A DNA stretch of 64,000 bases from Patescibacteria group bacterium (GTDB taxonomy: Bacteria; Patescibacteriota; Patescibacteriia; Patescibacteriales; UBA12465), in the NCBI GenBank assembly GCA_041651355.1, contig JBAZJK010000001.1, positions 613,883-677,882 on the forward strand. The letters run 5' to 3'. Below the pieces are notes generated by a model. It saw only the letters and a program-made list of their open reading frames with translations. It had not been told where the DNA came from and made no database searches. This document shows positions 1 to 64,000 of this stretch, piece by piece (the stretch's first letter is position 1; every line of letters begins with the position of its first letter). The translations under genes and the position numbers were made by a program.

Positions 1-528
1 GCCGCTACAAAATCAGAAATCCTGATTAAAAATTGTTGGCCTAAACACATCACTAGCCTTTTAACTATTTTTGAAAAAATCGGAGTTAAATATGAAAAGG
101 GAGAAGATTGGCTAAAAATTCTAGCTAGTCAGGAGATAAAGCCTTATGATATCAAGACCCATGAATATCCAGGCTTCCCGACTGATTTGCAAGCGCCTTA
201 TGTAGTGCTGATGACGCAGGCTCAGGGCACTTCCTTGATCCAAGAAACTATTTATGACCGCCGCCTACTTTGGACGGACATGCTTTCCCAGATGGGAGCG
301 AACATCACGATGTGCGATCCGCACCGCATCGTGATTAACGGTCCAAGCCGTTTATACGGAAAGAAACTAATCAGCCCGGATATCCGAGCCGGGATCGCCC
401 TGGTAATTGCTGCTTTAATCGCTTCGGGAACGACCGAGATAGATAACATCTACCAGCTTGATCGGGGATATGAAAGATTAGATGAGCGCCTCCGCCAGCT
501 GGGAGCGGATATAAAAAGGGTGGAATAA
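1..528 (+). CDS. murA: UDP-N-acetylglucosamine 1-carboxyvinyltransferase MurA, C-terminal part (5' end outside window)
   Basis: Frame 1 is open from nt 1. The translation ...HEYPGFPTDLQAPYVVLMTQAQGTS...ISPDIRAGIALVIAALIASGTTEIDNIYQLDRGYERLDERL has the conserved MurA C-terminal domain pattern. Stop at 526-528. Confidence 0.9.
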   Translation, partial: AATKSEILIKNCWPKHITSLLTIFEKIGVKYEKGEDWLKILASQEIKPYDIKTHEYPGFPTDLQAPYVVLMTQAQGTSLIQETIYDRRLLWTDMLSQMGANITMCDPHRIVINGPSRLYGKKLISPDIRAGIALVIAALIASGTTEIDNIYQLDRGYERLDERLRQLGADIKRVE

Positions 529-530
529 TT

Positions 531-1862
531 ATGACTCACAAAACCCGCCGCTGGCTTTATCGCTTCTTCATCCTGCTATTTATCATCCTGACAAGCTATA
601 CTTCCCTCTACGCCACCGGCTACCAACTTAATCTCCGAGGTCCTTGGCGCTTAAAGCGCTTAATCGTCAAAACCGGGACCCTAGCTATCAATTCCCAACC
701 CAGCGGGGCTAGCATTTATATTAATGACAAAAAACAATCAGATTTCTCTTGGAAAAATTTCAATGGCAAAACCTTAGCTACGCCCGCTAAAATAAAAAGC
801 TTGGCTCCGGGAGAATATGAAATCCGCCTGGAGAAAGATGGCTACTGGCCCTGGGAAAAACGTTTGAATATAAATGCCGAACAAACGACCTACGCTGAAG
901 ACATTAATCTCTTCAAGAAAGATTCGATTCTAAATATCTTGGAATGTGGCTGCCAAGAAATAGATTTAAACCCGAACCAGCGCTACCTGCTCTTGAAACA
1001 AGGGAAAAAAATCATCGATCTCCGGAATAACCGGGATTTTAAATTAGATATCAAAGAAGAAATAACTAGTTACCAATGGTTAAAAGACAGCGATCGGGTA
1101 TTAATCAATAATCGCTTGTTCGACCTAAGCACTAATAGCTGGACGGATTACCAAGAAATTATCGGTCCGGAAATCAAGAACCTATTCTATGATGAAACCA
1201 GTAACCGTCTGTACTACCAATACAAAGATTCCTTGAATTACTTTGAAAATAACAAAAAAATCAGCCAGAACCTAATAGACAAAAAGGATTACTCAAGCTT
1301 TTATCTCAAGGATGACCGCCTATTCTTATTAAGAAAAAAAGGGCAAACCCAGGTACTAGAATCATACAACTTAAAAAGTCATGCCCTTAAAGAATTATCC
1401 TTACCCGCTGGTGGCAATTATAGCTTCCATCTCGGTGATTCCGCCTGGCTGGAAATATTCGAAGAGAAAAGCCGCTCCCTTTTCCTAGTCGATCCAGAAT
1501 TTTTCATGTTGCCGCGAGAAGGCTTGAAAAATTTCCGGGGCGGCCTGTGGCTACAAGCTGACAAACTACTCTATCACACTGATTTTGAAATATATCTCTT
1601 CGATCTAAAACAGAACACTAAGACCTTAATGGATCGGGTCGGATATCCGATCAAGGACCTCGTCTGGCAAGCCAAAAATAACTATCTGATTTATGCGACG
1701 AGCGAAAGCATCAACAGCCTAGACTTAAGCAACCATAACAGCACCCGGCTGTTGGCGGCAGAAAATATTTCCTCAATCTTCTTGGATAGTAAAAATAATA
1801 CTCTCTATTTCACGGCGACTATCAACCAGAAAAGCGGTCTATACAAGATGATTGTCCAATAA
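531..1862 (+). CDS. N-terminally membrane-anchored PEGA-domain protein with repeat-rich (beta-propeller-like) C-terminal region
   Basis: One TM helix (WLYRFFILLFIILTSY). PEGA-like segment GTLAINSQPSGASIYINDKK...GEYEIRLEKDGYWPWEKRLNI. The ATG lies 3 nt after the murA stop. Confidence 0.55.
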   Translation: MTHKTRRWLYRFFILLFIILTSYTSLYATGYQLNLRGPWRLKRLIVKTGTLAINSQPSGASIYINDKKQSDFSWKNFNGKTLATPAKIKSLAPGEYEIRLEKDGYWPWEKRLNINAEQTTYAEDINLFKKDSILNILECGCQEIDLNPNQRYLLLKQGKKIIDLRNNRDFKLDIKEEITSYQWLKDSDRVLINNRLFDLSTNSWTDYQEIIGPEIKNLFYDETSNRLYYQYKDSLNYFENNKKISQNLIDKKDYSSFYLKDDRLFLLRKKGQTQVLESYNLKSHALKELSLPAGGNYSFHLGDSAWLEIFEEKSRSLFLVDPEFFMLPREGLKNFRGGLWLQADKLLYHTDFEIYLFDLKQNTKTLMDRVGYPIKDLVWQAKNNYLIYATSESINSLDLSNHNSTRLLAAENISSIFLDSKNNTLYFTATINQKSGLYKMIVQ

Positions 1863-1880
1863 AAACCAAAACGATTACAA

Positions 1881-1904
1881 AAATACGCCCGATTGGGCGT
1901 ATTT
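1881..1904. terminator. Bidirectional intrinsic terminator between convergent genes
   Basis: Hairpin aaatacgccc-gatt-gggcgtattt, with an A-run upstream and a T-run downstream. Confidence 0.7.
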
Positions 1905-1923
1905 TTTATTGACTACTGCCATC

Positions 1924-2805
1924 TTATTTGAAATCTTTCTTATTCAAATCCCGGATGAGCTTTTTCAGATCGCGGCCGATTTCTTTATCTTTCAAACCCA
2001 GCTTGATTGAAGCCTTGAGATAATTAAATTTGTTGCCAGTGTCCAGCCACTCCCCCTCTATGTTCTTTCCATAGATTGGCCTTTTCCCTTCCAACATCAA
2101 ATCGAAAGCGTCGGCCAAGCGAATTTCGCCTGACTTGCCAGAATCCATCTTGGCTAAGACTTTGATTACTTCCGGAGTAATGACATAGATACCAACGGCG
2201 GCTAGATTAGACGGGGCCTTATCTACCGGCGGCTTTTCCACGAAGCGCCTGATTTCGTAAACGCCGCCACCCAGGTTCAAGCCGTCGATGACGCCGAACT
2301 TATCAACTTCTTTCTTGCCAACCGCTGATAGGCCGACAACCGAATCGCCATATTTTTCATAAACATCCAAAACCTGCTTAACCGGAGAAATTTTTGCGTC
2401 ATACAAGGTATCGCCGAACATGATCAAGACCGGTTCATCATCCCGCACTAAGTGGGCGGCGCATTTGATGGCGTGCCCATCCCCTAAGGGAATCGCTTGG
2501 CGGACATAGGAAAATTTAGCCAAGCTATCTATTTCTTTCACCTTCTCGAGCAGATCCAATTTGTTCTTCTCTACCAAAGTCTTTTCTAGCTCGAATGAAT
2601 AATCAAAGTGATCCTCAATCGCCCTTTTCCCCCGGCCGGTCACGAAAATTATTTCCTCGATACCGGCAGCCACGGCTTGTTCCACCAGATATTGTATAAC
2701 CGGCTTATCAACTACCGGCAGCATTTCTTTAGGCTGAGCCTTAGTGGCTGGCAAGAAACGGGTGCCGAAACCGGCGACGGGTAAAATTGCTTTTTTAATT
2801 TTCAT
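1924..2805 (-). CDS. galU: UTP--glucose-1-phosphate uridylyltransferase
   Basis: N-terminus KAILPVAGFGTRFLPATKAQPKEMLPVVDKPVIQY plus the VEKP motif, which is the typical GalU signature. Confidence 0.9.
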   Translation of the reverse strand: MKIKKAILPVAGFGTRFLPATKAQPKEMLPVVDKPVIQYLVEQAVAAGIEEIIFVTGRGKRAIEDHFDYSFELEKTLVEKNKLDLLEKVKEIDSLAKFSYVRQAIPLGDGHAIKCAAHLVRDDEPVLIMFGDTLYDAKISPVKQVLDVYEKYGDSVVGLSAVGKKEVDKFGVIDGLNLGGGVYEIRRFVEKPPVDKAPSNLAAVGIYVITPEVIKVLAKMDSGKSGEIRLADAFDLMLEGKRPIYGKNIEGEWLDTGNKFNYLKASIKLGLKDKEIGRDLKKLIRDLNKKDFK

Positions 2806-2817
2806 AAAAATAAATTA

Positions 2818-3588
2818 TTATATTTTGCTTTTAAGTCCCCATTTCAAAAAGTATTTCCACCAGGAAAGAATGTGGAGCCAGGCCAGACGACTCTTGAAGA
2901 TTGCCTGGTACCAAGGAAGCTCCGCACTAGCCCGTTGATGATCATGAACAACGACCGCTTCTGGGTTATAAATGACTTTCAAGCCGCGACTTCTCACTTG
3001 ACGGGCTAAATCAGTGTCTTCAAAATACATGAAATAACGTTCATCAAATCTCAGGTCTCTTTTAAACATCAGACAAGACCCCATCAACCAATCAACTTCG
3101 CTGATCAGATCGTGATTAAAATCAAGCATCATGAAAGAATCCCGGACCTGTCGAAAATAATCCCCCAAGAAAGTGCGGCGCAAGATCGGGATCCAAAAAC
3201 CTGGAAAACGGGAACAAGAATATTGCAAAGAGCCGTCGGGATATACTAGTTTCGGACCGACTAAGCCGACTTCAGGGTGTTGCTTGATATAATTATACAA
3301 TATTTTTAGAGAATCGGCTTTAACTAAAGTATCAGGATTCATGATGGCGACATATTCCCCTTGCGATTGGCTAATACCCAAGTTGTTTCCGCCACCCATA
3401 CCCAGGTTGCGGGGACTTTTGATGACTTTTGCTAGCGCCTCTAAATCTCCCAGGTCGTCTCCGGAATTATTTTCTACAACAATAATTTCGGATTGGATGC
3501 CTGAAAAATCAGCCGCCCGCAAAGAGGCTAACAAACGCCGCAATTTATCCTGGCTTTTATAGTTCACAATTACGATCGATAGGTCCAT
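2818..3588 (-). CDS. Family 2 glycosyltransferase
   Basis: LSIVIVNYKSQDKL...IIVVENNSGDD...NLGMGGGNNLG...FMYFEDTDL is a GT2 (GT-A fold) motif series. Confidence 0.8.
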   Translation of the reverse strand: MDLSIVIVNYKSQDKLRRLLASLRAADFSGIQSEIIVVENNSGDDLGDLEALAKVIKSPRNLGMGGGNNLGISQSQGEYVAIMNPDTLVKADSLKILYNYIKQHPEVGLVGPKLVYPDGSLQYSCSRFPGFWIPILRRTFLGDYFRQVRDSFMMLDFNHDLISEVDWLMGSCLMFKRDLRFDERYFMYFEDTDLARQVRSRGLKVIYNPEAVVVHDHQRASAELPWYQAIFKSRLAWLHILSWWKYFLKWGLKSKI

Positions 3589-3589
3589 A

Positions 3590-4672
3590 CTAGATGATTA
3601 GTTTAACTAAACGCCAATACAGGCCCAATATCGGGTTGGCTATATAGCGCAGCAAAGGATTATTAATTTCTTGAAAATTAATCTGGCCGACGAAATCTTT
3701 AGCTATTTCTTTAAAGGGTACTACCTGGAATGATCTTATGTTCCGCCTCTCTTGAAAAATCAAACGATAGGTTCCCGGCCTGAGATAATAACGGTAAGCC
3801 TTGCTTAAATCTGGAAACCAGCCGCCGACCAAAGCATAAAAGATCATGCCAAGATTCATCAAGAAAAGAGGCAAGGACAATAAGATGATTAAAGCCCAAG
3901 GATAAAAAGAAAGTACAAAAAGGCAGCGATTCCTTTCCATATAATAAACCATCTTGATACTGCGCTTGAATTCATACTTATGATAAATGCGGGCAAGAGG
4001 CGCTAATACAATCTTATAACCGGCTAATCTAGCTTTTAATCCTAATTCCAAATCATCATGGTACATGTAGTACTCTTCATTATAGCCCTTGATCTTAGCG
4101 ATCAATTCTTTCTTCATCATCAAAGCGCAGCCGCTGGCATAGCCCTTAATCTCTGGATAAGGAGCGGATTCCAAAAATTGCCTAAAAGCTTCTTCTCTCT
4201 GGCCATAGCCGCGGGTAAAGCCGAAGCCCAAAAAATGAACCAGGTTACCGATGCTATTTAAAAGCGAAGCGGACTTATCCTGATTTGCCTCATGGAGAAG
4301 AATCTTAGCCTGGACAATCCCTATCTGGGAATCGCTGCCCAAGGCGGTGGCCATCTCAAACAGGCAATCCGGATCCAACTCCGTATCCATGTTAAGGATT
4401 GTCACATAATCGCAAGCGTCAGCGAGCGCCATCTTAATGCCTAAATTATTGGCGGCAGCATAGTTGCCATCCGGCCGAGGAAAAATATTAATGTCAGGAT
4501 AATTTTTTTTCAAAAAAGCTAAAGATTCCGGGCTAGAGGCGTTATCAACGATATAAACCCGATAAGAAAAATTTCCAAGCCTCTGTTTTTGCAGGCTGGC
4601 AAAACAAGCCTCTAAATACTTAGCGGCGTAATCTTTATAATTTATCAGGATGACTCCGATTAACTTAGACAT
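3590..4672 (-). CDS. Family 2 glycosyltransferase with C-terminal membrane segment
   Basis: IGVILINYKD...VYIVDNASS...YYMYHDDLELG GT2 motifs, followed by hydrophobic helices (FYPWALIILLSLPLFLMNLGMIFYALVGGW). Confidence 0.75.
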   Translation of the reverse strand: MSKLIGVILINYKDYAAKYLEACFASLQKQRLGNFSYRVYIVDNASSPESLAFLKKNYPDINIFPRPDGNYAAANNLGIKMALADACDYVTILNMDTELDPDCLFEMATALGSDSQIGIVQAKILLHEANQDKSASLLNSIGNLVHFLGFGFTRGYGQREEAFRQFLESAPYPEIKGYASGCALMMKKELIAKIKGYNEEYYMYHDDLELGLKARLAGYKIVLAPLARIYHKYEFKRSIKMVYYMERNRCLFVLSFYPWALIILLSLPLFLMNLGMIFYALVGGWFPDLSKAYRYYLRPGTYRLIFQERRNIRSFQVVPFKEIAKDFVGQINFQEINNPLLRYIANPILGLYWRLVKLII

Positions 4673-4686
4673 GTAAAAAAGTAAAT

Positions 4687-5556
4687 TTATTTAGCTAGGA
4701 TCTTTTTGCCAACAGTGTATAGTTTGGCTAGAAAGCTTCCTAGAGGCCACAGACATGACAAGACCCGATATTGCCAAGCTGGCTCCCATTTCTGGAAATA
4801 GGCAAGCATAGAAGATTGAAAATATGATTGCGTCCGTCCAATCCCGATTTGCTTGAAGCTTTGCCCGACCAGATCAAGAGCGGTTGCCTCAGGATTATAC
4901 CAAACCTCGCCCCCTAATTTATAAACCTGGCGGCAAAAATCAACCTCTTCAAACCAGACAAAATATCTTTCATCTAATAAAGGTTTGTCTTGGCCGCTGA
5001 TTGCCTGATAAGCTAGACGATCGATTAAGAAAAAAGAACCGCGGATAGAAGCGACTTTAGACGCCTGAGAATAATCAAAATTTTTCTGCAGATATTTAGA
5101 CAAGAGGCCTGGAAATAAGTGGGGTAGCTTCAAAATCACTAAAGCTTGATCCCAAAAAGTGGGAAAATTTCGAACTTGAGGTAAAACCTTCCCCTCCCTA
5201 TCTAAGAGACGGGCGCCGGCTACCACTGCGGACTTTTTGTTAGCCATAAAATCCAGCATCTTCTCCAAAGTATCGGTTTGCAAGCGCATATCCGGATTGA
5301 GCAAGAGGATAAAGCGCCCCTGAGCTTGTCTGATAGCAATATTGTTGGCCTTAGCAAAACCGAGGTTGGAATCGTTAGCGATCAGTTTAACCCCTGGGAA
5401 AAACTCTTTAAGCATTTCCTGGCTGCCGTCCTCAGAAGCATTATCGACGACAAAAACCTCCCAAGAAAATTTAACTTGGGAAGCATATAAAGCTTTCAGG
5501 TTTTCCCGTAACTGCTCTTTAACATTCCAAGAGACGATGACGACTGATATATCCAT
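4687..5556 (-). CDS. Family 2 glycosyltransferase
   Basis: ISVVIVSWNVKEQL...VFVVDNASEDGS...NLGFAKANN...FVWFEEVDF GT2 motifs. Confidence 0.8.
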   Translation of the reverse strand: MDISVVIVSWNVKEQLRENLKALYASQVKFSWEVFVVDNASEDGSQEMLKEFFPGVKLIANDSNLGFAKANNIAIRQAQGRFILLLNPDMRLQTDTLEKMLDFMANKKSAVVAGARLLDREGKVLPQVRNFPTFWDQALVILKLPHLFPGLLSKYLQKNFDYSQASKVASIRGSFFLIDRLAYQAISGQDKPLLDERYFVWFEEVDFCRQVYKLGGEVWYNPEATALDLVGQSFKQIGIGRTQSYFQSSMLAYFQKWEPAWQYRVLSCLWPLGSFLAKLYTVGKKILAK

Positions 5557-5557
5557 A

Positions 5558-5824
5558 TTACTGTAAAATCTTAACCAGCTTCAAAGCTTCGCCGGCACCA
5601 GCCAAGATCTTAATGTTAGACTTATCAACCTCGAATTCTTCGGCTAGGAAGCGGATCAATTCCAGGTTGGCCCGCCCGCGTTGGGGTGGGGCGGCGATGG
5701 CTATTTTCAAGGTGTCATCTACCATAAGCTGCTGAACCCCGGAAAATGGAGCCCGCGGACTGACTTTTATCCTTAAATATAGCTCTTTTTTTGCAGAGAG
5801 CTGTTGTTTAAACTTTTCTAGCAT
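5558..5824 (-). CDS. DUF167 (YggU-like) small protein
   Basis: LRIKVSPRAP...LKIAIAAPPQRGRANLELIRFLAEEFEV...IKILAGAGEALKLVKI matches the DUF167/UPF0235 pattern. Confidence 0.7.
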   Translation of the reverse strand: MLEKFKQQLSAKKELYLRIKVSPRAPFSGVQQLMVDDTLKIAIAAPPQRGRANLELIRFLAEEFEVDKSNIKILAGAGEALKLVKILQ

Positions 5825-5972
5825 TTTATCGCTTTTTATGTCTATATCTTAGCATTTTCCGGCCAAAAATCAAGCAAAAACAACAAGATAAATGATTTTA
5901 GTCAATCTTTATTTTCTTTTAATAATATATTAAAATAAAGAAGCTTATCTAGGCTCTAAATATATAAAACAT

Positions 5973-6467
5973 ATGAGCGAAAACAACGGATATAAACGCC
6001 CATCTTGGGATGAATATTTCATCCAGATAATGAATATGGTTGGCAGCCGCGGTACCTGTGATCGGGGCCGTAGCGGCTGTGTCATCACCAAAGATAAACG
6101 ATTGATTGCCTCTGGTTACGTCGGCTCCCCGATCGGCTGCCCTCACTGCGATGAAGAAGGGCATGAAATGCATACTGTCATCCATGAAGACGGTCATGAA
6201 AGCCGACATTGTATCCGGACCGCCCACGCCGAACAGAATGCTATCTGTGAGGCCGCTCGTATGGGCATCTCCCTGGAAGGCGCCACTTTGTATTGCAAGA
6301 TGACTCCCTGCTATACCTGTGCCAAGATGATAATCAATGCCGGCATCAAGCGGGTCGTCGCTGAACAAGACTATCATGCCGGAAATCGCAGTAAAGAAAT
6401 ATTTAAAGAGGCTGGCGTTGTCTATGAACTGCTCAATAGCACCGTCACTAAATATGAAGACCAATAA
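5973..6467 (+). CDS. dCMP deaminase (ComEB/Dcd-type cytidine/deoxycytidylate deaminase)
   Basis: Zinc motifs HAEQNAI and PCYTCAKMIINAGIKRVV. N-terminus PSWDEYFIQIMNMVGSRGTC is typical of dCMP deaminases. Confidence 0.85.
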   Translation: MSENNGYKRPSWDEYFIQIMNMVGSRGTCDRGRSGCVITKDKRLIASGYVGSPIGCPHCDEEGHEMHTVIHEDGHESRHCIRTAHAEQNAICEAARMGISLEGATLYCKMTPCYTCAKMIINAGIKRVVAEQDYHAGNRSKEIFKEAGVVYELLNSTVTKYEDQ

Positions 6468-6478
6468 AAACTAAAACT

Positions 6479-7768
6479 ATGGCGAACATTTTCATTTACG
6501 ACGAATTCAATCCCGAAGATAGCGCGATGATGCAAGCGCTCTATTCCCGTAGCCCTAAAAGCGTAACCGAGCATGTCGAGAAAGTAAAAAGCAGTGGCTC
6601 AGGCAAATTCATGGAAACCTTCTACGTCGGCTATGGCCACGCCTCGATTGCCGATTGCGGTAGTACAACCATGTTCATCGAGGGCGTCAGCATGCTAGCT
6701 GATAAAGCTATCCAGGATTGGCAACTATACAGCGGCCAAGAAACCAGCACGCGTTATATAGATATGTCCAAACAAGCGATCATCGACCCTATCGCTAGCC
6801 CGGAATCAGCGGCCATTTTAAAAAACTGGATGGACTTTTATATCAGCAATCAAGAAAAAATACAAGCCTATTTACAAACTAAATATCCGAAAAAAGCTGA
6901 TGAAGATGAAGCGGTTTATCTAAAAGCTATCAAAGCCCGCGGCTTCGACATCATGCGCGGCTTCCTGCCAGCCGGGATTACTACCCAGCTTAGTTGGCAC
7001 ACGAATCTTCGCCAGGCCTGGGACAAGTTAGCCCTGCTCTTGCACCACCCCCTGGAAGAAGTCCGGACGATTGCTCAAGAAATCTATCGTCAGCTAAAAG
7101 AGAAATACCCGCACAGCTTCTCTCACCCTTATAACGAAGACCAGGAAAAATATCGGGAAAACATGATGGCCAAATATAATTACTATCACTCAACTAATGC
7201 GACTGATTTCGCTTTCTTGACCACGATTAAAAATGAAGAGATCAGCGACTACCAAGATGCCTTTGACTCCCGTCCGCCAAAAACCAGCCTGCCTAATTTC
7301 TTAAATGACCTTGGTACTTGCACTTTTAAATTCTTGCTTGACTTCGGCTCTTTCCGAGACATCCAAAGACATCGCAGCGGCATCTGCCGCATGCCCCTTC
7401 TTAGCACCGAGCTCGGTTTCAACCCCTGGTATTTAGAGCAATTACCTGAAAATTTAAAGCTAGAGGCAGAAAAACTAATTGCTACCCAAAAAGAAGCTAT
7501 CGCTAAATTGGACGCCAGTCCAGAAATCAAGCAATATTACATCGGCATGGGCTTCAACGTCTTCTGTCGTAATACCTACCCCCTGGCGGCAACAGCTTAT
7601 GTCGTCGAACTTAGGTCGGGCAAGGCTGTCCATCCGACCTTACGCCGCGTCGCGCATAAGATGGCGGCGGCGATTAGCAGCTCCCTGCCTAATTTCAAAT
7701 TGTACTGCGATTTAGATCTGGATGACTGGGACATCCGTCGCGGCCTAGCGGATATCGTTAAAAAATAA
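6479..7768 (+). CDS. thyX: ThyX-like FAD-dependent thymidylate synthase, double-length (apparent tandem ThyX fold)
   Basis: The N-half has a ThyX-like block FIEGVSMLADKAIQDWQLYSGQETSTRY (the S-x-RY part of the signature, but no RHR). The C-half has FRDIQRHRSG and ELRSGKAVHPTLRRVAHKM. It lies between dCMP deaminase and tmk-dut. Confidence 0.6.
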   Translation: MANIFIYDEFNPEDSAMMQALYSRSPKSVTEHVEKVKSSGSGKFMETFYVGYGHASIADCGSTTMFIEGVSMLADKAIQDWQLYSGQETSTRYIDMSKQAIIDPIASPESAAILKNWMDFYISNQEKIQAYLQTKYPKKADEDEAVYLKAIKARGFDIMRGFLPAGITTQLSWHTNLRQAWDKLALLLHHPLEEVRTIAQEIYRQLKEKYPHSFSHPYNEDQEKYRENMMAKYNYYHSTNATDFAFLTTIKNEEISDYQDAFDSRPPKTSLPNFLNDLGTCTFKFLLDFGSFRDIQRHRSGICRMPLLSTELGFNPWYLEQLPENLKLEAEKLIATQKEAIAKLDASPEIKQYYIGMGFNVFCRNTYPLAATAYVVELRSGKAVHPTLRRVAHKMAAAISSSLPNFKLYCDLDLDDWDIRRGLADIVKK

Positions 7769-7770
7769 TT

Positions 7771-8328
7771 ATGTCCAAAATCATCCTCGGCTTCGCCGGC
7801 CCTCTGGCTAGTGGTAAAGAAGTCGCTAAAAAATATTTAGAGACCGAACATCAGGCTAGCGTCCATCGCTTCTCTGCGATGCTTCGCGATATCTTAAACC
7901 GTCTCTACTTACCGATTAGCCGGGAGAACATGCAAAACTTATCTTTTGATTTACGCCAACGCTTCGGCGAAGACACCTTGGCCCGCGTCATCGCTGAAGA
8001 CGTAAAAAATGACCCCCATGGCATAATCGTCATCGACGGTGTCAGACGCCTGGATGATATCGCCAGCCTAAAAGATGTCCCCGGCTTCTCTCTGATCAGT
8101 ATCGATGCCGATCCTAAAATCCGCTACGAACGGATGAAATGCCGTAATGAAAATAAAGGCGATGCCGATAAAAGCTATGATGATTTTTTGGCGGACGGCC
8201 AACGTGAAGCTGAACTGCAGATACCCGAAGTGATGGCCACCGCTAAATTCCATATTGATAACAACGGCGACCTGCCAAATCTATACCAGCAGATAGAAAC
8301 GATATTGGACGCCTTAGGTAAACAATAA
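7771..8328 (+). CDS. P-loop nucleotide/nucleoside-monophosphate kinase-like protein (UPF0200 / dephospho-CoA-kinase-like)
   Basis: Walker A GPLASGKE; IVIDGVRRLDDI...LISIDADPKIRYERMKCR pattern. The start overlaps the thyX-like stop region. Confidence 0.5.
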   Translation: MSKIILGFAGPLASGKEVAKKYLETEHQASVHRFSAMLRDILNRLYLPISRENMQNLSFDLRQRFGEDTLARVIAEDVKNDPHGIIVIDGVRRLDDIASLKDVPGFSLISIDADPKIRYERMKCRNENKGDADKSYDDFLADGQREAELQIPEVMATAKFHIDNNGDLPNLYQQIETILDALGKQ

Positions 8329-8385
8329 ATTTATTTAATAAGGAGGAGCGCGATTTTAAAACGCTTCTTTTATTATCTTAAAAAT

Positions 8386-9684
8386 ATGATCACTCGCTCA
8401 GGGAAATTCATCGTCATTGACGGCACGGATGGCTCCGGCAAAACCACCCAACTCAACCTCTTGGCTACAAAACTGAAAGATGAAGGCTACGGCGTAGCCA
8501 TCGCTGATTTCCCTCAATACAATACCAAATCAGCTGGGATGGTCGAAGAATATTTATCTGGAAAATACGGCGGCGCCGGCGAGGTTGATCCCTATCAAGC
8601 CTCCATCTTCTACGCGGTCGACCGCTATGATGCTAGCTTTAAAATCAAAGAGTGGCTAAAGGAAGGAAAAATAGTCTTAGCTAACCGCTATGTCAGCTCC
8701 AACCTTGGGCACCAAGGTGGCAAATTTGACAACCCTTTAGAAAGGAAGATTTTCTTTAACTGGCTATATGATCTGGAATACCGCCTATTTTCCGTCCCTA
8801 AACCCGATTTATCCCTAATCCTTCACGTCGAAGCTGATATCGCCCAACAGCTAGCCGCTAAAAGACAGCGGGAAGACTGGACGGGAAAAACCAAAGACAT
8901 ACATGAGAACGATCTCAACCATCTCAAAAGAGCGGAACAGGTGTATCTAGAAATCGCTCGAACTTTCCCCGACTTTAAACTGATAAAATGTACGAACCAG
9001 GGAAAAATATTACCGCCAGAAGAAATAAACTATTTAATCTGGATATACATTAAGAGGATTATAAACATCGGAGAACCAGCCAAGACTAAAGGTTTGCAGG
9101 CAATTTCTGACATCATCACCAAGAACCACCGCCTAAGTGAAAAATTTCCTGAGTTGAGCGCTCAGTCCTATCGCGCTCCGGAAAACGAAGATATCAAAAT
9201 AAAAAAACTCAACGATTGGCTGAATCCTGCCTCAGAAACAGAAGCACCGATAGAGATAAGCCTAAAGGCTGAAGAAAAAACAGAAAAAACCGAGGTAAAA
9301 GCTCATAAGAGAAGTTGCAAAATTAGGGTGCAAAAAATACACCCCAGTGCCCAGCTTCCCAGCAAAGAGCATCATCGCAATGCTGGCTTCGACCTTTATT
9401 CGCATGATTATTATTCAATTCCTCCATATCAGCAGGCCCTGATTTCCACCGGCTTGAAGATAAAGATACCCCATGGCCATGTCGGCCTCATCTGGGATAA
9501 GAGTGGCCTGGCGAACTTCGGTTTCAAGGTCATGGGCGGCGTCATCGATGCTAACTACCGGGAAGAAATCCGAGTGATATTTAAAAACCTGAGTGAAGAT
9601 ATATATCATATCGTCCCTGGGCAGAAGATTGCCCAGCTCTTAGTCCAGCCGATTGCTGATCCGGAAATGAGTGAAGACCTATAA
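8386..9684 (+). CDS. tmk: Thymidylate kinase - dUTPase fusion protein
   Basis: N-terminus GKFIVIDGTDGSGKTTQ...ADFPQY...DRY (Tmk). There is a K/E-rich linker of about 90 aa. The C-terminus carries dUTPase motifs NAGFDLYS, KSGLA, GGVIDANYREEI and GQKIAQLLV. Confidence 0.85.
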   Translation: MITRSGKFIVIDGTDGSGKTTQLNLLATKLKDEGYGVAIADFPQYNTKSAGMVEEYLSGKYGGAGEVDPYQASIFYAVDRYDASFKIKEWLKEGKIVLANRYVSSNLGHQGGKFDNPLERKIFFNWLYDLEYRLFSVPKPDLSLILHVEADIAQQLAAKRQREDWTGKTKDIHENDLNHLKRAEQVYLEIARTFPDFKLIKCTNQGKILPPEEINYLIWIYIKRIINIGEPAKTKGLQAISDIITKNHRLSEKFPELSAQSYRAPENEDIKIKKLNDWLNPASETEAPIEISLKAEEKTEKTEVKAHKRSCKIRVQKIHPSAQLPSKEHHRNAGFDLYSHDYYSIPPYQQALISTGLKIKIPHGHVGLIWDKSGLANFGFKVMGGVIDANYREEIRVIFKNLSEDIYHIVPGQKIAQLLVQPIADPEMSEDL

Positions 9685-9750
9685 AAACTTTACTTTTCCG
9701 GCTAGATATAGGAAAATAAAGGGGTAAGCTAAAAAATAATCATAAAAATT

Positions 9751-10131
9751 ATGTGGCCATTTTCTCGAACCGCACCTGAAGCCGAAATGTATCCTTTCCC
9801 GAAAAACAATATTTTAAACACCGAGAACAAAGAACAAGACTTAAGCCAGGAAGAGCAAGAAATATACCAAGGATTAATCACCCGGCTAAAGACAAAAAAT
9901 CTGCCTGACGATCAACAGGAAATTAGCCCGGAAGATAAAGAAAAGATAGATATGGGCGGACATGCCATCACCTATCAAACAGATGGAATCAGCCTGGGAA
10001 TACCTAGTATCCACTTGGCTTATGCTTTTCATGAAATCGACCAAGCTTTCCCTGAAAAGCCCTGGCAATGGAAAAGAGATTTGGCTGGCAAATTAGCTAG
10101 CTTGCTAAAAACTAAACACCGACAAAACTAA
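9751..10131 (+). CDS. Hypothetical protein
   Basis: ORF only. Its stop overlaps the gatB ATG (TAATG), which suggests translational coupling. No motif recognised. Confidence 0.4.
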   Translation: MWPFSRTAPEAEMYPFPKNNILNTENKEQDLSQEEQEIYQGLITRLKTKNLPDDQQEISPEDKEKIDMGGHAITYQTDGISLGIPSIHLAYAFHEIDQAFPEKPWQWKRDLAGKLASLLKTKHRQN

Positions 10132-11648
10132 TGGACTATGATGTCATAATCGGCTTGGAGATACACGCCGAGTTAAAAACTAAATCAAAGATGTTCTGCG
10201 CCTGCGATAATGATTCGCTTGGCAAAGAAGCTAACTCTTGCGTCTGTCCGGTGTGCCTTGGACATCCCGGCACCTTACCCGTGCCTAACAAGGCGGCCAT
10301 CGAGTGGACGATCATGACTGGCTTGGCTTTGAATTGCCAAATTAACCGTATTTCTAAATTCGATAGGAAGAACTATTTCTACCCTGACCTACCTAAAGGC
10401 TATCAAATTTCCCAATATGATCTCCCCCTAGCCTATAACGGCTATTTAGAGATAGATGGCGATAAAATTGAAATTACCCGCATACACCTAGAAGAGGACA
10501 CTGGCAAATCAATGCATAATCGCGACCATACCCTATTAGACTTCAACCGGGCCGGTACGCCACTAATGGAACTGGTTACTGAACCAGTGATGAAAAATGC
10601 CGCCCAAGCAAAAAGCTTTTGCCAATCATATCAGCAAATATTGAGATATCTCGGAGTTGCTAACGCCAACATGGAAAAGGGCGAACTGCGCTGTGAAGCC
10701 AATGTCAGTCTGCAGAAACCTGGGGGATGGGAATACAGGGATGGACAAATTTTAGCAATCGGAAAAAACAAGCTTAACCCTAAAGTCGAAGTAAAGAATA
10801 TAAACTCTTTCCGCGCCCTCGAGAAGGCTATCAATTTTGAAATTGTCAGACAGTCGGAAGCTCTAAAAAACCACAAGATAATTATTGCTGAAACCAGGGG
10901 CTGGGATGATAACAAAAACATGACGGTCAGCCAGAGGATTAAAGAAACTTCAGCTGACTATCGCTATTTCCCTGAGCCAGATATCCCGCTTCTCAAGATT
11001 TCCGACACCGAAATAGAAAAATTACAAGCTGATCTACCAGAATTGCCCATCGCCAAGAAAAAACGTTTCCTTTCTGAATACGGACTTGATCCTAAGATGG
11101 TCGAGGTTCTGATAACGGATAAGAAAATAGCCGCCTGGACTGAAGAGGTAATTTCTGAACTCAAGGCCTGGACAGAGACTAGGGGGGATGATATCGCCGG
11201 ACAAGACAAGCGCTTAGCCCGTCTGGCCGCTAATTGGATTAGCGGAGAAATCCTAAAAATCCTGAACGCTCAAGAAGAAAGCGATATTAGGAAACTAAAA
11301 ATCACTCCGGAAGACATGGCTGAGTTGATTTGCCTAATCTATGAAGGTCGCATCAATTCTTCAACCGGCCAGAAGGTCTTATCCATAATGGCGGAAAGCG
11401 GACGCGACCCAGAAGAAATAGTTAAAGAACAAGGTCTAGAACAGAGTCATGACCAGGATGAGATAAAAAATGCCGCCACTAAAGTAATCGCCAATTATCC
11501 CGACCAGGTCAATGAATATCTAAAAGGTAAAACTAATATTATCCAATTCCTTATCGGCAAAGTAATGGCTGAGACCCAGGGTCGAGCCAATCCCCAAATT
11601 GCCAAAGAAGCTTTAGAACATTTTTTAAATAAACCACCAAAACTCTAA
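10131..11648 (+). CDS. gatB: Asp-tRNA(Asn)/Glu-tRNA(Gln) amidotransferase subunit B
   Basis: YDVIIGLEIHAELKTKSKMFCAC...CPVCLGHPGTLPV...YFYPDLPKGYQISQ, with a C-terminal GatB/YqeY domain. Confidence 0.95.
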   Translation: MDYDVIIGLEIHAELKTKSKMFCACDNDSLGKEANSCVCPVCLGHPGTLPVPNKAAIEWTIMTGLALNCQINRISKFDRKNYFYPDLPKGYQISQYDLPLAYNGYLEIDGDKIEITRIHLEEDTGKSMHNRDHTLLDFNRAGTPLMELVTEPVMKNAAQAKSFCQSYQQILRYLGVANANMEKGELRCEANVSLQKPGGWEYRDGQILAIGKNKLNPKVEVKNINSFRALEKAINFEIVRQSEALKNHKIIIAETRGWDDNKNMTVSQRIKETSADYRYFPEPDIPLLKISDTEIEKLQADLPELPIAKKKRFLSEYGLDPKMVEVLITDKKIAAWTEEVISELKAWTETRGDDIAGQDKRLARLAANWISGEILKILNAQEESDIRKLKITPEDMAELICLIYEGRINSSTGQKVLSIMAESGRDPEEIVKEQGLEQSHDQDEIKNAATKVIANYPDQVNEYLKGKTNIIQFLIGKVMAETQGRANPQIAKEALEHFLNKPPKL

Positions 11649-11651
11649 ACC

Positions 11652-11813
11652 ATGGACAGAAAAGCTGAAGACTATGTTGAATTTATGGCTGGCTCTAAGA
11701 GCAGTAACCCACTAAGAAAAACCGGTGAGCAAATACTGCCACCGGATACCGAAGAAACCAACCGGGATGACAAAGAAAATAACGATGAAATCCCCGGCGA
11801 AGAAGACCGCTAA
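11652..11813 (+). CDS. Possible small acidic protein (53 aa)
   Basis: ATG lies 4 nt after the gatB stop. Translation is MDRKAEDYVEFMAGSKSSNPLRKTGEQILPPDTEETNRDDKENNDEIPGEEDR. A terminator hairpin follows. It is below the ORF-track size cut-off and has no homology support. Confidence 0.25.
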   Translation: MDRKAEDYVEFMAGSKSSNPLRKTGEQILPPDTEETNRDDKENNDEIPGEEDR

Positions 11814-11820
11814 AGAAAAA

Positions 11821-11843
11821 AAGCTATTCACTGAGAATAGCTT
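11821..11843. terminator. Bidirectional intrinsic terminator (gatB / miaA convergent)
   Basis: Stem of about 9 bp, aagctattc-actga-gaatagctt, flanked by an A-run and a T-run. Confidence 0.7.
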
Positions 11844-11859
11844 CTTTTAAAGCTGGTCT

Positions 11860-12795
11860 TCACGCCCCCTTAATTATCTTCTCTGCCTGAGCGGCATCTT
11901 TAAACCATTTTATCTTTCTTCCTTGCCTTTCCCAACGTTTGAACCAAGTTAATTGCCTCTTAGCAAATTGACGGATGGCAATGTTAAGATCGACAAACAT
12001 CTTATCATAATCTATTTTCTTTTGCAGATAATGAGCAAGGAACTTATATTCTAGGCCAAAACTTTCAAGCCGCTGCCAAGAGACTCCTTGTTTATGTAAT
12101 TTCTTCACTTCCTCAATTAAGCCTTCTTTTTCTAAGCGCTCTTGCAAGCGCTTTTCTATCTTCTGGCGCAGTATTTCCCGGCCAGGATTTAAACCAATTA
12201 ATTCAAAGCTATAGCGGGATTCTTTCTTTTGATTGTTGACATGCCCTTGTTCCACAATTTCTAAGTAACGAGCCAAACGCCTGGTATTATGGCGATCGCT
12301 GTCATTTATCTTCTTGGCGAAAGCGGGATTTAGGCGATCAATTTCATTAAATAATTCTAAAGCGTTTAAACGTTCGCGCCTGGTCCTTTCCTTGTGATCT
12401 GAACCGAATGTCCCTAAATCATAATTATCTACAACGGCCTGGAGATATAGGCCGGAGCCGCCCACTAAAATCGGGAGCTTATTCTTTTGTAAAATCTTAT
12501 CAATCGCTTTAAAAGCTAATTTTTGAAACTTAGCTAAATCAAAACTCTGGTTAGGCTTAACAATATCGATTAGGTGATAGGGGATCTTTTTCTTGCCAAC
12601 TTTGTATTCCCCTAAATCCTTGCCCGTGCCAACATCCATGCCTTTATACACTTGCCGGCTATCAGCGCTTATAATCTCGCCATTAAATTTAGACGCTAGA
12701 GCCACGGCTAACTTGGTCTTGCCGCTAGCTGTCGGCCCAAGGATAACTAAAACTAAGGGATGAGGCTCGCTATTAGATTTTACTTCGGGTGACAT
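11860..12795 (-). CDS. miaA: tRNA dimethylallyltransferase
   Basis: VILGPTASGKTKLAVALA...IISADSRQVYKGMDVGTGK is the MiaA signature. Confidence 0.95.
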   Translation of the reverse strand: MSPEVKSNSEPHPLVLVILGPTASGKTKLAVALASKFNGEIISADSRQVYKGMDVGTGKDLGEYKVGKKKIPYHLIDIVKPNQSFDLAKFQKLAFKAIDKILQKNKLPILVGGSGLYLQAVVDNYDLGTFGSDHKERTRRERLNALELFNEIDRLNPAFAKKINDSDRHNTRRLARYLEIVEQGHVNNQKKESRYSFELIGLNPGREILRQKIEKRLQERLEKEGLIEEVKKLHKQGVSWQRLESFGLEYKFLAHYLQKKIDYDKMFVDLNIAIRQFAKRQLTWFKRWERQGRKIKWFKDAAQAEKIIKGA

Positions 12796-13065
12796 ATGTA
12801 ATTTGAAATTAAACGTTATTTATTATATAATTAAGTTAACTGGACTAAACTTAGCCAGCCGACGCTGTTCTTTTTTATTCACCAAACCAAATTCCACCCA
12901 ATGAAAAAGTTAATACAAAGCGACAATTAGCCGGTTGAAAAAAGGTGAGACGATTCGCTTCTTCAATTAAATCCTGAAGCTGTAATCTTAATTGAATGAG
13001 CGGTGTTTTAAGAAATGAAGAGGGGTTGCGTTAGAACTTACAAAAAGTTTTAACCAGCTCCTTTT

Positions 13066-14358
13066 TTATTTAACCACTTCCCCGGTTAAGCCGAAATCCC
13101 TGACCCCGGTAATCTTCGCTTTCACAAACTCGCCAATCTTCACCTTCTTATCAACTAGAGATACCGTCTTGGAACTTGAGCTAAGACCAAAATATTTACC
13201 CTTACGATTCTGACTCTCAACCAATATAACAATCTCTTTCCCTAAAAGTTTTTTATTATTTTCCAAGGCGCTCTTTTTTAAAACCTTTTCCAAAATCTCT
13301 TCTCGCTTTTTTTTCTCCTCAAGGCTGACATTATCCTTTAATTTAGCAGCCGCCGTCCCGAAACGCGGACTATAGCGGGCGATAAAGGCTTGGTCGAAAT
13401 TTAACTGCTTGAATAACTTAAGAGAGTTATTAAATTGCGCCTTTGTTTCTCCCGGAAACCCCACAATCACGTCAGTGCTAATGGCAATGCCCGGTTTAGC
13501 TTGCCTGATCTTAGCGACTAAGTCCACATACTGTTTGGCACTATATTTCCGGTTCATAGCTTTAAGGATCCGGTCATCGCCTGATTGGACGGCTAAATGC
13601 AAATGATGGCAAATCTTGTCACTTTGGCTCATAACCCTAATCAGCTTACCGCTCAAATCCTTGGGATGGCTAGAAGAGAATCTTAGCCAGAAATCACCAG
13701 GGATATCAGCTAAAGACCGCAACAAATCAGCAAAATCAAATTTCTTTTTAGCTCTTAGGGAGTGGTAGCTGTTAACATTCTGGGCAATCAAAGTGATCTC
13801 CTTGTAACCCTTCCTCACCAAGGCCTTAACTTCCTTGATAATATCTGCGGCGCCGCGATAGACTTCCCGGCCACGGGCATAAGGCACCACGCAATATGAA
13901 CAGAAATTATTACAACCATTACCGATAGGCACGAAAGCCTTAAAGTAGCTGGCATGTTTCGGCAAGATCGCTAGATATTTTTCGCCGCTCAATTCTCTCA
14001 AATCATCTAATTTTAATAAGCGTTCGCTATTTTTCAGGAGAGATAAAAGATGGGGCGTTTCATTTATCGGAAAAAACAGATCGACCTTCGCTTGTAAGCG
14101 CTTTTTCACATCTGCTCTCTTGCTTAAGCAGCCAGTAATCGCTATCTGGGCGCTAGGGTTGAATCTCTTGATCTGGTTAACCAGGCCATATGCCCGATCT
14201 TCAGCCGACTGCCTGACGCCGCAAGTATTAATGATTACAATATCGGCCAATTTAAAATCAGCGACCGCTTGATATTTTTTCTTTTCCAAATAAGCGGCCA
14301 GTCGCTCGCTGTCCGCCTTATTCATCTGACAACCAATCGTAATTATATTATATTTCAT
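13066..14358 (-). CDS. miaB: tRNA-2-methylthio-N6-dimethylallyladenosine synthase (radical SAM methylthiotransferase)
   Basis: N-terminal TIGCQMNKADSE (MTTase domain), radical SAM motif GCNNFCSYCVVPYARG, and a C-terminal TRAM-like domain. Confidence 0.9.
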   Translation of the reverse strand: MKYNIITIGCQMNKADSERLAAYLEKKKYQAVADFKLADIVIINTCGVRQSAEDRAYGLVNQIKRFNPSAQIAITGCLSKRADVKKRLQAKVDLFFPINETPHLLSLLKNSERLLKLDDLRELSGEKYLAILPKHASYFKAFVPIGNGCNNFCSYCVVPYARGREVYRGAADIIKEVKALVRKGYKEITLIAQNVNSYHSLRAKKKFDFADLLRSLADIPGDFWLRFSSSHPKDLSGKLIRVMSQSDKICHHLHLAVQSGDDRILKAMNRKYSAKQYVDLVAKIRQAKPGIAISTDVIVGFPGETKAQFNNSLKLFKQLNFDQAFIARYSPRFGTAAAKLKDNVSLEEKKKREEILEKVLKKSALENNKKLLGKEIVILVESQNRKGKYFGLSSSSKTVSLVDKKVKIGEFVKAKITGVRDFGLTGEVVK

Positions 14359-14359
14359 A

Positions 14360-16177
14360 TTAAGGACGTGTTTTAGGCGCCTCTATGGGCGCTACGAAAT
14401 TTAAACGATATAAAGAAAAATCCTGATCAATCTTCTTAACCAAGCTGATATTAAGATCGGCTTTGGGTAGCTTGCTGCTGTTTAGATAATCTAGATCCTT
14501 GGGCGGAAAAGAAAAATTATAGTAATAGACCGGCACTTTCCGAGCCAACTGTCCATAATAATAATTCATATTATCGTCGTTTAACAAGCCGACCAGAACC
14601 CGGCGCTCGGGAAACAAGAACTTGTCATGATACTGGGTGATAATAACGGCGCTCGGCTCGGTTAATTCGACGACTTTAGCGCTAGAAACCTTGGCACTAT
14701 AATTACTATCAGCCAAATAAAATAAGCCCTCTTCTGAACCAAAACTGACAAATAATAAAGAGCTAGTCATGATTGCTAAAACGCCGCAGGCTTGCAAGGC
14801 GTTGCTCCAAAAAATCGGCAGACGATACAAATGATAGCGCTCTGACTTTCCCGCTTCTAAAACCAGCTGACTGATACGGACGATGAATAGAGAGGCCAAA
14901 GGCAAGAAAAAGAGATAAATCGGCAACCAGTAGCGGGTATAGGAATTACCGATAGTGAAACTTTTAGGATCAGGATTATCATTGAACTGCCAACTACCGT
15001 AATAGAAAATCAGGATAACGCTTGTTAGGATCAGACTAAGGATGTAAACCAAATAACGGCGCTTGAAACGGACCAGACTGTCGCCGAATAAAAACATCGC
15101 ACCCCAAAAACCGGCTAAAAGCAGCCAGGGGAACATCAAGGCAAAATAATAATAGAACATCTTTAAGGACAAGCGCAAGTTAAAACCGAAATAAAAGACA
15201 TTATGGCTCAAAGAGTTAAAAAAACCACTAATGGCTCCGGCGCCCGATGATAAACTCCCGGTCACCAGGCTCTGGCCCGCCCGGGAAATATCAGCCAAAG
15301 ACTGATTCATGGCACCATAACCACCATAGACCGGTGAACCGTATAAGATTTGGTTATAATAGAAGCCGGGCAAGAGCGCTAGAGCCGTACCGACCAGAAA
15401 TATCAATGGTTTCAAAATGCCAGCACGCCTAATATTAAAAATCCAGATAATGAAAAGCAGGGGTCCAAGCCAAAGCAGTTCCGAGGCTCTGGTCAGGGCT
15501 GCTAGTCCGAAAAAAATCCCAGCCAAAAAAGACCAAAGCCAGCCCAAACTAATATTCTTGCTTAAGGAGAAACGCCAGAAAGAACGCTTTTCATAACAAT
15601 ATTTTTTTTCTAGAAAAAAGGATAAGAAGTAGAAAGAAATAATGACAAAAACGACAAACAGTACATTATGGAATAAGCTGCGCACACTATAATAGATATA
15701 CACCGGAAAACTAGCCAAGAGGAAGGCGGCAATCAAGCCGACCCTTTCCGAAAATAGACGCTTGATAAGCAGATAGAAAAAGAATATCCCAAAAGAAGCA
15801 AAGATCGGGGTTAAGAATGGAATTATCCAATCCCCCAGCCAAGCGCCCAGCTGGCCAAAAATCAGAATTATACCCAGGAAACTAACCGGCTTGAGCCAAG
15901 CTAAATCGCTCCGGAAGCTACGTGGATGGACTAAATCATAGGCCCGAAGATTTAAAGGCTCAAAAACCGACAACTGGCCGCTAGCACTAAAATTCTTAGC
16001 GAAAAAATAATTAGCAGTTTCGTCTGGAGAATTCCACTTAATCTGACCGGCACTTAGCTGTTGATAGTTATAATAAGAAGTCGCCAAACAAAAAAAGACG
16101 GCTACCACTAGGACGATGACGGTACTCCAAGAAAAATGATGGCCGAACTTAGATAATTTGTCTTTGAAACCGGGCAT
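14360..16177 (-). CDS. Polytopic membrane glycosyltransferase, GT-C (ArnT/PMT-like) fold
   Basis: At least 10 hydrophobic helices. The first-loop acidic motif WNSPDETANYFF resembles the DE motif of GT39/GT83 enzymes. It has a soluble C-terminal domain. Confidence 0.55.
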   Translation of the reverse strand: MPGFKDKLSKFGHHFSWSTVIVLVVAVFFCLATSYYNYQQLSAGQIKWNSPDETANYFFAKNFSASGQLSVFEPLNLRAYDLVHPRSFRSDLAWLKPVSFLGIILIFGQLGAWLGDWIIPFLTPIFASFGIFFFYLLIKRLFSERVGLIAAFLLASFPVYIYYSVRSLFHNVLFVVFVIISFYFLSFFLEKKYCYEKRSFWRFSLSKNISLGWLWSFLAGIFFGLAALTRASELLWLGPLLFIIWIFNIRRAGILKPLIFLVGTALALLPGFYYNQILYGSPVYGGYGAMNQSLADISRAGQSLVTGSLSSGAGAISGFFNSLSHNVFYFGFNLRLSLKMFYYYFALMFPWLLLAGFWGAMFLFGDSLVRFKRRYLVYILSLILTSVILIFYYGSWQFNDNPDPKSFTIGNSYTRYWLPIYLFFLPLASLFIVRISQLVLEAGKSERYHLYRLPIFWSNALQACGVLAIMTSSLLFVSFGSEEGLFYLADSNYSAKVSSAKVVELTEPSAVIITQYHDKFLFPERRVLVGLLNDDNMNYYYGQLARKVPVYYYNFSFPPKDLDYLNSSKLPKADLNISLVKKIDQDFSLYRLNFVAPIEAPKTRP

Positions 16178-16250
16178 AAAAATTAAGGCTTTTTTTCAGC
16201 TTTCTCGTCTTAAATTTAGCAAAAATTACCACTTTTAGCAAGAATTTGCT

Positions 16251-18215
16251 ATGATAATAAGAGCTTTTATGCCAAGAAAAAAAATCACAAATTTCCTTAA
16301 TTTAGAAAGTTTCGGCCTATTACTGAGCCTGATAGCTATTTTTGGAGCCGGCATTTATTACTTCTACGCCCTAAATCGCTTCGGCCTAGTAATCACACTA
16401 GCCTTGAGTGTGTCGGCTTGGCTTTTTATAATGAAACGGCTATTCAGGGACAAACCAGAAAAAACAAAGGAGGAGGATAAGCCAGAAAAAAATCTTCTAA
16501 ACCTGATATTACTAGCCACCTACACCCTTATCTATCTAGCCCTTTTTTATATCTTGTGGTCCAAACAAAGCGACCGCCCCTTGATTTCACCTTGGGAAAT
16601 AGTGCCGGGTTATTTTTGGCCACTCTTTATTCTGCTCAATCTAACGCTTATCTTCATCCTTAGCCGGAGATATATAAGGACCAACGTGAAATTGGTTTGC
16701 CTGACATTTCACTACCTAATCAATTTCTCCGTGGCTTTGCTAATCTATAAAATAAACTACGGCTTTGACCCTTTCATTCATCAAGCTACTTTGGAACTGA
16801 TTGCCAAAAACGGCAGCGTCGATCCGAAGCCGCTATACTATCTGGGGGAGTACAGCCTCATAATCAGCCTGCATAAAATCTTCGGTTTCTCCATCTACTG
16901 GCTTAATCGCCTCCTAGTGCCATTTATAGCCGCCATCTTCCTGCCCGCCGCCTTGTCTAAATTCCTCACGAGCTTCAAGGGTGATGCTAAATCTAATAAT
17001 ACAATTCTCTTGGCAATACTAGGATTACTAGCCCTACCATTTTCTATCTTCATTATTAGCACTCCCCAAAATCTAGCCTATATATTCTTAATCCTTAGCC
17101 TCTTAGCCTCTTTTGATCAGAAAAAAAATTTAACAGTAAGTACCATTTTTAGCTTAGCCGCCTGTGCTGTCCATCCTCTAGCCGGCCTGGCTGGTTTAGG
17201 CTGGCTAGCCTTTCTGGCTTTTGATAAATACCGAAACCTAGTGCCAAACAACAGGCGAAAACTTATTATCAGAATAATTTTCAGCCTTTTCTGCCTATCC
17301 TGGCCGATAGCTTTCTATGCGAGCACCGGTGGCGGCTTTAAATTAAACGCCTGGTCCGATATAATCAGCCAATTATGGCTGCCTAGTTCCTTCTTCCCTA
17401 ACCAGGAAAATATCTTCCTTAATTTTTCTTACTTCATCTATTTTAACTATCCGGGTTTGATTGCAATCTTAGTCGCACTCGGACTTTATAATTACTATAA
17501 AACGCGGCCAACAGATTCCCGTTTTGCCTATTTAAATTTAGCCTCGCTTGGGATCGCAATCGCTTGGGTTCTTAGCAATCTGTTATCTTTCAATAGCTTG
17601 ATAGATTATGAACAGAATAATTATGCACGGCGGCTCTTGGTCATCCTGGTCATTTTTCAACTGCCCTTCCTTCTCTGGCTAATAGAGTCCTTTATGACTA
17701 AAGTCCTTAAAGCCAAGCCATTGGAAAAAATCATCTGGTCGCTTCTTCTTGCCTTATTGCTCAGCGTCTCTCTGTATACTTCCTACCCCAGGCGGGATAA
17801 TTACCTTAATTCTCGGGGCTACGCTGTTAGCCGGGCCGATATCGAAGCCGTCAACTTCATAGATAAAAACAGCCAAGGGGATTATGTGGTCCTAGCTAAC
17901 CAGCAAACTAGCGCGGCGGCTTTGAAAGAACTGGGTTTCGATCATTATTATCCTAGTCCATCAGGCCCGATCTATTTCTACCCGATACCGACCGGCGGAC
18001 CTTTATACCAATTCTATCTTGATATGGTATACAAAAAACCCGACCGGGCCAGTGTGCTTAAAGCTATGGACTTAGTCGGGGTCGACGAAGCTTATTTTGT
18101 CATTAATAAATATTGGAAAGATAGTCGCCGGATCATCGAAAACGCCAAACTAGAGGCTGATAGTTTTGAATCGATAAATAAAGGAGAAATCTATGTTTTC
18201 CGCTATAAGCGCTAA
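16251..18215 (+). CDS. Large polytopic membrane protein (possible GT-C-like transferase)
   Basis: About 14 hydrophobic segments followed by a soluble tail of about 140 aa. It is divergent from the GT-C gene. The alternative ATG at 16269 (MPRKKI) may be the real start. Confidence 0.4.
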   Translation: MIIRAFMPRKKITNFLNLESFGLLLSLIAIFGAGIYYFYALNRFGLVITLALSVSAWLFIMKRLFRDKPEKTKEEDKPEKNLLNLILLATYTLIYLALFYILWSKQSDRPLISPWEIVPGYFWPLFILLNLTLIFILSRRYIRTNVKLVCLTFHYLINFSVALLIYKINYGFDPFIHQATLELIAKNGSVDPKPLYYLGEYSLIISLHKIFGFSIYWLNRLLVPFIAAIFLPAALSKFLTSFKGDAKSNNTILLAILGLLALPFSIFIISTPQNLAYIFLILSLLASFDQKKNLTVSTIFSLAACAVHPLAGLAGLGWLAFLAFDKYRNLVPNNRRKLIIRIIFSLFCLSWPIAFYASTGGGFKLNAWSDIISQLWLPSSFFPNQENIFLNFSYFIYFNYPGLIAILVALGLYNYYKTRPTDSRFAYLNLASLGIAIAWVLSNLLSFNSLIDYEQNNYARRLLVILVIFQLPFLLWLIESFMTKVLKAKPLEKIIWSLLLALLLSVSLYTSYPRRDNYLNSRGYAVSRADIEAVNFIDKNSQGDYVVLANQQTSAAALKELGFDHYYPSPSGPIYFYPIPTGGPLYQFYLDMVYKKPDRASVLKAMDLVGVDEAYFVINKYWKDSRRIIENAKLEADSFESINKGEIYVFRYKR

Positions 18216-20585
18216 TTACTGCGGACGGCTTTCTTGATAGTCGAAGACCGGACCGACCGACATAACCAGACGGCCATCCTGTTCGCTGACTAATAACATG
18301 AATTTGAGGCGGCTCAAATCTTCACGCATAGAACGCCTTTCCGCTAGATTAAAATTCAAAGTCAACTGCTTATTACCTAACTGCTCAGTCTTATAAGATT
18401 GGATAAAATTAAGGATAGTCTGTTTATCTTCCGGGCTCAAGCTGGTGGCACTGAGCTCTTTTTTTATAATCCCGCGCAAATCTTGGAGTTGGCTAAGCAG
18501 AACCCTGAGATTCAGATTAACGATATTGGCCTCTTCGCTCAGATTTAAAGCTTGAAACATTCCCTGAAGCATCTCGGCTTGAGCGATAAGTTCATCCAGT
18601 TGTCCTAGATTAGGTTCCACGTAAACATTATTCATGATTGAAGCTGAGGTCTTCAGGCCGCCGCTAGTCCCCGGCGATTGCAAGCTCAGTTTATCCAAAG
18701 GTAATTGTAGGTTGATCCAGGTAGCCACGGCGCCATTTAGGTAGCGGCTTTGCCAGAGCTGGGAAGCAGCCTGGGCAGGCGGATAACGGAAATTATTTTC
18801 CAATCCGGTTTTTAAATAAGCTAAAGTCGACCAATAGTTATTAGCATGCCAGATTTGCCCCTGATCTATCTTATCGCGCATGACCGCTATGTTAGCGTCA
18901 TAATTAGCATAACTGATATTATTCTGCCAATATTGATTACCGGCTAAAGGCGGATAAATCAAGGAGATGGCATCCAGAGCAATGCCATAGCAACGCTGGT
19001 AAGCATTGCCTTGGCGGCAAGCCGTAATCGCTCCGCGAGCATTACCGCCGATATAATCGCCGGCGGCAGGACGGGTCAAATTCTTAAAAATATAATCATT
19101 GGGCCAATAAAAATCAGCGATGATTTTTAAACCTAAGTCGGGTTTAGTATCAGCTTCATTACCATTAAAACCGCCGGCGATCTCTATAAAACTTCTATTT
19201 AGGAGATCCTGGCGCAATTTGTCTAGATTATCTTCGGCCTCATTATTACTAGCGGAAAATAAATCAACCGGATTGTAGTCAGCGCCAAAAAGAGCGACCA
19301 AGCGATCATGGTAGAGAACATAGCTAAAATCATCGCGCAAACCCTTAAAGAAAGACATGATCTTATAGATCCTGGCCCAACGCTGTTTTAACTGAGGATC
19401 GGCGGCAAAATCTTTGGCCAAGAAAGAGGCCGCGGTCAGATTAATCCGCCAATCGTCCTTATCCAATAGGCAGTCAGGGCAGACTTCGCTCTTATAATTC
19501 AAGGGCCAAACTGAATTAAGCCAACGCAGAGAGAGGTAGAAGTTATTAAGGCGGGCATTACTGCGATATTCGGCCGGGACGGCAAAGCTGGTATAGTTCT
19601 TAGGATAAGACATGACCGGCGACTTAGCCGCTTTTTCTTTTGCCTCCCTGATCAGGCCTAATTCCCGGCTGACATCGGCTTGCAGGTATGCCGGCAAGGG
19701 AAAATTAAAATATTCTACTTCGCGGGAATTAAACTTATCAACCAAAACTAAATCTTTATTGGAATTTATCTGGGCCGCCGTCGGTTTTAAGAGCTCTAAA
19801 GCAACGGCTAAATAAGCTAACTCTAAGCGCTCAGCTTCCAAGACTGGATCATTTGAACCATTCGCCTGAGCGGCGTGATCTTCGTAGCGCTTTTTAGCTA
19901 CCATATACAAATCTTTGTTTATATTCCAAAGATTCTCATAAAAGACATTCTCTTCTATATCCTTAAAGATCTGCTTCAGGTTGTTTTGATAATGATAGGT
20001 GATAAAATCATTCGTAACCAAGATCGGAACTTTTTGCTCAGCTAATTTTTTATACAAACCGTAGAAATCCTTAATATCTTTATCCCAAGGATTAGTAATG
20101 AACGCCAAACCGTCCTGGTTAAGATTAGCTAAGACTGGGTCTAGGTTAAACTGCCGAGAAACTTCGTAATAATTAGCGACCTCCGTCTTAGAATTTATCG
20201 GCAAACTATAAGCCGGCGGGTCGTAATTATAATCATCGGACGGAGCTTTATAAAAATCATTGAAGCTAAGATATTCAATCTTCACCTTCTCCTCGAAATT
20301 AGAACTCGAGCTGGTCGCAGCGTTATCTTCATTGGGCAGGCTGTTAGCTAGGCGTGGCAAATCACTGGCTAGTTCCGGGGCAGAGGGAGCGGGGTGACGC
20401 CAATTAAGATAAACTCCCTTCAGCCAATTAAAGCTAGGCCAAAGGACGCTTATAACTAAAAGCGGGATAGCCACAGCCAAAACTACCGGCTTCCAAGGGA
20501 ATGGCCGACGCGGTTTACGGCCCAGATTGCGATTCAAAACGGTCTTTTCATTAAGCTTGAATTCAGGCTTAACGGAATCGAACAT
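18216..20585 (-). CDS. Large N-terminally anchored extracytoplasmic protein of unknown function (possibly DUF3160-like)
   Basis: Single TM (WKPVVLAVAIPLLVISVLW) followed by about 720 aa with no catalytic motif I recognise. The family assignment is from memory only. Confidence 0.35.
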   Translation of the reverse strand: MFDSVKPEFKLNEKTVLNRNLGRKPRRPFPWKPVVLAVAIPLLVISVLWPSFNWLKGVYLNWRHPAPSAPELASDLPRLANSLPNEDNAATSSSSNFEEKVKIEYLSFNDFYKAPSDDYNYDPPAYSLPINSKTEVANYYEVSRQFNLDPVLANLNQDGLAFITNPWDKDIKDFYGLYKKLAEQKVPILVTNDFITYHYQNNLKQIFKDIEENVFYENLWNINKDLYMVAKKRYEDHAAQANGSNDPVLEAERLELAYLAVALELLKPTAAQINSNKDLVLVDKFNSREVEYFNFPLPAYLQADVSRELGLIREAKEKAAKSPVMSYPKNYTSFAVPAEYRSNARLNNFYLSLRWLNSVWPLNYKSEVCPDCLLDKDDWRINLTAASFLAKDFAADPQLKQRWARIYKIMSFFKGLRDDFSYVLYHDRLVALFGADYNPVDLFSASNNEAEDNLDKLRQDLLNRSFIEIAGGFNGNEADTKPDLGLKIIADFYWPNDYIFKNLTRPAAGDYIGGNARGAITACRQGNAYQRCYGIALDAISLIYPPLAGNQYWQNNISYANYDANIAVMRDKIDQGQIWHANNYWSTLAYLKTGLENNFRYPPAQAASQLWQSRYLNGAVATWINLQLPLDKLSLQSPGTSGGLKTSASIMNNVYVEPNLGQLDELIAQAEMLQGMFQALNLSEEANIVNLNLRVLLSQLQDLRGIIKKELSATSLSPEDKQTILNFIQSYKTEQLGNKQLTLNFNLAERRSMREDLSRLKFMLLVSEQDGRLVMSVGPVFDYQESRPQ

Positions 20586-20589
20586 ATAT

Positions 20590-21537
20590 TTATTTTAGAT
20601 ATTTCAATTTATTAGCGACATGTTCCTCGAAGCTACGGGAGAAGATGACCTGGCGACTATCACTTGGAGTCAGGAAATAATTATAATCGGAATCAATGGG
20701 ATAGACTGCCGCTTCTAGAGCTAAGAGCCCGGGGTTGCAAATCGGAGTAGGTGGCAAACCGGGGTATTTATAAGTGTTATAGGGGGTATTAACTTCTAAT
20801 TGGGCGCCGCTGTGCCGGCTATTCTTGTCGCCGAACCAATAAGACAGGGTGGCGTCAGACTGCAGGGCTTGGCCGATCTTTAGGCGATGCCAGAAAATGC
20901 CGGAGATTAGGCGCGCCTCGCGGTTCTCCTTGTCATTAGAATCAAAGGGCGCTTCTTTTTCTAAAATTGAAGCCATGATAACAACTTGATACAGGCTACG
21001 ACCCTGATTAGCGATTTCCTTCCTCATCTCCGGACTTAACTTTTTTCCGAAATTATCCAACATCTTGAATATCGCCTCTTCGGCCGTGGAGGAGGCGTGG
21101 ACACGATAAGTATCAGGAAAAAGAAAGCCCTCTAAACTATAATACTTCGGCTTATCTTTTAAAAAATCATAACGATCGGAATAATCCTTGGGCCAATCAG
21201 CTAATTTTTCCTGGCGATAATCATACTTAGGGGAGCCGGTTAAGCTTAGAAGCTCGTCGCTTGGCCACAAACCCTCACGTTCGAAATACTGGCTGATTTC
21301 ACGAATATTCCAACCCTCGAGAACCTTAATGGTCTTTTCCTCTTGATAAACAATTTTGTTTTCTAAGTCACGATGCGTAACTTTTTCAATCACCTTGCGC
21401 CATGAAACTGGTAATTTCTTCTCATTGGGGATGACAAAAGTATGATAAATCAACTTAAGATTAAACAGACAAACCACTATACCAGTCAAAAAAATAATCC
21501 AGCCGCTCAGGATGAGATAACGGGTCAACTTTTTCAT
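20590..21537 (-). CDS. mltG: Endolytic murein transglycosylase MltG (YceG family)
   Basis: N-terminal TM; ASILEKEA; FWHRLKIGQALQSDATLSY; NTYKYPGLPPTPICNPG. These are YceG motifs. Confidence 0.85.
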   Translation of the reverse strand: MKKLTRYLILSGWIIFLTGIVVCLFNLKLIYHTFVIPNEKKLPVSWRKVIEKVTHRDLENKIVYQEEKTIKVLEGWNIREISQYFEREGLWPSDELLSLTGSPKYDYRQEKLADWPKDYSDRYDFLKDKPKYYSLEGFLFPDTYRVHASSTAEEAIFKMLDNFGKKLSPEMRKEIANQGRSLYQVVIMASILEKEAPFDSNDKENREARLISGIFWHRLKIGQALQSDATLSYWFGDKNSRHSGAQLEVNTPYNTYKYPGLPPTPICNPGLLALEAAVYPIDSDYNYFLTPSDSRQVIFSRSFEEHVANKLKYLK

Positions 21538-21539
21538 AA

Positions 21540-22034
21540 CTACTTCTTCTTAGTTTTTAATTCTGCGGCTCGAGCAATCAAATGCGAGCTAGCTCTAATT
21601 TTCCGACCTAAACCATCGACCATCCTAATCCCTAATTTCTTGCAAACCTCGTATTCTGGCACATCATTAATATTGTGACGGTCACCGCCGTTAGCAAAAA
21701 TATCTGGCTTCAGCTTAGCTAGAGACTTAATAACCGTCTTGTCCTTATCGGTCGATAAAAATACTTGGTCGACATCACGCAAAGCTGCTACAATCGCCAA
21801 ACGATCCTTTTCCGGCATAAAAGGCACGCTACCCTTCAAGGCCACCTGCTTATCATTATTTACGATCGCCACTAATTTATCCCCCAACTTCTTAGCCTTA
21901 CTGATCATCTCTAGATGACCGACGTGTAGGGGATTAAAATAGCCAGAAACGGCTACTAAGACTGGCTTTTTAGAGCTAGCCGCTTTAGTTTTACAGCTCT
22001 TCCGAACTGGCGGACAACAACAATTATGAGACAT
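21540..22034 (-). CDS. Cytidylyltransferase-family nucleotidyltransferase (TagD / RfaE-domain-II-like)
   Basis: VAVSGYFNPLHVGHLEMI (the HxGH motif of the cytidylyltransferase superfamily), with a Cys-rich N-terminal tail. Confidence 0.7.
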   Translation of the reverse strand: MSHNCCCPPVRKSCKTKAASSKKPVLVAVSGYFNPLHVGHLEMISKAKKLGDKLVAIVNNDKQVALKGSVPFMPEKDRLAIVAALRDVDQVFLSTDKDKTVIKSLAKLKPDIFANGGDRHNINDVPEYEVCKKLGIRMVDGLGRKIRASSHLIARAAELKTKKK

Positions 22035-22106
22035 AATAAAAAATAAAAAAGTTTATCTTTAATAGTTATATTATAGCAGATAAATAAGGTGCTTCCAAAT
22101 AGTAAT

Positions 22107-23105
22107 TTAATCGGAATATAACCAATAAATATCTAATAAACGCTTTCTCAAATTAAAGGTCTGGCCACTACTTAAAAGCCCTAAATAAGAAGCTAAGTTC
22201 GCCGGCTCTGAACGACAAGACATCTTTCTTAACATCCGCCGCCTAGTCTTGGTTCTTAAAATATAGTAATCGGGAAAATATATATGCCCAAGAAAATCAA
22301 CACCACTAGCTAAAGTTTTTAGATGCAATTTGGTTGGATGGAGTTCTAGTTTCAATCTTTCTCGCAAAAAACCTTCTAACAAGGTCAGCTTGTCTGACAG
22401 ATAATCACAATTGTCAGATAATATGGCAAAATCATCGGCATAACGAAAATAATATTTTACCTTCAAATCATTTTTTACAAATTGATCAAATTCATTCAGG
22501 TAGATATTAACGAATAATTGTGAGGTAAGATTACCCAAGGGCAAACCTTTACCGGGCTGGCAAGAAAAACTCCTAATAATATTTTCTAAAAGGCTCATAA
22601 TCCTCTCATCATCAATATATCTCCTTAAAATGACTATCAAAATTTCTTGATCAATACTATCAAAAAATCTCTTGATATCCGCCTGCAAAACCCAGACTGT
22701 TCTAGTTTTATTTAAACTAACTTTTCCACTAGCGCGACGAAATGCCAGCCCGGCTCGATGCGTCCCCTTGCCTAGCTGACAGGAATAAGAATGGGCAATA
22801 AAAAGCTGACTAAAAAACGGGTAAAGTTGGCGACAAACGGCATGATGGACGAGACGATCACGGACGCTGGCTTTATGAATATGTCTTAATTTAGGATCGC
22901 TGACATAAAAATCTTGATATCCTCCGTGTTGATACGAACCATTGGCAAGCTCAACCTGAAGTTGTAAAATATTATCGCCCAGATGTAAGGAAAATTTTAT
23001 CACATCTTTTTTATTTTTCTTACCAATAATAAATTCGCGCCAAGCCGCTAACAAATTTTCGCCATTACTTATCTCTGAAAATTTAATTAATGATTTTTTA
23101 CTCAT
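22107..23105 (-). CDS. DGR-type reverse transcriptase
   Basis: RT motifs ADIKRFFDSIDQ, LPLGNLTSQLFVNIYLNEFD (DGR-type motif 4), YFRYADDFAILS (YxDD), GVDFLGH and SYSCQLGKGTH. The ATG at 23105 (MSKKSLIKF...ENLLAAWREF) aligns with the N-termini of known DGR RTs. The ORF track extends to a GTG at 23156. Confidence 0.9.
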   Translation of the reverse strand: MSKKSLIKFSEISNGENLLAAWREFIIGKKNKKDVIKFSLHLGDNILQLQVELANGSYQHGGYQDFYVSDPKLRHIHKASVRDRLVHHAVCRQLYPFFSQLFIAHSYSCQLGKGTHRAGLAFRRASGKVSLNKTRTVWVLQADIKRFFDSIDQEILIVILRRYIDDERIMSLLENIIRSFSCQPGKGLPLGNLTSQLFVNIYLNEFDQFVKNDLKVKYYFRYADDFAILSDNCDYLSDKLTLLEGFLRERLKLELHPTKLHLKTLASGVDFLGHIYFPDYYILRTKTRRRMLRKMSCRSEPANLASYLGLLSSGQTFNLRKRLLDIYWLYSD

Positions 23106-23112
23106 GTAAAAT

Positions 23113-23469
23113 ATGCTAATATTACCCCCCCCCGATAAAAATTTTTCAATTCTCACAAAATTAAATGGAGCCTATCTTTTTTGGCAAGTTTCTTTCTTGC
23201 AAATGTCACGTTTGCATCGTTATTCCTTAGGAATCAAGATAGACAATCTTTTTACTGAAACATTAAAATTAATTCTAGCGGCCAAATATTCTCACCGCGA
23301 CCAGAAACTAGAATTCATTAACCAAGCGATAATAGAGCTGGACACTTTAAAATTTTTCCTCCAAATTAGCTGGCAAAATAAATCCTTGGATGACAAGAAA
23401 TATCTGCAACTTAGTGCTTCCCTAGCCGAAGTTGGAAAGATTATAGGTGGTTGGAAAAAACTGTTTTAA
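23113..23469 (+). CDS. avd: Avd-like four-helix-bundle accessory protein (23S rRNA-IVS protein family)
   Basis: FWQ...LQMSRLHRYSLGIKIDNLFTETLKLILAA...LDTLKFFLQISW...LAEVGKIIGGWKKL is the pattern of four-helix-bundle proteins found next to DGR RTs. An in-frame TAA at 23107-23109 forbids an earlier start. Confidence 0.6.
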   Translation: MLILPPPDKNFSILTKLNGAYLFWQVSFLQMSRLHRYSLGIKIDNLFTETLKLILAAKYSHRDQKLEFINQAIIELDTLKFFLQISWQNKSLDDKKYLQLSASLAEVGKIIGGWKKLF

Positions 23470-23472
23470 AAA

Positions 23473-23491
23473 CCCGCTTCAAAGAAGCGGG
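23473..23491 (-). terminator. GC-rich hairpin 9 nt 3' of the TR (intrinsic terminator on the minus strand)
   Basis: cccgcttc-aaa-gaagcggg, an 8-bp stem. The minus-strand reading is followed by TTTTT. Confidence 0.6.
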
Positions 23492-23500
23492 AAAACAAAA

Positions 23501-23640
23501 TACTTGCAAACAGCCAGGAAACGGCAATTCTCATTCCAGTCATTGTCAAACCAGTTGAGATTGAGCTTACGCCTGTTGTCGTCGACATCCAGATAAGGCG
23601 CGTTGCGATTGCCATTGGCATTCTGCCAAATAGAACCCAG
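23501..23640 (-). repeat. DGR template repeat (TR), 140 bp, non-coding
   Basis: Aligns without gaps to 23986-24125 (offset +485). There are 8 mismatches, each at a T on the + strand, which is an A on the sense (minus) strand of the TR. Confidence 0.9.
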
Positions 23641-23895
23641 TAAAAAATCGTCTCCCGCCTTCCTGGCCACCACCCCTTCAATATTTCGTCGGGGTTGAAT
23701 ATAACTTGGGATTTTTAAATCCGCCAGCGGGAAACGCCAAGTATTTTATTTTTAAAAAATAATAACCGGCACGCTAACCAACCGTTTAATTGATTATTCT
23801 GACCAAAATATTATTTTAGAATTCGGCCGCTTACAGCCGTAACCGTAAGCTGATTCGCCTACTATCCAAAGTCATCTTAGCATATTTTTATCTAC

Positions 23896-23932
23896 AAAAA
23901 AACCGCTTCTTCAACTTGAGAAGCGGTTTTTT
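23896..23932. terminator. Intrinsic terminator downstream of the DGR target gene
   Basis: aaaaaaccgcttc-ttcaacttga-gaagcggtttttt, an 8-bp GC core flanked by A and T runs. Confidence 0.7.
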
Positions 23933-23984
23933 ACAAAGAGCTAAGAGACTGAGGGCGAGGGCTAAGAGTTAAAGCGCTAAGCGC

Positions 23985-24614
23985 TTACTTGCAAACAGCC
24001 AGGAAACGGCAACGCCCAACCCAGTCATTGTCAAACCAGTTGAGATTGAGCTCACGCCTGTTGTCGTCGACATCCAGAAAAGGCGCGTCGCGATTGCCAT
24101 TGGCATTCTGCCAAATAGAACCCAGGGCGATAATGGGAAATTTTCTCTGCAAGTCTGGGTATGATGCGCCCAGGGCGAGCAGTTCGACCAAGGTGGCAGG
24201 ACGATAGCCTTGTTTATCCATTTCTTCAATGGCTTTCTGACTACTGATACTGTGGCCGAAATGGAAAAGCTTGGCTTGGACCTGAAGGCTTTGCCCGGAT
24301 AGTTCTACTGGCAAGGGGAAATTTCTAGCATTAACGTCGCCGTTATTCCAGTCATAACGACCAGCGGCAATCATTTGCTCCAGAGTGAGAGAATAGTCAA
24401 TTTTGAGCAGGAACCCGGATTGTTCGGGTTTAGCCGAATTAACATCGATTTTGACCGGGTCTATCTGTCCGGTAACTACTGCGTACATCTTTTTAGCCAG
24501 CGCATTGTCGCGGCTGTTTATGATTTCCTGACAAAGTTCGTCAGTGAATCCGGCTTTTTTAAGAGCCAAGAAGAACTCATGCCCTTTTCCGAGAGCGGCA
24601 CACATTTCGTTCAT
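23985..24614 (-). CDS. DGR target (variable) protein, 209 aa, no signal peptide
   Basis: The C-terminus GSIWQNANGNRDAPFLDVDDNRRELNLNWFDNDWVGRCRFLAVCK is encoded by the VR. The upstream segment GYRPATLVELLAL resembles the conserved core that precedes the VR in C-type-lectin-fold DGR targets. Confidence 0.85.
   Translation of the reverse strand: MNEMCAALGKGHEFFLALKKAGFTDELCQEIINSRDNALAKKMYAVVTGQIDPVKIDVNSAKPEQSGFLLKIDYSLTLEQMIAAGRYDWNNGDVNARNFPLPVELSGQSLQVQAKLFHFGHSISSQKAIEEMDKQGYRPATLVELLALGASYPDLQRKFPIIALGSIWQNANGNRDAPFLDVDDNRRELNLNWFDNDWVGRCRFLAVCK
23986..24125 (-). repeat. DGR variable repeat (VR), the last 46 codons of the target gene
   Basis: 132/140 identity to the TR. Differences lie at 24013, 24014, 24016, 24019, 24020, 24053, 24079 and 24089, all opposite TR adenines. 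Confidence 0.9.
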
Positions 24615-24721
24615 GGTGTATAGATTTTAAAATAGCTATTACTCAACTACTAGGCCGTTGAGATTTGGCATTATTAATGAAGATATTAAAGCATTTTTTA
24701 TTAATTATGTCAATATTAAAC

Positions 24722-24747
24722 AAAAAGAGCCATCTCTGGCCCTTTTG
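24722..24747 (-). terminator. groEL intrinsic terminator
   Basis: Imperfect hairpin aaaagagcca-tctc-tggccctttt, followed by a T-run on the minus strand. Confidence 0.6.
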
Positions 24748-24768
24748 TTTATTATGTATTAGCTAAGA

Positions 24769-26451
<1,683 letters not shown>

Positions 26452-26457
26452 TTATTA

Positions 26458-26745
26458 TTATTCAATAATTGCGATAATATCAGTCTCGCTTAAGACTAGA
26501 TATTCTTCATCATCAACTTTAACTTCATCGGGAGAATATTTCTTAAAGATAACCTTGTCTCCGACTTTGACATTCATGGCTGCTAACTGGCCATTGTCTA
26601 AAATCCGTCCCGGGCCGACGGCGATTACCTCGCCTTTTTCCGGCTTAGCATCGCTGGAATCGGGCAAAACGATGCCGGACTTAGTCACATCTTCTTTTTT
26701 TAGAGCCTTAACGATGACGTTGTTGGCTAATGGTTTTAGGTTCAT
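26458..26745 (-). CDS. groES: Co-chaperonin GroES
   Basis: LKPLANNVIVK...SGIVLPDS...GEVIAVGPG is the GroES pattern, located directly upstream of groEL. Confidence 0.95.
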   Translation of the reverse strand: MNLKPLANNVIVKALKKEDVTKSGIVLPDSSDAKPEKGEVIAVGPGRILDNGQLAAMNVKVGDKVIFKKYSPDEVKVDDEEYLVLSETDIIAIIE

Positions 26746-26772
26746 ATTTTTATTTTTAATTAATAATTGCGC

Positions 26773-26799
26773 TTAGCAATCTAAAGCTAAGACTGCTAA
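26773..26799 (-). promoter_or_regulatory. CIRCE-like operator upstream of groES (2 deviations from consensus)
   Basis: TTAGCAATC-N9-GACTGCTAA compared with the consensus TTAGCACTC-N9-GAGTGCTAA. It lies between the predicted -10 and the groES start. Confidence 0.65.
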
Positions 26800-26809
26800 A
26801 CATTATAAT

Positions 26810-26838
26810 ATTCTATAGCTTCGGCGAACGGCTGTCAA
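26810..26838 (-). promoter_or_regulatory. Sigma-70-type promoter of groESL
   Basis: The minus strand reads TTGACA-N17-TAGAAT (-35 at 26833-26838, -10 at 26810-26815). Confidence 0.6.
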
Positions 26839-26843
26839 GATAT

Positions 26844-26874
26844 AAAAAAAGGGCCTGTTTTTGAGACAGTGCCC
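26844..26874 (-). terminator. Intrinsic terminator of the beta-barrel gene
   Basis: Stem gggcctgt / acag(t)gccc, followed on the minus strand by T7. Confidence 0.6.
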
Positions 26875-26903
26875 CTTTTTCAAGGATCGATATTTTTTCT
26901 TCT

Positions 26904-27746
26904 TTATAGGTGGATAAACAAGTATCCATTAATGCCACGGACTTCGTGGCAATAGGTCAGGACGAAAAGTCCGCCGCAATACTTATTCTTAAAGGACTTG
27001 ATTCCGCCCCATTCGCCTCTCACGAGGTCTTTCTTTACCAGATCATATCCAGTATCACTGACTACTGAGTAGCCATGTCCCAGATCAACCTGGAGAAAAT
27101 TGCTCACCAGATTGTCCTGGCGCCAGACAAAAACGTTAGAAACACGTCCGATGGTAGCAGTTAAGACCGTGCCCAGTTTCTTGTCGCCTTCATTATAGAA
27201 AGCGGAAGCAACGATCTTTTTGTATCCAATCTTGGCCTGGTATTCAGCCATTCCGTTTCTTTGGGCCACGCCGGCACCAATAGTCAGGTTATCATTAGCT
27301 TTATAGCTTGCCTTGGCACAAATTGCCATTCCGGGGATCTTGGACTCAGTCCAAGTCTCGAATTGACCACCAGCTGAAGTTGGCAGGGGACGCTGTTCGG
27401 TAACAAGGGTGCCCATATTCCCCAGGGAGATGGTGAGAGCCTTAGTCGGGTTGATAACCACGGAATACTGGTTCATGGCCCAGTCAGTCTTATTTGTCCT
27501 ATCGTAGACCGACATAGCCTTGATGGCAAAGAAAGAGGATGGGCGCCAGGTAGCCAGAGCGCCAACACGGAAGTTGGTGGTGTTAGTAGCAGACAAGCTA
27601 TCTACACTGAAAGAATTCCAACTGAGGGCTCCAGCATAGAGCTGGTTGATCGTAACCTCTTCGTCTACCTTGATATTTTCCATCTGGGCAAACAGGTTAG
27701 TAACGCTAATGAAAGCGAAAAGCGTGGCAACTGTGATTTTCTTCAT
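26904..27746 (-). CDS. Signal-peptide-bearing porin-like beta-barrel protein (putative)
   Basis: Signal peptide MKKITVATLFAFISVTNLFAQ. The remaining roughly 260 aa show an alternating polar/hydrophobic strand pattern rich in G, Y, W and N. It has its own terminator. Confidence 0.45.
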   Translation of the reverse strand: MKKITVATLFAFISVTNLFAQMENIKVDEEVTINQLYAGALSWNSFSVDSLSATNTTNFRVGALATWRPSSFFAIKAMSVYDRTNKTDWAMNQYSVVINPTKALTISLGNMGTLVTEQRPLPTSAGGQFETWTESKIPGMAICAKASYKANDNLTIGAGVAQRNGMAEYQAKIGYKKIVASAFYNEGDKKLGTVLTATIGRVSNVFVWRQDNLVSNFLQVDLGHGYSVVSDTGYDLVKKDLVRGEWGGIKSFKNKYCGGLFVLTYCHEVRGINGYLFIHL

Positions 27747-27905
27747 GTTCTGGGTTTTTGTGTTTTATTGATTTATTTTTATCTAATTTTCAAAGAATAG
27801 TACTATTATATCACACTTACACGCTTTTGTCAATATACAGGAAAAGTTATTTTTGTAGTACAATAAATAGGCTAAAAACAGAAAAAATTTAAACATTATA
27901 ATCAT

Positions 27906-28235
27906 ATGACTTTTAGAGAATACCAAGAGAACAGCCAAAAAACAGCCATCTACCCTAATAAAGGCAATAATTTTATCTACCCTACCCTGGGGCTATCCGG
28001 AGAAGCGGGCGAAGTAGCTGAGAAAGTAAAAAAAATAATCAGAGATAAAAATGGAGTGGTGGAAGAAATTGATAAAGAGGAAATAAAGAAAGAACTCGGG
28101 GATGTTTTGTGGTATGTTGCTCAAATTGCTTCTGAACTTAATCTCGACCTAGATTTGGTGGCTCAAACCAATCTTGATAAATTAATGTCCCGCTTAGAAA
28201 GGAATGTGATTGGCGGCAGCGGCGATAATAGATAA
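27906..28235 (+). CDS. MazG-like nucleoside triphosphate pyrophosphohydrolase
   Basis: FREYQ...GLSGEAGEVAEKVKK...ELGDVLWYVAQIA is the MazG EExxE/D motif arrangement. Confidence 0.8.
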   Translation: MTFREYQENSQKTAIYPNKGNNFIYPTLGLSGEAGEVAEKVKKIIRDKNGVVEEIDKEEIKKELGDVLWYVAQIASELNLDLDLVAQTNLDKLMSRLERNVIGGSGDNR

Positions 28236-28239
28236 GTAT

Positions 28240-29007
28240 ATGACTTACATCCAAAGCTTGGTTTTAGGAATAATTGAGGGCTTAACTGAATTCTTACCCA
28301 TATCTTCTACGGCACACCTCATGCTCGCCGGTGATTTCTTAAAAATCCCTAGTACAGAATTCCTTAAGAGCTTTAACATCTTCATCCAACTAGGCGCTAT
28401 CCTGGCCGTAGTCATCCTTTATTTTAAAAGAATCATCAGTAATTGGCCTTTAGTAAAAAAGATAGCCGTGGCTTTTATCCCGACTGCCATCATCGGTTTC
28501 GCTTTATACAAGGTAGTGAAAATCTATCTTCTGGGAAATAACTATATCGCCGCCACCGCCCTTTTGCTTGGCGGAGTTGTTTTAATCTGGTTCGAAAAAA
28601 AATTCTACACCAAAGACAAAGCACTAAGCTCTGACATCAGCTACAAACAAGCCTTTATCATCGGCTGTTGCCAGGCTTTGGCCATCATTCCCGGCGTCTC
28701 TCGAGCTGGCGCCACCATCGTTGGCGGCTTGGCGCAGAAGATCGAGAGGAAAACAATGGTAGAGTTCTCTTTTATGCTAGCCATCCCCACTATGGCCGCC
28801 GCGGTCGGTTTAGATTTAATAAAAAGCGCTTGGAATTTTTCTCGTCCGGAAATATCCCTGCTAGGCCTAGGCTTTACGGCAGCTTTTATCACCGCTATCC
28901 TCGGGGTAAAATTCTTCATTAAGTTTATCCAAAAAAATAATTTCATCTCCTTCGGCTGGTACCGAATAATCCTCAGCTTGATAGTTTTTGCCTGGTTAAT
29001 GCTGTAA
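28240..29007 (+). CDS. uppP: Undecaprenyl-diphosphate phosphatase
   Basis: GIIEGLTEFLPISSTAHL and PGVSRAGATI are BacA/UppP motifs. The ATG at 28240 avoids the overlap with mazG that the track ORF start at 28210 would create. Confidence 0.9.
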   Translation: MTYIQSLVLGIIEGLTEFLPISSTAHLMLAGDFLKIPSTEFLKSFNIFIQLGAILAVVILYFKRIISNWPLVKKIAVAFIPTAIIGFALYKVVKIYLLGNNYIAATALLLGGVVLIWFEKKFYTKDKALSSDISYKQAFIIGCCQALAIIPGVSRAGATIVGGLAQKIERKTMVEFSFMLAIPTMAAAVGLDLIKSAWNFSRPEISLLGLGFTAAFITAILGVKFFIKFIQKNNFISFGWYRIILSLIVFAWLML

Positions 29008-29025
29008 TAAGATATTTCCTATTTT

Positions 29026-29049
29026 AAAAACCCCTTTTTGAGGGGTTTT
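29026..29049. terminator. Bidirectional intrinsic terminator
   Basis: aaacccct-ttttg-aggggttt, with flanking A and T runs, between convergent genes. Confidence 0.7.
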
Positions 29050-29075
29050 ATAGTATCAAGAAAAAGACTCCTAGG

Positions 29076-29897
29076 CTAATTATTTTCTGGATCTCCGGGC
29101 CTAACGAAACCTTTAACTTGGACGCGGTCACCGAATTTCTGCACTGCTTCGCGTGCTAGCTTTTCCCATTCCGCTAAATCAGCATAATCATTGGCGGCGA
29201 CAAAGATATAAAAAGGATGAGCCTGGTCAAAACGAGAACCAAAGCCATGGTCACCCAAAGCGATTCCGCTTAAAGTTTCCAATTCTGCCTTCATATATTC
29301 CGGACTGAACCCTAAACCGGCGCCAGTCGAAACAAAATGAGGCACCATGCCTTTTAAACTAGAAGAATCAAAACGTCCGCTTTGATCAAGAATTATGGCT
29401 CGCTCGTTATGGTTTTCGCTGGCCATCTCTTCCCGATTTAAAAATTCATACTCAGCCCCTAACTCTTCAGCTAACCTCTGCGCACAATAGACGCCGTAAT
29501 CATCAGGACTACCTATGGTCGACGGGATCTCTTCCGGAGACAGGCTTCTCAGTTCGGAAAATTTCTTCGCCGCAGCACCACAATCAGCATGAGCGGTCAC
29601 TTTTTTTATCTTGCCTTTATAAAGAGCGATGAATTTAGCCCTCTCTTCTTTCGGCAACAAGAGTCCTGAGCCCGCGATTCCGATCTTGCGTCCATCAAGC
29701 ACCCGGCCGTCAGAACAGTCGATGGTATCTAGAGCTTCAGCGAAACTTTCAGAGAATCCCGGCAAGGATTCTAAAATTTTCTGGAGTTCTTCGCCCGCAG
29801 ACAAGCGTTTAATGATTTCATTCTGGCTAGTTTCCGCCCAGCTGCGTTCAATCGAAACGCTGTCATGTTCGATCTGTTTGTCAATTCTCTGTTCCAT
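29076..29897 (-). CDS. Hypothetical cytoplasmic protein with beta-carbonic-anhydrase-like Cys/Asp/Arg...His/Cys motif pair
   Basis: IDCSDGRV (C61-x-D-x-R) and TAHADCGAA (H103-x-x-C106). No other family features recognised. Confidence 0.35.
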   Translation of the reverse strand: MEQRIDKQIEHDSVSIERSWAETSQNEIIKRLSAGEELQKILESLPGFSESFAEALDTIDCSDGRVLDGRKIGIAGSGLLLPKEERAKFIALYKGKIKKVTAHADCGAAAKKFSELRSLSPEEIPSTIGSPDDYGVYCAQRLAEELGAEYEFLNREEMASENHNERAIILDQSGRFDSSSLKGMVPHFVSTGAGLGFSPEYMKAELETLSGIALGDHGFGSRFDQAHPFYIFVAANDYADLAEWEKLAREAVQKFGDRVQVKGFVRPGDPENN

Positions 29898-29938
29898 AGT
29901 CTTGTTTTTATTTTTTACTGGCTAAATATTAATTTAAT

Positions 29939-30376
29939 TTATTTAGAACTAGGTCGTAATTTTCGCCATTTATTCAGAGCTCTCTCTCGAGCTAATTCTT
30001 TTTCAATCCGAGCGGATAAATCGGTAAACTCGACATCTTCTTTGAATTTAGCGTTTTTCTTATTATCCTCGGCTTGCTGTCGGGCCAAGTTGATTCTTTC
30101 TTCATCTAAATCCTCGGCTCTCTCGGCGGTATCGGCTAAAATAACGATTTTATCTTTTAAGACTTCAATAAATCCTCCGGAAACCGACATGATCTCAATC
30201 GCCCCATCTTCTTTCTTTACCTCTAAGACCCCCGGCTTTAAGATGGAAACCAAGGGAATATGATCCGGCAAAATCGTTATCTCTCCGCTAGCCGTCGGAA
30301 CGGTAGCTTGAAGGATGGCTTCCTTTAAAACCACTTTTTCCGGGGTCACGATTTCAAATCTTATAGTCTTAGACAT
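29939..30376 (-). CDS. atpC: ATP synthase F1 epsilon subunit
   Basis: MSKTIRFEIVTPEKVV...ILPDHIPLVS is the epsilon pattern. The ATG at 30376 lies just after the atpD stop. The track ORF start at 30415 would overlap atpD. Confidence 0.85.
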   Translation of the reverse strand: MSKTIRFEIVTPEKVVLKEAILQATVPTASGEITILPDHIPLVSILKPGVLEVKKEDGAIEIMSVSGGFIEVLKDKIVILADTAERAEDLDEERINLARQQAEDNKKNAKFKEDVEFTDLSARIEKELARERALNKWRKLRPSSK

Positions 30377-30383
30377 AGGAGCT

Positions 30384-32329
<1,946 letters not shown>

Positions 32330-32331
32330 AT

Positions 32332-33282
32332 TTATTCCGCCAAAGCATTCGCCCCGGCTGAAATTTCGGCAATCTCATTAGTAATACCGGCCTGACGGGC
32401 CTTATTATAGAACAGGGTTAGCTCTTTAGACATATCTTCGGCTGCTTCAGTCGCTTGGTGCATGGCGCTCATCCGAGCGCTATGTTCCGAAGCATTAGCT
32501 TCTAAAAAAGCCTGATACAGCTGGACTTCAATCAAGCGCGGAATCATCTTATCTAAAACCTCTCGAGGCCCGGGTTCAAAAGTATACTCATATGAATAAT
32601 CTCCACCGCTTAGATGCTTCTTGTTTTTAGCGGCAATCATTTCTGGACTGGCCCCGACATTTGATTCTGAACTGACGATGCCTAAATATTGCTCAGTCTT
32701 TTCCGTTTCAATCGGCAATAACTGCTTGACACGAGCCACTTGCTTGGCCGGATTGATAAAATCAGTGTAGGCAACAAGAATCTTATCATATTTTTTATGA
32801 GCGTAATCGCTTAAAACCATTTTGACAATTGGATAGATCTCACTGGCATCTTTCAATAGTTCACTTTTTTCAAATTCAGCCGCGACCGTAAAATTCTGAG
32901 CATAAACCGCCTGACCGCGCTTGCCGGCTAAAATGAAATCCGTGGGGATAGGATGTTTAGTAATTGACTCTTTAGCTTTGTTGATCACCGCTGCGTTGTA
33001 ACCGCCGCATAAGCCGCGATTAGCCGTAATCAGGATGATCGCTACTTTATTAATATTCTTTCTGGGCTTTAACAAAGGATGGATTGATTCATTGCGGCTC
33101 TTAGCGATGTTGGCCAAATTCAAAACCGTCTCCCAGCTTAAATTAGCATAAGTACGAGTCTTTAAAACAGCCTCGATAGCTTTACGCATCTTAGCAGCAG
33201 CAACCATTTCCATGGCTTTGGTAATCTTCTTGGTATTGCCAATGGATTTAAGGCGGCGGGAAATTTCCTTGGTTTTAGCCAT
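32332..33282 (-). CDS. atpG: ATP synthase F1 gamma subunit
   Basis: EISRRLKSIGNTKKITKAMEMVAAAKMRKA...ELTLFYNKARQAGITNEI is the gamma signature. Confidence 0.95.
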   Translation of the reverse strand: MAKTKEISRRLKSIGNTKKITKAMEMVAAAKMRKAIEAVLKTRTYANLSWETVLNLANIAKSRNESIHPLLKPRKNINKVAIILITANRGLCGGYNAAVINKAKESITKHPIPTDFILAGKRGQAVYAQNFTVAAEFEKSELLKDASEIYPIVKMVLSDYAHKKYDKILVAYTDFINPAKQVARVKQLLPIETEKTEQYLGIVSSESNVGASPEMIAAKNKKHLSGGDYSYEYTFEPGPREVLDKMIPRLIEVQLYQAFLEANASEHSARMSAMHQATEAAEDMSKELTLFYNKARQAGITNEIAEISAGANALAE

Positions 33283-33291
33283 AGTAAAAAA

Positions 33292-34812
33292 TTAAAGCAA
33301 ATAATCAAGCGTGGCCTTGTAATCTTCGACCAAAGATTTAATCTTATCTTCAATCTCTTGGTCCAACTCTTTCTTTTGATTAATCAATTTCAAAACTCCA
33401 TCATTCAAATCAGCAAATTGATATAAGCCGGCTTCGAATTCTCTCACCTTGTCTACCGGGACATTATCCATCAAGCCGTTAATCAGGGAATAATAGATAA
33501 TAACCTGCTTAGCCACTTCCAAGGGTTGATACTGGTCCTGTTTGAATATTTCATACAAACGCTTGCCTCTCTCTAATTTTTTCTTGGTATCTTCATCCAA
33601 ATCGGAACCAAATTGAGCGAAGGCAGCGAGCTCGCGATATTGAGCCGCCTCTAAACGCATCTTGCCGGCCACCTTTTTCATGGCTTTGATCTGGGCGCTG
33701 GAGCCGACACGAGAAACGGATAAACCAGCATTTACGGCCGGACGGTTGCCTTGATAGAAAAGATCGCCTTCCAAGAAAATCTGACCATCGGTAATAGAAA
33801 TAACATTGGTTGGAATATAAGCAGAGACGTCGCCAGCCTGGGTCTCAATAATTGGTAGAGCGGTAATCGAACCGCCGCCGTAATCCTTATTCAATTTACA
33901 AGCGCGTTCTAATAAACGGGAATGGAGATAGAAAACATCACCCGGGTAGGCCTCACGGCCTGGAGGGCGGCGGAGCAACAGAGATATTTCGCGATAGGCC
34001 ACGGCGTGCTTGGATAAATCATCATAAATGATTAAAACATCTTCACCTTTATCTAAGAAATATTCAGCCATCGCGCAACCAGCATAAGGGGCGATATATA
34101 ATAAGGAGGCGGAATTAGAAGCGCCGGCTAAAACGATGGTCGTATACTCCATCGCTCCGGTCTCAGTCAGTTTAGAAACGATGTTAGCTATTTTTGATTC
34201 CTTCTGACCGATGGCGACATAAATACATTTCATATTCTGCCCTTTCTGATTGATAATCGTATCGATGGCAATGGCTGTCTTGCCTAATTGGCGATCACCG
34301 ATAATGAGTTCGCGCTGACCGCGACCGATTGGAATCATGGCGTCAATCGATTTGATGCCGGTTTGCACCGGCTCTTTAACTGAGGCGCGGGTAATAACAC
34401 CGGGGGCAATTTTTTCTACCGGATAAAACTTATCAGTATCGACTTTGCCCTTGCCATCTAAAGGCTCGCCTAAAGGATTTAAAACCCGGCCAATAACCGC
34501 CTCGCCTACCGGTACTTCCAAGATCCTTTTAGTACAAAGTACTTCATCGCCTTCTTTAATAAGGGAATATTCACCCAAAATAATAGCTCCGACTAAATTT
34601 TCTTCTAAGTTAAGAGCAACCCCAGTTACCTCTCTCTCGGCGGTTTTAAAGATCAGAATTTCACTCATCATTGCCTCGGACAAACCAGAAATTAAAGCGA
34701 TGCCGTCAGAGATCTTCAAAACTCTTCCGACACTTTTTTCTTTAATATCAGCCTTAAAATCTGCTATCTGAGATTTTATCTGCTCGACAATGAAATCTTT
34801 TGTACTTGACAT
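33292..34812 (-). CDS. atpA: ATP synthase F1 alpha subunit
   Basis: [15 protein letters not shown] Walker A, plus [20 protein letters not shown]. Confidence 0.97.
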
Positions 34813-34888
34813 ATTATTTTAATTATTTTAATATTTGATTTTAATATCGATCCTTAAAAAACTTATCTCTCACCCTAATTCTATCAAC

Positions 34889-35110
34889 ATGAAAAATTCT
34901 AACATCTTTTTGATTTTGGCCGTCAGCTTCCTTGCCTTTGCTGTCGTGATAGGCATATTCGTAGGTAATCCCTATTCGAATGATCAAATCGCTAAAACGT
35001 TAAACTTCTCTTTAATAAAGGGTTTTATCATAATAGCGATGTTTATGGTTTCGCTAACTCTTCTCATCATTAGTGTTATTGAATCAAAAAAAGAAGAAGA
35101 GAAAGAATAA
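34889..35110 (+). CDS. Small two-TM membrane protein, antisense to the atp operon between atpA and atpH
   Basis: MKNSNIFLILAVSFLAFAVVIGIF...GFIIIAMFMVSLTLLIISVI followed by a KKEEEKE tail. Its own terminator follows. The track ORF starts at a TTG at 34835. Confidence 0.4.
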   Translation: MKNSNIFLILAVSFLAFAVVIGIFVGNPYSNDQIAKTLNFSLIKGFIIIAMFMVSLTLLIISVIESKKEEEKE

Positions 35111-35142
35111 AAGAAAAAGGAAATGCCTCCCCGCGCCATTCC

Positions 35143-35167
35143 AACCCTCTTCCCCGAGGGTTTTTTA
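35143..35167 (+). terminator. Intrinsic terminator of the small + strand gene
   Basis: aaccctc-ttcccc-gagggtt followed by TTTTT. It has no T-run when read on the minus strand. Confidence 0.6.
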
Positions 35168-35174
35168 TAAGAAC

Positions 35175-35576
35175 TTATTTTTCCATCCTGACTTTCAAAT
35201 TCTCTAAATTGCTTCTCAGGCTGCCATCGATAATCTTGCCTTCATACCTTAAGATAAAGCCGCCCAAAATCTTCTTATCTACCTTTTCTTCCAGCACTAT
35301 CTTCTCAGAACCGGTCTTATCTTTTAAATAATCCATAACCATTTTCTTCGCTTCTCGTCCTAAATCCCGAGCGCTGGTAATTTCCGCTTTTAGCTCGCCT
35401 TCAGCCTGCTCCCATATTCTGGTTAATTCCTTGATAATTTCTCCAGCTTTGTTCAAATCCCGATTCTTAGACAAAAGCTGGACAAAATTAGAAATCGTTT
35501 CCTTGTTAGCGGCTGCGTTCTTCCCGGCAACTAATTCATATAACGCGGCCGCATACTGCTTGGAGCTGGTTTTCAT
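35175..35576 (-). CDS. atpH: ATP synthase F1 delta subunit (OSCP), short form
   Basis: SKQYAAALYELV at the N-terminus and GGFILRYEGKIIDGSLRSNLENL at the C-terminus. Position is between atpF and atpA. Confidence 0.8.
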   Translation of the reverse strand: MKTSSKQYAAALYELVAGKNAAANKETISNFVQLLSKNRDLNKAGEIIKELTRIWEQAEGELKAEITSARDLGREAKKMVMDYLKDKTGSEKIVLEEKVDKKILGGFILRYEGKIIDGSLRSNLENLKVRMEK

Positions 35577-35577
35577 A

Positions 35578-36066
35578 TTATTTTACTAATTTTTTAATCA
35601 GGTCAGCATCTTTGGGGCTGTCCATCTTCTCGTTCAATAGTTTTTCTACGGTCATAACCACTAAGTCGGCCACTTCTTTTTTAATCTCTTTCAAGGTTTC
35701 CGCCTTCTCGTTTAAAATCTTAGCCTTTTCAGTATTAATAATCTGTCCAATTTCTTCTTTGGCTTTAACAATCATCTCATTCTTCTTTTCTTCCCCTCTC
35801 TTACCGGCCTCTTCGATGATAATGCCTGATTGTTTTTTGGCTTCATGGATGATTTCTTTCTGCTTGTCATCAGCTTCTTTCAATTTACGTTCAATCTCCT
35901 TGGCATCACTTAAACTCTTCTCAATCTTGGCGCTTCGTTCTCCCATCATCTTAATGATCGGCTTAAAAGCGAAAAAATATAAGACAGCAAAAACGATCCC
36001 AAAGTTAAGGGTTTGGGCGAGTAATAATTTAATATCGACGTGAAAGGTGGAAATTAATGATTCCAT
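35578..36066 (-). CDS. atpF: ATP synthase Fo subunit b
   Basis: N-terminal TM (LNFGIVFAVLYFFAFKPI) followed by a long charged helix. Operon position supports the call. Confidence 0.85.
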   Translation of the reverse strand: MESLISTFHVDIKLLLAQTLNFGIVFAVLYFFAFKPIIKMMGERSAKIEKSLSDAKEIERKLKEADDKQKEIIHEAKKQSGIIIEEAGKRGEEKKNEMIVKAKEEIGQIINTEKAKILNEKAETLKEIKKEVADLVVMTVEKLLNEKMDSPKDADLIKKLVK

Positions 36067-36123
36067 ATGTTTGCTTAAATAATAAACTAACCTCCGCCCC
36101 CTAAGGGGCGTCTCGTTAAACTA

Positions 36124-36369
<246 letters not shown>

Positions 36370-36397
36370 TTACGTTCCAGCCGACTCTTTAATTTAA

Positions 36398-37258
36398 TTA
36401 ATGTTCTTCTTTTGTCGAATTAATAGTTAAATATGTCAAAATCAACATCATAAAGATAAGGGCCTGAATCAAGCCGACAATGACTTCTAAAAACATAAAA
36501 GGAATCGGGATGCCCCAGGCGAGAATCGCGGCCATCGAAGCTAATAGTACTTCGCCGGCAAAAATATTACCGAATAAACGGAAGGAAAGGCTAGCCACCT
36601 TAGCTAATTCGCCGATGATTTCAATTAAACCGACAAAAGCCTTAATCGGATTAACTAGCAGGACAGTCGGATCTTTTAATACTTTCTTGGGTATCTCTAA
36701 AAAAGCTTTGATATTGATAAATTTATTCAAATAATACCACCAGCCAGTAGCGATAACGCCGATGATATGACTGGCAACAACGCCGATGATAGCTAAAGCT
36801 AAAGTGGTATTTAAATCGGCTGTCCCGCCTCGAAAATAAGGGATAAAGGTTTCGTGGCCGTTCTCTAGAACTACTTGGCCAATAGAGCCGATACCAGGTA
36901 ATATCCCTAACCAATTATTCAAAAGGATAAAAAAGAAAAAAGTTAGGGCCAGAGGGGCAAACATTAATGATTTCTTGCGGGAATTAGTCACCCCGTCAAA
37001 CATATTTAAAAAACCTTCAAAAATTATTTCTAAACCGTTCTGCAAACCTCGGGGCACTAGCCTGATTTTTCTCCTTACTAAAATACCAAAGATGATGACG
37101 ACTAATAAAACTAACCAGGAGTTAAGCAAAGAATTGGTAATGGGGAAATTACCGACATGAGCAATCGGCTCAGCGTATAAAGTATGCTCATGACCAGTCT
37201 CGCTGGTCGTTTCCTGGTTGATATTAGTATTCTCGTTTTGTTCAGAAACTGAGGACAT
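36398..37258 (-). CDS. atpB: ATP synthase Fo subunit a
   Basis: Polytopic protein. LSFRLFGNIFAGEVLL contains the conserved Arg of subunit a. Confidence 0.9.
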   Translation of the reverse strand: MSSVSEQNENTNINQETTSETGHEHTLYAEPIAHVGNFPITNSLLNSWLVLLVVIIFGILVRRKIRLVPRGLQNGLEIIFEGFLNMFDGVTNSRKKSLMFAPLALTFFFFILLNNWLGILPGIGSIGQVVLENGHETFIPYFRGGTADLNTTLALAIIGVVASHIIGVIATGWWYYLNKFINIKAFLEIPKKVLKDPTVLLVNPIKAFVGLIEIIGELAKVASLSFRLFGNIFAGEVLLASMAAILAWGIPIPFMFLEVIVGLIQALIFMMLILTYLTINSTKEEH

Positions 37259-37260
37259 AG

Positions 37261-37563
37261 TTAATTTTGTTCTTTATAATTATCATCTGATGTTTTTTCT
37301 GCCCGCTGGTCCAGTTTGCTTTTATATTCTTCATCGATCTTCTTAAATTCCTTAAGGGCCTTGGTAATCAAACCGTACATTGAGACCAAGAAACAAAAAC
37401 CCAGCACGCTTAAAAATAGCCAGGGTTCGGTCCCGTATCTTCGGTCAAGCCATCTCCCTAAAAAAGTGCCGATTAAAACGGGAAAGGCTATCCAATAGGA
37501 TAGGTTGATAAAAATCTTAAGGGCGTGAGACCAATCGTTCTTAGGATTATTGCTAGCAGGCAT
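37261..37563 (-). CDS. AtpZ/AtpI-like small membrane protein at the head of the atp operon
   Basis: Two TM helices with FLGRWLDRRYGTEPW between them (the pattern of the putative F0F1-ATPase subunit family). Confidence 0.6.
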   Translation of the reverse strand: MPASNNPKNDWSHALKIFINLSYWIAFPVLIGTFLGRWLDRRYGTEPWLFLSVLGFCFLVSMYGLITKALKEFKKIDEEYKSKLDQRAEKTSDDNYKEQN

Positions 37564-37671
37564 AAATTCCTATCAAAATAAAAAAGGCGCGTTTGTCCTT
37601 GTTTATTTTTACCAAAATATTGAAATAAACCCTACCTTTTTTATATCGCAAACACGGAAATAAGTCAATGA

Positions 37672-38535
37672 TTACAGCCTAAAAAGCGCCCTAGCGTTAG
37701 CGAAGGTCTTATCAGCCACCCTCTCTATCGGCAAACCCTTAATGTCAGCGATCCTTTTAGCCACATATTGGACAAAAAGTGGCTCATTTCTCTTTCCCCG
37801 GAAAGGCTCGGGCGTCATATACGGGGCATCAGTTTCGATCATTATCCTATCCAAAGGGGTTTTCCTGATTAAATCATCCCATTGCTGGCTAAAAGTTACC
37901 AAGCCGGTAAAGGATATCATTAGGCCTAGGTTGAAGTACTTCCAGGCTAAATCTTCATCTCCAGAGAAGCAATGAATCACTCCCCAAGGGCGGTCGCTGG
38001 GCAGAGACCTGCTATATTCTTTTTTAAAATCTGTCAAGATAGCTAAAAGATCGTCATGAGCCTGACGGCAATGGATGATTACTGGCAAATCGAGGTTCTG
38101 AGCCAATAATAATTGCTGGACAAACACCTGCTGTTGTTTATGCTTGATGGCCGGCAAATCGCCGCTAGGATCCAAGTGATAATAATCTAATCCTATCTCC
38201 CCAATAGCCACGGCTTTTTCAAATTTCGCCAATTTCTCATAATTATCATAATTAAACTCTTCGGCCCGAGCGATAAAATTATATTCCCCCTCACCGTTCT
38301 CGTCATCATTTTCCACCCTCATATCCTCTAAATGGATAGGGTGCAGGCCGACGGCCGCATAGACCCCCCGCTGATACTTATTAGCATAACTCAAAGCTCG
38401 GTTAGAAGTCTTATACTCGGAACCGACCAAGATCATCCAAGTATTATTATCCAAAGCGCGATGGATCACTTCATCAGCGTCATCTTTAAAAGCGGCGAAA
38501 TTCAAATGGCAATGGGTATCGATTAACATAAGCAA
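37672..38535 (-). CDS. tatD: TatD-family metal-dependent hydrolase/DNase
   Basis: LIDTHCHLNF...GEIGLDY...VIIHCR...ETDAPYMTP are TatD motifs. Confidence 0.9.
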   Translation of the reverse strand: MLMLIDTHCHLNFAAFKDDADEVIHRALDNNTWMILVGSEYKTSNRALSYANKYQRGVYAAVGLHPIHLEDMRVENDDENGEGEYNFIARAEEFNYDNYEKLAKFEKAVAIGEIGLDYYHLDPSGDLPAIKHKQQQVFVQQLLLAQNLDLPVIIHCRQAHDDLLAILTDFKKEYSRSLPSDRPWGVIHCFSGDEDLAWKYFNLGLMISFTGLVTFSQQWDDLIRKTPLDRIMIETDAPYMTPEPFRGKRNEPLFVQYVAKRIADIKGLPIERVADKTFANARALFRL

Positions 38536-38606
38536 AAAATATTCTTCTTAAAAAACAATCTAATTTTAACATATAGAACCCACCCGTCAACCAGGGAAAA
38601 ATAAAA

Positions 38607-38627
38607 TCCGCTTTAGGAAAAAGCGGA
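38607..38627 (-). terminator. dnaJ intrinsic terminator
   Basis: tccgcttt-aggaa-aaagcgga. The minus-strand reading is followed by TTTTATTTTT. Confidence 0.7.
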
Positions 38628-38644
38628 ATTTAATATCAATAAAA

Positions 38645-39718
38645 TTATAGACCTAACTCTAACAAAGTCTGCTTCTGCTTCTTGCTCAGATTGGTCGGGG
38701 TTTTTATCAAGACACGGACATAATGGTCACCTTGACCACGGCCGTGCAATTTGATTACCCCTTTATCTTTAAGCTTAAAAACTGTTCCTGACTGCGTTCC
38801 TTCGGGAATCTTTAGTTTCAGGGGACCATGGATAGTTTCCACTTCAAGCTTATCACCTAAGGCTGCCTGGACGAAGCTGATCTTTTCTTCCGTTTTAATG
38901 TCATAGCCTTCCCTTATAAATTTCTTGTGCGCAGACACTTGGATCTTTAAATAAAGGTCGCCGGCCGGAGCGCCTTTCGGTCCGGCTTCTCCCTGACCGC
39001 TGAGACGGATAGATTCGCCACTATTAATCCCAGCCGGAATCTTGACCTTGATCTTAACCGTATCCTTCACTTGGCCGCTACCATGGCACCTAGAGCATTT
39101 CTGACTAGGGATCTTGCCCTCGCCTTGGCAATTAGAACAAAGCGCCTGCGTTTGGATATTACCCAAGATCGTACGCTGAACCTTGCTAACCCGACCGTGG
39201 CCATGGCAGACGGGGCAGGACTCAATCTTTGTCCCTGGCTCCGCTCCTTGCCCCTGGCAATGGCGACAGGTAATAACCTTGGGAAAATTCAATTCTTTTT
39301 CTAATCCAAAAGCGGCCTCTAAGAAATCCAAATTTAGAGCCATTTCTAAATCGCGACCGCGAGCAGGACGACGAGCCGACTGACGGCCACCAAAACCGAA
39401 CATATCACCAAAACCACCAAACATTTCACCTAAATCTTCAAAATCAAAGTTAACTCCGCCCTGAAAACCTTCAAATCCAGAAAAGCCGCCCATGCCACCG
39501 GCTTGGCCATATTGAAAATTAGAGCCGAACTGGTCATATTGCTTTCTTTTGTCGGGATTACCTAAGACTTGATAAGCCTCATTATACTCCTTGAATTTTT
39601 CGGCGCTGCCGCCTTTATCCGGATGGTGTTCGTGAGCCTTCTTGCGAAAGGCCTGCTTAATCTCATCCTGACTGGCATTCTTGTCCACTCCTAATATATT
39701 GTAATAGTCCTTAGACAT
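38645..39718 (-). CDS. dnaJ: Chaperone DnaJ
   Basis: J-domain with the HPD motif (HEHHPDKGG), a G/F region, and four CxxCxGxG zinc motifs. Confidence 0.97.
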
Positions 39719-39735
39719 ATTTCATGCGTCCAATA

Positions 39736-39761
39736 AATTACCCCTCAAAAGAGGGGTAATT
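39736..39761 (-). promoter_or_regulatory. Stem-loop between dnaK and dnaJ (attenuator or mRNA-processing hairpin)
   Basis: 11-bp stem aattacccctc-aaaa-gaggggtaatt. The downstream U-run is only weak. Confidence 0.45.
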
Positions 39762-39777
39762 AAAAAATAAGTAATTA

Positions 39778-41679
39778 TTATTTCTGTTCCTCGACTTCGC
39801 CCTCGACGACGTCATCCTTCTTATCGTTATTATCGTTAGCCGTTTCCGCGTTACTGGTAGTACCAGCTGGATTAGCACCAGGCTGTTGATACATAGCCGC
39901 GCCAATCCGCTGTGCAACCGTATTCAAATCTTCCATATGCTTTTTCATCTCATCATATTGCTCGCTATCTTTGATTTTCTTTAAAGCCTCAACCTTCTCT
40001 TCTAATTCCTTCTTATCTTCGGGCTTCATTTTGTCGCCAGACTCCTTGAGCATTTTTTCCATAGTGAAAACAACGGCATCAGCTTGGTTTTTAATCTCGA
40101 TGTTTTCCTTTTTCTTCTTGTCTTCTTCGGCATGAAGCTCGGCTTCCTTCTTCATTCTCTCAACTTCTTCCTTCGATAAACCGGAAGAAGCGGTAATGGT
40201 TATTTTCTGCTGCTTGTTAGTCGCTTTATCGGTGGCGGAAACATTCAGGATGCCGTTAGCATCGATATCGAACACAACCTCTACTTGGGGCACCCCGCGA
40301 GGCGCGGCCGGAATTCCGTCTAAGATAAAGCGGCCGAGGGTCTTATTATCGTGAGCTAAAGGACGCTCTCCTTGGACGATATGGATCTCTACGCTAGTCT
40401 GACTATCGGCTGCCGTCGAAAAAACTTGGGATTTAGAGGTAGGAATGGTCGTGTTGCGCTCAATCAAAGGGGTGGCTACTCCACCCAAGGTTTCAATGCC
40501 TAAAGTCAAAGGAGTAACATCAAGCAATAAGACATCCTTAACATCCCCTTGGAGAACGCCAGCCTGTACAGCGGCGCCTAAGGCGACTACTTCATCCGGG
40601 TTAACGCTTAGATTCGGTTCTTTACCGAAGAATTCCTTAACCTTCTGCTGGACTAGTGGCATACGAGTCATGCCTCCGACCATAATAATCTCATTGATTT
40701 CATTCATCTTAAAACCGGAATCAGCCAAAGCTTTCTTACAGGGCTCAATCGTTGCCGCCACTAAATCACCAACCAGCTCTTCCAATTTCGCCCGGCTGAT
40801 TTTAAGCACTAGATGCTTCGGGCCGTTTTGATCGGTCGTAATAAAAGGCTGATTGATTTCGGTTTCCAGGGTAGTTGATAATTCGATCTTGGCCTTTTCC
40901 GCTGACTCCTTAATCCTTTGTAAAGCCAGGGTATCGTTGGATAGGTCTATGCCCTGATCTTTTTTAAATTCCGCGATTATCCAGTTAATCAAACGCTGAT
41001 CGAAATCTTCGCCGCCTAAATGAGTATCACCATTAGTGGCCTTGACTTCAACCGTATCGCTAGAAATATCTAAAACCGAGACATCAAAAGTACCGCCGCC
41101 TAAATCATAGACGACTATCTTCTGGCCCTGTTTCTTGTCAAAACCATAAGCTAAAGCGGCTGCCGTCGGTTCATTAATTATCCTTTTAACTTCCAAACCG
41201 GCAATCTGACCGGCATCTTTGGTGGCCTGCCTTTGTGAATCGTTGAAATAGGCGGGGACGGTAATGATTGCCTCGCTTATCTTTTCTCCTAACTTAGCTT
41301 CAGCGTCAGCCTTGAGCTTGGCTAAGACCATAGCAGAAATTTCCTGGGGAGTGTATTCTTTTTCATTCATTAAAACCTTAACGCCTTCACCAGCTTGTAC
41401 GATCTTATAAGGAGCGGTCTTGGTGTCGCGTTGGACCTCTTCATCATTAAAATGACGGCCAATTAGACGCTTAATCGCATACACGGTATTACTCGGATTG
41501 ATTACGGCTTGGCGTTTTGCATTCTGGCCGACCAAGCGTTCGCCGGTTTTAGAGATAGCCACGACTGAAGGCGTAGTCCGGTTACCCTCAACATTCTCGA
41601 TGATCTTAGGAGCACCGCCTTCCATGATAGCCATGGCAGAATTAGTGGTACCTAAATCGATTCCTAAAATTTTTCCCAT
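39778..41679 (-). CDS. dnaK: Chaperone DnaK (Hsp70)
   Basis: [17 protein letters not shown] and VGGMTRMP are Hsp70 signatures. Confidence 0.98.
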
Positions 41680-41759
41680 ATTATTTATCTTAAATTAAAT
41701 TATTAAATACTTTTGATTTCACGGCGCCCGGCCTAAAGCTGGCGCCGGACAAATCAAAA

Positions 41760-42188
41760 TTATTTCTTGCTCTGGATCTTAATCGTCTTGGCTTTAGCTT
41801 CGATCATTTTTGGGATGCTAACCTTCAAGACGCCATCCTCATTAACGGCTGTAGCCTTATCACCATCAACCTTAGTGGGCAGAGAGATGGAACGGAAGAA
41901 TGACCCGCGCCTGATTTCCTTGCGATAATAGTTCTTATCATCAATCTCGCTCTTTTTCTCGCTCTCGCCCTTGATCGTCAAGACATTATTCTCAATGGAA
42001 ACGTCGACTTTCTCTGGATCGATGCCACCCAACTGGGCTTCAACGACCAAGTTATCCTTATCTTCATAAACATCCAGGGCAGGAGTAAAGCCGAATTGGC
42101 TACCCCGAACGCTCGGCAACATGGATTCCATTTCTTTATCCATGTCGTCAAACTCTTGGAAAAAAGGTGTCCATTTTATAAGTGACAT
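41760..42188 (-). CDS. Hsp20/alpha-crystallin small heat-shock protein
   Basis: PALDVYEDKDNLVVEAQLGGIDPEKVDVSIENNVLTIKGE...GSFFRSISLP...GVLKVSIPK is an alpha-crystallin domain. Confidence 0.9.
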   Translation of the reverse strand: MSLIKWTPFFQEFDDMDKEMESMLPSVRGSQFGFTPALDVYEDKDNLVVEAQLGGIDPEKVDVSIENNVLTIKGESEKKSEIDDKNYYRKEIRRGSFFRSISLPTKVDGDKATAVNEDGVLKVSIPKMIEAKAKTIKIQSKK

Positions 42189-42248
42189 AGATTTTTTACT
42201 TCGCTTTTAAAACTGTGGTCAGTAGATAAAAGCGAATCATATAATTAA

Positions 42249-42869
42249 TTATTCAACTACTACTTTAGCGGGCCTGATAACCTTGCCGTGCAAGGTATAG
42301 CCGCTGGATAATTCTTGCTTGACTAAATCGCCAGCGCCCTCCATCGCTTCCATCTGGCTATGATCGAATTTTTCTCCGACCGTCTTTATTTCCTCAACGC
42401 CGTAAGCCGCTAAAACTTCCTTGAACTGCTTGGCAACATGACGGACGCCTTCTAGCCAGGGGTTTTCGGACTCTTTAACGTTCGAACCGGCCAAAGACAT
42501 TTTAAGATGATCATAGACTGGCAAGATATCTTGTAAAAAATTATCTAGAGCGTATTTAACGAATTCTTGCTTTTCTTTGGCGGTTTGCTTGGTTAAATTG
42601 TGGTAATCAGCCAAAGCACGCTTATATTTATTCTCCCAAGAATCCTTAACATCATCTTCTCCTAAAAATTCAAAACGATCCTTTAGTTCGCCCTCGATTT
42701 CCACCTGCTCTAAAAATTCTGCCTGTGGCCTGACCCAAATTTTACTTTCATCCTTCAAGTCTTGATAGACGACTAAGCGGCTCTGGTCTTCAGAATCCTG
42801 AGCCAAATTTAGAACTTGATATTCATTACCTTTATAATGGCGATAGCGGCCGATTTTTACCTCTGTCAT
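42249..42869 (-). CDS. grpE: DUF1653-GrpE fusion (nucleotide exchange factor)
   Basis: The N-terminal 70 aa, GRYRHYKGNEYQVL...LVVYQDL...IWVRPQAEFLE, is a DUF1653 pattern. The C-terminal part, DNFLQDILPVYDHLKMSL...GVEEI...GEKFDHSQMEAM...GYTLHGKVIRPAKVVV, is the GrpE core. Confidence 0.8.
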   Translation of the reverse strand: MTEVKIGRYRHYKGNEYQVLNLAQDSEDQSRLVVYQDLKDESKIWVRPQAEFLEQVEIEGELKDRFEFLGEDDVKDSWENKYKRALADYHNLTKQTAKEKQEFVKYALDNFLQDILPVYDHLKMSLAGSNVKESENPWLEGVRHVAKQFKEVLAAYGVEEIKTVGEKFDHSQMEAMEGAGDLVKQELSSGYTLHGKVIRPAKVVVE

Positions 42870-42877
42870 AAAATTGA

Positions 42878-43561
42878 TTAAGCAAACTTATTTTTTATAA
42901 ACTCCACGAGGGCAAGATTGCGAGCGTAGTCCATTCTCATCGGGCCTAAAATACCAAATAGCCCGCTTTGCTTATTGCTCTTATATTTAACCAACACCGT
43001 GCTTAAGAAAGCTCCGAAAGGATTCTTTGAGCCGATCAAAACCTGTTTGCCGTTTTCAAAGTCTTCAAACACGTCCCCGATAATCTCCTCTAAACGGTCG
43101 ATTATTTCTGAAACATCACATACCATATCCAAGCGCGTAAATTCCGGCTGGGAAAAAAGATTAGATAAGCCAGTGTAATAAAGATCGTTCTTATGGAAAG
43201 CCCAGAAGACCGCGCCGTTGGAAAGATCAGCTATCAACTTAGCGGTTTGACGGAAACTGGCTTCATTATTACTAAAAGAACTTTCCAAGGCTTTACGTTC
43301 TGCTTCCTTCAAGTCTTTTTTCTTGCGGCTAGAGGTTAATTCCAACTCATAAGCGGCTTCGGTCGGAACGCGACCAGCGGAGGTATGGGGTTGGAAAATA
43401 TAGCCCTCGTCCTCAAGTTCCATCAGCTCGTTCCGGACGGTGGCCGGAGAGATATCTAACTTATATTTTTCCACCAAGACGCCAGAAGATACGGGTTGGG
43501 CCGTCTTGATATATTCTTTCACGAGAGTTTGTAGAATTATTTTTTTCCTATCGGAAATCAT
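42878..43561 (-). CDS. hrcA: Heat-inducible transcription repressor HrcA (short, 227 aa)
   Basis: RKKIILQTLVKEYIKTAQPVSSGVLVEKY...SPATVRNELMELEDEGYIFQPHTSAGRVPT is the HrcA winged-helix N-terminus. A perfect CIRCE lies upstream. Confidence 0.85.
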   Translation of the reverse strand: MISDRKKIILQTLVKEYIKTAQPVSSGVLVEKYKLDISPATVRNELMELEDEGYIFQPHTSAGRVPTEAAYELELTSSRKKKDLKEAERKALESSFSNNEASFRQTAKLIADLSNGAVFWAFHKNDLYYTGLSNLFSQPEFTRLDMVCDVSEIIDRLEEIIGDVFEDFENGKQVLIGSKNPFGAFLSTVLVKYKSNKQSGLFGILGPMRMDYARNLALVEFIKNKFA

Positions 43562-43589
43562 AATTTTATGGCTAATTATAGACTTGCTT

Positions 43590-43619
43590 ATTATATAAAA
43601 AAATTAGCACTCATGTCAA
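43590..43619 (-). promoter_or_regulatory. Sigma-70-type promoter of the hrcA operon, with -35 inside the CIRCE spacer
   Basis: The minus strand reads TTGACA (43614-43619), N18, TATAAT (43590-43595). Confidence 0.5.
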
Positions 43620-43630
43620 GAGAGTGCTAA
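43604..43630 (-). promoter_or_regulatory. CIRCE operator (perfect consensus)
   Basis: TTAGCACTC-ATGTCAAGA-GAGTGCTAA, 43 nt upstream of the hrcA ATG. Confidence 0.95.
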
Positions 43631-43651
43631 ATAAGAAAGTTAAGCCCTTAA

Positions 43652-44143
43652 TTATAGGCCTAATTCGGCCTTTAATTTCAAATTTTCCTCCCATTGGGCC
43701 TGGCTTAGCAAGTTGTGAGCCAGGAAGTCTTCTTGGCGACGATAGATGAAAGAGTAGAAGCGCCAAGGATAATGATTGATTATAACATCAGAGAAAAGAT
43801 GTACGGTCATAGCCGCCGCCAAAACCAAAATAAAGACCCTGATCTTATGTTTGGCCTTTAGTAAGAGAGCAACCAAAAATAAAGCAGCGACTAATTCCCA
43901 GGCGTGAAAGATCAGATAAATGGTATCGCTTTTCAAGAATTGCCAACCCGACAGAAAACGGGACAAGCTGAAATGAAAACCGAAAACGAAAAAATATTCG
44001 AACACATGGTCGAGGTCAATCAAAAAACCTCCCAGAAAACCGGCTAATAGACCAATTTTTACCAGCTTAAAATACTTCCCTAAAAGATAGCCGCTAATTA
44101 AAGCCAAGGAAAAATGAATAAAAAGATGCAAGCTTAAAGGCAT
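43652..44143 (-). CDS. Small polytopic membrane protein, YdjM/DUF457-like putative metal-dependent hydrolase
   Basis: 4-5 TM helices, with an LIDLDH motif and conserved His residues at helix ends. Confidence 0.35.
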   Translation of the reverse strand: MPLSLHLFIHFSLALISGYLLGKYFKLVKIGLLAGFLGGFLIDLDHVFEYFFVFGFHFSLSRFLSGWQFLKSDTIYLIFHAWELVAALFLVALLLKAKHKIRVFILVLAAAMTVHLFSDVIINHYPWRFYSFIYRRQEDFLAHNLLSQAQWEENLKLKAELGL

Positions 44144-44162
44144 AAAAAATAAATTACTTTTG

Positions 44163-46247
44163 TTAGTTTGGCGCAGCCCCCGCCTTTATCTTCTTATTAT
44201 AGAAATACCAATCCAAGACTTCGCGGGCGATCGGAACCGCGATCGTACTCCCCTCGAGCCCTTCTTCAACTAAAACTGTAATGACTATTTCCGGTTTTTC
44301 ATAAGGTGCAAACCCGGTAAACCAAGCGTGCGGGGCGCCGGTGCTCGACCATTGGGCTGTCCCTGTCTTGCCGGCCGCGCTAACCGGCAGAATGCCTAAA
44401 CTACGGGCACTGCCGGAAGTAACCGTCTGACGCAAGCCTTCGCGAACTATCTTTAAATTTTCCGAACTTATGAAATCCCGACGCAATATCTCGGGCTTAA
44501 TTTCTCTCTGCAAGGAATTATCCTCATTCAGAACCCCTTTGACCAGGTGTGGCTTATACAAGGTGCCATTATTGGCGACAGCTGCCGTAAAATTGGCCAC
44601 TTGGAGCGGAGTGACCAAGACATCGCCTTGGCCGATGGCGAAATGATAGGTATCACCGATATACCAAGGTTCATCTTTCAACTCTTTCTTCCAAGCGGCA
44701 GTGGGCACGAAACCGCTAGCTTCACCCGGAAGGTCAATACCAGTCTTGCTACCCAAGCCGAACCAGCGCGAATACTTTACTAAACGTTCAAGCCCTAAAC
44801 CAGAGAAATCATTATAGCCGCCACCGATATAATAGAAAAAAGTGTTGACTGATTCGGCCAAAGCCTTACGGACATTAGTTAAACCGTGACCGCCAGCTTT
44901 CCAATCAGGAAAAAACCACTGCCCGATTCTGAGCCCGCCGTTACTGACGAAGCTAGTGTTTTCATCGATGACTTTTTCTTGCAAGGCGGCGGCGGCGATC
45001 ACTAATTTAATGGTCGAGCCCGAAGGAAACTCGCCACTGATCGCCCGGTTATACAAGGGACGATCGGGATCATTTAAAAATTTCTGATATTCTTCTTGGT
45101 TAATACCTCGGGAAAATATATTATTATCATAGGCTGGCCAGCTGACTAAAGCTAAGACCTCTCCATTGTTGGGATCCAGGGCGATGACTGAGGCTTTTTT
45201 CAAACCAGCTTTCTTGAGATAAGCGTCTAATACGTTTTCTATTTTTTTCTGCAAGTCCAAGTCAACTGATAAGAGAAGATTAACTCCGTCTTGAGCGGCT
45301 GTTTCATTGATAACCTTCTTCTCTTTGCCTAAAGCGTCGACTTCGATATTCTTTTGCCCTGGCTTACCCTTCAATTCTTTTTCCCAGCTATACTCTAGGC
45401 CAGATTTACCCGTATAATCAATCAAGGAATAATCTGCACCGAGGCTTTCCAGTTCTTGCTGGTTAATCTTGCCCGTATATCCCAGGACATGGGATAAGCT
45501 GCGCGGGCCAGATTGACTAAGATCGATCTCCCCTACCCCTAAATATTGGCGACGGATTTTGCTAGATAAAAATACGCCTGGCAGGCTATCTATTTCTAGG
45601 GCCAAGCTGATTGCCTTGTCATACTCAATATTGTCTGCGATAAAAAGCGGTTGATACGATTTCATCGAACCGAGACGTATTTCTGACAAGGATTCCTTTA
45701 TCTGATAAAAAGATGGGCTATCGGAAATAAGGGTTAAATTATTTCCAGGACCGCCAATATTATTTGCTGACTCCTGAGAACCTTGATCTAAAATCTTGGC
45801 CACCCGGCGGATGACTTCATCCCGATCTAATTCGTTGCGCGGCAAATCAATCGGTTTTAAATATAAGACGAAATTGGCTTGATTGCGCACCAGAGGCTTC
45901 ATTTCACGGTCATAAATAATGCCGCGCCTCGGCTCTAGACTTTCTATGCGTAAACGATTACCCTCCGCTAAAAGGTAATAGTAATCATTCTTGATAATCT
46001 GTAACCAAGCCGCCCGAGCTAATAATAAGCCTAAAAGCAATATTCCAGCGGCAACAACCAGGCGCAAGACTGATAAATTAAAAGTTAAACCTAAAACCGG
46101 CTTGGATTTACCTCGGGAAGAAAAAAAGGAATGTTCTGTCCAGGTAGTATGATAATATGAATCTTTAAGTTGCCCAAAACTAAACTTACCTTCGCTAATG
46201 ACAAAGGGCCCCTTGTTATTATTCTGATATAGACGCTGCTTAGCCAT
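44163..46247 (-). CDS. Penicillin-binding protein 2 / class B transpeptidase
   Basis: TM anchor, a dimerisation domain, and the motifs SGSTIKL (SxxK), SVN (SxN) and KTGTA (KTG). Start taken at the ATG at 46247 (MAKQRLYQ). The track ORF extends to 46292. Confidence 0.9.
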   Translation of the reverse strand: MAKQRLYQNNNKGPFVISEGKFSFGQLKDSYYHTTWTEHSFFSSRGKSKPVLGLTFNLSVLRLVVAAGILLLGLLLARAAWLQIIKNDYYYLLAEGNRLRIESLEPRRGIIYDREMKPLVRNQANFVLYLKPIDLPRNELDRDEVIRRVAKILDQGSQESANNIGGPGNNLTLISDSPSFYQIKESLSEIRLGSMKSYQPLFIADNIEYDKAISLALEIDSLPGVFLSSKIRRQYLGVGEIDLSQSGPRSLSHVLGYTGKINQQELESLGADYSLIDYTGKSGLEYSWEKELKGKPGQKNIEVDALGKEKKVINETAAQDGVNLLLSVDLDLQKKIENVLDAYLKKAGLKKASVIALDPNNGEVLALVSWPAYDNNIFSRGINQEEYQKFLNDPDRPLYNRAISGEFPSGSTIKLVIAAAALQEKVIDENTSFVSNGGLRIGQWFFPDWKAGGHGLTNVRKALAESVNTFFYYIGGGYNDFSGLGLERLVKYSRWFGLGSKTGIDLPGEASGFVPTAAWKKELKDEPWYIGDTYHFAIGQGDVLVTPLQVANFTAAVANNGTLYKPHLVKGVLNEDNSLQREIKPEILRRDFISSENLKIVREGLRQTVTSGSARSLGILPVSAAGKTGTAQWSSTGAPHAWFTGFAPYEKPEIVITVLVEEGLEGSTIAVPIAREVLDWYFYNKKIKAGAAPN

Positions 46248-46363
46248 ATAAAGCCTTTTAATAATATTAACTTGATTTACAGGTAAAAGCAAACCGCTTG
46301 AATTTGCTAGTCAGAAAAAATTAGGCTAAAATTTTAATGTTTTTGCCTAAACTATTTCAAGCT

Positions 46364-47032
46364 ATGAAAATCCTCCTAATAGAAGATGACCCGGAAATCA
46401 GCCAGCTATTAAAGGCCAGCCTTAGGGCGGCTAATTTTACCGTAGAAATAGCCAGTGATGGCGAACGAGGATCGTTCCTAGCTAGGGTGAATAAATATAA
46501 ATTGATTATTCTTGATTACAACCTGCCAAAAATGGACGGCTTGGCTGTTTGTCGAGAAATACGTAACGAAGATAGAGAGACACCGATAATTATGTTGTCC
46601 GTCCGCTCAGAGATTAAAGATAAGCTAGACTTATTCCAAGCTGGCGTAGACGACTACCTGTCTAAACCCTTCTCTTTTTCCGAACTCCTAGCTCGCATCC
46701 AGGCAATCTTAAGAAGGCCAAGAAAAAGACAAGATGAAATGATCCGGGTGCAAGATATAGAACTGAACCTAGACACGAATATCGTCAAACAGGGCGGCAA
46801 AGAAATTTATCTAGGTAATAAAGAATTTGCCCTACTGCGCTACCTATTAGAACGGCCCAGTCAGCTTATTTCTCGGGAAATGATCAGAGAAGAAGTTTGG
46901 GGTGATAATTGCGATCCTTTCTCAAATACCATCGAAACCCACATTCTGAAACTCCGGCGAAAACTGGACAGGGGCCACAGACTCATCACCACTATCCCTG
47001 GACGAGGCTATCGATTGAATAGTGACATTTAA
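46364..47032 (+). CDS. OmpR-family two-component response regulator
   Basis: MKILLIEDD...LDYNLPKMDG...LSKPF receiver domain, with a C-terminal winged helix (IETHILKLRRKL...TIPGRGYRL). Confidence 0.9.
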   Translation: MKILLIEDDPEISQLLKASLRAANFTVEIASDGERGSFLARVNKYKLIILDYNLPKMDGLAVCREIRNEDRETPIIMLSVRSEIKDKLDLFQAGVDDYLSKPFSFSELLARIQAILRRPRKRQDEMIRVQDIELNLDTNIVKQGGKEIYLGNKEFALLRYLLERPSQLISREMIREEVWGDNCDPFSNTIETHILKLRRKLDRGHRLITTIPGRGYRLNSDI

Positions 47033-47033
47033 G

Positions 47034-47056
47034 AACCGCCCTGTCTTTTGGCGGTT
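47034..47056 (+). terminator. Intrinsic terminator after the response regulator
   Basis: aaccgcc-ctgtctttt-ggcggtt followed by TTTT. Confidence 0.7.
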
Positions 47057-47304
47057 TTTTGATTTTAAAAATAATTTAAATATAATTTAAGCGGCCGATA
47101 GTATAATAGAATAGTTAAGCGCCCAAAAAAAATTTGCTAACTAAAGGTCGAAGCAAATAAAACCAGACGCTTATCCTAATTTAATAAATTATGACCGCTA
47201 TTATCCAAAAAATCCTCAATTCGCCGCGGACTCGTTCCCTGACAGCCATCAGCGCTTTGATCGCCGCCACCTTTAGCGCCGGCACGCCCTGGCGGGATTA
47301 GGAC

Positions 47305-47337
47305 ATCCAAGCTTCCGAGCTAGCCGGAAGCTTGGAT
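47305..47337. promoter_or_regulatory. Perfect 13-bp inverted repeat ending 8 nt upstream of the kinase start codon
   Basis: ATCCAAGCTTCCG-agctagc-CGGAAGCTTGGAT. No T-run follows, so it is not a canonical terminator. Confidence 0.4.
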
Positions 47338-47345
47338 AGAACCCT

Positions 47346-48743
47346 ATGTTCCTAACAATGAACAATCTTAAAAGATTCCTGGATGCTATAATCCAAGCGA
47401 AAAGCGATAACGAAAACCAAAGACGGCAAACCCTGATTTTAAATATCCTTTTATTGAGCTCAATCATCCTCCTTATCGGCATCAACTTCATCCGCATCCT
47501 TGATATCATCCAATCAGGCAGCGATCGTGGCTTGCCCCTAGGAGTCACTATTGCAATCCTCTTATTTTTTATCGGGCTTCTATACCTATCAAATCTTGGT
47601 CGCGCGCGTCTGGCCACCTATCTATTTATTAGCGCTTACTGCCTGCCAACTTTTTATTTTGCCTACCGTTGGGGGACGGACTTGCCGGCCGTATTATTAT
47701 TGTCGGTTCTAGTCATTATTATGTCCGGCGTCTTGGTCAGCGCCAAATTCGCCTGGATAAGCACCGGGGCGATATCCATAATATTATTCACCTTAACCAA
47801 TCTACAACTCAAAGGCCTGATTCTAGTTAACTCTTATTGGCGATCTGAAAAACATGAAAAAGAGGATATGATTGCTTATATTATTATCTTTGGAGTAATC
47901 GCCGCGGTCGCCTGGCTTTATGCCAGAGAGATTGAAAAATCCTTAAAAAGAGCACGCTCATCCGAACATGATTTAAGGATGGAAAGAGATTCCTTAGAAA
48001 TTAAGGTTCAGGAAAGAACCAAACAAATCAGGGAATTAGAGATGGAAAAGATTACCCAACTTTACCGTCTAGCCGAATTCGGGAGACTCTCTTCTGGAAT
48101 CTTCCATGATCTGATTAACCCCCTAACGGCCGTAAGCCTAAGTTTGGAGAAAATTAAAAATGATCCCGAGTTTCAAGTAACCAATAACCATCTGGAACAA
48201 GCTTTCCGAGCCACCAGCCGAATGGAAAATTTCATCCAAAGCTTAAAAAAACAAATATTAGGAACCAAGAGTAAAAGATATTTCTTGGTGACTACTGAAA
48301 TCAAAGAAACTTTGCAGATACTAAACCATAAGCTGACTAAAGCCCAGATATCTTTGGATCTTGTTGCTCCCGATGAAATCCAATTATATGGAGACCCTCT
48401 TAAATTTAGTCAAATTATTGCTAATCTTATATCTAACGCCGCTGAAGCTTGCCTAGCGACTAATGATAAAAGCCGAAACAAAATTAAATTGATATCTTCA
48501 GAAAAAGAAGGATGGATAAAGATAGAGATTTCTGATAATGGCACCGGCATCAAACCAGAACATAAGGAGGAAATCTGGAAAGCCTTCTTTTCCACTAAAC
48601 AAGGTGACGATTGCGGCTTGGGGATTGGCTTAGCTTCAGTAAAAAATATCATTGAAAAAGACTTTTCGGGAAAAATAGATTTTACATCCAGTCCTCAAGG
48701 GACCAGATTTATCCTAGAGTTCCCTCGCCTATCTAAAGCCTAA
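47346..48743 (+). CDS. Membrane sensor histidine kinase
   Basis: About 6 N-terminal TM helices, the H-box SSGIFHDLINPLT, the N-box LISNAAEA, and G-boxes DNGTGI and GLGIGLA. Confidence 0.9.
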   Translation: MFLTMNNLKRFLDAIIQAKSDNENQRRQTLILNILLLSSIILLIGINFIRILDIIQSGSDRGLPLGVTIAILLFFIGLLYLSNLGRARLATYLFISAYCLPTFYFAYRWGTDLPAVLLLSVLVIIMSGVLVSAKFAWISTGAISIILFTLTNLQLKGLILVNSYWRSEKHEKEDMIAYIIIFGVIAAVAWLYAREIEKSLKRARSSEHDLRMERDSLEIKVQERTKQIRELEMEKITQLYRLAEFGRLSSGIFHDLINPLTAVSLSLEKIKNDPEFQVTNNHLEQAFRATSRMENFIQSLKKQILGTKSKRYFLVTTEIKETLQILNHKLTKAQISLDLVAPDEIQLYGDPLKFSQIIANLISNAAEACLATNDKSRNKIKLISSEKEGWIKIEISDNGTGIKPEHKEEIWKAFFSTKQGDDCGLGIGLASVKNIIEKDFSGKIDFTSSPQGTRFILEFPRLSKA

Positions 48744-48747
48744 CCCT

Positions 48748-50037
48748 ATGAAAACAAAAAATCAGAGACGGCCCGAAAAACCGGCCCTTATTTTTAGTTT
48801 GGAATCGCTTTTAAATAATCTGGGACGGCAAATAAGAACTAAAAGAGAAATTAAACCAGAACAGTGGCCCTTAATCCTAAAAGTTTTAACTGACAACGAA
48901 GTCTCACCCGGCGGCCCATATTATAATATAAACAAAGAAATCGACCCGGTCTTAAACCTTAGAATTTTTAACTTTCTAAAAAGCCAAGGAATAATCTTGC
49001 CAAAATTAGAAAAATTTCTTAACCAGGATCCACGGAAAAAAAATTCAAAAAAAATCATCCCAGCAGAAAAATTAAGCCCGGATGAATCTAAAATTTATCG
49101 TACAATCCATCGCCAAATCAGCCGTGACCTGAAAATCTGGCCTCAAATAATAAAAGCCAGGGGCCGGCAAGAATGGCTAGAGCTAGGCAGAAGTAATCAA
49201 GCTAGAGAAATTATCCTCCTGCCCCTCTGGTTTATTAAATCTTTGGGTATAGATTTAAACCAAAGATGTTGCGATCTAGCAGAAAACTTAGGCCGAGCCA
49301 ATTTTTATCTCTGGCTTGCTTATAATATATACGATGACATTTTAGATGAAGGGATTGATGCTTCTTTGCTGCCTATTGCTAATCTGGCCTTCAGGAATTT
49401 TGTGGCCATACTGCAAGGACAAAAACTTAGTCCTGCTTGGGATAATTTCTTTCACAAACTAATCAACGAACTAGAAGCCCAAAACTACCAAGAGTACCAC
49501 TTTTCTAAACAATACTTTAAACAGCCGATAACCCTTCAAAAAAAATTGAACTTCGAAAAATTAAGCTCCGGCTTATACAAAAAATCTATTGCCCACGCCG
49601 CTGGCCCCCTGGCAATACTATCATTCCTTAAGGTTTCTCCTGGAACCAAAGAATTTAGAATAATCTTTTCTTTCTTTAAAAACTATCTCAACGCCCGGCA
49701 ACTTGATGATGATGTCCACGACTGGGAGTCTGATCTAAAGAGAAAAAAGGCCACCCCGACTCTGATATTTCTAACACAAAAAGCGGCTAACCAAGCCAAG
49801 AATGATTTGGACCACAAACATCTTAGAAAGATAATGTTTGAAATTGCTCTGCCCACCATAAATATCCAACTAGCTAAATTCATAAAAGTAGCCGACCAAA
49901 ATCTAAAAAATTCCACACTGATAAAACAAAGAGCTTATTTAAAGCGCCTGATCGAACCATTGTCTGAAAATATGGCTCGGACGGAAAGCTTGAGGTCCGA
50001 CTTGCTGAAATTCAAAAATGCTTACCAAGGATTTTAG
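48748..50037 (+). CDS. Hypothetical protein with polyprenyl-synthase-like DDxxD motif pair
   Basis: YNIYDDILDEG (aa 196-200, nt 49333-49347) and ARQLDDDVHDWESDLKRKKATPTLI (aa 320-325, nt 49705-49722), spaced 124 aa apart. A KKSIAHAAGP segment lies between them. This resembles the FARM/SARM arrangement. Confidence 0.35.
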   Translation: MKTKNQRRPEKPALIFSLESLLNNLGRQIRTKREIKPEQWPLILKVLTDNEVSPGGPYYNINKEIDPVLNLRIFNFLKSQGIILPKLEKFLNQDPRKKNSKKIIPAEKLSPDESKIYRTIHRQISRDLKIWPQIIKARGRQEWLELGRSNQAREIILLPLWFIKSLGIDLNQRCCDLAENLGRANFYLWLAYNIYDDILDEGIDASLLPIANLAFRNFVAILQGQKLSPAWDNFFHKLINELEAQNYQEYHFSKQYFKQPITLQKKLNFEKLSSGLYKKSIAHAAGPLAILSFLKVSPGTKEFRIIFSFFKNYLNARQLDDDVHDWESDLKRKKATPTLIFLTQKAANQAKNDLDHKHLRKIMFEIALPTINIQLAKFIKVADQNLKNSTLIKQRAYLKRLIEPLSENMARTESLRSDLLKFKNAYQGF

Positions 50038-50069
50038 CGTTAGCGCCTTAAATCTGCTATAATTTAATC

Positions 50070-52610
50070 ATGGAAAAAATTTTTAAACTCCAAGATATCA
50101 AAGATAAGAAACCAGTCGAACTTTTTAATTTGCTAAAAAGCCGTCCGGAGGGTTTAAGCGAAAACGAAGCCAAAAAACGCTTAGAACTATACGGAAGCAA
50201 CGACCTTAAAAAAAGACAAGAGATAAACCCGATAGTCAAGTTCGTTACCTACTTCAAAGACCCCATGATCATTATCCTTACCTTGGCTGCAATCATTTCG
50301 GCCGCTACTGGATCGAGCCGGAGCGCGATGGTAATAGGCGCGATGATTCTAATGAGCGTATTGCTAAATTTCTATCAAGAGCATAAATCAAACCGGGCTG
50401 CCGCTAAGATCGCTGCCCGGCTTAATATCTTCACCACCGCCCTCAGGCAAGGAAAAAAAAGCAAGATAGCAGCCCACACCGTAGTACCAGGAGACATCAT
50501 TCTGCTTTCAGCCGGAGATATCGTGCCGTCTGATGGCATTATTCTTGAAGCCGATGATTTTTTTCTGAATGAATCCGTCCTGACCGGAGAAAGCCTACCA
50601 GTAGAAAAAAGCGCTGATCAAAGTCACAACCTAGTCTTTTCGGGGACGAATGTTGTTTCTGGCTTCAGCAAGATGTTAACGATAAAAACTGGAGAACAGA
50701 CTGAATTCGGCAGCATCGCAAAAAATCTAGATAAAAAAGAGGAAGCTAACGCCTTCGAACTAGGTATTAAGAAATTCGGTTTCTTGATCATTCGGACTAT
50801 AGCGATAATCGTCGCGATTATCTTTCTACTGAACGCCATCCTTAAGAAAGATGTCGTCGAATCATTAATCTTCTCAATTGCCGTCGCCGTCGGGGTGATG
50901 CCGGAACTCCTGCCGATGATTATTAGCGTTACCATGAGCCGAGGTTCAATCAGGATGTCTAAACGCGGCGTATTGGTCAAGAAATTAAATTCTATCCCGG
51001 ACTTCGGCTCCATGGATATATTGTGCACCGATAAGACCGGCACCTTGACCCAGGATAAAATCACCGTCATTAAACACGTCGACCCCTTTGGCAAAGATTC
51101 GAGATCCGTCTTCGAAAATGCTTATATTAATGGTTATTTTGAAACTGGAATCAAAAGCCTTTTAGACCAAGCCATCCTTGACCATGACCAGATAGAAACG
51201 TCGTCGCTAAAAAAAATCGAAGAAATACCGTATGACTTCAACCGCAAGCGCTCGTCTATCATCTGTGCCGAAGGCAACAACTTAAAGATGATTAGTAAGG
51301 GGGCGCCGGAAGAAATATTTAAGATTTGCAGCTATTATCAAGAAAAAGAGGCTATCAGATCATTAGATGAAAGCGCTTTAAAAAAAGTTAAAGCCACCTA
51401 TGACGATCTGAGTCGTGAAGGATTACGTGTTCTAGCCGTGGCGTCCAAAGAAATCAAGGAACAGAAAAAAGTTTATCGCGTCGACGAAGAGACGGGTCTT
51501 ATCCTCCTTGGTTTCATGGCTTTCTATGATCCGCCTAAACTGAGCGCCAAGGAAACTCTTAAACTGATGAAGACTTACGGCGTAGAGATAAAGATCCTGA
51601 CCGGCGATGCTCCCTTGGTCACGCAAAAAATATGTTCAGAACTTAATCTACAGGTCAAACAAGTAATCAGCGGTGACGAAATAGATCTTAATAAATTAAG
51701 CGATGATGAATTATTCCATAAAGCCAGGCCAGCCACTATCTGCGCCCGGCTTTCTCCTAGCCAAAAGGAACGAATAATCAGCGTCCTGAGGAAAAATAAT
51801 CTAGTCGTCGGCTATTTGGGTGATGGTATTAACGACGCCCCAGCCCTAAAAAGCGCTGATGTCGGCATCTCTGTCGACAATGCCGTCGACGTCGCCAAAG
51901 AAAGCGCCGATATTATCTTAATGAAAAAGGGCTTACAGGAACTTATGGACGGAGTTATTGAGGGCCGCAAGACTTTCGGCAATACCATGAAATATCTCAT
52001 GATGGGTCTAAGCTCTAATTTTGGCAATATGTTCTCCATGATTGGCGCCACTATTTTTCTGCCATTTTTCCCCATGACTGCCGGACAAATTCTGTTTAAT
52101 AACTTCCTCTACGATGTCTCCCAACTATCCATCCCTTCGGACAGGGTTGATCAAGAATATCTGATCAAGCCGAAACATTGGGATATCCGCTTTATCAAAA
52201 GATACATGATCGTATTCGGCCCGATTAGTTCCCTGTTTGATTTTCTAACCTTCTTTCTCCTGTATAAAATATTTGCCTTGAGCGGCGGCGCCTTCCAGGC
52301 CGGTTGGTTCATAGAGTCGCTGGCCACCCAGACCCTGGTCATATATATTATCCGCACCAAGAAGATTCCTTTCTTGCAATCAGCCCCGAGCTGGGCTTTG
52401 GTTAGCACTACTTTAGCAGCGGTAGGCACCGGCTTGTTATTCGTCATGACTAATCTGAAACACATCCTAGGCTTTGACTCCTTAAGCACTCAAATCCTCT
52501 TGGTCTTAGGATTACTAGTAATATGCTACCTACTGATGGTAGAGATAACTAAAAGAATCTTCTATCATTACACCGAAGCCAAAATTCCTTCTATTTCTCA
52601 CCTTAATTGA
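50070..52610 (+). CDS. P-type cation-transporting ATPase, MgtA-like
   Basis: DKTGTLT phosphorylation site, TGES, TGDAPL and GDGINDAPALK motifs, 10 TM helices, and a size and N-terminus (LSENEAKKRLELYGSN) typical of Mg2+-type P-ATPases. Confidence 0.85.
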   Translation: MEKIFKLQDIKDKKPVELFNLLKSRPEGLSENEAKKRLELYGSNDLKKRQEINPIVKFVTYFKDPMIIILTLAAIISAATGSSRSAMVIGAMILMSVLLNFYQEHKSNRAAAKIAARLNIFTTALRQGKKSKIAAHTVVPGDIILLSAGDIVPSDGIILEADDFFLNESVLTGESLPVEKSADQSHNLVFSGTNVVSGFSKMLTIKTGEQTEFGSIAKNLDKKEEANAFELGIKKFGFLIIRTIAIIVAIIFLLNAILKKDVVESLIFSIAVAVGVMPELLPMIISVTMSRGSIRMSKRGVLVKKLNSIPDFGSMDILCTDKTGTLTQDKITVIKHVDPFGKDSRSVFENAYINGYFETGIKSLLDQAILDHDQIETSSLKKIEEIPYDFNRKRSSIICAEGNNLKMISKGAPEEIFKICSYYQEKEAIRSLDESALKKVKATYDDLSREGLRVLAVASKEIKEQKKVYRVDEETGLILLGFMAFYDPPKLSAKETLKLMKTYGVEIKILTGDAPLVTQKICSELNLQVKQVISGDEIDLNKLSDDELFHKARPATICARLSPSQKERIISVLRKNNLVVGYLGDGINDAPALKSADVGISVDNAVDVAKESADIILMKKGLQELMDGVIEGRKTFGNTMKYLMMGLSSNFGNMFSMIGATIFLPFFPMTAGQILFNNFLYDVSQLSIPSDRVDQEYLIKPKHWDIRFIKRYMIVFGPISSLFDFLTFFLLYKIFALSGGAFQAGWFIESLATQTLVIYIIRTKKIPFLQSAPSWALVSTTLAAVGTGLLFVMTNLKHILGFDSLSTQILLVLGLLVICYLLMVEITKRIFYHYTEAKIPSISHLN

Positions 52611-52687
52611 CAGAAATTAATAATTTTGATAAAAAGAATAAACAAGTATTTTAATACTAGGCCGGTGGACCCGGTCTATTATATTTT

Positions 52688-54475
52688 ATGGAAATCAGAA
52701 ATATTGCCATTATCGCTCACGTCGATCATGGAAAAACTACAATCACCGATGCTCTCTTGCGCCAGAATGGCGCCGCCGATGATAGCGTCAGCATGGACAG
52801 CAACTCGCTTGAGCAAGAACGAGGCATTACTATCTACTCTAAAAATGCCAGTCTTTTTTATAAAGACACTAAAATAAATTTAGTCGATACTCCTGGTCAT
52901 GCTGATTTCAGCTCTGAAGTCGAACGCATCTTACGCTCAATCGACTGCGTTCTCTTGGTTGTCGACGCTCAAGAAGGTCCGATGCCCCAAACCAAGTTCG
53001 TACTTAAAAAATCACTCGAACTAGGCCTCAAGCCCTTAGTAGCAATAAATAAAATTGATAAGCCAGCCGCCCGACCCAAAGCCGTAGAAGAAATGATTTA
53101 TGAGCTTTTCTTGGATTTAGGAGCCAACGACGAGCAACTAAAATTCAAGACCGTCTATACCATCGGCCGCGAAGGCAAGGCCGGCTTACAGCTAGACCAG
53201 CTGGCCAACAACCTTAATCCAGTCTTAGATTTAATATTAGAGAACGTTGCTCCGGCAGCGACAGCGAGCATGCAAGAGGAACAGTTAGCTGCCCAGCCTT
53301 TCAACCTGGCTTATGATAATTTCTTGGGACGATGCGCTATCGCCAGGATATACAGCGGCAGTCTGAAAGCCGGGCAAAATGTCTATACTATTAAAATAAA
53401 CGGCGAGACTCACGCTGGAAAAATTACTAAACTCTTCACCTTCAACGGCCTTAAACGTCAGGAAACGAACGAAGCTGGAGCAGGTGATATCGTCCTTCTC
53501 GCCGGCTTGCCGGATATTGATATCGGAGAGACAATCACGGATAACCCCGACCTCGAGGCCCTACCAGCTATCAACATCGACGAGCCGACAATCTGTCTCA
53601 GCTTCTTAGTCAATAATTCCCCTTTCGCTGGCCGGGAAGGAAAATTCGTAACTAATCGTCAACTCAAAGAACGCTTAGAAAAAGAGCTGGAGGTTAACGT
53701 CGGACTCAAGATAGATTTTTCGGACCCTAGCTTCTATAGGGTTTATGGACGAGGCGAACTCCATATCGCCGTTCTATTAGAAAATATGCGCCGCGAAGGC
53801 TATGAAATCCAGGTCTCCCAACCTCAAGTAATTATCAAAGAAAAAGACGGAGGCAAACAGGAACCTTTTGAAGAGGTTCTGATTGATATTCCTGACGCTT
53901 ACACCGGTGCCATCATTGAGAGTATTTCTAAGCGTCGAGGACGTATGCTTGATATGAAAAGCCATAACGGCCAAACTCGTTTAATCTTTAAGATGCCTAC
54001 CCGAGGGCTATTGGGCTACCGCAATGATTTTATCATTGCCACTCGTGGTGAAGGCATACTATGTTCTCATTTTACCGGTTTTGATGATTATGTCGGCGAT
54101 ATCGAAAAAAGTGAACTAGGCGCCATGATTTCGATGATAAGCGGTAAAGCCCTAGCCTATTCCCTTTGGAATCTACAGGAAAGAGGCGTACTTTATATTA
54201 AGCCCAACACTGAAGTCTATGAAGGCATGATCATCGGTAACGTTGCTAAAGGCAATGACATGACCGTCAATCCTATCAAAGGTAAACAACTAACCAATGT
54301 CCGCGCCTCTGGCACCGATGAAGCTATTATTCTGACCCCTCCTTGGGATCTCAGCTTGGAGAGGGGTTTAAGTATCATGAATAAGGATGAATATTTAGAA
54401 ATTACGCCCCAGAATATCAGGCTTAGGAAACAAATCCTTAAAGAGGTGGACCGCAACCGAGCTAATAGAAAATAA
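52688..54475 (+). CDS. typA: Translational GTPase TypA/BipA
   Basis: IRNIAIIAHVDHGKTTITDALL, DTPGHADF and NKID GTPase motifs, with the BipA-specific C-terminal domain. Confidence 0.95.
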   Translation: MEIRNIAIIAHVDHGKTTITDALLRQNGAADDSVSMDSNSLEQERGITIYSKNASLFYKDTKINLVDTPGHADFSSEVERILRSIDCVLLVVDAQEGPMPQTKFVLKKSLELGLKPLVAINKIDKPAARPKAVEEMIYELFLDLGANDEQLKFKTVYTIGREGKAGLQLDQLANNLNPVLDLILENVAPAATASMQEEQLAAQPFNLAYDNFLGRCAIARIYSGSLKAGQNVYTIKINGETHAGKITKLFTFNGLKRQETNEAGAGDIVLLAGLPDIDIGETITDNPDLEALPAINIDEPTICLSFLVNNSPFAGREGKFVTNRQLKERLEKELEVNVGLKIDFSDPSFYRVYGRGELHIAVLLENMRREGYEIQVSQPQVIIKEKDGGKQEPFEEVLIDIPDAYTGAIIESISKRRGRMLDMKSHNGQTRLIFKMPTRGLLGYRNDFIIATRGEGILCSHFTGFDDYVGDIEKSELGAMISMISGKALAYSLWNLQERGVLYIKPNTEVYEGMIIGNVAKGNDMTVNPIKGKQLTNVRASGTDEAIILTPPWDLSLERGLSIMNKDEYLEITPQNIRLRKQILKEVDRNRANRK

Positions 54476-54490
54476 TTGAGATAAACAAAA

Positions 54491-54509
54491 ACAGGCCCAA
54501 GAGGCCTGT
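54491..54509 (+). terminator. typA intrinsic terminator
   Basis: acaggcc-caaga-ggcctgt followed by TTTTC. Confidence 0.65.
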
Positions 54510-54520
54510 TTTCAATTCCG

Positions 54521-54591
54521 CTGCGGGACCTGGATTCGAACCAGGATAAGCAGCTTCAAAGGCTGCCGTCCTACCTTTAGACGATCCCGCA
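54521..54591 (-). tRNA. tRNA-Gln (anticodon UUG)
   Basis: Hand-folded cloverleaf: U1-A72 acceptor (TGCGGGA/TCCCGCA), U8, D stem GTCT/GGAC, anticodon stem GCAGC/GCTGC with loop CTTTGAA, T arm CCTGG-TTCGAAT-CCAGG, discriminator G. No CCA is encoded. Confidence 0.9.
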
Positions 54592-54614
54592 AATAACAGC
54601 TAGATGTTATAAAA

Positions 54615-54648
54615 AATATCCGTAAAAGTCAACTGAAAATCGGATATT
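54615..54648 (-). terminator. Probable ftsEX terminator hairpin
   Basis: aatatccg-N18-cggatatt. The minus-strand reading is followed by a T-run. The loop is large. Confidence 0.4.
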
Positions 54649-54670
54649 GATTATGGCTTATGTTTATAAG

Positions 54671-55579
54671 CTAGATCCTAGCGTATTTTCTAACCGCAAA
54701 CAAACTGGCGGCTACGTTAATAAACAAAATCACTAAGAATTGCCAACCGAAAATAGGAAAGAATTTATCCAAGAAATAAGCGAGAATGTTAATATTATAA
54801 CCAGCAAAAAAAGCTTCCAAATAAGGCTGTAGCAAACTCAAAAAGGGATAAAAGACGATAATTATCAAAAGCAAGCTGACTATAGTATAAACTAACGCGG
54901 AGGCTAGATAGGGCAAATAGATGAAATAATTTGAAGCGCCGACTAAACGCATGATTTCAATCTCCTGGCGATGAGTATAAATAGCCACTCTGACGGTATT
55001 ATAGACAACCAGTAAGCTGGTCAAGAAAAATATAGAAATGAGCAAGAAACCAACCTCTTCAACCCGTTTGGTAATTCGATTGATCTTCTCTAATATCAAG
55101 GAGTTGTCAGAAAAATCTCGAGATTCAATTACTTCGCTATTAATCCTTTTCAGGCTTTCTATCAAAGCTTCGGTTTGGCTAACATCTTCAGGAGTGATCG
55201 TCAGGCTGGGTGACAGAGGATTTTGCCCTAACTCCCTGAGAGCGGCGATAACCTCCTGCTTGTCTTGATTCTGGGCGCGGAACTTTTCTAGAGCCTTATC
55301 TCTAGAGACATACAAAACGTTCTTAACGTTAGGCAAAGAGGCGACCTGATCCTTGACCGCGGCAATCTCGCTTTCGGTAGCCTCTGACTTAAAGTATAAA
55401 CTGATATCCATTCGAGATTTGACCGCCCCGATTGCATTCTGACTAATAAGTTGGACGGTAATCAAAAGGTTGATGGATAACAGTGCTAAAAACAGAATCG
55501 TGACCGTAACGGCTGATAGCCAGACATTGCGAATTATATCTTGCAAGCTAAATTTTAAAACACGCCAAAAGAATAACAT
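54671..55579 (-). CDS. ftsX: Cell-division ABC transporter permease FtsX
   Basis: TM1, a large extracytoplasmic loop, then three C-terminal TM helices. It is located downstream of ftsE. Confidence 0.85.
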   Translation of the reverse strand: MLFFWRVLKFSLQDIIRNVWLSAVTVTILFLALLSINLLITVQLISQNAIGAVKSRMDISLYFKSEATESEIAAVKDQVASLPNVKNVLYVSRDKALEKFRAQNQDKQEVIAALRELGQNPLSPSLTITPEDVSQTEALIESLKRINSEVIESRDFSDNSLILEKINRITKRVEEVGFLLISIFFLTSLLVVYNTVRVAIYTHRQEIEIMRLVGASNYFIYLPYLASALVYTIVSLLLIIIVFYPFLSLLQPYLEAFFAGYNINILAYFLDKFFPIFGWQFLVILFINVAASLFAVRKYARI

Positions 55580-55587
55580 AATTTTCT

Positions 55588-56268
55588 TTACAATAAATAT
55601 TTGCCCTGGGCTTGATCGCTAATGATCACGCCCTTTTCCATGGTAATCACACGACGATGTAAACGATTAACAATATCTTTATTATGAGTCACAAGAATAA
55701 CGGTAGTGCCAAACTTGTTGATACGCAACAAAAGATTAATGATTTCTTCAGCATTGATAGCATCTAAATTGCCAGTCGGCTCATCAGCTAATAGTATCTT
55801 GGGCTGATGAACTAAAGCGCGGGCAATCACGGCTCTTTGCTGCTCGCCGCCGGAAACTTCACGAGGATAACGGTTGGCCTTATCTTCTAGACCGACAATT
55901 TTTAGGACGCTTGGTACGATCTTTTTAATCTTGCTCACCGGACTTCCGCAAACCTCCAGAGCAAAAGCGACATTCTCTTGCAAGGTTTTCTTAGGTAAAA
56001 GTTTAAAATCTTGAAAAATAACTCCGATTTGGCGACGCAAGAACGGCACTTCCCGCTTACTTATTTTGGTAATATCCCAATCACCAATAACTACTTGCCC
56101 CGAATCGATTCTTTCCTCGCCAATCAAGACTTTCACTAAAGTCGTCTTGCCCGCGCCCGACTGCCCGACAATCGAAACAAACTCGCCGGGACTGATATGC
56201 AAACTCAGGCCGTCTAAAACTTTAGAACGTCCGGCATAAGCCTTGGAAGCGTTAGAAATCTTAATCAT
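55588..56268 (-). CDS. ftsE: Cell-division ABC transporter ATP-binding protein FtsE
   Basis: GQSGAGKTT Walker A, LSGGEQQR-like signature (VSGGEQQRAVIARAL), ILLADEPTGNLD Walker B. Confidence 0.93.
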   Translation of the reverse strand: MIKISNASKAYAGRSKVLDGLSLHISPGEFVSIVGQSGAGKTTLVKVLIGEERIDSGQVVIGDWDITKISKREVPFLRRQIGVIFQDFKLLPKKTLQENVAFALEVCGSPVSKIKKIVPSVLKIVGLEDKANRYPREVSGGEQQRAVIARALVHQPKILLADEPTGNLDAINAEEIINLLLRINKFGTTVILVTHNKDIVNRLHRRVITMEKGVIISDQAQGKYLL

Positions 56269-56272
56269 AAAC

Positions 56273-57748
56273 TTACTTATTTAAAATCCGACTACCAAAA
56301 TTGATTAGCTGTTCATTATCGGCAAAGCTTTTTTGGCTACTAGTAGCCTTGAAATTCACGACAATCAAATTCCCCTTGGGCGTAGCCACTCTGGTCATCA
56401 AACAATAGCCGGCTTCATCCAGGTAACCGGTCTTAGAACCCAAGAACTTATACTTGCTAAGATCTAACAAGCGGTTAGTATTAGTTAAGGAATGCTTCTT
56501 TTTGGTATTCCTAGTACTGAACTGATATTTCCAGGTCGTACTGATCTTTTGCAAGGTGGCATTCTTAAAAGCTTCTTTAGTAATTATAGCATAATCCAGG
56601 GGTGAACTCATATTTTGCGGGGCTAAACCAGTCGGTTCAATAAATATCGTGTGATTAGCGCCAATCTTTTTAACCCAATCGTTCATCCTCTTAATAAATT
56701 CATCCCTCTTTAGACCGCTAACTCTCACCAAGGTCTCGACCGCGTTATTGGCTGACCCGATTAAGGCCGCATATAGGAAATCATTGATCGAAGCCGTTTC
56801 TCCATCTTTTAATTTCAAGAGAGCTGCTTCCCCGGGTTTGCAATACTTATAATTCATCTGTTCATCTTGTTTCTTATAAGCGACGACTTTCTTTAAATCG
56901 GGTTTAGTATCTAAGAAGATCTTCATGGCTGCTATCTTGGTCAAACTAGCCAAAGGCATGACCTGATCTTGATTCTTACCCCAAAGCAATTGGCCATCCG
57001 CCTCTTTGATGATGGCGGCAGCCACAGAGTAAATCTGGGGCTCGCTACTCAAGCTTGGCTTAATAAAATCATCTTCATACAAAGAGAAGCTTAAAGGCTC
57101 TATCCTGACAGAAATCAAACCCTCTTTAGTATCAGCAATTTTCTTGAAAGCTTCTTTATCCAAATCTACTACCCGGTCCGGGTGTTTTAAGCGATCGGGG
57201 CCGTAATCATTAATCGTGACGTCAACGAACTTGTTATTCTTATTATTATAGACCCTGATAACTGAGCCTTTCTTAAAATCAGGCGAGGCCGCAAAATTGC
57301 CTCCCTTATATTTATACCAACTAGCCGTGCCGCTGGTTAGGATCTGGGGCCGGGCAAAAACCGCGATCTTGCCTGATGGATAAGCGAATTGGGCTCGGAC
57401 TTTGCTTTCACTAGGATAATCGATTGTATTAAGCGGTCGCCAAATATCTCCGTCCAAAAAATACATCTTCTTATAGCTGTTATTCTTGGGATAAGACATC
57501 TCTAGATATAAAGGAGAGCTGCTCGCGTTTATAACTGGGCTGGAGGAGGCGTTCAAGCTAAAATCATAAATAGGTCCTAGTTTTTCTAAATACCAAGGCC
57601 AAGAAGAGCTAGCTATCGACTCGCTCACTATCCAATCACTAGGCATCGTTCCCGGCAATTCCGGCCGTAAAGCCGCTGCCTGAACCTGAGAAGTAGTAAA
57701 TAAAAAGATTAATAATAAAGCAAGGCTGTTTTTCAGGATATGTTTCAT
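56273..57748 (-). CDS. Secreted RlpA-like (DPBB) domain fused to D-alanyl-D-alanine carboxypeptidase (PBP5/S11 type)
   Basis: Signal peptide MKHILKNSLALLLIFLFTTSQVQA. DPBB block GTASWYKYKG...VIRVYNNKNNKFVDVTINDYGP. Carboxypeptidase motifs ASLTK (SxxK), GSANN (SxN) and SKTGYL (KTG). The start is trimmed to 57748 because the track ORF runs through two tRNA genes. Confidence 0.8.
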   Translation of the reverse strand: MKHILKNSLALLLIFLFTTSQVQAAALRPELPGTMPSDWIVSESIASSSWPWYLEKLGPIYDFSLNASSSPVINASSSPLYLEMSYPKNNSYKKMYFLDGDIWRPLNTIDYPSESKVRAQFAYPSGKIAVFARPQILTSGTASWYKYKGGNFAASPDFKKGSVIRVYNNKNNKFVDVTINDYGPDRLKHPDRVVDLDKEAFKKIADTKEGLISVRIEPLSFSLYEDDFIKPSLSSEPQIYSVAAAIIKEADGQLLWGKNQDQVMPLASLTKIAAMKIFLDTKPDLKKVVAYKKQDEQMNYKYCKPGEAALLKLKDGETASINDFLYAALIGSANNAVETLVRVSGLKRDEFIKRMNDWVKKIGANHTIFIEPTGLAPQNMSSPLDYAIITKEAFKNATLQKISTTWKYQFSTRNTKKKHSLTNTNRLLDLSKYKFLGSKTGYLDEAGYCLMTRVATPKGNLIVVNFKATSSQKSFADNEQLINFGSRILNK

Positions 57749-57798
57749 AAATTGACTTAAAATTTCAATTACGTTTATAATGGATAACAGGCAAGCAG

Positions 57799-57870
57799 GC
57801 GGGTGTCGTATAATGGTTATTATGTCAGCTTCCCAAGCTGAAGACGGCGGTTCGATTCCGCTCACCCGCT
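57799..57870 (+). tRNA. tRNA-Gly (anticodon CCC)
   Basis: Acceptor GCGGGTG/CACCCGC, anticodon stem TCAGC/GCTGA with loop TTCCCAA, T arm GGCGG-TTCGATT-CCGCT, discriminator T. Confidence 0.9.
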
Positions 57871-57883
57871 CTAAAAAATAAAG

Positions 57884-57956
57884 GCCGAGATAGCTCAGCT
57901 GGTAGAGCAACGCATTCGTAACGCGTAGGTCGTGGGTTCGACTCCCATTCTCGGCT
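57884..57956 (+). tRNA. tRNA-Thr (anticodon CGU)
   Basis: Acceptor GCCGAGA/TCTCGGC, D arm GCTC-AGCTGGTA-GAGC, anticodon loop TTCGTAA, T arm GTGGG-TTCGACT-CCCAT. Confidence 0.9.
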
Positions 57957-57962
57957 CAAACA

Positions 57963-58391
57963 TTATCTCTGCGTTTGAAAAAAATAACGCCACCATTTCG
58001 ACCAATTACTACGAGTCGTCGCTGTTGTCGTCGTCGCTCCGCCATCATTTATAGCCTCGCTTTGGACAACCACGACTTTTTCTCCTGGCTTTTTCAGGCC
58101 CAAATTAAGACGAGCCTGCTCTTCCAAGGATTCGTTGGATTCTAAATAATCCAACATCGCGCTCAAATCTTTATTCTTACTCTCAAAGTCAGCGATTTCC
58201 TGCTGGATATCCTTAATTTCATTAGCTACCGCCCTTTGCTTGGCATAATTTTTCAGCAAAGGGACTAATATTATAAGCAAAAAAATCAAACCAATAAAAA
58301 AAACTAGGAGCTGGCTGGTCCAAAAATATGACAGGCGGCGACGCGGCAAGCCTTTGTTCTTGCCGATAAAGCTGGGCTTTGGATTATTCAT
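57963..58391 (-). CDS. FtsB/DivIC-like septum formation initiator
   Basis: N-terminal TM followed by the coiled coil EIKDIQQEIADFESKNKDLSAMLDYL...LEEQARLNLGLKKPGEKVVVV. Start taken at the ATG at 58391; the track ORF starts at a TTG at 58409. Confidence 0.7.
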   Translation of the reverse strand: MNNPKPSFIGKNKGLPRRRLSYFWTSQLLVFFIGLIFLLIILVPLLKNYAKQRAVANEIKDIQQEIADFESKNKDLSAMLDYLESNESLEEQARLNLGLKKPGEKVVVVQSEAINDGGATTTTATTRSNWSKWWRYFFQTQR

Positions 58392-58450
58392 GATAATTAT
58401 CTTAAACAACTTATATATTATAATATAAAATCAAGAAATTGGCCAAAATA

Positions 58451-58474
58451 AAAATGACCCAGAAGGTCATTTTT
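58451..58474 (-). terminator. Intrinsic terminator of the GT2 synthase gene
   Basis: aaaatgacc-cagaa-ggtcatttt, followed by a T-run on the minus strand. Confidence 0.65.
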
Positions 58475-58488
58475 GTTTTATCCTTGAT

Positions 58489-60108
58489 TTAATTACTAAT
58501 TTTACCTGATTCGTCTACCCGGGCCTTCGGAGTGACGAAAAACCCCATATATTTGCCACGCAAGAGCCTAACTTGGGCGTCAAGGCAAGGAATCGCGCCA
58601 AAAAGTATGATCGTTACCGGGACAAAAACCCATTCGATGACCATAAAGACATTCTTAATAGCTTTATAGCGGCGCGGCCGAGGCGGCAACAAGAGGGCCG
58701 AAATCAGGGCTGATAAAATCATACCCACCATGGCTAAATTCATCAAATTACGGCTAACCACCGGTAAATTAATAGATAGGACAGTGGCGTTAAAACGATC
58801 CCCTCCTAAAAGCATAGGTAACCAGCCGACGACCGCTATAATCAAGGCGCTCGTGGCCCAAGAATGGAAACCGTAAATTTGAATCAATATATGCTTCATC
58901 AGTTTCCGGTGATCAAGCTGGCGCCAGCGCTTAGTAGTATTAAATATCAAATAAGGGATATTTTCCGCCCCCCAAGCCCAACGGCGCTGCTGCTTATATA
59001 AATTAGACGCCGTCTGCCATAAGGTCTGATCCAGGGTAACATCCATCGAGACTGTATGATACAAAGGTTCGACCCGATAGTTGCCATTATAGTAAAGCAA
59101 ACATTCCCAAAAAATACGGGAATCCTCACTAACCATGTTAGTCGACCAAAAACCTATATCAAGCAAAGCCTTGAAAGTCATGGAGTGGGAAGAATAAGTC
59201 ACGAGCTTTTCCTCCCTGATCTGCATCATCATCTGCCAGAAGGTATTAGAGGAAGCAGCTAGACGCGAAAAGAAGGGTGCTTCCCAAATATTATTATGAT
59301 AAACCGGAATTGGCTGATAAGAAGCCCGATAAGGTTCAGACACGCTGAGAAACTTATAAGCCAAGGCGTAAAAATATCCCGGACTGACAACCGTATCGAT
59401 GTCAAAAACACTGACCAGGATGTTATCATAAGGCAACTGCTCGGGATCAATGATTTTAGCTTTAGCTTCTTTCATCGCCCAGGCCTGATTGGCGCCCTTG
59501 CCTTTAAGCTCGCCCGGAATGTCACCAGGATGGAAAGTAATTAAAAAATATTTAAAACGAGAAGAAAATTCTTGTTCAATAATCTTAGCCTTCTCTCGGG
59601 CAGAAACGCCAGCCCGATCCTCCATCGCTAAAACTACCAACATCCTTTCCCTGGGCCAAGAATCATTCTCAATCGCCCGCAAACAGGTTCGCAGTATTTC
59701 TAAGCTTTCCTGATAAGTCGGCAGGATAATTACCTGCCACAAATCTGAATGTTTCAAGCCTTGTTTGGCCAAACAATCCGCCGGCAAATCTTTTTGAGGA
59801 TCGAGTGCAATCTGTTTTTCATCTAATAGGCGGCACTGTTCGCGCCAATTTACCCGCTTACCTTTCTTTAATTTAAAGAAGGAGGTGAGAAGATAAATAG
59901 CTAGATATAAAACTAATAAAAGCCAATAAACGTCAAAGGCGATTAAGAAATAAGCGACCCAGACTGGCTTAAAATAAGAAAAAATGATCAAAATTAAAAG
60001 CGTACCTAAGGATAAGAATCCAGGCAATATTTCTAATATTCGATAAAATTTCCGGTCTCTACCGGATAATTCCGTCGCTTTTCCAACTTTCAGGTAGTCC
60101 ATAGACAA
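58489..60108 (-). CDS. Membrane-embedded processive family-2 glycosyltransferase (cellulose/chitin-synthase-like)
   Basis: TM helices at both ends. DID (DxD), VSEDSR (TED-like) and QQRRW (QxxRW) motifs. An ATG at 60102 is an alternative to the TTG at 60108. Confidence 0.7.
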   Translation of the reverse strand: MSMDYLKVGKATELSGRDRKFYRILEILPGFLSLGTLLILIIFSYFKPVWVAYFLIAFDVYWLLLVLYLAIYLLTSFFKLKKGKRVNWREQCRLLDEKQIALDPQKDLPADCLAKQGLKHSDLWQVIILPTYQESLEILRTCLRAIENDSWPRERMLVVLAMEDRAGVSAREKAKIIEQEFSSRFKYFLITFHPGDIPGELKGKGANQAWAMKEAKAKIIDPEQLPYDNILVSVFDIDTVVSPGYFYALAYKFLSVSEPYRASYQPIPVYHNNIWEAPFFSRLAASSNTFWQMMMQIREEKLVTYSSHSMTFKALLDIGFWSTNMVSEDSRIFWECLLYYNGNYRVEPLYHTVSMDVTLDQTLWQTASNLYKQQRRWAWGAENIPYLIFNTTKRWRQLDHRKLMKHILIQIYGFHSWATSALIIAVVGWLPMLLGGDRFNATVLSINLPVVSRNLMNLAMVGMILSALISALLLPPRPRRYKAIKNVFMVIEWVFVPVTIILFGAIPCLDAQVRLLRGKYMGFFVTPKARVDESGKISN

Positions 60109-60109
60109 A

Positions 60110-60688
60110 CTATAAATTTAAGACTCCCTTACTTTTTAACGCAAAAAGGCAACGAGCGCAAGCACTGACGTCGACGTCAGCATCATGAGCTTCGGCAAAA
60201 TTTTCGCCGAACAATTTAAAATGCAACTCTGAAAGATTGGGCCATTTATATGAACCGCGCCCATTCGGCAAAGCACAAAAATTGGCGCTAGCTTTCATGG
60301 TGCAAATCTTCTTGGCTTCCTCCACTACATCCTTTATGCTGTGCCGCCAAAATTCGGCACCGATAATTTTTTCATCAAAGCTGATGTTGTGGCCGACTAA
60401 AAATTCCGCCCGCCTGACTTGAAGAGCAAATTTTTCTAAGACCTGACGCAGATCTTCACCGAGCCTCAAGGCCTGTTCATGGCTGATCCGGTGGATACGC
60501 GTCGCCTCTTCCGGTATAACAAAACCGTCTGGACGGATAATATGGTTATGCTTCTCCCATAAATTTCCATCAGCATCATAAACCTGCCAAGCCAGTTGCA
60601 CGAGTCGCGGCCAATTATCAGAATCACTGACCGGTGCTTGGTAATTCTTCGGTAAGCCGGTAGTTTCCGTATCAAACACTAAATACAT
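60110..60688 (-). CDS. DEDDh 3'-5' exonuclease (DnaQ/epsilon-like)
   Basis: YLVFDTETTGLP (Exo I), LVGHNISFDEKI (Exo II), AHDADVDV (Exo III with His). Confidence 0.85.
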   Translation of the reverse strand: MYLVFDTETTGLPKNYQAPVSDSDNWPRLVQLAWQVYDADGNLWEKHNHIIRPDGFVIPEEATRIHRISHEQALRLGEDLRQVLEKFALQVRRAEFLVGHNISFDEKIIGAEFWRHSIKDVVEEAKKICTMKASANFCALPNGRGSYKWPNLSELHFKLFGENFAEAHDADVDVSACARCLFALKSKGVLNL

Positions 60689-60704
60689 AAGCTGATAATA
60701 ATAA

Positions 60705-60722
60705 TTCCGCGCGAGCGCGGAA
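60705..60722 (-). terminator. Hairpin downstream of the ATPase gene
   Basis: ttccgcg-cgag-cgcggaa. The downstream U-richness is moderate. Confidence 0.4.
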
Positions 60723-60747
60723 ATTAAAAAATAAGATTATTAGGATC

Positions 60748-62559
60748 TTAGTCCTTAAAAACCACTTCCTCCCCTTCACTAAAATCTTGACCACTTAATC
60801 TAGGCGCTGGAGTAACTACGCTTGGCTTAGATTGTGGTCGCGAAGTCTTTTCCGGCCGACCCCTAAAATCCAGGGGTTGGATATTCTTCAAATCTTGCAA
60901 AGACAGGCTAGGGGCATTATTTTCTAAAGATAGTTTAGCTAATTCAGCCTGTTTGGCAAGCTGCCTGGCTTCTAGCTCTTGTTTCTTATCTTGCTTTTTC
61001 TTACTCAAACAATCCTTGCAGAAGATTGGCCTGATTCCATCCGGCACGAAAGAAACTTCGGTAATCACGCCACAAGCTGAGCACTCAGCTTTAATACCAC
61101 CCTGACCCTTAGTTCCGACAGTCTTGGCGCTTCCCCTGTCTTGACTAACGACTTTCGGCGCAGTTACCGGCGTCGCGCTTAATGATTCTAATTGTTTCGG
61201 AGATAAAGTAGCCGGACTCTTCCTCAGCTGGAAATTATCTTCATTAGGATTAATATTTTTTACCACTGTCATGTTTTCTTCATAGCTCTCATGCCAGTTC
61301 ATAATCTTCTCTTCCACCGCTTCCCGTTCGGAAGCATACTTCTCTCGAGAATAATGAATGACTTTCTCGGTGTTTCCCGTCTTTTCTTCCCTAGTTAAGG
61401 GCGGTAAACCGCGAGCAGAAAAAGGGTTGGAAGAAATGCCGTCGATCATCAGCTTCAAATACATCTCGTATTTAGGCAAATTAACCAAGTCTTCTTCGGT
61501 AAAAGTCGGAGTAAACTCCTTGACCAATTCTTCGGCATCAGTCGCTCCCACTCGGAAGACGACCATCGTGCCGACATTACCAAAAACAGCCGGTCGCACC
61601 TTATCGCTGAGCTGTTCGATATACTGATGGGCCAAGATCAAATTCAAACGGTATTTACGGGCTTCTGATAAGATATTAGCAAAGCTATCGGTCGAAAAAT
61701 TCTGAAATTCATCAATATAAAGATAGAAGTCGCGCCGATCCTTCTCGGGCACATCCACCCGGCTCATGGCCGCTAACTGAATCTTGGTAATCATCATCGC
61801 TCCCAAAAGAGCCGAATTATCTTCGCCAATCCTGCCCTTGCTTAAATTCATGATTAAGATCTTTCCGTGATCCATGATATCACGGATATCAATGGCTGAC
61901 TTGACTTGGCCGATAATATTTCTCATCAAAGAGCTGGACAAGAATTGGCCGACTTTATTCTGGATAGGAGAAACAGCTTCCGCCGCAAACTTATCCGCAT
62001 AGGAAGCAAATTCTTTCTCCCAGAAAGATTTGACTACTGGGTCCTTAATGTTAGCTACGACGCGTTTTCGATAGTTCTTATCGGATAACATTCTGACTAC
62101 CCCTAAAAGAGTAGAACCGGGAAAATCTAAAATCGCCAAAATAGCATTACGCAAGATATATTCTAGACGTGGCCCCCAAGAATCAGCCCAAAGTTTTTGA
62201 AAGACTCCGATCAAGCCAGAAGCCACTAGATGGCGCAAATGGGCATCAACTTGTTCGACTACGTTAAAGGCAATCGGGTAATTTATATCTGAAGGATTAA
62301 AATAGACTACCTCGTGAATCCGATTGCTTGGAATATACTCGATAATCTTTTCTGCTAGATCGCCATGAGGATCTACAACCGCCACGCCGTGTCCGGCCCG
62401 GATATCATCCACGATCATATTCTCTAGAATGGTTGATTTACCCATACCAGTTTTCCCAATCAAATACATATGCCGACGTCGATCGTCAGTTTTGATGCCG
62501 AATTTCTTAAATTCGTTACGAAAGGTTGTCTGCGCAAAAAAAGCTATTTCTTGAGGCAT
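60748..62559 (-). CDS. VirD4/TraD-like (type IV coupling protein family) P-loop ATPase with C-terminal zinc ribbon
   Basis: Walker A IGKTGMGKST, Walker B FYLYIDEFQNF, AHQY motif. C-terminal CSACG...VSFVPDGIRPIFCKDC (CxxC-N20-CxxC), followed by a K/E-rich and P/S-rich tail. Confidence 0.7.
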   Translation of the reverse strand: MPQEIAFFAQTTFRNEFKKFGIKTDDRRRHMYLIGKTGMGKSTILENMIVDDIRAGHGVAVVDPHGDLAEKIIEYIPSNRIHEVVYFNPSDINYPIAFNVVEQVDAHLRHLVASGLIGVFQKLWADSWGPRLEYILRNAILAILDFPGSTLLGVVRMLSDKNYRKRVVANIKDPVVKSFWEKEFASYADKFAAEAVSPIQNKVGQFLSSSLMRNIIGQVKSAIDIRDIMDHGKILIMNLSKGRIGEDNSALLGAMMITKIQLAAMSRVDVPEKDRRDFYLYIDEFQNFSTDSFANILSEARKYRLNLILAHQYIEQLSDKVRPAVFGNVGTMVVFRVGATDAEELVKEFTPTFTEEDLVNLPKYEMYLKLMIDGISSNPFSARGLPPLTREEKTGNTEKVIHYSREKYASEREAVEEKIMNWHESYEENMTVVKNINPNEDNFQLRKSPATLSPKQLESLSATPVTAPKVVSQDRGSAKTVGTKGQGGIKAECSACGVITEVSFVPDGIRPIFCKDCLSKKKQDKKQELEARQLAKQAELAKLSLENNAPSLSLQDLKNIQPLDFRGRPEKTSRPQSKPSVVTPAPRLSGQDFSEGEEVVFKD

Positions 62560-62563
62560 AACG

Positions 62564-62854
62564 CTATCTTAATAAATTATCAGGATTCTCATTAGCATTA
62601 AGGCTGGTGGTGCCGCTATCTAAGCCATAAGCAGCTAGGAGATCTCTAAAAAGGGGCGGTAAATATAATAAGCCCCAGACGATCGGGATGACGATCAAAA
62701 ACACCTTGACCCAGCCGATAATCTTTTGCCAACGGACATAGGTCTTAACATAGCGAGACAATTCCAAAATTTCTTGACTCACCGCCAAGTTTTTTTCTAA
62801 TAGAATTCTCATGTCTTCTGACTCAGTAGAGAGACGAGATTTCACATCTGCCAT
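62564..62854 (-). CDS. Small membrane protein (hypothetical)
   Basis: One central TM region (IIGWVKVFLIVIPIVWGLLYLPPLF). The ATG at 62854 avoids the 19-nt overlap with nrdG that the track start at 62878 would create. Confidence 0.4.
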   Translation of the reverse strand: MADVKSRLSTESEDMRILLEKNLAVSQEILELSRYVKTYVRWQKIIGWVKVFLIVIPIVWGLLYLPPLFRDLLAAYGLDSGTTSLNANENPDNLLR

Positions 62855-62859
62855 AGATT

Positions 62860-63558
62860 TTAGTTTCTTAGTTCGCAAAGTTCGACAAACGCCTGGCCTG
62901 CTTTAGCCATCGCCCGCATTTCCTGGGCAGAAAAAGGACGAGCCGACTCATAATCCGGATTAACTAAATCCGTATCTGACTTAAAAGATTGTAAATACCA
63001 CTTGCTAGCACCTTTAATCAGCTGTCCCATCGCAGGGATATCGCTAGCTTCAATCAGCCCCGGAACCAAGGTTGTACGGAACTCATAGGGCAAACCGCTA
63101 GCCATTATTATTTTAACACTTTTTTTTATATTATTACAGTTAACTGCTACGCCAACGCTAGCAGAATATTTTTCTAAAGGAGCCTTTAGGTCCATAGCAA
63201 TATAATCGAGCAGCCCATCCTTGATCAATCTCTCTAAAACCTCGGGATTAGTGCCGTTAGAATCAAGCTTCACTAAATAACCCAGATCCTTTACCGTCTT
63301 GATAAACTCGGGTAAATCAGGATGCAAAGTCGGTTCTCCGCCAGTGATGACCACCCCCTCTAACTTGCCTTGGCGGCTTTTTAAAAAAAGAAAAAGGTCT
63401 GACTCTTCAAGAGCCGGACCTTTTTCCTTATTAGGTAAGACAAGCTGGGGATTATAGCAAAAGTGACAGCGAAAATTACAACCTTGGGTGAAGATAATCG
63501 CGGCTAAATGCTCGGGGTAATCTAATAAGCTCAATTTTTCTAAACCGCCGATTATCAT
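62860..63558 (-). CDS. nrdG: Anaerobic ribonucleoside-triphosphate reductase activating protein (radical SAM)
   Basis: SLLDYPEHLAAIIFTQGCNFRCHFCYNP (CxxxCxxC) and VVITGGEPTL. It is adjacent to nrdD. Confidence 0.9.
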   Translation of the reverse strand: MIIGGLEKLSLLDYPEHLAAIIFTQGCNFRCHFCYNPQLVLPNKEKGPALEESDLFLFLKSRQGKLEGVVITGGEPTLHPDLPEFIKTVKDLGYLVKLDSNGTNPEVLERLIKDGLLDYIAMDLKAPLEKYSASVGVAVNCNNIKKSVKIIMASGLPYEFRTTLVPGLIEASDIPAMGQLIKGASKWYLQSFKSDTDLVNPDYESARPFSAQEMRAMAKAGQAFVELCELRN

Positions 63559-63594
63559 ATATTTAAAAAGCTAAAAACTTACCTGGACAGTCCT

Positions 63595-63783
63595 CTATTT
63601 TTCACAAACCTTAAAAGTCTTCCGATCCTTATACTCGGCCGCTTTGCCTTTGTTGTAATTCTGAACCGGGGTTAACCAACCGACGACACGGCTGTAAACA
63701 ATGCATTCTTGACGTTGAGTTTGCACAGGGCTCATATTTTTTAATTTTGCCTGGGATGAATGCTTCAAGGATTCCGTTCTCAA
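63595..63783 (-). CDS. nrdD: NrdD C-terminal glycyl-radical domain, separated from the body of nrdD
   Basis: ECIVYSRVVGWLTPVQNYNKGKAAEYKDRKTF matches the RxxGY...WNxGKxxExxDR glycyl-radical motif of class III RNR. The first possible starts are a TTG at 63783 or an ATG at 63735. Confidence 0.7.
   Translation of the reverse strand: MRTESLKHSSQAKLKNMSPVQTQRQECIVYSRVVGWLTPVQNYNKGKAAEYKDRKTFKVCEK
63760..63775. repeat. Direct repeat copy A flanking the nrdD insertion
   Basis: + strand atgcttcaagGAttcc. The 10-bp core at 63760-63769 is identical to 63870-63879, and the extended 16-mer matches at 14/16. Confidence 0.8.
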
Positions 63784-63842
63784 ACCATTAACCCAAACTT
63801 TTATTTTATTTATAATTTTTATATTAATTCAATGATAGCAAG

Positions 63843-64000
63843 CTAGGCTTCTACTCTGACCACCTCTTCATGCTTCAAGTCTTCCTGATAACCGATTTCT
63901 TCATCGCATTTAGGGCAATACTTATGTTCACCCGATAAATAGCCGTGTTTAGGACAAATTGAGAAAGTCGGAGTAATGGTGAAATAAGGCAAACGGTAAT
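63843..64000 (-). CDS. nrdD: Anaerobic ribonucleoside-triphosphate reductase NrdD, 3' end of the main body (continues beyond the window; ends at a premature TAG)
   Basis: The minus-strand frame from 63998 reads YRLPYFTITPTFSICPKHGYLSGEHKYCPKCDEEIGYQEDLKHEEVVRVEA*, which is the NrdD Zn-ribbon region. The stop is at 63843-63845, before the glycyl-radical motif. Confidence 0.8.
   Translation of the reverse strand, partial: YRLPYFTITPTFSICPKHGYLSGEHKYCPKCDEEIGYQEDLKHEEVVRVEA
63870..63885. repeat. Direct repeat copy B flanking the nrdD insertion
   Basis: + strand atgcttcaagTCttcc, 110 bp from copy A. Confidence 0.8.

Follow-up and report, generated by a model that had tools for sequence, protein, structure and literature searches.

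A probable two-gene class III ribonucleotide reductase with a free-standing glycyl-radical subunit in Patescibacteria and other anaerobic microbes

The canonical class III (anaerobic) ribonucleotide reductases (RNRs), such as those of phage T4, E. coli, Thermotoga maritima (4COI/4U3E), and Prevotella copri, consist of a single-chain NrdD that acts together with NrdG. Glycyl-radical enzymes in general are usually described as single chains, and for activation their C-terminal domain has to swing clear of the barrel. Oxygen destroys these enzymes, cleaving the chain at the radical glycine. A division of an RNR chain between two polypeptides is known from Aeromonas phage Aeh1, in which nrdA is reportedly split by the homing endonuclease gene mobE and the two polypeptides are said to reassemble into an active enzyme.

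Among glycyl-radical enzymes, pyruvate formate-lyase (PFL) has an autonomous spare part, GrcA/YfiD (and T4 Y06I), which is activated by the activase of the host enzyme and inserts into a barrel that lacks an intact loop (PMC8683613, PMC13450708). According to a 2026 review, formate lyases alone among the classes of glycyl-radical enzymes have known spare-part proteins (PMC13450708). Within the RNRs, the class II enzyme NrdJa/NrdJb of Pseudomonas aeruginosa has its catalytic chain in two adjacent genes and is still functional, and its C-terminal piece carries a zinc-finger-containing module (PMC9669993).

The window analyzed here (the whole stretch of 64,000 nucleotides) ends within an nrdD gene (Table 1). 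An earlier note on this DNA had reported that the nrdD frame, which reads ...CPKCDEEIGYQEDLKHEEVVRVEA, is closed by a TAG (63845-63843, minus strand) before the glycyl-radical motif is reached; that the motif lies downstream in another frame, in an ORF (63595-63783, minus strand) that includes YSRVVGWLTPVQNYNKGKAAEYKDRKTF; that a 10-bp direct repeat, extending to a 14/16 match with its flanks, occurs in the body and again beyond its stop; that deletion of 110 bp fuses the two frames; and that the downstream nrdG looks intact. We were able to reproduce each of these observations. The deletion, when made in silico, gives an open fused frame, ...QEDLKHSSQAKLKNMSPVQTQRQECIVYSRVVGW..., and NrdG scores 217 bits against the TIGR02495 (NrdG2) model, for which the cut-off is 131. 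As set out below, we interpret the locus differently, and conclude that it very probably encodes a stable, naturally split class III RNR that is made from two genes and in which a free-standing radical subunit is activated by NrdG.

Table 1. Features of the nrdD-nrdG region of the window
Feature	Coordinates	Strand	Remarks
nrdD "body", 3' end	63843..64000	-	Last 52 codons in window; gene runs off window end
10-bp repeat CTTGAAGCAT, upstream copy	63870..63879	-	Within body coding sequence, codons for D-LKH
AT-rich untranslated spacer, 107 nt	63736..63842	-	Body stop to small-gene start; stop codons in body frame
Candidate sigma-70-like promoter TTGAAT-18-TAAAAT	63803..63832	-	Internal to spacer; 9/12 matches
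10-bp repeat CTTGAAGCAT, downstream copy	63760..63769	-	In spacer, 25 nt upstream of small-gene ATG
Free-standing glycyl-radical subunit gene, 46 aa (MSPVQTQRQECIVYSRVVGWLTPVQNYNKGKAAEYKDRKTFKVCEK + TAG)	63595..63735	-	Orthologue-conserved start; NrdD profile matches
nrdG, radical-SAM activase, 232 aa, intact	62860..63558	-	TIGR02495 NrdG2; Pfam Radical_SAM + Fer4_12
Conserved 96-aa ORF, one predicted hydrophobic helix	62564..62854	-	Directly after nrdG

The part of the body gene that lies inside the window encodes the last barrel elements, a zinc ribbon (CPKH...CPKC, codons 63956-63906, minus strand), and a 20-residue acidic tail that ends at the TAG. Sister contigs indicate that the full gene has about 682-685 codons. 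The body matches Pfam NRDD over positions 178-529 of 562, and the match of the body fragment to Pfam PF13597 (E = 1.9e-115) identifies an NrdD-type catalytic alpha/beta-barrel. A near-identical full-length protein (P0001) matches NCBIfam NF006126 over positions 2-651 of 684, with a score of 1032 bits. All 10 of the close homologues that we inspected among the top 120 stop 4-20 residues past the CPKC of the zinc ribbon and have no Gly motif, and a query in which the two frames were fused was covered to only 86-90% by all of the top 120. In an alignment of 15 diverse split enzymes, the YCxGWD and SMCCRL catalytic motifs and the zinc-ribbon ligands (C-P-x-H ... C-P-x-C) are invariant; by comparison with published NrdD structures, the cysteines of SMCCRL and YCxGWD probably supply the finger (thiyl) loop and the second active-site cysteine. 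The C-terminus of the body bears CxxC or CC pairs in several lineages.

The ORF downstream of the body matches Pfam NRDD positions 530-562 of 562. Comparison with 72 orthologous small genes places its start at the ATG at 63735 (MSPVQTQRQEC...), and we therefore rejected the 62-aa ORF with a TTG start as the likely gene. Public records annotate the small gene as a 46-aa CDS (MFA5163565.1), in which the radical glycine of RVVGW is codon 19 (63681-63679). The small protein aligns with NF006126 at positions 649-683 of 684 and with TIGR02487 at positions 549-580 of 581, and together with the body it covers the NF006126 profile colinearly, the two matches being exactly complementary. In Pfam and NCBIfam it matches NrdD models only, with no homology to the glycyl-radical domain at the C-terminus of PFL.

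The small genes have start signals of their own. The 72 orthologues begin with ATG (66), GTG (3), or TTG (3) and encode proteins of 41-72 aa (median 47), and a canonical AGGAGG lies 6-10 nt 5' of the gene in Halanaerobiales, Orenia, Thermotogae, and archaea. The small gene in the window has no Shine-Dalgarno (SD) site, which is normal for its genome, because no SD-like core precedes any of the 48 long ORFs that we checked there. The small gene is under strong purifying selection, with pN of 0.01 and pS of 0.71 in comparison with the nearest other species (L002) and a median dN/dS of 0.12 for the 111 of 435 pairs that have an estimable synonymous distance (the remaining pairs are saturated or too close for such an estimate). 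It is thus not a pseudogene remnant. Residues R8, C11, S15, R16, V18, G19, P23, N28, G30, K31, E34, and R38 of the small subunit are invariant in the 15-sequence alignment. The idea that Cys11 completes the zinc site across chains was rejected as a general rule, because this cysteine is missing in the split loci L053, L057, L080, and L081 and in unsplit forms. A phmmer full-library search gave 1111 matches at E <= 0.001. Of the best 150 cluster representatives, 145 have lengths of 40-115 aa, and RefSeq and GenBank already list such small genes as separate CDSs of 44-65 aa.

We then compared the locus with the 80 most similar loci, taking one genome per species. The layout is split in 74 of these loci and unsplit in the other 6. 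In the split loci, NrdD ends just past the zinc ribbon and a separate gene of 41-72 codons carries RVVG[W/Y/F]. These loci come from Patescibacteria, DPANN and Thermoplasmata archaea, Halanaerobiales, Thermotogae/Acetothermia, and Acetomicrobium, and so, as read from genome sequences, a radical piece on a gene of its own is a layout common to many other anaerobic microbes. All 74 show synteny of the body, the small gene, and nrdG; the order is body, small gene, nrdG in 65 loci and body, nrdG, small gene in 9, which include Orenia metallireducens and Halanaerobium isolates. In a neighbor-joining tree of the bodies, the unsplit forms are scattered among the split ones, and because several branches are artefactually long, we draw no conclusion about the number of fission or fusion events. 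We found no description of a split NrdD in the open-access full-text literature, of which our coverage may be incomplete, or in a 2026 review.

Matches to Pfam NRDD, NF006126, and TIGR02487 place the two products in the same family as canonical NrdD, with which they share the ATP-cone, the barrel, the finger-loop cysteines, the zinc ribbon, the RVxG[Y/W/F] loop, and an adjacent NrdG2-type activase. The difference is that here the chain is cut after the zinc ribbon and before the glycine loop. The RVxG[Y/F/W] motif, which in class III RNRs stands at the C-terminus of the same polypeptide, is found on a separate 46-aa product. Like GrcA/YfiD, this product is a small free-standing protein with a glycyl-radical loop (RVVGW), but GrcA has about 127 aa and is a homologue of the PFL C-terminus, whereas the peptides described here have 41-72 aa and are homologues of NrdD. 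GrcA also serves as a backup for a PFL with a radical domain of its own, whereas the adjacent body has no such loop, either in the window or in the 74 loci, and so the peptide alone provides the radical loop. The locus resembles NrdJa/NrdJb in that the catalytic chain of an RNR is encoded by two adjacent genes, but that enzyme belongs to the B12-dependent class, and the part that is split off is a large C-terminal redox/IscU-like module rather than the radical-bearing element. In Aeh1, the mobile endonuclease gene is still present in the gap, whereas neither an ORF nor a mobile element is present in the gap described here, and this layout is both ancient and widespread.

The earlier note was headed by the claim that nrdD contains a 110-bp insertion that is flanked by a target-site-like duplication and whose excision restores the gene; on this reading, a small MITE-like nonautonomous element entered nrdD, duplicated 10 bp at the target site, and inactivated the gene. 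An AT-rich interval, a repeat that is perfect over 10 bp at a spacing of 110 bp, and the restoration of an open frame on removal of one copy plus 100 bp all speak for such an event. However, repeats of this size occur at chance frequency: the 64-kb window contains 46 pairs of direct 10-mer repeats with copies no more than 200 nt apart, or about 0.29 per 406 nt, and 13% of first-order Markov randomizations of the 406-nt region hold such a repeat. A blastn search for other copies, which the note had suggested as a check, found no second copy of the 120-nt interval in the window or the 80 related loci, and we found no inverted repeats bounding it. Because the small gene starts at the ATG at 63735, the downstream copy of the repeat lies in untranslated spacer. 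Sister strains (L091, L094-L099) share the 107-nt spacer, but the repeat is degraded in sister strains to 5-8 of 10 matching positions; it is absent in L002, the closest other species, although nrdD of L002 is split; and no relative has an "empty" fused site at the same position. The two pieces are colinear with the NrdD profile. The "restored" protein would have a linker of 35 residues, compared with 8-13 residues between CxxC and RVxG in natural unsplit relatives. Together with the purifying selection on the small ORF, these results make inactivation by a mobile element extremely unlikely, and we conclude that the repeat is a chance-level coincidence of one strain, without a role. The note had proposed that orthologues split without flanking repeats would speak for a stable split gene, and this is what we found in the 74 loci, in L002, and in the sister strains. 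The same deletion arithmetic would serve a reversible ON/OFF switch, also put forward in the note, in which recombination or slippage between the repeats deletes the 110 bp, so that a subpopulation has a fused, active NrdD. However, 74 of 80 species are fixed for the split state, the repeat is imperfect in sister strains, and the spacer length differs in every species (18-117 nt in other species, where the spacers are unalignable). All 10 of the junctions that we read in contigs with an identical small protein (nine sister strains and L001, the junction of which is identical to that of the window) have the full 107-nt spacer, and none is fused. A metagenome scan for the excised allele with the left-junction 21-mer gave nine matches, all of them to an unrelated gene in which the 21-mer also happens to occur, and so has no bearing on the question in either direction. 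The comparisons among species and strains contradict the switch, and we regard it as exceedingly improbable. A sequencing or assembly error, which the note had named as a possible refutation, or a recently decayed pseudogene might be suspected because the source is apparently a metagenome-assembled genome of Patescibacteria and such assemblies can carry indels. This was not borne out. Independently assembled contigs from at least 10 different samples carry the gene for the small protein of the window, and the architecture also occurs in the genomes of Orenia and Halanaerobium isolates, where the small protein has RefSeq WP_ accessions, and so the layout is not an assembly artefact. Both parts show 80-96% amino acid identity among relatives despite nearly saturated synonymous sites, and the probability of error or recent decay is negligible.

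Two further explanations concern how the products of the locus might work. Translational recoding, by bypassing or frameshifting from the body into the frame of the small ORF, would yield one polypeptide, and the locus has a superficial likeness to T4 gene 60 in the matched codons that flank a noncoding gap: LKH codons occur at both the candidate take-off and landing sites, and the downstream frame is open for 16 codons ahead of the ATG. The features that define bypassing in gene 60, namely a stop codon and stem-loop right after take-off and a gap and frame that are conserved among orthologues, are nevertheless absent. The stop lies 8 codons past the "take-off" site rather than adjacent to it, the predicted RNA fold of the spacer is not above background, with no hairpin that exceeds it (z = -0.51), and an Rfam scan of the spacer gave no family at gathering score (the sub-threshold matches Thr_leader and sR44 were rejected). 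Across species, the offset between the two frames takes all three values (0, +1, and +2), the gap ranges from -29 to +814 nt, and nrdG intervenes in the 9 loci with the alternative gene order; even in the near-identical relatives L005 and L008, the spacer differs by a 1-nt indel. The two frames do not overlap and have stop codons between them, and the small ORFs come with ATG and SD sites of their own. Recoding, which the earlier note had listed among its readings, is contradicted by these data and is highly unlikely. The remaining explanation is that the peptide is a true GrcA-like spare part for a separate full-length NrdD encoded elsewhere, and that the truncated body is noncatalytic, for example regulatory. 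The concept does resemble GrcA/YfiD, but the body is extremely conserved and keeps every invariant catalytic motif, the three genes are syntenic in every split locus, and the profile coverage of the body is complemented exactly by that of the peptide. We consider this explanation improbable. The note had also raised the possibility of a split enzyme with a separately made glycyl-radical peptide of the GrcA type. The split enzyme is strongly supported by the 74 of 80 loci, whereas the spare-part label has to be corrected, because the peptide is the only radical-bearing part and the body has no radical domain of its own.

The nrdG gene begins 36 nt past the stop codon of the small gene, and it is syntenic in 77 of the 82 sequences scored (the 80 loci, L001, and the window itself). 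The ORF that follows nrdG is likewise placed, by tblastn, in at least 36 Patescibacteria loci and is annotated on sister contigs as a gene of 95-96 aa. It has no Pfam or NCBIfam match and may be a further member of the operon. The sigma-70-like sequence within the spacer is kept in sister strains and is a tentative candidate for an internal promoter that serves the small gene and nrdG; the region contains 6 sigma-70-like sites, compared with 2.8 expected.

On the reading that we prefer, that of a stable split enzyme, the large gene encodes a chain with the ATP-cone, the catalytic barrel with its cysteine finger loop, and the zinc ribbon, and then terminates. The 46-codon gene would be translated from its own ATG to supply the RVVGW glycyl-radical loop, and nrdG, directly downstream, would supply the radical-SAM activase. 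Homology to the canonical structures suggests that the peptide would assemble with the body by entering the barrel opposite the finger-loop cysteines, in exactly the place that the C-terminal loop occupies in single-chain NrdD, to give an active enzyme. NrdG would abstract a hydrogen atom from the glycine, and the radical would shuttle to the thiyl cysteine in each turnover.

Other aspects of the proposal are more speculative. If the radical is carried on a peptide of ~5 kDa, NrdG could reach the glycine without the swinging out of a whole domain, and after oxygen cleavage at the radical glycine, only the peptide, and not the 685-residue body, would need to be replaced. A sequence of events in which NrdG activates the free peptide off the enzyme, the peptide docks into the body, and a peptide cleaved by oxygen is exchanged for a new one is a serious possibility, which we hold with rather less than even confidence. 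The split also possibly frees the C-terminus of the body, the CxxC and CC ends of which would recall the tails that act as redox shuttles in class I and class II RNRs.

If this proposal is correct, the enzyme would be the first glycyl-radical enzyme in which the radical is obligatorily on a separate subunit, and it would parallel in function the separate subunit that stores the radical in class I RNRs; the arrangement would represent a repair strategy for small-genome anaerobes at oxic-anoxic interfaces. It would carry the "spare part" idea over to ribonucleotide reduction and would give a simple system for the study of glycine-loop recognition by the activase and of loop docking. Because the small gene is easily missed or mislabelled, an nrdD gene that looks truncated in these groups should not be scored as a pseudogene in metabolic reconstructions. 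The proposal bears on how DNA synthesis may continue after transient exposure to oxygen in Patescibacteria, DPANN archaea, and halophilic anaerobes.

All the features described in the earlier note are in the sequence: the body frame of nrdD stops while the radical motif lies in another frame, the direct repeat occurs at both sites, and nrdG is intact. Removal of 110 bp in silico joins the two frames, as had been proposed, into an open fusion (...QEDLKHSSQAKLKNMSPVQTQRQECIVYSRVVGW...). With ATG 63735 as the start of the small gene, the second copy of the repeat falls in untranslated spacer. On the Pfam NRDD profile (562 positions), the body aligns to positions 178-529 and the small ORF to positions 530-562.

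Features of the nrd locus and its downstream neighbors (window coordinates)
Feature	Coordinates	Strand	Remarks
nrdD body, 3' part	stop TAG 63845-63843	minus	window ends inside gene; frame reads ...PYFTITPTFSICPKHGYLSGEHKYCPKCDEEIGYQEDLKHEEVVRVEA
Second ORF	63783-63595	minus	different frame from body; holds YSRVVGWLTPVQNYNKGKAAEYKDRKTF
Small gene, 46 aa	ATG 63735	minus	start set by conserved N-terminus MSP(I/V)QTQRQEC
10-bp direct repeat CTTGAAGCAT	63879-63870 and 63769-63760		flanks match 14/16
Spacer, 107 nt	63736-63842	minus	between body and small gene
Promoter-like TTGAAT-18-TAAAAT	63832-63803		candidate; inside spacer
nrdG	62860-63558	minus	TIGR02495, 217 bits; intact
96-aa ORF	62564-62854	minus	one hydrophobic helix; directly after nrdG
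TrwB/TraD-type coupling-protein homologue, 603 aa	60748-62559	minus	C-terminal zinc-finger tail; just downstream of nrd operon in lineage

An independently assembled contig (L001, from SRR8542065) has the same sequence through the junction and adds 376 body residues. When the fused query was run against 5.8 billion proteins, the best 120 matches (82-96% identical) all covered just 86-90% of it. These proteins are mostly 671-703 aa long (a few shorter ones are probably partial) and come from Patescibacteria where named, and all ten whose ends we inspected stop 4-20 residues past CPKCDEE, without the glycyl motif. Among one-genome-per-species contigs, we then took the 80 loci of highest similarity and used local tblastn to place where the body ends and where the glycyl motif lies. 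The gene is split in 74 of these loci and single-chain in six (for example, Ancylomarina, CPKCETEGKHHICEVYSRIVGY), a share that describes the NrdD subfamily like NCBIfam NF006126, not NrdDs at large. Split loci occur in many Patescibacteria lineages, in DPANN and Thermoplasmata archaea, in Acetomicrobium, in Thermotogae and Acetothermia, and in Halanaerobiales, among them isolates of Orenia metallireducens and Halanaerobium. In 65 loci, the body is followed by the small gene and then by nrdG; in the other nine, a complete nrdG separates body and small gene. On NF006126 (684 positions), a near-identical full-length body protein (P0001) covers positions 2-651 and the 46-aa protein positions 649-683, so no part is missing or doubled. 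The comparison with orthologues that the earlier note had called for supports one of its readings, a genuinely split enzyme, and extends it beyond this genome.

The small ORF has the properties of a gene in its own right. Among 72 small ORFs (41-72 aa, median 47), 66 start with ATG, three with GTG and three with TTG. In taxa that use Shine-Dalgarno (SD) sequences, AGGAGG lies 6-10 nt upstream (for example, Orenia, aaaggaggtgacacaggatATG; Halanaerobium, aaggaggtaaaattGTG; and Thermotogae, caaggaggcataaaagTTG, where it overlaps the last body codons). Three Acetothermia/Thermotogae loci (L053, L080, L081) have a TTG start, AGGAGG within the last body codons, a 20-29 nt overlap of the two genes, and a longer N-terminal extension (65 aa) lacking the otherwise conserved cysteine. 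An SD-like core is absent from the -20 to -4 region of all 48 window ORFs of at least 150 aa, and window leaders are ~80% A+T; the organism appears to start translation without SD pairing, and the leader of the small gene in the window, aaaattaaaaaatATG, is therefore typical of it.

The earlier note had also considered an insertion with a target-site duplication, a repeat-mediated reversible switch, and recoding or bypassing between matched sequences. The perfect repeat and the open fusion are what speak for them, but the repeat is not meaningful. The window contains 46 ten-base direct repeats spaced by no more than 200 nt (~0.29 per 406 nt), and 13% of first-order Markov randomizations of the 406-nt region contain one. 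The copy search proposed for a MITE was negative: the 120-nt interval matched only itself in the 64 kb, and among the 80 related loci no copy turned up apart from that in the identical L001. No inverted repeats bound it, the gap folds as RNA no better than shuffled versions (z = -0.51), no Rfam match there passes the gathering score, and the fusion would separate CPKC from RVVG by 35 residues, versus 8-13 in natural single-chain relatives. A metagenome scan with the left-junction 21-mer, TATCAGGAAGACTTGAAGCAT, matched only an unrelated conserved gene on nine contigs (L082-L090); this is a chance match that speaks neither for nor against an excised allele.

Sister strains likewise argue against a role for the repeat. 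Nine contigs from other samples (L091-L099) encode the identical 46-aa protein behind the same 107 nt of spacer, although their two "repeat" sites share no more than 5-8 of 10 positions. One or two substitutions private to the window thus made its repeat perfect by coincidence, and insertion or excision is rejected. So is the switch, as none of the nine carries a fused allele. Recoding fails on other grounds: the frame offset from body to small gene is 0, 1 or 2 depending on species, and the stop-to-start distance ranges from -29 to +814 nt (between L005 and L008, which are near-identical, the spacers differ by a single nucleotide). Together with the separate starts and the intervening nrdG at nine loci, this variability rules out a general mechanism of frameshifting, bypassing or splicing.

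The small gene is conserved as protein. Against the nearest other species (L002), pN is 0.01 and pS 0.71, and the spacer is unalignable. Across 30 sequences, the median dN/dS is 0.12 for the 111 of 435 pairs with a usable synonymous distance, this distance being saturated or too small in the rest. When 15 concatenated sequences are aligned, the body motifs YCxGWD, SMCCRL and the C-x2-H...C-x2-C ribbon are invariant, and the small protein retains R8, C11, S15, R16, V18, G19, P23, N28, G30, K31, E34 and R38. Run without filters against 1.84 billion cluster representatives, phmmer gave 1111 hits at E <= 0.001; of the best 150 hits, 145 have lengths of 40-115 aa. Databases already list such small genes under the name [quoted passage not shown]: MFA5163565.1 is identical to the protein of the window, and isolates contribute WP_143786648.1 (Orenia metallireducens), WP_018247994.1 (Orenia marismortui) and WP_114457115.1 (Halanaerobium). 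Judged by this conservation, the small gene is functional and is predicted to complete the enzyme.

The operon order in sister contigs is nrdR, nrdD body, small gene, nrdG, 95-96-aa ORF. In L091 (364-822), L092 and L094, nrdR (zinc ribbon plus ATP-cone) lies immediately upstream of the body, which makes control of the split enzyme by NrdR probable; the equivalent region of the source genome is beyond the window end. The 96-aa ORF, which matches nothing in Pfam or NCBIfam, recurs at this place in at least 36 Patescibacteria loci, and may be an uncharacterized further component of the operon. Families PF10412 and PF23477 were assigned to the coupling-protein homologue on the equivalent gene in L093. 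In L091 and L094-L099, the spacer is likewise exactly 107 nt long and shares 85-88% identity with that of the window, whereas the flanking genes reach just 60-72% at third codon positions. This suggests a constrained element, for which the promoter-like sequence is one candidate; a compositional bias toward A+T could also have raised the spacer identity. Thirteen split loci (L004, L011, L013, L015, L017-L020, L027, L031, L042, L047, L063) have a cysteine pair at the C-terminus of the body and/or small subunit (for instance, ...NNPTCC, ...ERCSTC, ...EDSCC, ...DCGC), a likeness to the redox-shuttle tails found in class I and II RNRs; neither protein of the window has such a pair. A Thermoplasmata body (L073) carries an apparent intein with LAGLIDADG-like motifs at the conserved YC|CGWD site, besides its C-terminal split.

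The system matches class III RNR in every respect tested except that the glycyl motif is off the catalytic chain. Like GrcA/YfiD, the small protein is an autonomous glycyl-radical protein, but it belongs to NrdD rather than PFL by homology, is no member of that family, and has a partner that itself lacks a radical loop. An RNR catalytic chain encoded by two genes has a precedent in the split class II NrdJa/NrdJb (PMC9669993), although the part split off there does not hold the radical. We found no description of a split NrdD in open-access full text; one may exist elsewhere.

The comparisons show two genes beside the activase, each with its own start and under purifying selection, that are jointly colinear with single-chain NrdD. 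The architecture of separate body and small genes is very probable, and a two-subunit enzyme slightly less so. In NrdD, the glycyl-radical domain is highly mobile and comprises a zinc site and, after it, a buried loop that bears the glycine (PMC11226230); the cut falls inside it, after the zinc ribbon. By analogy with the NrdDs of T4, T. maritima and P. copri, the RVVGW loop of the peptide presumably enters the barrel opposite the finger-loop cysteines, with the radical on Gly19 presumably made by NrdG. The small protein might, more tentatively, be an exchangeable, repairable radical cofactor. A free peptide could, speculatively, be easier for NrdG to reach, and, as oxygen-dependent cleavage occurs at the radical glycine (PMC3019208), just 46 residues would then have to be remade.
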